Shown: positions 1 through 13,833 of the stretch, piece after piece
Numbering within the stretch: position 1 is the stretch's first letter
Layout of the letters: each line of letters begins with the position of its first letter
NCBI GenBank assembly: GCA_002794465.1
Contig: MTSL01000025.1
Location: forward strand, 16,765-30,597
Length of the DNA stretch: 13,833 nucleotides
Origin: Paramicrosporidium saccamoebae KSL3
Lineage: Eukaryota; Fungi; Cryptomycota
Reading direction: 5' to 3'
Notes under the pieces: model-generated
Told to the model about the DNA's origin: nothing
Database searches by the model: none
The model's input: the letters and a program-made list of their open reading frames with translations, nothing else
Program-made: the position numbers and the translations under genes

Positions 1-1257
1 GTTCCCGCTCCGTTCATCCATCATATCAATATTCAACATTAGATTTTCCTCTTTTGGAAGGTAATAATCCACTTTTAGATAGATATCATCCAATTTTGTC
101 GAGGCAGCTCCAGTCCAAATGGCCACAAGCTTCGATAGTTGTCTCGGAGTCAAACATTCCATGAACACCATGAAGACGGTTCGAGAACTCACTTTGCCAT
201 ACCATGAATCGACTTGCATGCCATTTTCTCATGTGATTTTACCGAATAAACCTGCGGCGGTCACTGGGGAAGGGATGAGTTTTGACTTTAGCATGGCGGA
301 GAAGCGCTCTTTGCGTGTCAGTGGCGTGTCAGGTATTTCGAGGAAATAACACAGCCCAGATCGAAAGGTTTTAACAAACTCTGTGAATTCTTTCAAGCAT
401 CTCTCATAAAACTGCTCGTAATATCCTTCCATGCTGTCATACTTGGATTCAGAATACACTGCAGCGATCTTTGCGTCCCAGTCGTCAAGGCTGAGTTCTC
501 CTTGTGGGATTTCATAGCTGTCGTAGTTGCTTTTGCTGATAAATCCATTGAGTGTCAATTTATCCAGCGGAGCCCAACTGAAATCCTCTCTGTTAGCATT
601 GAACCATGCCTCATTTGTTACTCTATCTGCAGCTTTCTCCTTCTCCTCAAAAGTCTTGGAAGGATCTTGCTTAATCTGCTTTACTTTCTCCTCTTGCTCA
701 GGCGTAAGCTTAAAGCTATCGCCCATCACACGCTGATAGAGATTGTTGGCTTTGAAAGTTTCCAACTCGCGCGCATACGTCTCTTTGAAATACGATGCAA
801 TCTCCTCACCATTGGCATTGAGAATGAGCTCATAAAACTTGGGATCGTGAGCAAAGGGGAGCCTCAATCCTTGCTGAAGTGTCTTTCCCACCAGGAATCC
901 TCCAACGAGCCCTCCATTGCCCTCGATTGGGAATTTGAATTTTTGGATGGAAGCATCGTAATCGCTGTAATTTGAAATCATGTTGTCGTTCATTGTGCCG
1001 TTAAGTTGTTCAATCCAGGCACAGATGGGTCCCTCTCCGAAAGCGCCAGCAAGGCCGACTGACGCCAACCAAGTAAACGAGGCACATGACTGATTGCCTA
1101 TTGAAGCACACTGCTCTATCAGAAAGGACCGACCGTCTGATGATGAAACCGTGGAAAGGTCGTGCTGAGGAGATATAGTCCTCGTAGATATAGCATACCC
1201 TCTCACAACAGTACCATTGAGATACTTTCTCGCAACAGGACCTTTTACACAGCATAT
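1..1257 (-). pseudogene. HECT-like E3 ubiquitin ligase domain, 5'-truncated paralog with an in-frame TGA at 229-231; frame runs off the left edge of the window
   Basis: The frame of ORF 229..1206 is open from 1257 (TAA at 1258-1260). It contains HECT-like segments GAFGEGPICAWIEQL, GFLVGKTLQQGLRLPFAHDPKFYELIL, EFVKTFRSGLCYFL and PSPVTAAGLFGKIT. Reading through the TGA gives 76 more open codons, ENGMQVDSWYGKVSSRTVFMVFMECLTPRQLSKLVAIWTGAAS..., resembling the HECT C-lobe motif WFWEVL..F..E.R.KFL.FVTG. The aldolase stop lies only 26 bp beyond the open frame, leaving no room for the N-terminal region seen in the paralog. Domain assignment is by eye. Confidence 0.7.
718..1068 (-). repeat. Left arm of a 351-bp inverted repeat (partner 13483-13833)
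   Basis: The reverse complement aligns without gaps to 13483-13833 with 26 mismatches in 351 nt (about 92.6%) by hand count. Confidence 0.95.
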
Positions 1258-1283
1258 TTAATCACATTTGTCAATAATAGTAC

Positions 1284-2487
1284 TCAATAGCGGTAATCTT
1301 TGACATAGAGGCTTTCACTTGCAGTCGATACTCCGGCTTTGGCGCTATATTGACCCATTGATGCCTGGCTGTTGACCTTGGCACGCTCAACAAGCGCGTC
1401 CTGGGCCGACTTGACGTTGCCATCCTGCCCCTTCCACGTCTTAATAACCGAATTTTGCAGAGCGCGTGCATATGAAAAGGTAATGCGCCATGGTTTCTTT
1501 CCCGGAACGCGGTTAATCGAATCCAAATTCCTAGTCGCTTCTTCCTCGCTCTGTCCACCGCTGAGGAAACAAATTCCTGGAACTGCTGTGGGGACTGATC
1601 GCTGCAGAACGCGCATCGTTGCCAATCCAATCTCTTCAGAAGTGTACTTTTTCTGACACGACTGGCCGGGACAGACCATACTCGGCTTGAGAAGCGTTCC
1701 CTCCAAAAACACGTGATGGTCATGCAGACGCTATTGCAAAGTTAAGTCAGTAGTGCCATTGGTACTTTGTAAACTTCTGAAATGACGGCCTGGCCCACCG
1801 CAGTCGCAGTCTCCAGATCGTGGTCGCCATCCATCAGGATTTCAGGCTCCACAATGGGAACTAAACCGTTCGTCTGGCAGATTGACGCATAGCGAGCCAA
1901 GACAGTTGCATTGTCTGCAATGGCCAGTTGGGAGGGCTCATTGGGACCGATCTTATAGACACAGCGCCATTTGGCGAATCGACAGCCCTTTTGATAAAAG
2001 GTGGCACATCTCTCTGCCAAGCCATCCAAGCCCTGAGTGGTGGTTTCGCCATCCGTCCCCAACAACACCACGGTTCCCTAGCCAGTGTCAAAGTACAGCT
2101 AGCAATACCTTGTCGAGTTTGATTCCAGGAATGATGCCGGCATCAGAAAGGAGCTTGACGAAGGGAGTACCATCTGATGTCTTTTGGTCCACCGTCTCTT
2201 CAAAGAGGATGACTCCACCCAGATACTCCTTCAACTGTTCTAGAGAATGAGATGGCAATCACATCCATACTGGCTGCCGAAAAGAGCACCTCACGATACT
2301 TGCGACGATTCTCCTCGGTATTCTCCAGCCCAATGGTGGCCAGTCGTTTCCCAGCCGTGCCCAGCGACTCGTCGGCCGCCAAGATTCCCTTTCCATCCGC
2401 CACGATCGTTTCGGCGTTGCGGGCAAGCTCTTGGCGACGTTCCAAGGAGAGACCGAAGGAGTTGGAGGATGCAGATGTCATTGGCAT
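1284..2487 (-). CDS. FBA: Fructose-bisphosphate aldolase, class I; exons 2487-2271, 2239-2109, 2077-1766, 1730-1284 (1107 nt, 368 aa; alternative ATG at 2481)
   Basis: Class I motifs [48 protein letters not shown], Schiff-base lysine in [19 protein letters not shown] and TFSYARALQ, plus a C-terminal Tyr. Removing three short GT-AG introns joins the ORF fragments in frame. Confidence 0.96.
1731..1765 (-). other. Spliceosomal intron, 35 nt (aldolase intron 3)
   Basis: GTACCA...CTGACTTAAC...CAATAG on the minus strand; removal gives ISEVYK|[16 protein letters not shown]. Confidence 0.9.
2078..2108 (-). other. Spliceosomal intron, 31 nt (aldolase intron 2)
   Basis: GTATTG...GGCTAG on the minus strand; removal gives GIKLDK|[16 protein letters not shown]. 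Confidence 0.92.
2240..2270 (-). other. Spliceosomal intron, 31 nt (aldolase intron 1)
   Basis: GTATGG...CTCTAG on the minus strand, phase 1; removal gives [20 protein letters not shown]. Confidence 0.88.
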
Positions 2488-2739
2488 TGAAGTGTATCCA
2501 CGAGTCTAATTGTCGCCATTTATGCAATATCCCCATTTGGAAGATTACGTCGCTAGTCGTGTGGCATAGTGGATCGATTAGCTGGGCATTTGTGAGACTA
2601 TAAATAGGCTGTTGGATTAACAGTGAGCGAGTTCCTACATGACTGGGCCCGCGGCAACAGCCGACAGTTTACATTGGATAATACATGTCCCGCAGATCAA
2701 CTCGATGGATATCTATATTCATGTTCCCGAATGTGCAAT

Positions 2740-3252
2740 TTATTGCTTTTGACGATCAACTATGTGGTTGAATAGGCGGGCAATGACCACCTCCATGGTG
2801 GTAATCTGCTTCCGAATATAATCTAAATCGTGAATGGTCTTTCTAATTTCCTCCTTCCTCTCGTCACGTTTGGTGTTGAGAAATTCCTTGGCTTCGGCCA
2901 GGCTGTATTCCACCATGATGCCGGCGCCGAGCCAGAGCCCGACTGTTCGAGCGCCAGCCAAGATCTTGGCCTTTGCATATAAAGTGTCACCCAACTCGAA
3001 ATCATATCCCAATTCGCTGGACTTTGACAATTGCTCCACCGCGGAATAGCTCGAATTCAGCTCAGTTTGCAGACCGGTAAAACGTTCCAACTTATTCTTC
3101 AATGATACCTCCATCATTCTGTATTTGCCGAGGAGCGTCTTGAGGTTTTCTAGCAAAGTCTCGGCCGTCTCACCCTCCTTTACTAATGTGGCAACATTTT
3201 CTGCAAAAGGCGCCACGGGAATATTGGAATAGTTTAGGGTCTCTGCGGCCAT
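2740..3252 (-). CDS. PFD3: Prefoldin subunit 3 (VBP1/PAC10 family), 170 aa, intronless
   Basis: Family motifs NIPVAPFAENV, KYRMME, FELGDTLYAKAKI, VGLWLGAGIMVEYSLAEAKEFL and DLDYIRKQITTMEVVIARLFN. Confidence 0.93.
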   Translation of the reverse strand: MAAETLNYSNIPVAPFAENVATLVKEGETAETLLENLKTLLGKYRMMEVSLKNKLERFTGLQTELNSSYSAVEQLSKSSELGYDFELGDTLYAKAKILAGARTVGLWLGAGIMVEYSLAEAKEFLNTKRDERKEEIRKTIHDLDYIRKQITTMEVVIARLFNHIVDRQKQ

Positions 3253-3488
3253 AAAAATAATACAATTTGGAGTTTTCTCATATTAAACAATTGTAAGCGA
3301 CCGTGCATCTCACTTGTGTATCGCTCTAATTTCATATTACTGTCTGCATCTCACCTATATCTCACGCTGGTTTTATTATAATACGGTTGCGCCCAAATTT
3401 GCATACATTTAAATCTACTTGCATGCAACCGTCTCCATTTCACTTGGTCTATCTCTAATTTTATTTACATCCAAATCTATCCATATCT

Positions 3489-3583
3489 CACTCAGTCTAC
3501 CTCTACCTCTACCTCTACCTCTGCCTCTATCCATATCCATATCCATATCCATATCCATATCCATATCCCATCCCACTCAGTCT
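3489..3583. repeat. Compound hexanucleotide microsatellite, (CTCTAC-type)x5-6 then (CCATAT)x6, flanked by the direct repeat CACTCAGTCT
   Basis: CTCTAC at 3501, 3507 and 3513, CTCTGC at 3519, CTCTAT at 3525, then CCATAT six times over 3531-3566. CACTCAGTCT occurs at 3489-3498 and 3574-3583. Confidence 0.93.
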
Positions 3584-3693
3584 GCCTTTGATTTTACTTG
3601 CATCTAATTAGCCGCATCCCGCTCAATCCCCTATTTCACAACCCTGGTCCGATATATAATCTCGTAGTATTGGATATTTAGTTTTCGTTGAGA

Positions 3694-5310
3694 ATGGTTG
3701 AAGCAGCGGGTATGACGGGAGCGACAGGTGCAACGGGAACAGCACATGCGAGCCAATTCAGTGGAAAGGAAAAGCCAACGGCGGTGCGCATCAGTAACAT
3801 TATGGCAGCCAAGGCGGTGGCAGACGTCATTCGCACGAGTTTGGGGCCGCGCGGAATGGACAAAATGATCAAGACGGGACGGGGAGAGACGCTAATTACG
3901 AATGACGGAGCAACGATTCTGAAGCACATGAACGTGGTGCATCCATGCAGCAAAATGCTCGTGGAATTGGCAGAGGCACAGGACGTGGTGGCAGGCGACG
4001 GCACAACCTCTGTAGTGGTACTTGCCGGCAGCCTGTTGACAATGGCAGAAAAGCTGCTGGAACGAGGAGTGCATCCCTCAACCATCAGTGACGCCTTTCG
4101 TCTGGCTGCTGAAGAGGCAGTGCGAGTATTACGGGATATGGCAGTGACCATCCGATTGGACGACCGAGAGACATTATTGAAAAGCGCAATCACTGCGCTT
4201 AACTCAAAGGTCGTCTCACAATATGGAACATTGATTGCAGGAATTGCAGTGGATGCGGTACTGCGGGTAGTGGATCCTCAACATCGCGCGGCTGTAGACG
4301 TGCGGGATGTGCGGGTGGTGAAAAAAGTAGGCGGCACTATTGAAGACACTGAATTGGTGGAGGGATTGCTGTTGACACAATCTGTGGCTCATGCTGCCGG
4401 CGGCCCCACCCGCATGGAAAAGGCAAGAATTGGATTAATTCAATTCCAATTATCGCCGCCCAAAACGGACATGGAAGGTGCCATTGTGATTAGCGATTAT
4501 CAGCAGATGGATCGGGTCCTGCAGGAAGAACGGGCGTATCTGTTGACATTATGCAAGCGCATCAAAAAGACGGGATGCAATGTGTTGTTGGTGCAAAAGT
4601 CGATTTTGCGCGATGCCGTCTCCGAGTTGGCTTTGCAATATTTGGCCAAACTGAAGATTTTGCTCGTCACTGATATTGAACGCGAGGAAATTGAGTTTGT
4701 GGCCAAAACGCTCAATTGTCGCCCCATTGCCGACATTGACTCATTTGTGGAAGAAAAGTTGGCCACTGCCGAGTTGGTGGAGGAGGTGAACAAGGACGGC
4801 GCCCGCTACATCCACGTTTCTGGCATCCGTGGTCAGGGCCGCACTGTTTCCATTGTATGTCGCGGTGCCAATGCTCTGGTTTTGGACGAAAATGCGCGTT
4901 CCCTGCATGATGCATTATGTGTCATCCGTTGTTTGGCCAAGGAGCCCGCCTTGATCCATGGTGGAGGTGCGCCCGAAGTGGAAATTGCTGTGCGTCTTGC
5001 CAAATATGCGACCACTCTTTCTGGAGCTGCGTCGCTTGCGGTGGCTGCGTTTGGAGAGGCCATGTTGGCAGTGCCCACCATTTTGGCAGAGAATGCCGGT
5101 TTGCAATCCGTCTCTGTAGTCACTGAGCTGCGCAATTGGCATGTCAAAGGAAGCATCAACCATGGCATCAATGTACGCAAAGGTATTGTTAGCGATATGG
5201 GTCTTGAGAATGTTGTCCAACCCCTCTTAGTCTCCACTAGCGCCGTCTCCCTCGCCGCCGAAACTGTTAGCATGATTCTCAAGATTGATGACATTGTTGC
5301 CTGCCGTTAA
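3694..5310 (+). CDS. CCT4: T-complex protein 1 subunit delta (CCT/TRiC chaperonin), 538 aa, intronless
   Basis: Group II chaperonin motifs [36 protein letters not shown] and GGGAPE. Delta-type features include [34 protein letters not shown] and [13 protein letters not shown]. The first ATG is at 3694; the ORF track starts at TTG 3688. Confidence 0.96.
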
Positions 5311-5678
5311 CGAGTGGCGAATATGAGTGGTTGAATATCAGTAAGAGTGGACCATTAACAGTATAATTACACGTGACATATAAAATATTCATGAGCACTG
5401 TAATAATGTCGCATAGTGGGGATAAATAGTATGGACTGCCAGACGGGAAGGGGGGCTTGTTCACTGCTAATCCTAGAATAGTATGGATACACATCCCACT
5501 GTCCCCAAATATCCAGCAACTAATCAACCCTCTACGCCAAATACCCAACTAGCCAATCCTCTACGCTAATAAATCTTCTACGTCACAATACGATCAGTCA
5601 GTGTATTCATGGTAGTCGCTCCCTACAAATTAATCTCACCCCTCGGCCCAGTATAATTGCACAAATAGCATCCCTTTA

Positions 5679-8388
5679 TTAAAGTTGAATGGATGATAGA
5701 ATCGTCTCGGCTACACTTACAAACTCTGGTCGACCCAACAATTCACCTGCCACCCCTTTTGGTGTCTCGGTAATCCATCCAACCACCATCGTTGCTTCTG
5801 TCATTCCCAGTTGCAGTGGCATTGTCGTCGCCAAATGTCCCAGGATGGCATACATGCGGATCAGTACCAAATATGGTTGTGATGTCACTGCATTAACTGG
5901 CTGAGTCAGCAAGGGTGATTGACTGCCTACCGGTGGATGGCGCCATAGACGTCGCAGACTGTCACACCATCGGATCAGTCGGCCCATTTCAACGCTCCAA
6001 TCTGAATAATAGCGCGCATCCAACCGACGCAGCGCATGCAGTAGCGTCAACAGTGACAGTTCCAAATACCCACCATCTGGCAGACCAAAGTGCACATTGT
6101 GTGGCACCGACTCGGTGTAGCTCTTATACAGTTCCCCATCTGATCTTAACAGTAAATCAATCAAATACGCCACTCCCAGAGCTGCCAACACAAAGCTCTC
6201 GGCAAATCCCCACATTGTCTCTACAACCTGCACCAACATTGTAGCCATGGATTTCTTTTGCTCGCACTCACCGTCAAACACTCCGCCGTTTCGCAAATTG
6301 CTCAATAGTCTACATAACGCATCCATTAACAGAAAACAGTGCGGTGGGATCGTCTTCCAGGTGGCATTTGCCACTTTGATGAATTGGATTATTGAATTTT
6401 TTACGGCCGCAGTGGAGACGGCACCAAGGTACAATTCGGGGTTCATGGCCACTGCATGGGCACGGTAGTCCTGCAGGCAATGCTTCACTTCGTCTACGGC
6501 CAAGGATAGCAGAGCCTCTACTCGCGTCCCCTCTGTCAGCGTGATTAAAGATGAAATCTGTACAAAAACCATCCAAAGTCCTGAATAACACTCCAAACTT
6601 AGGGAGCTCCAAACCTCCTCCTTTGTGAGAATGGGCACCAGAACTCTCCACACAAAATGTTCCTCTCCCGCCATAATTGCCGGGATTTCGGTCCGCACTG
6701 ACCAATTTCTAAGAACATTGACAATCGACTCGATCCGCGATGACTTTGGCTTTGGTCGACTCAGCAACCCCACTCCCTCCTCCTCGGCCTTTCTCCTCAA
6801 AAACACAAATGGCCTTTGGTTCCTTATCCGATCAGGCAACTCTGACAAATTGTCCATTTTTGTGTCTGTTCCTTCAGTATTCGAATCGGCCACTTTGACA
6901 TTTAATGAATTGAGCACTTCGGCACTGAGCAAATTGGCCAATGCCCGTATAAGGGACACGACTGAAGCTGCACTTAGGGCCGCATTTGAGTCAAAGGAAA
7001 GCCGTTCCAAGATTCCCAATCCCGCATTCTGCACTGCCGTCAAATCCGAATTCAACATTAAAAACAGTTCCTCATACGAAATCTTTCCCACCGTCGGAGT
7101 GCAACTCAACTTGCGCAACATTAATTGCCCACCACGAAGCATATCCTTTACGTCGTCTTCTCGTGTTCGTGTTGTGGGGGAGGACATTGGCCGTTTGGCA
7201 GGGATGATGGGAGAACCTTCTGCAATTGGTTCAGAATTCCTTAACAGATCATCCGTACTAATCGTTCCCATATTCATTGTCTCTGCAACTCGTGGCTCTG
7301 AATGTCGCAAATCTGGGTGTCGTGAATCGGAGTGTCGCAGGTCGGGATGTCGGGGGTCGGGATTTCGTGTATCGGGGTGTCGTGTATCGGGGTGTCGTTG
7401 ATCGGGGTGTCTTGATTCTGAATATGGTGATTTTGAATATTGTGATTCTGAAGATTGTGATTTTACAATTTGTGGCTCTGTAGATCTTGATTCGGCTGTC
7501 CGTGTCTCTGGAGATTGTGTTTCTGAACCTCTGGATTCTGCGGATTGTGCTTCTAGACTTCTGAATTCTGAACCTCTGGATCCTGGATCTCTGGATTCTA
7601 AACCTCTGAATTCTGAACCTCTGGGATCTAGACCCTGTGATTCCAAGCCTCTAGCGTCCAAACCCCGCGATTCTAAACCTTTGGATTCTTCTTCAATTGC
7701 TCCAGGAGTCAGATTCTGAACCTGTGCAATCAGCGCGTGTGGCCCTAAATGATTAGCGCCCGAGAAGAGGGATACAAGACACTTTGTCCAATGGAATCCG
7801 ATGGAAAAAGACCTGTTCGTAGGCGAAAAAGAGAGTAAAATAAAACGACCGCAATTGCACCAACAGTTCCGGCGTAATGGGTGAGAATTGTAGTGACATT
7901 GCCACGGCGTTCCAGCAATTTCCATCCGTTACCCGGTGAAAACCGCCAAATGCCGTCACTGTGCGGTACAACGAGTGCATTTGGATGGGTTGGTCCTTGA
8001 AGCGCGGCACCTTTCGTAGCGGCAAGTTAATGAGTCCCATGAAACGGGACAGACTGTCCACAAACTGCGTCTCATTCATCTCCACTGCGTATGGGGGCAC
8101 CGTGTGAAAGTACTTGAATATGGGCAGTCCTGTCACTTTGGGCGGTGTGGCCCGCGGTGTTGTCGGCCTCATCACCGGACTGCCCATGGGCGAAGTTGGG
8201 CGGTAATGCGGCATCGGCGCTCGGCTCATTGTCGGCATGGGCGGTCCACGCGTCCGCCACTGACTCAGCATTTGCAGCTGCGCCTGTTGCATCATCTCTG
8301 CCGTCATAGGCGGTCGTGGAGGTCGTCCTGGCGTGGTAAAGTGCAATTCGTTTGTCGGCGTCTTGGGGGGTCCTTCACCGCCTTCCAT
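5679..8388 (-). CDS. ARID-domain protein, probable SWI1/ARID1-like SWI/SNF (or RSC) subunit; exons 8388-7776 and 7744-5679 (892 aa)
   Basis: Exon 1 has a Pro/Met-rich N-terminus and an ARID helix set (VPRFKDQPIQMHSLYRTVTAFGGFHRV...WNAVAMSLQF...QLRSFYFTLFFAYEQ). A 31-nt intron joins it to ORF 5679..7925, whose segments LFLMLNSDLTAVQNAGLGILERLSFD and IVNVLRNWSV resemble the ARM-like C-terminal region of Swi1/ARID1. The subfamily call is tentative. Confidence 0.75.
7284..7688 (-). repeat. Coding minisatellite, about 27 degenerate 15-bp units encoding pentapeptides (ESRGL-type grading to DxRHP-type)
   Basis: Translation reads ESKGL ESRGL DARGL ESQGL DPRGS EFRGL ... ESRHP DQRHP DTRHP DTRNP DPRHP DLRHS DSRHP DLRHS EPRVA. 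Confidence 0.9.
7745..7775 (-). other. Spliceosomal intron, 31 nt (ARID gene)
   Basis: GTATCC...GCTAATCATTTAG with a branch-point-like GCTAAT, phase 1. It is the only nearby donor that restores frame (IPLDKVSW|PHALIAQ). Confidence 0.85.
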
Positions 8389-8461
8389 GATAAGGCCCCG
8401 TCAGGGTGGGGGTCCACACTCATCGTTTTTACTTTCCCTCCCATCCATCCCATTATACAAT

Positions 8462-8475
8462 ACCCACGCGTGGGT
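8462..8475. promoter_or_regulatory. Perfect 14-bp palindrome ACCCACGCGTGGGT containing an ACGCGT (MluI/MCB-like) core in a divergent promoter
   Basis: The palindrome is directly visible about 75 bp upstream of the ARID gene ATG. Regulatory function is inferred. Confidence 0.35.
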
Positions 8476-8704
8476 CGCTTTATTAGCCATTCATTCTGTC
8501 AGACTCTCTTTGGCCTCCAATCATTTCCATTTACTTATTTCGGCAACATTGGATTGGCTCGGCTCATCACATGATATTGGTAGTGGCGGCTCAGTACATC
8601 TCATCATTGTTTACTTTTTAATTTTGTGCCATTATCTAATAAATCGCATCTTCTTCCTCACCGCATGGATTGTACTAAAACGTGATTCATGCGGCGACAA
8701 GGGT

Positions 8705-9329
8705 ATGGTGTTCGGTCGCAATGTAAAGAGTCCTGTGGCAGAGGGAAAGCCGACCCGTGACATTCTGCCTACTCCAAATCACATCTCTCACGCCATCGCC
8801 TACGTCAAGGGATGGTGTGCGCCAATCTGCAGCAGATGGGCCCGTCTGTCGCTGACCGCCCGGTACATCTTGATAACGCTGGCAATGCCGTTTATCATCT
8901 TCCCTGCTGTTTGGTTGTTGTTCCTCGGACCCCTTATGTTCTTCTGCTTTGCCCTCATCTATTCGGCCATCTACGGCTTCACCGTCTTTATCACTCACTT
9001 TGAAGCCGCCCTCTCAGAACATTTTAATGTCGCCGATGAGGTATCTGTCCCTTCATTCTTACCCCTATTAGAGTCTAAAAAAGGTTCATGACAAGGCTGA
9101 CCAGCTTAAGAACACTGCTGGCGATGTCTCGGGTCGCGTGGGAAGTAACGTTCTCGACATTCTCTCTCTTGTCTTTTACACAACCATTGTGTACACGATG
9201 AAGGTCCTAGAATTCGTCATCTCTGTACCGTTCATTATGTGGATCTCTTATTTGTTTAGAAATTGCAATCTCTATCGGGAATACTTAGGACCCAGGCTAA
9301 AGAGACCCAGAAACATGTGCAAAAGTTGA
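8705..9329 (+). CDS. Hypothetical membrane protein; exons 8705-9040 and 9072-9329 (197 aa)
   Basis: The first in-frame ATG is at 8705. There is a roughly 45-aa hydrophobic stretch (YILITLAMPFIIFPAVWLLFLGPLMFFCFALIYSAIYGFTVFIT). A 31-nt GTATCT...ATTAG intron fuses it in frame to ORF 9138..9329, which adds a second hydrophobic segment. Confidence 0.72.
9041..9071 (+). other. Spliceosomal intron, 31 nt (membrane protein gene)
   Basis: GTATCT...CTATTAG, phase 0; same size and ends as the other introns, and it joins two ORFs in frame. Confidence 0.8.
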
Positions 9330-9689
9330 ACTAGTAGCAGTTAAGCGGAGATGTGCCGAAAGCAAAATAAAGAAACGCCAGAAATTTCGTGTTAGTAACA
9401 AGGTTTAGAGCCAAAGATGAATTGATGGTGGCTAAATAAACAGATGGGCCATTGGCAAATAGCGAGGCTCGAAAAATTGATAACAAATCTTAAAATATAT
9501 ACAATGTCGTGTCAATTGTAATGTGAGAAAAACAAGAAATGTCGCATCATTTGCACAGTAAAAAATGCTGTATCAAGCTATTAGTAACACGAAAATGCAA
9601 ATTGATGACATAATACGGTGCTGCAAATTGGTAATGAAACATGTCAAATAAATGACCGTATTGGCGCTCTAACAAAAGATTAATTAATT

Positions 9690-10887
9690 ATGGCATTTCG
9701 GCAGGCAGTGGTGCAAGTTGGGTCATGGACCGTCAAGGCTGGTCTCTGGGAGCAAACCTTTCTTCCCACTTTGGTACTTTCGAAGAAGAGTGGACTAATT
9801 TGTAGGAGTTGCCCGCATGTGTAAGAGTGCAGAATGACGGCCGGACATTTTGCGAACACGGACCGGATTCAGTATATCCCATTGTGAAGGGACAGCTTGT
9901 CAATCTCTTGGAGCTGGAGCATCTCCTGTATGCATATCCAAACAACTTTTATTCCTTAGGCGTCACGTGCTGGTTACTGCTTTGGGACTGGGGAGCAATC
10001 TGAGTGACGTTCCATTGCTTCTCATCATCCCAACTGACTGGTCACGAGATGTACGTTTTTCACTCTTAAAGATGCTTTTGGAGCAGGTGGGAGTGGGGGG
10101 AGTGCATCTTGGAGATAGTGCTGTCATGGCGGCGTTTGGGTGTGCCACACCCTCGGCTTTGGTGGTTGACGTTGGACATTCGATAACTGAAGTAACTGCC
10201 GTCGTTGACGGTGAAGTGGTAGCCGGTGCTAATGAAGCAGTGTGTGTAGGCGGACGGGATATTGAGGTATCCTTGGAACGGATATTGGAAGAGGATGCCT
10301 GCTTCATTGAGGGTCTCGCAGGAAAAGAGCCCTTATACAGAGAAAACAAGACGGAGATTATTCGAAAGTTGAAAGAATCCGAGGCTTGCCATCCCATTAC
10401 AACTTTAGAGCATGTGCCTCCCCTTATCTTTACATTCAAAACTGCAGATTTTTCTGTAGGAGAGCATCGTGTTAATGCAGTTGACGTCCTGTTTACACCC
10501 CATTTGGTCAACAAAAACGAACCCGGCTTGGCCCAGGCCATCATGGCTATCCTCTCCCGTTGCGATGCCGATAAACGTGCCATTCTATTAGATCATGTGA
10601 TTCTCACCGGGCTGACGTCACGTATTCCCCTCCGTGCGGCCCTCGAGACGCACCTACGGCCGCTCCTCCCCGTTTCTGAATTCAGTGGCGAGTTCCAATC
10701 GCGCAGTATTCGATTCCGCAGCGTCCCAGAGTATTATCCCGAGGTGTGGCAACGGGCCGGTCCGAATGCGGCATGGTTTGGTGGGGGCATTACTGCCAAA
10801 TGCGTTCTGGGCGATGCAAGGAATTACTACACTAAAGAGGATCTCATTCACCACGGCCCGCGTATTTTTACTAATAAACAGCTGTAG
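9690..10887 (+). CDS. ARP9: Actin-related protein, ARP9-like (SWI/SNF and RSC nuclear Arp); exons 9690-9773, 9806-9927, 9960-10887 (377 aa)
   Basis: Actin-fold motifs VVQVGSWTVKAG, YPIVKGQLVN, ALVVDVGHSITEVTAVVDG and LLDHVILTG. The C-terminal SIRFRSVPEYYPEVW...AAWFGGGITAK resembles the fungal Arp9 IPEYFPEWK...FLGA.I.AK signature. Two 32-nt introns restore frame. Confidence 0.75.
9774..9805 (+). other. Spliceosomal intron, 32 nt (ARP9 intron 1)
   Basis: GTACTT...GACTAATTTGTAG with a clear branch point, phase 0. Confidence 0.85.
9928..9959 (+). other. Spliceosomal intron, 32 nt (ARP9 intron 2)
   Basis: GTATGC...TTCCTTAG, phase 2; removal gives LEHLL|RHVLVTAL. Confidence 0.87.
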
Positions 10888-11188
10888 TTATCAGAAGTTG
10901 ATAGGGAACTATGGTTTAGATTGAGGTTTGTAGTAATGACCGCAAGTTTAACCGGTAAATATTGCAATGAGGCCTTGTTGGTCCATGAATTTGCACTACA
11001 GTAGACCGTAAAAGATTCTACGCTTTCATCTTGGTCAAATTATTACAGATACTGTCGAAATCCAAAGCAACTCGTCGTTCTTTTTAATATTTTCGTTTTG
11101 CCCGCGCTCAAGACCAGTAGCTGGCAAGAAGAGATCGGACATTGTATCGCCTTGACAAAACTCTTTTCCGTAACTCCGCTGTCACAAA

Positions 11189-11199
11189 CCCCCCCCCCC
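11189..11199. repeat. C11 homopolymer
   Basis: Eleven consecutive C residues about 290 bp upstream of the ATG at 11485. Confidence 0.9.
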
Positions 11200-11484
11200 T
11201 CCTTTTACATTCTTGGGAAACAGTTTTTCTTGATAAGATACTATTTTCAGCAGGCCGCCAATAATAAGGTCGTTCTTGTTTGACATCAGTCGGCCAATCA
11301 GATGACTAATGTTATATAGTATTGATACAGGATGTGGCGCACGATGGACAGGAGTAACCGAGGTTGGTTGTTGTGATTGATGCTGCTTACATACTTGGTG
11401 CAGGCACGAACCCATCAGCCGGGCGTGCCCTCTGATAGGCTGTTGTGGAAATATCCGTTGGTCACACAGGGCTAGCTTGTCAGG

Positions 11485-13833
11485 ATGGTGTCTATGCTGT
11501 CTCTCTATTTTCTCTTGCTGGCGGCACGGTTTTGCGCTGCGAGTAACGTCAACTGTGAATCTCTGGTCGCTACTATCGATACAAGTGGCCATTCCATCGT
11601 GAAGCAGGTTATCGACAACTGGGAACAGTGCCGCTTCGCGTTCTTGAAAAATGTGTCGCCCATGAGAGTAGCGATGCTTATTGAAAATTTGTGCGAATTA
11701 GCATGGGCCCAGGTAGAGCCAATTTACCAAGATTTGGTCAGCACAGAGGAGGTTGCCCGTAACATTACTGTCGACGAGCTGGAAGGGTTGGTTTATGAGG
11801 GTGTTATTATACCACCAGAGTTTTTTGCAGCGGTGCCAAACGTTAAGGACTTTCGTGGGACATACTATCAAGATTATAAAGCACCTGTGGATCTTTTGGA
11901 ATACTATGACGGTCCAGTGCCTTATATTTGGTACTGGATGGTGCCACAGCAGTTCAGGCTGCTTGGAAGCAAACTTGAGAAAGAGTTTCTGTGCCAAGAT
12001 GTAGATAAAAATGCAATCAGTGGCGAAAATTTTAAATCCATCGGGATGAGGTGCCTCCGCGGTCTTCTCAGATCGAAATTGTCGACTCCAGCACCAGCTT
12101 TAGGTCGTGTGTGGCTGGAAATCAGCAAAGAAACTGTCGCAAAATGGATTGAGCATCTTGACGAGGATTTCAAACTTGTTTCTGTTTACGATTACGAGTA
12201 TTTGCCAACCGACGTATGGCAAAAGGTGTTAGAGTTGTTCACGCTTGTGGAACATATCAAAGAGAACGCTGAATTTCATTATACTCACCCGATTTTCAAA
12301 GTATCGTTACAGAAGATTGGGCATGTCCAATTCGCCAAGATTATTAGAAGACTTCCTACTGTGGCCAGAGAGTTTATGTTGAAACATCGCACCAAGCTAC
12401 CTGGTGACATTCTTGCGAGCTGCGGGAAGGCGGAGATGGAGCTACTCGCGCTCTCGAATGCTGACATTGTGAAGAAATATGAAGAAAGGCCAGAAATTAT
12501 TGAGAGTATGAGCAGCTCTCTGGAAGACGCAAAGCATTTTTGCTACGACATGAAACTTGAAACATATCGTGGAATGGATTGGCTGCGTAGATACGGTAGT
12601 GATCAATGTCGTGAGCTCATAGCTGCTTCTAACAATGTGGATGTTAGCGAATTTCCAGAACTGACTAATGATGTGGGAGTCTGGAGACCGTACATTGAAA
12701 TAGTGAAGGACCCACGGAGCACCTTTTCATACAACGCATATATCTTGTTAAAGACACGAAAAGAGTTCTGTGAGCTATTGGCTGAAGAGATCAACGGCAA
12801 AGAGTTGGCGTATTTAGAAGATGACTATCTTGGAGCCATTGGAAGTAAGTGCGCTTTGGCGTTGAGGCGTCATTTAACAGCTGGTATCGCTCCAAAACTT
12901 GCGGCTAATGCTTTCCGGTTGTTTACAGTGGATGAATTCAATTTTAAGCTAAGCGATCTGTCTCCTCAACAAATACCACATCTGTCGGAAGGTGTCCCGA
13001 CAGAGTACAGTGTATTTTTCAAGATTGATATAGAAGAGTTTTTGACGTATGAAGATGAGATTATCGGGAGTGTCACTGAATCCCAAGTGGAGGCGATGCG
13101 AGCGACCGAGGAGCAACGCGAATGGATTGCGTTCCAGCGCAACGCCGCTCAGTTGAGAGATGAGACACAATCTTCCATTTCTTCAGAGCCATTTGCGACG
13201 TGCCTCGACATGAAAGACAAGAAATGTTTCAATGTACTTTTCAAAAGTATTGATAAGATGTCACAACGTCGCAAAGACGATTTGGTGTGTTCTCTCAAAA
13301 AAAGAGAGGAATTTCGAGAAATGTTATGGGAACTTCTAAATGGAGATTACTTGTTGAAACTAATTACAAGGATCTTTCATTTTTCACATGATTGGTTTAC
13401 GATACGGCACGATGGACGAAAATATGACTTGGAAGATTCCCTCGACAAAATCCGAAACGTTACCAAATCGCTAGCTTCACCACTTGCGTCGATCAGCCTT
13501 GCTGGCGCTTCAGGAGAGGGGCCCACCTGTGCCTGGATCGAACAACTTAACGGCACAATGAACGACAACATGATTTCAAATTACAGCGATTGTGATGCTT
13601 CCATCCAAAAATTCAAATTCCCAATCAAGGGCAACGGAGGGCTCGTTGCAGGATTCCTGGTGGGAAAAGCGCTTCAGCGAGGATTGAGGCTCCCTTTTGC
13701 TCTCGATCCCAAGTTCTATGAGCTCATTCTCAATGCCGATGACGAGGAGATTGCATCGTATTTCAAAGAGACGTATGCGCACGAGTTGGAAACTTTCAAA
13801 GCCAACAATCTCTATCAGCGTGTGATGGGCGAT
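11485..13833 (+). CDS. Putative secreted protein with a C-terminal HECT-like E3 ligase domain (at least 783 aa, 3'-partial)
   Basis: Manual translation in frame 1 shows TAG at 11473-11475, ATG at 11485, then 783 codons with no stop to the window end. The N-terminus MVSMLSLYFLLLAARFCAA resembles a signal peptide. From about 13390: WFTIRHDGRKYDLEDSLDKI (cf. HECT 'I.VRR..ILEDS'), GASGEGPTCAWIEQL (cf. 'G.D.GG..REWF') and GFLVGKALQRGLRLPFALDPKFYELIL (cf. 'GRL.GKAL.DG..L...F...FYK.LL'). Confidence 0.82.
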   Translation, partial: MVSMLSLYFLLLAARFCAASNVNCESLVATIDTSGHSIVKQVIDNWEQCRFAFLKNVSPMRVAMLIENLCELAWAQVEPIYQDLVSTEEVARNITVDELEGLVYEGVIIPPEFFAAVPNVKDFRGTYYQDYKAPVDLLEYYDGPVPYIWYWMVPQQFRLLGSKLEKEFLCQDVDKNAISGENFKSIGMRCLRGLLRSKLSTPAPALGRVWLEISKETVAKWIEHLDEDFKLVSVYDYEYLPTDVWQKVLELFTLVEHIKENAEFHYTHPIFKVSLQKIGHVQFAKIIRRLPTVAREFMLKHRTKLPGDILASCGKAEMELLALSNADIVKKYEERPEIIESMSSSLEDAKHFCYDMKLETYRGMDWLRRYGSDQCRELIAASNNVDVSEFPELTNDVGVWRPYIEIVKDPRSTFSYNAYILLKTRKEFCELLAEEINGKELAYLEDDYLGAIGSKCALALRRHLTAGIAPKLAANAFRLFTVDEFNFKLSDLSPQQIPHLSEGVPTEYSVFFKIDIEEFLTYEDEIIGSVTESQVEAMRATEEQREWIAFQRNAAQLRDETQSSISSEPFATCLDMKDKKCFNVLFKSIDKMSQRRKDDLVCSLKKREEFREMLWELLNGDYLLKLITRIFHFSHDWFTIRHDGRKYDLEDSLDKIRNVTKSLASPLASISLAGASGEGPTCAWIEQLNGTMNDNMISNYSDCDASIQKFKFPIKGNGGLVAGFLVGKALQRGLRLPFALDPKFYELILNADDEEIASYFKETYAHELETFKANNLYQRVMGD
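13483..13833 (+). repeat. Right arm of the inverted repeat (partner 718-1068); probably continues beyond the window
   Basis: Ungapped alignment to the reverse complement of 718-1068. Identity is near perfect at the window edge (1 mismatch in the last 63 nt). Confidence 0.95.

Follow-up and report, generated by a model that had tools for sequence, protein, structure and literature searches.

A 13,833-nucleotide stretch of Paramicrosporidium saccamoebae DNA (GCA_002794465.1, MTSL01000025.1; hereafter the window, with record coordinate = window + 16764) ends in a gene, the target gene, for which the best overall explanation, at a probability of roughly 0.5, is a secreted three-part HECT-like protein acting on the host. 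The elements of this reading differ in strength. The C-terminal region is very probably a true, very divergent HECT domain, the family is probably routed to the secretory pathway, as judged from sequence, and we hold only tentatively, at slightly less than even odds, that the protein is a host-directed ubiquitin ligase. P. saccamoebae is related to microsporidia and lives as an intranuclear parasite of amoebae (PMC5701793, abstract).

The protein would consist of a cleavable signal peptide, a disulfide-stabilised N-terminal module (N-module) of ~460 aa with a linker, and a divergent eukaryotic-type HECT domain of ~480 aa; in its C-lobe there would be a helical insertion specific to the family, as well as the conserved Cys, 31 residues before the end of the protein. 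The protein would enter the parasite secretory pathway and be released into the host nucleus or cytoplasm, where the HECT Cys would accept ubiquitin from a host E2 and transfer it to whichever host proteins the N-module binds. From the features set out below we infer that the signal peptide is cleaved and the protein secreted, that it enters the host compartment and draws on host E1/E2, and that it acts as a ligase whose substrates the N-module selects; it is a plausible, putative tool for tagging host proteins. A catalytic free Cys would have to survive the oxidising secretory pathway, a counterpoint to this explanation.

The gene, its reading frame and an inverted partial copy

The initial annotation described an open reading frame of at least 783 codons, and the frame from 11485 is indeed open through all 783 codons to the window end (Table 1). 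With about three stops expected per 64 codons, the probability of such a run by chance is negligible; its absence from the ORF track merely reflects that frames running off the window are left out of that list. In the source record the gene is called as an intron-less "hypothetical protein" of 1121 aa, of which window 11485–13833 represents the 5′ 70%, with its start at window 11494. The upstream start proposed in the initial annotation (11485, MVSMLSLYF...) agrees no less well with the N-termini of paralogs (MLSMLPLYL..., MLTMLSLYL...), and an in-frame stop (11473–11475) lies 9 nt upstream of this first ATG. The window breaks off within the gene, at an assembly gap of 213 N (record ~30598–30810), past which a further 270 codons are open and the stop falls at window-equivalent 14859. 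The open stretches flanking the gap are collinear with full-length paralogs, which bridge the gap region with ~50–57 residues. The reference gene model is drawn through the N gap, an annotation flaw.

Table 1. Features of the window and their coordinates
Feature	Window coordinates	Strand	Basis or remark
Inverted partial duplicate, HECT-like C-terminal ~500 codons only	1..1221	-	in-frame TGA 229-231
Inverted repeat, left arm	718..1065	.	93% nt identity to 13486-13833
Class-I fructose-bisphosphate aldolase gene, intron-containing	1290..2487	-	merged in database with HECT-like fragment
HECT-like gene, 5′ 783 codons of 1121-1124	11485..13833	+	open frame and source record
Signal-peptide-like N-terminus, MVSMLSLYFLLLAARFCAAS followed by NV: hydrophobic core, small -3/-1 residues	11485..11544	+	heuristic criterion
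N-module, ~460 aa (aa 82-541), Cys pairs C170/C190, C353/C375, C429/C456	11728..13107	+	relatives-only profile, 303 bits
Divergent HECT domain start (N-lobe): degenerate GEGP..AW 13510-13536; GFLVGKALQRGLRLPFALDPKFYELIL 13651-13731	13396..13833	+	
Inverted repeat, right arm	13486..13833	.	continues past gap, 80% nt identity, to ~20 nt beyond stop codon

A left paralog had also been proposed, making at least two copies within 13 kb. The second copy is real and lies 12.4 kb from the target, with 70% aa identity to it (window 718–1221, minus strand) and 93% nt identity over 348 nt, but it is a stop-interrupted 3′ fragment rather than a full paralog. We rejected it as a second intact gene: it lacks the N-module, the signal peptide and a start codon, it borders immediately on the aldolase stop, and its in-frame TGA corresponds to a Trp codon in the intact gene. 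It runs off the left window end into a 10-N gap, and both ends of the window are assembly gaps lying within the inverted repeat. Ka/Ks between the target and this fragment is ~0.3, which indicates that the fragment's decay is recent or that gene conversion masks it.

Profile searches and a conserved cysteine point to a divergent HECT domain

HECT-like motifs had been noted at the end of the open frame; the window does not reach the remaining N-lobe, the C-lobe or the candidate catalytic Cys, which follow the gap. Searches with the Pfam HECT profile (PF00632) stayed below its gathering threshold of 23.9 bits. A 146-aa piece from the window matched at aa 721–772 (window 13645–13800; profile positions 42–95) with 13.5 bits (E = 0.056), and the whole 783-aa fragment gave no match at E ≤ 1. 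Scores were likewise sub-threshold for the paralogs P0002 (C-terminus, 15.2 bits) and P0001 (13 bits), other relatives scored 21.5 and 19.1 bits, and five of 36 relatives had E ≤ 0.01 (best 9.5 × 10−5). No family member tested reached the gathering score; the sub-threshold matches fall consistently on one block, at the same profile positions.

The motif claim gains its support from a profile of 25 family sequences (A6), searched against 177,635 PDB sequences, together with the structural comparison and the candidate Cys described below. Twenty-two of the 23 A6 matches at E ≤ 1 were HECT E3s, led by AREL1 (E = 6.3 × 10−6) and TOM1 (2 × 10−4) and followed by SMURF1/2, HUWE1, E6AP and HECW2. The alignments comprise three collinear blocks and place the family Cys on the catalytic Cys of ahTCFN.L.LP (AREL1). 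Against the PDB, phmmer with the 783-aa fragment gave no relevant match and a five-sequence profile no HECT; a thiol peroxidase match of the latter (E = 1.4) was set aside as spurious.

A C-terminal catalytic Cys, which the initial annotation proposed to look for past the window, has a good candidate beyond the gap: the target carries GAACSKVARIP, an (S/T/A)-C...(L/I)P loop whose Cys lies 31 residues before the end of the protein and aligns with the HECT catalytic Cys. Among 25 diverse members, five columns reach ≥90% conservation, this Cys being one of them, and the best-conserved parts of the family are the TGS block of the C-lobe and the Cys-loop block. Several relatives are without it (P0003, PSACC_01062, P0037, P0067, P0073 and P0085). 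In the target the Cys is flanked as A-C-S versus the usual T-C-F, the GG..RE motif is degenerate (GEGPTCAW), and a −4 Phe is not evident in the C-terminus (...NDEPSSLAG); the relatives' tail, LLN.P...(M/Y/F/I).D, is conserved, with its hydrophobic residue at a variable distance from the end.

The predicted fold is that of eukaryotic HECT ligases

We modelled residues 610–1149 of paralog P0002 with AF2 from the 25-sequence alignment. This paralog is 39–42% identical to the target, and ~60% identical to it over the window's HECT region. The model reached a pLDDT of 79.9 and a pTM of 0.78; a first model from six sequences only (pLDDT 37) was unusable and was left out of the fold search. With the P0002 model, the structure check proposed in the initial annotation returned HECT domains throughout: the top 50 Foldseek matches were all eukaryotic HECT ligases (probability 0.98–1.00, E down to 1.5 × 10−5, TM up to 0.55). 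TM-scores were moderate and global rmsd was high, which two hinged lobes and insertions would explain, although a clean superposition would be stronger evidence. Through this paralog the family is thus predicted to have the bilobal HECT fold, with a large N-lobe and a small C-lobe. The A6 search, the AlphaFold and Foldseek results and the candidate Cys together argue for the HECT identity of the target's C-terminal region. The domain is of the eukaryotic HECT type and no mimic in the style of SopA/NleL: SopA/NleL-type domains were absent from the top 50 PDB matches, in a search that included no such effector as control.

A signal-peptide-like start precedes a cysteine-paired N-module

The signal-peptide-like start was upheld by a heuristic criterion, which finds in the target a hydrophobic core without charges (LSLYFLLLAA) and, after it, small −3/−1 residues (AAS before NV), and the same features in paralog N-termini. 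The target's n-region lacks a basic residue, an Arg directly follows the core, and there is no second TM-like segment besides this core. The criterion was passed by 19 of 27 full-length HECT-like relatives and 26 of 30 members with the N-module only, against 7.5% of controls (internal-Met N-termini), and some relatives have textbook-like signal peptides, such as MKLNAAIVVKLALTFLVASSEGAGA and MRVAPVLFIVIIGGAFFCSAANL.

The N-module is common to dozens of signal-peptide proteins. Its cysteines are conserved pairwise among relatives: C170 and C190 in 35/38 and 36/39, C353 and C375 in 41/41 and 39/40, and C429 and C456 in 22/31 and 26/32. These pairs may form disulfides, and their conservation fits secretory folding, in which disulfides form in the ER; they lend indirect support to the signal-peptide-like N-terminus as a family-wide trait. 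The ~640 residues that the initial annotation could not assign gave no match at E ≤ 1 in a Pfam search, and self-BLAST found no internal repeats in the target's N-terminus. We rejected a BspA-type LRR assignment for these residues: it came from a lone sub-threshold LRR_5 match in one relative (24 versus 27.7 bits), and the LRR/solenoid and designed helical-repeat matches of the relatives' profile overlap only the tail of the target's N-module. Same-genome relatives annotated 'Proteinase (Secreted protein)' and 'Alpha/beta hydrolase' have the N-module fused to other enzyme domains.

Alternative explanations

The protein could be secreted or surface-exposed and its HECT-like domain have nothing to do with host ubiquitination. 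That domain might instead be a pseudo-enzyme, a binding module or an acyl/thioester enzyme put to a new use, at work outside the cell or within the parasite's own secretory system, cell wall or spore. Neither the secretory lumen nor the exterior contains ubiquitin, E1, E2 or ATP, and the extreme divergence from canonical HECTs, below the Pfam threshold throughout, the degenerate GG..RE motif, the lack of an obvious −4 Phe, the loss of the Cys in the relatives named above, and the fusion of the N-module elsewhere to hydrolase and protease domains, of a sort common among extracellular enzymes, would all suit such a role. We nevertheless think it unlikely, because the ≥90% conservation of the Cys across 25 diverse members, together with that of the TGS and Cys-loop blocks, argues for retained HECT-type chemistry, and because a parasite inside the host nucleus can secrete proteins that meet host ubiquitin machinery. 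We give a similarly low probability to an ordinary lineage-specific HECT E3 whose N-terminus is not a cleaved export signal and which stays in the parasite to ubiquitinate parasite proteins; its true start would then lie elsewhere, or it would be anchored in a membrane with the ligase on the cytosolic side of the parasite. The absence of a basic n-region and the Arg after the core could favour an N-out/C-in anchor; however, the hydrophobic core of ~10–12 residues is too short for a typical transmembrane anchor. Introns occur in this genome (in the aldolase and actin-related genes), leaving room for an unannotated upstream exon, yet the in-frame stop sits only 9 nt before the first ATG. The target's neighbours in the record are housekeeping genes, not an obvious effector island; set against this are the relatives with textbook signal peptides, the 70–87% of relatives with signal-peptide-like N-termini versus 7.5% of controls, and the three conserved Cys pairs of the N-module, which fit ER-formed disulfides.

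Least probable by far is a non-functional locus or assembly artefact, in which a decaying member of a repeat family owes its apparent integrity to a model drawn across the N gap. The coding sequence is indeed broken by a gap of merely estimated length, assembly gaps lie within the repeat at both window ends, and the second copy, at a distance of 12.4 kb, is a truncated one with a stop in it. The 783 and 270 open codons are nonetheless collinear with full-length paralogs, all family-conserved blocks and the candidate catalytic Cys are kept, and Ka/Ks against the left fragment is ~0.3. The secreted three-part protein also has a broader form, which we regard as doubtful: in Paramicrosporidium and its uncultured relatives the family would be modular effectors in which the signal peptide and a disulfide-bonded N-module, serving delivery, anchoring or host targeting, carry exchangeable warheads into the host nucleus, the divergent HECT ligase in some members and a protease or alpha/beta-hydrolase/lipase domains in others.

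Relation to known ubiquitin ligases and effectors

Hijacking of host ubiquitination is best known from bacterial effectors and viral adaptors, and to our knowledge almost nothing has been established about effector biochemistry in intracellular parasites of the microsporidian lineage. The family resembles canonical eukaryotic HECT E3s (PF00632; AREL1, Tom1/HUWE1, SMURF1/2, NEDD4/Rsp5, E6AP, UBR5, HECTD3) in its bilobal fold by Foldseek, in collinear blocks (D.GGP.R.W; the hydrophobic helix region G.A.Q...lPF..d..FY.lL; F..F...L...QL..L...TGSs) and in a loop that places the Cys ~31 residues before the C-terminal end and leads into LP and a terminal helix. It differs from them in being only ~10–14% identical to solved HECTs, with every tested member below the Pfam threshold, and in having long N-lobe insertions, a conserved extra C-lobe helix (G.EY..F...........L) before the Cys loop, no clear −4 Phe, and a signal peptide and Cys-paired N-module in place of cytosolic targeting domains (WW, C2, ankyrin etc.). 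Since standard Pfam annotation misses its domains, the family widens the range of sequences known for the HECT fold.

SopA and NleL are type III substrates of bacteria; their N-terminus is a beta-helix, and their bilobal catalytic domain is convergent or remotely related. The likeness to them is one of concept, a pathogen-delivered Cys-dependent E3 using host E2~Ub, which is here a proposal; unlike theirs, delivery in P. saccamoebae would use the eukaryotic secretory pathway. Another counterpart, as a eukaryotic pathogen with an expanded set of HECTs bearing predicted signal peptides, is Pythium ultimum, in which 16 of 56 HECTs have SignalP signal peptides and were proposed, on bioinformatic grounds only, to be secreted effectors (PMC2926784). 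HECTs with signal peptides are thus not new as such, and the P. saccamoebae family is a new divergent variant. The oomycete proteins are canonical (PANTHER PTHR11254, UPL1/UPL2-like) and from an unrelated lineage, whereas this family has diverged much further, possesses an N-module of its own and occurs in Rozellomycota and environmental eukaryotes. Secreted RING/F-box effectors also combine a signal peptide with an E3 domain in expanded, lineage-specific parasite families, as in the secretory RING proteins of grape phylloxera (PMC6892190); unlike the target's HECT class, RING/F-box proteins are scaffolds without a thioester intermediate.

The family unites putative secretion signals, a lineage-specific module that may serve targeting and a recognisable, predicted catalytic mechanism with one testable residue, the Cys, and so offers a direct experimental handle on possible host manipulation by an intranuclear parasite. 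If the family were modular effectors, no eukaryote-secreted HECT ligases before its HECT members would have been shown to rewire the host ubiquitin system from inside the nucleus.

Family distribution and prior annotation

The data support several copies of the HECT-like gene in the P. saccamoebae genome. All named family matches come from P. saccamoebae and further relatives are metagenomic; when the 25-sequence alignment was used for a word-indexed search, the only two proteins retrieved were both known already. Existing annotation of the family is uneven. An 811-aa database gene model wrongly merges the aldolase with the left HECT-like fragment, a chimeric aldolase–HECT flaw in the reference genome, and one paralog carries the automatic UniRef label 'HECT domain-containing'.

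An open gene with a signal-peptide-like start

The reading frame opening at position 11485 had been described as at least 783 codons long and absent from the ORF track. It runs for 783 codons without a stop to the window end, and the database record (GCA_002794465.1, contig MTSL01000025.1, 55,301 bp; record coordinate = window + 16764) calls a gene there, so its absence from the track reflects only that the ORF overruns the window. A 213-N run inside this target gene sets the window's right end at 13833; a 10-N gap adjoins the left end. Its neighbours are housekeeping genes, encoding aldolase, prefoldin, TCP-1, an ARID-like protein and an actin-related protein, with Mre11 downstream.

Features of the window (window coordinates)
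Feature	Position	Strand	Remarks
Target gene	11494 to window-equivalent 14859	+	Intron-less; 1121-aa product; no Pfam hit in the record
N-module	11728-13107	+	Target residues 82-541; 303 bits against the relatives-only profile
811-aa database gene model	2487 to past left end	−	Aldolase plus HECT-like fragment
Inverted repeat	718-1065 (minus) and 13486-13833		348 nt; 93% DNA identity
In-frame TGA of left copy	229-231		Trp in the intact gene
ARID-like gene	5679-8388	−	
Degenerate tandem repeats	7297-7689		15/30/45 nt; within the ARID-like gene
Adjacent hexamer microsatellites	3496-3568		(TCTACC)x5.7 and (TATCCA)x6.8, perfect or near-perfect

Signal peptides were called heuristically by explicit criteria. 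The target start, M(VSM)LSLYFLLLAARFCAAS|NV, has an uncharged hydrophobic core of 10–12 residues and small residues at −3/−1, and the target shows no further TM-like segment, which bears out the signal-peptide-like start proposed initially, and its paralogs have N-termini of the same design (e.g., MLSMLPLYLLLQILQYCTAS|SV). Such starts occur in 19/27 full-length HECT-like members and 26/30 members containing only the N-module, a region shared with relatives ahead of the HECT-like region, against a rate of just 7.5% at Met positions inside these proteins; some members failing the criterion are near-misses or have mis-called starts. HECT-like domains also sit behind other signal-peptide N-termini, for instance in PSACC_02458 and PSACC_02459. 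These two relatives (P0036 and P0048), adjacent genes on one 11.8-kb contig, carry HECT-like domains of the target's family and differing N-termini that lack the N-module, each with a hydrophobic segment.

A divergent HECT domain

Single-sequence and shallow searches left the HECT-like motifs of the initial annotation below threshold. The target's 783-aa fragment gave no Pfam HECT match at E ≤ 1 and no phmmer match in the PDB, a five-sequence family profile did not find HECT in the PDB, and AF2 with a six-sequence alignment returned a low-confidence model (pLDDT 37). Against PF00632, a shorter target piece scored 13.5 bits (cutoff 23.9), with residues 721–772 (GFLVGKALQRGLRLPFALDPKFYELIL...) aligning to profile positions 42–95, and paralogs scored 13–15 bits at the identical location.

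A full-length family profile, run exhaustively with HMMER over 1.84 billion representatives, retrieved 86 relatives (63 at E ≤ 1 × 10−10), in which HECT hallmarks are clearer than in the target: the N-lobe start ...ID.GGP.R.W.dqML..., the C-lobe F..F...L...QLa.L...WTGSs, and C-terminal loops such as LSHTCSFSMDVPL, SQSCYNILNVPV and ASSCFRFIQLPLQ. Five of 36 members match Pfam HECT at E ≤ 0.01 (best 9.5 × 10−5), and one paralog is automatically labeled "HECT domain-containing" in UniRef. When the profile of a 25-sequence alignment of the HECT-like region (A6) was searched against 177,635 PDB sequences, 22 of the 23 matches at E ≤ 1 were HECT ligases, led by AREL1 (6.3 × 10−6) and TOM1 (2 × 10−4), then SMURF1/2, HUWE1, E6AP, and HECW2. 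The aligned blocks are collinear and place the family Cys on the catalytic Cys of ahTCFN.L.LP; only five A6 columns are conserved at ≥90%, this Cys among them.

For structure, AF2 with A6 was applied to residues 610–1149 of a paralog, PSACC_03196 (P0002), rather than the target (mean pLDDT 79.9, pTM 0.78). In a Foldseek search of the PDB, the 50 best matches were without exception eukaryotic HECT E3s (probability 0.98–1.00, E down to 1.5 × 10−5, target-normalised TM ≤0.55), including UBR5, HECTD3, HUWE1, SMURF1/2, NEDD4, HACE1, TRIP12, AREL1, Tom1, WWP1/2, E6AP, and Rsp5. The model's moderate TM and high rmsd would fit two hinged lobes with family-specific insertions. Past the gap, the target reads VFKVFIECLTPRQLSKLVAVWTGASS, then ...YPSKDGAACSKVARIPIQHARLMVEALIYLLNDEPSSLAG*, with the aligned Cys 31 residues from the C-terminus. 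We conclude from these comparisons that this is a HECT homologue in which the catalytic Cys is retained. It scores under the Pfam HECT cutoff, and routine annotation will overlook such domains. Six members, P0003, P0025 (PSACC_01062), P0037, P0067, P0073, and P0085, lack the near-invariant loop Cys and may be pseudo-ligases.

A shared N-terminal module

About 640 residues ahead of the HECT-like motifs had been left unassigned. Given the strength of the match to the relatives-only profile, they hold a real, widespread module of ~460 aa. Its three highly conserved Cys pairs (C170/C190, C353/C375, C429/C456) form a pattern expected for secretory-pathway disulfides. Matches to LRR/solenoid and helical-repeat proteins fall mainly in a neighbouring region of the relatives rather than in the N-module. 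In the profile of N-module-only relatives (A7), positions ~640–710 match the de novo designed helical-repeat protein HeliScrew4 (PDB 9zem; E = 3.6 × 10−20) through repeated L-t/s-p-e-Q-i-a-a-L units and LRR proteins at ~1 × 10−7; this region touches only the end of the target N-module, around ...LSDLSPQQIPHLS...VTESQVEAM.

Some relatives tandemly repeat a ~110-aa sub-module. A subfamily of ~970–995 aa (P0020, P0023, P0027, P0030, P0037, P0040, P0047) has three such pieces (profile positions ~80–200) ahead of the HECT-like domain. In P. saccamoebae the N-module is also joined to other enzyme domains, in proteins that carry the annotations "Alpha/beta hydrolase" (PJF18917.1, P0066) and "Proteinase (Secreted protein)" (PJF18592.1, P0028; PJF19829.1, P0029). 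Listed carriers comprise these three and P0024 (PSACC_03163), and one 1964-aa protein holds two N-modules; in metagenome/SRA relatives it stands alongside PGAP1-like and lipase domains. All named relatives are from P. saccamoebae, the remainder from metagenome or SRA assemblies. By its distribution, the N-module behaves as a shuffled module with varied enzyme partners, and we consider this reuse the most intriguing lead.

The left copy is a stop-interrupted fragment

The second HECT-like copy, previously counted as a paralog within 13 kb, is real but comprises only the last ~500 codons, with an in-frame TGA; it lacks a start codon, a signal peptide and the N-module. It begins directly past the stop (near 1290) of an intron-containing class-I fructose-bisphosphate aldolase gene matched to PF00274 through the final profile position. 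Because the aldolase has its own stop and the fragment is stop-interrupted, the 811-aa gene model is a chimera.

Beyond the inverted repeat, the copies remain similar at the protein level, though more weakly, as far back as ~1221; past the gap, identity is 80%, ending ~20 nt 3′ of the stop codon. Comparison of the fragment with the intact gene in two segments gives Ka/Ks of 0.33 and 0.29 and Ks of 0.155 versus 0.517. These values suggest that the fragment was constrained over most of its history, with decay of recent date and/or gene conversion affecting the proximal segment. The arms enclose 12.4 kb of housekeeping genes and both coincide with assembly gaps, which lie within the repeat at the two window ends; the identity drop and Ks contrast hint at proximal gene conversion and a possible inversion of the intervening block.

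Candidate mechanism and precedents

At the sequence level, the target joins a signal-peptide-like start recurring across the family, a Cys-paired N-module, and a divergent HECT domain with its Cys. Such a protein would enter the ER co-translationally, form disulfides in the N-module, and be released from the parasite. P. saccamoebae is described as a rozellomycotan, related to Microsporidia, that lives as a parasite inside amoeba nuclei (PMC5701793); because it inhabits the host nucleus, secretion would put the protein beside host ubiquitin, E1, and E2. The HECT-like Cys would then accept ubiquitin and hand it on to whichever host proteins the N-module binds.

We think it unlikely that the protein is secreted in a role other than that of a ligase. 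A ligase working inside the parasite, its N-terminus an anchor or mis-annotated, is equally unlikely; a stop codon lies 9 nt 5′ of the first ATG. That the locus is broken or artefactual seems very improbable.

The P. saccamoebae genome paper does not mention HECT, ubiquitin, secretion, or effectors, and our literature search found no paper linking Paramicrosporidium with HECT as a secreted or effector ligase. In Pythium ultimum, SignalP signal peptides were reported in 16/56 HECTs and secreted E3s discussed as effectors (PMC2926784), and secreted RING effectors have been described in insects (PMC6892190). The Pythium proteins are canonical HECTs, whereas the target family is strongly divergent; we therefore rate the signal-peptide HECT concept as having precedent and this family as a new form, in a lineage whose effector biochemistry is essentially unexplored.

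Repeats between the two copies

Within the N-terminal region of the ARID-like protein, the tandem repeats specify runs like SRGLESRGLDARGLESQGL... and RHPDQRHPDTRHPDTRNPDPRHPDLRH. The hexamer microsatellites lie in the intergenic stretch that separates the divergently oriented prefoldin and TCP-1 genes.
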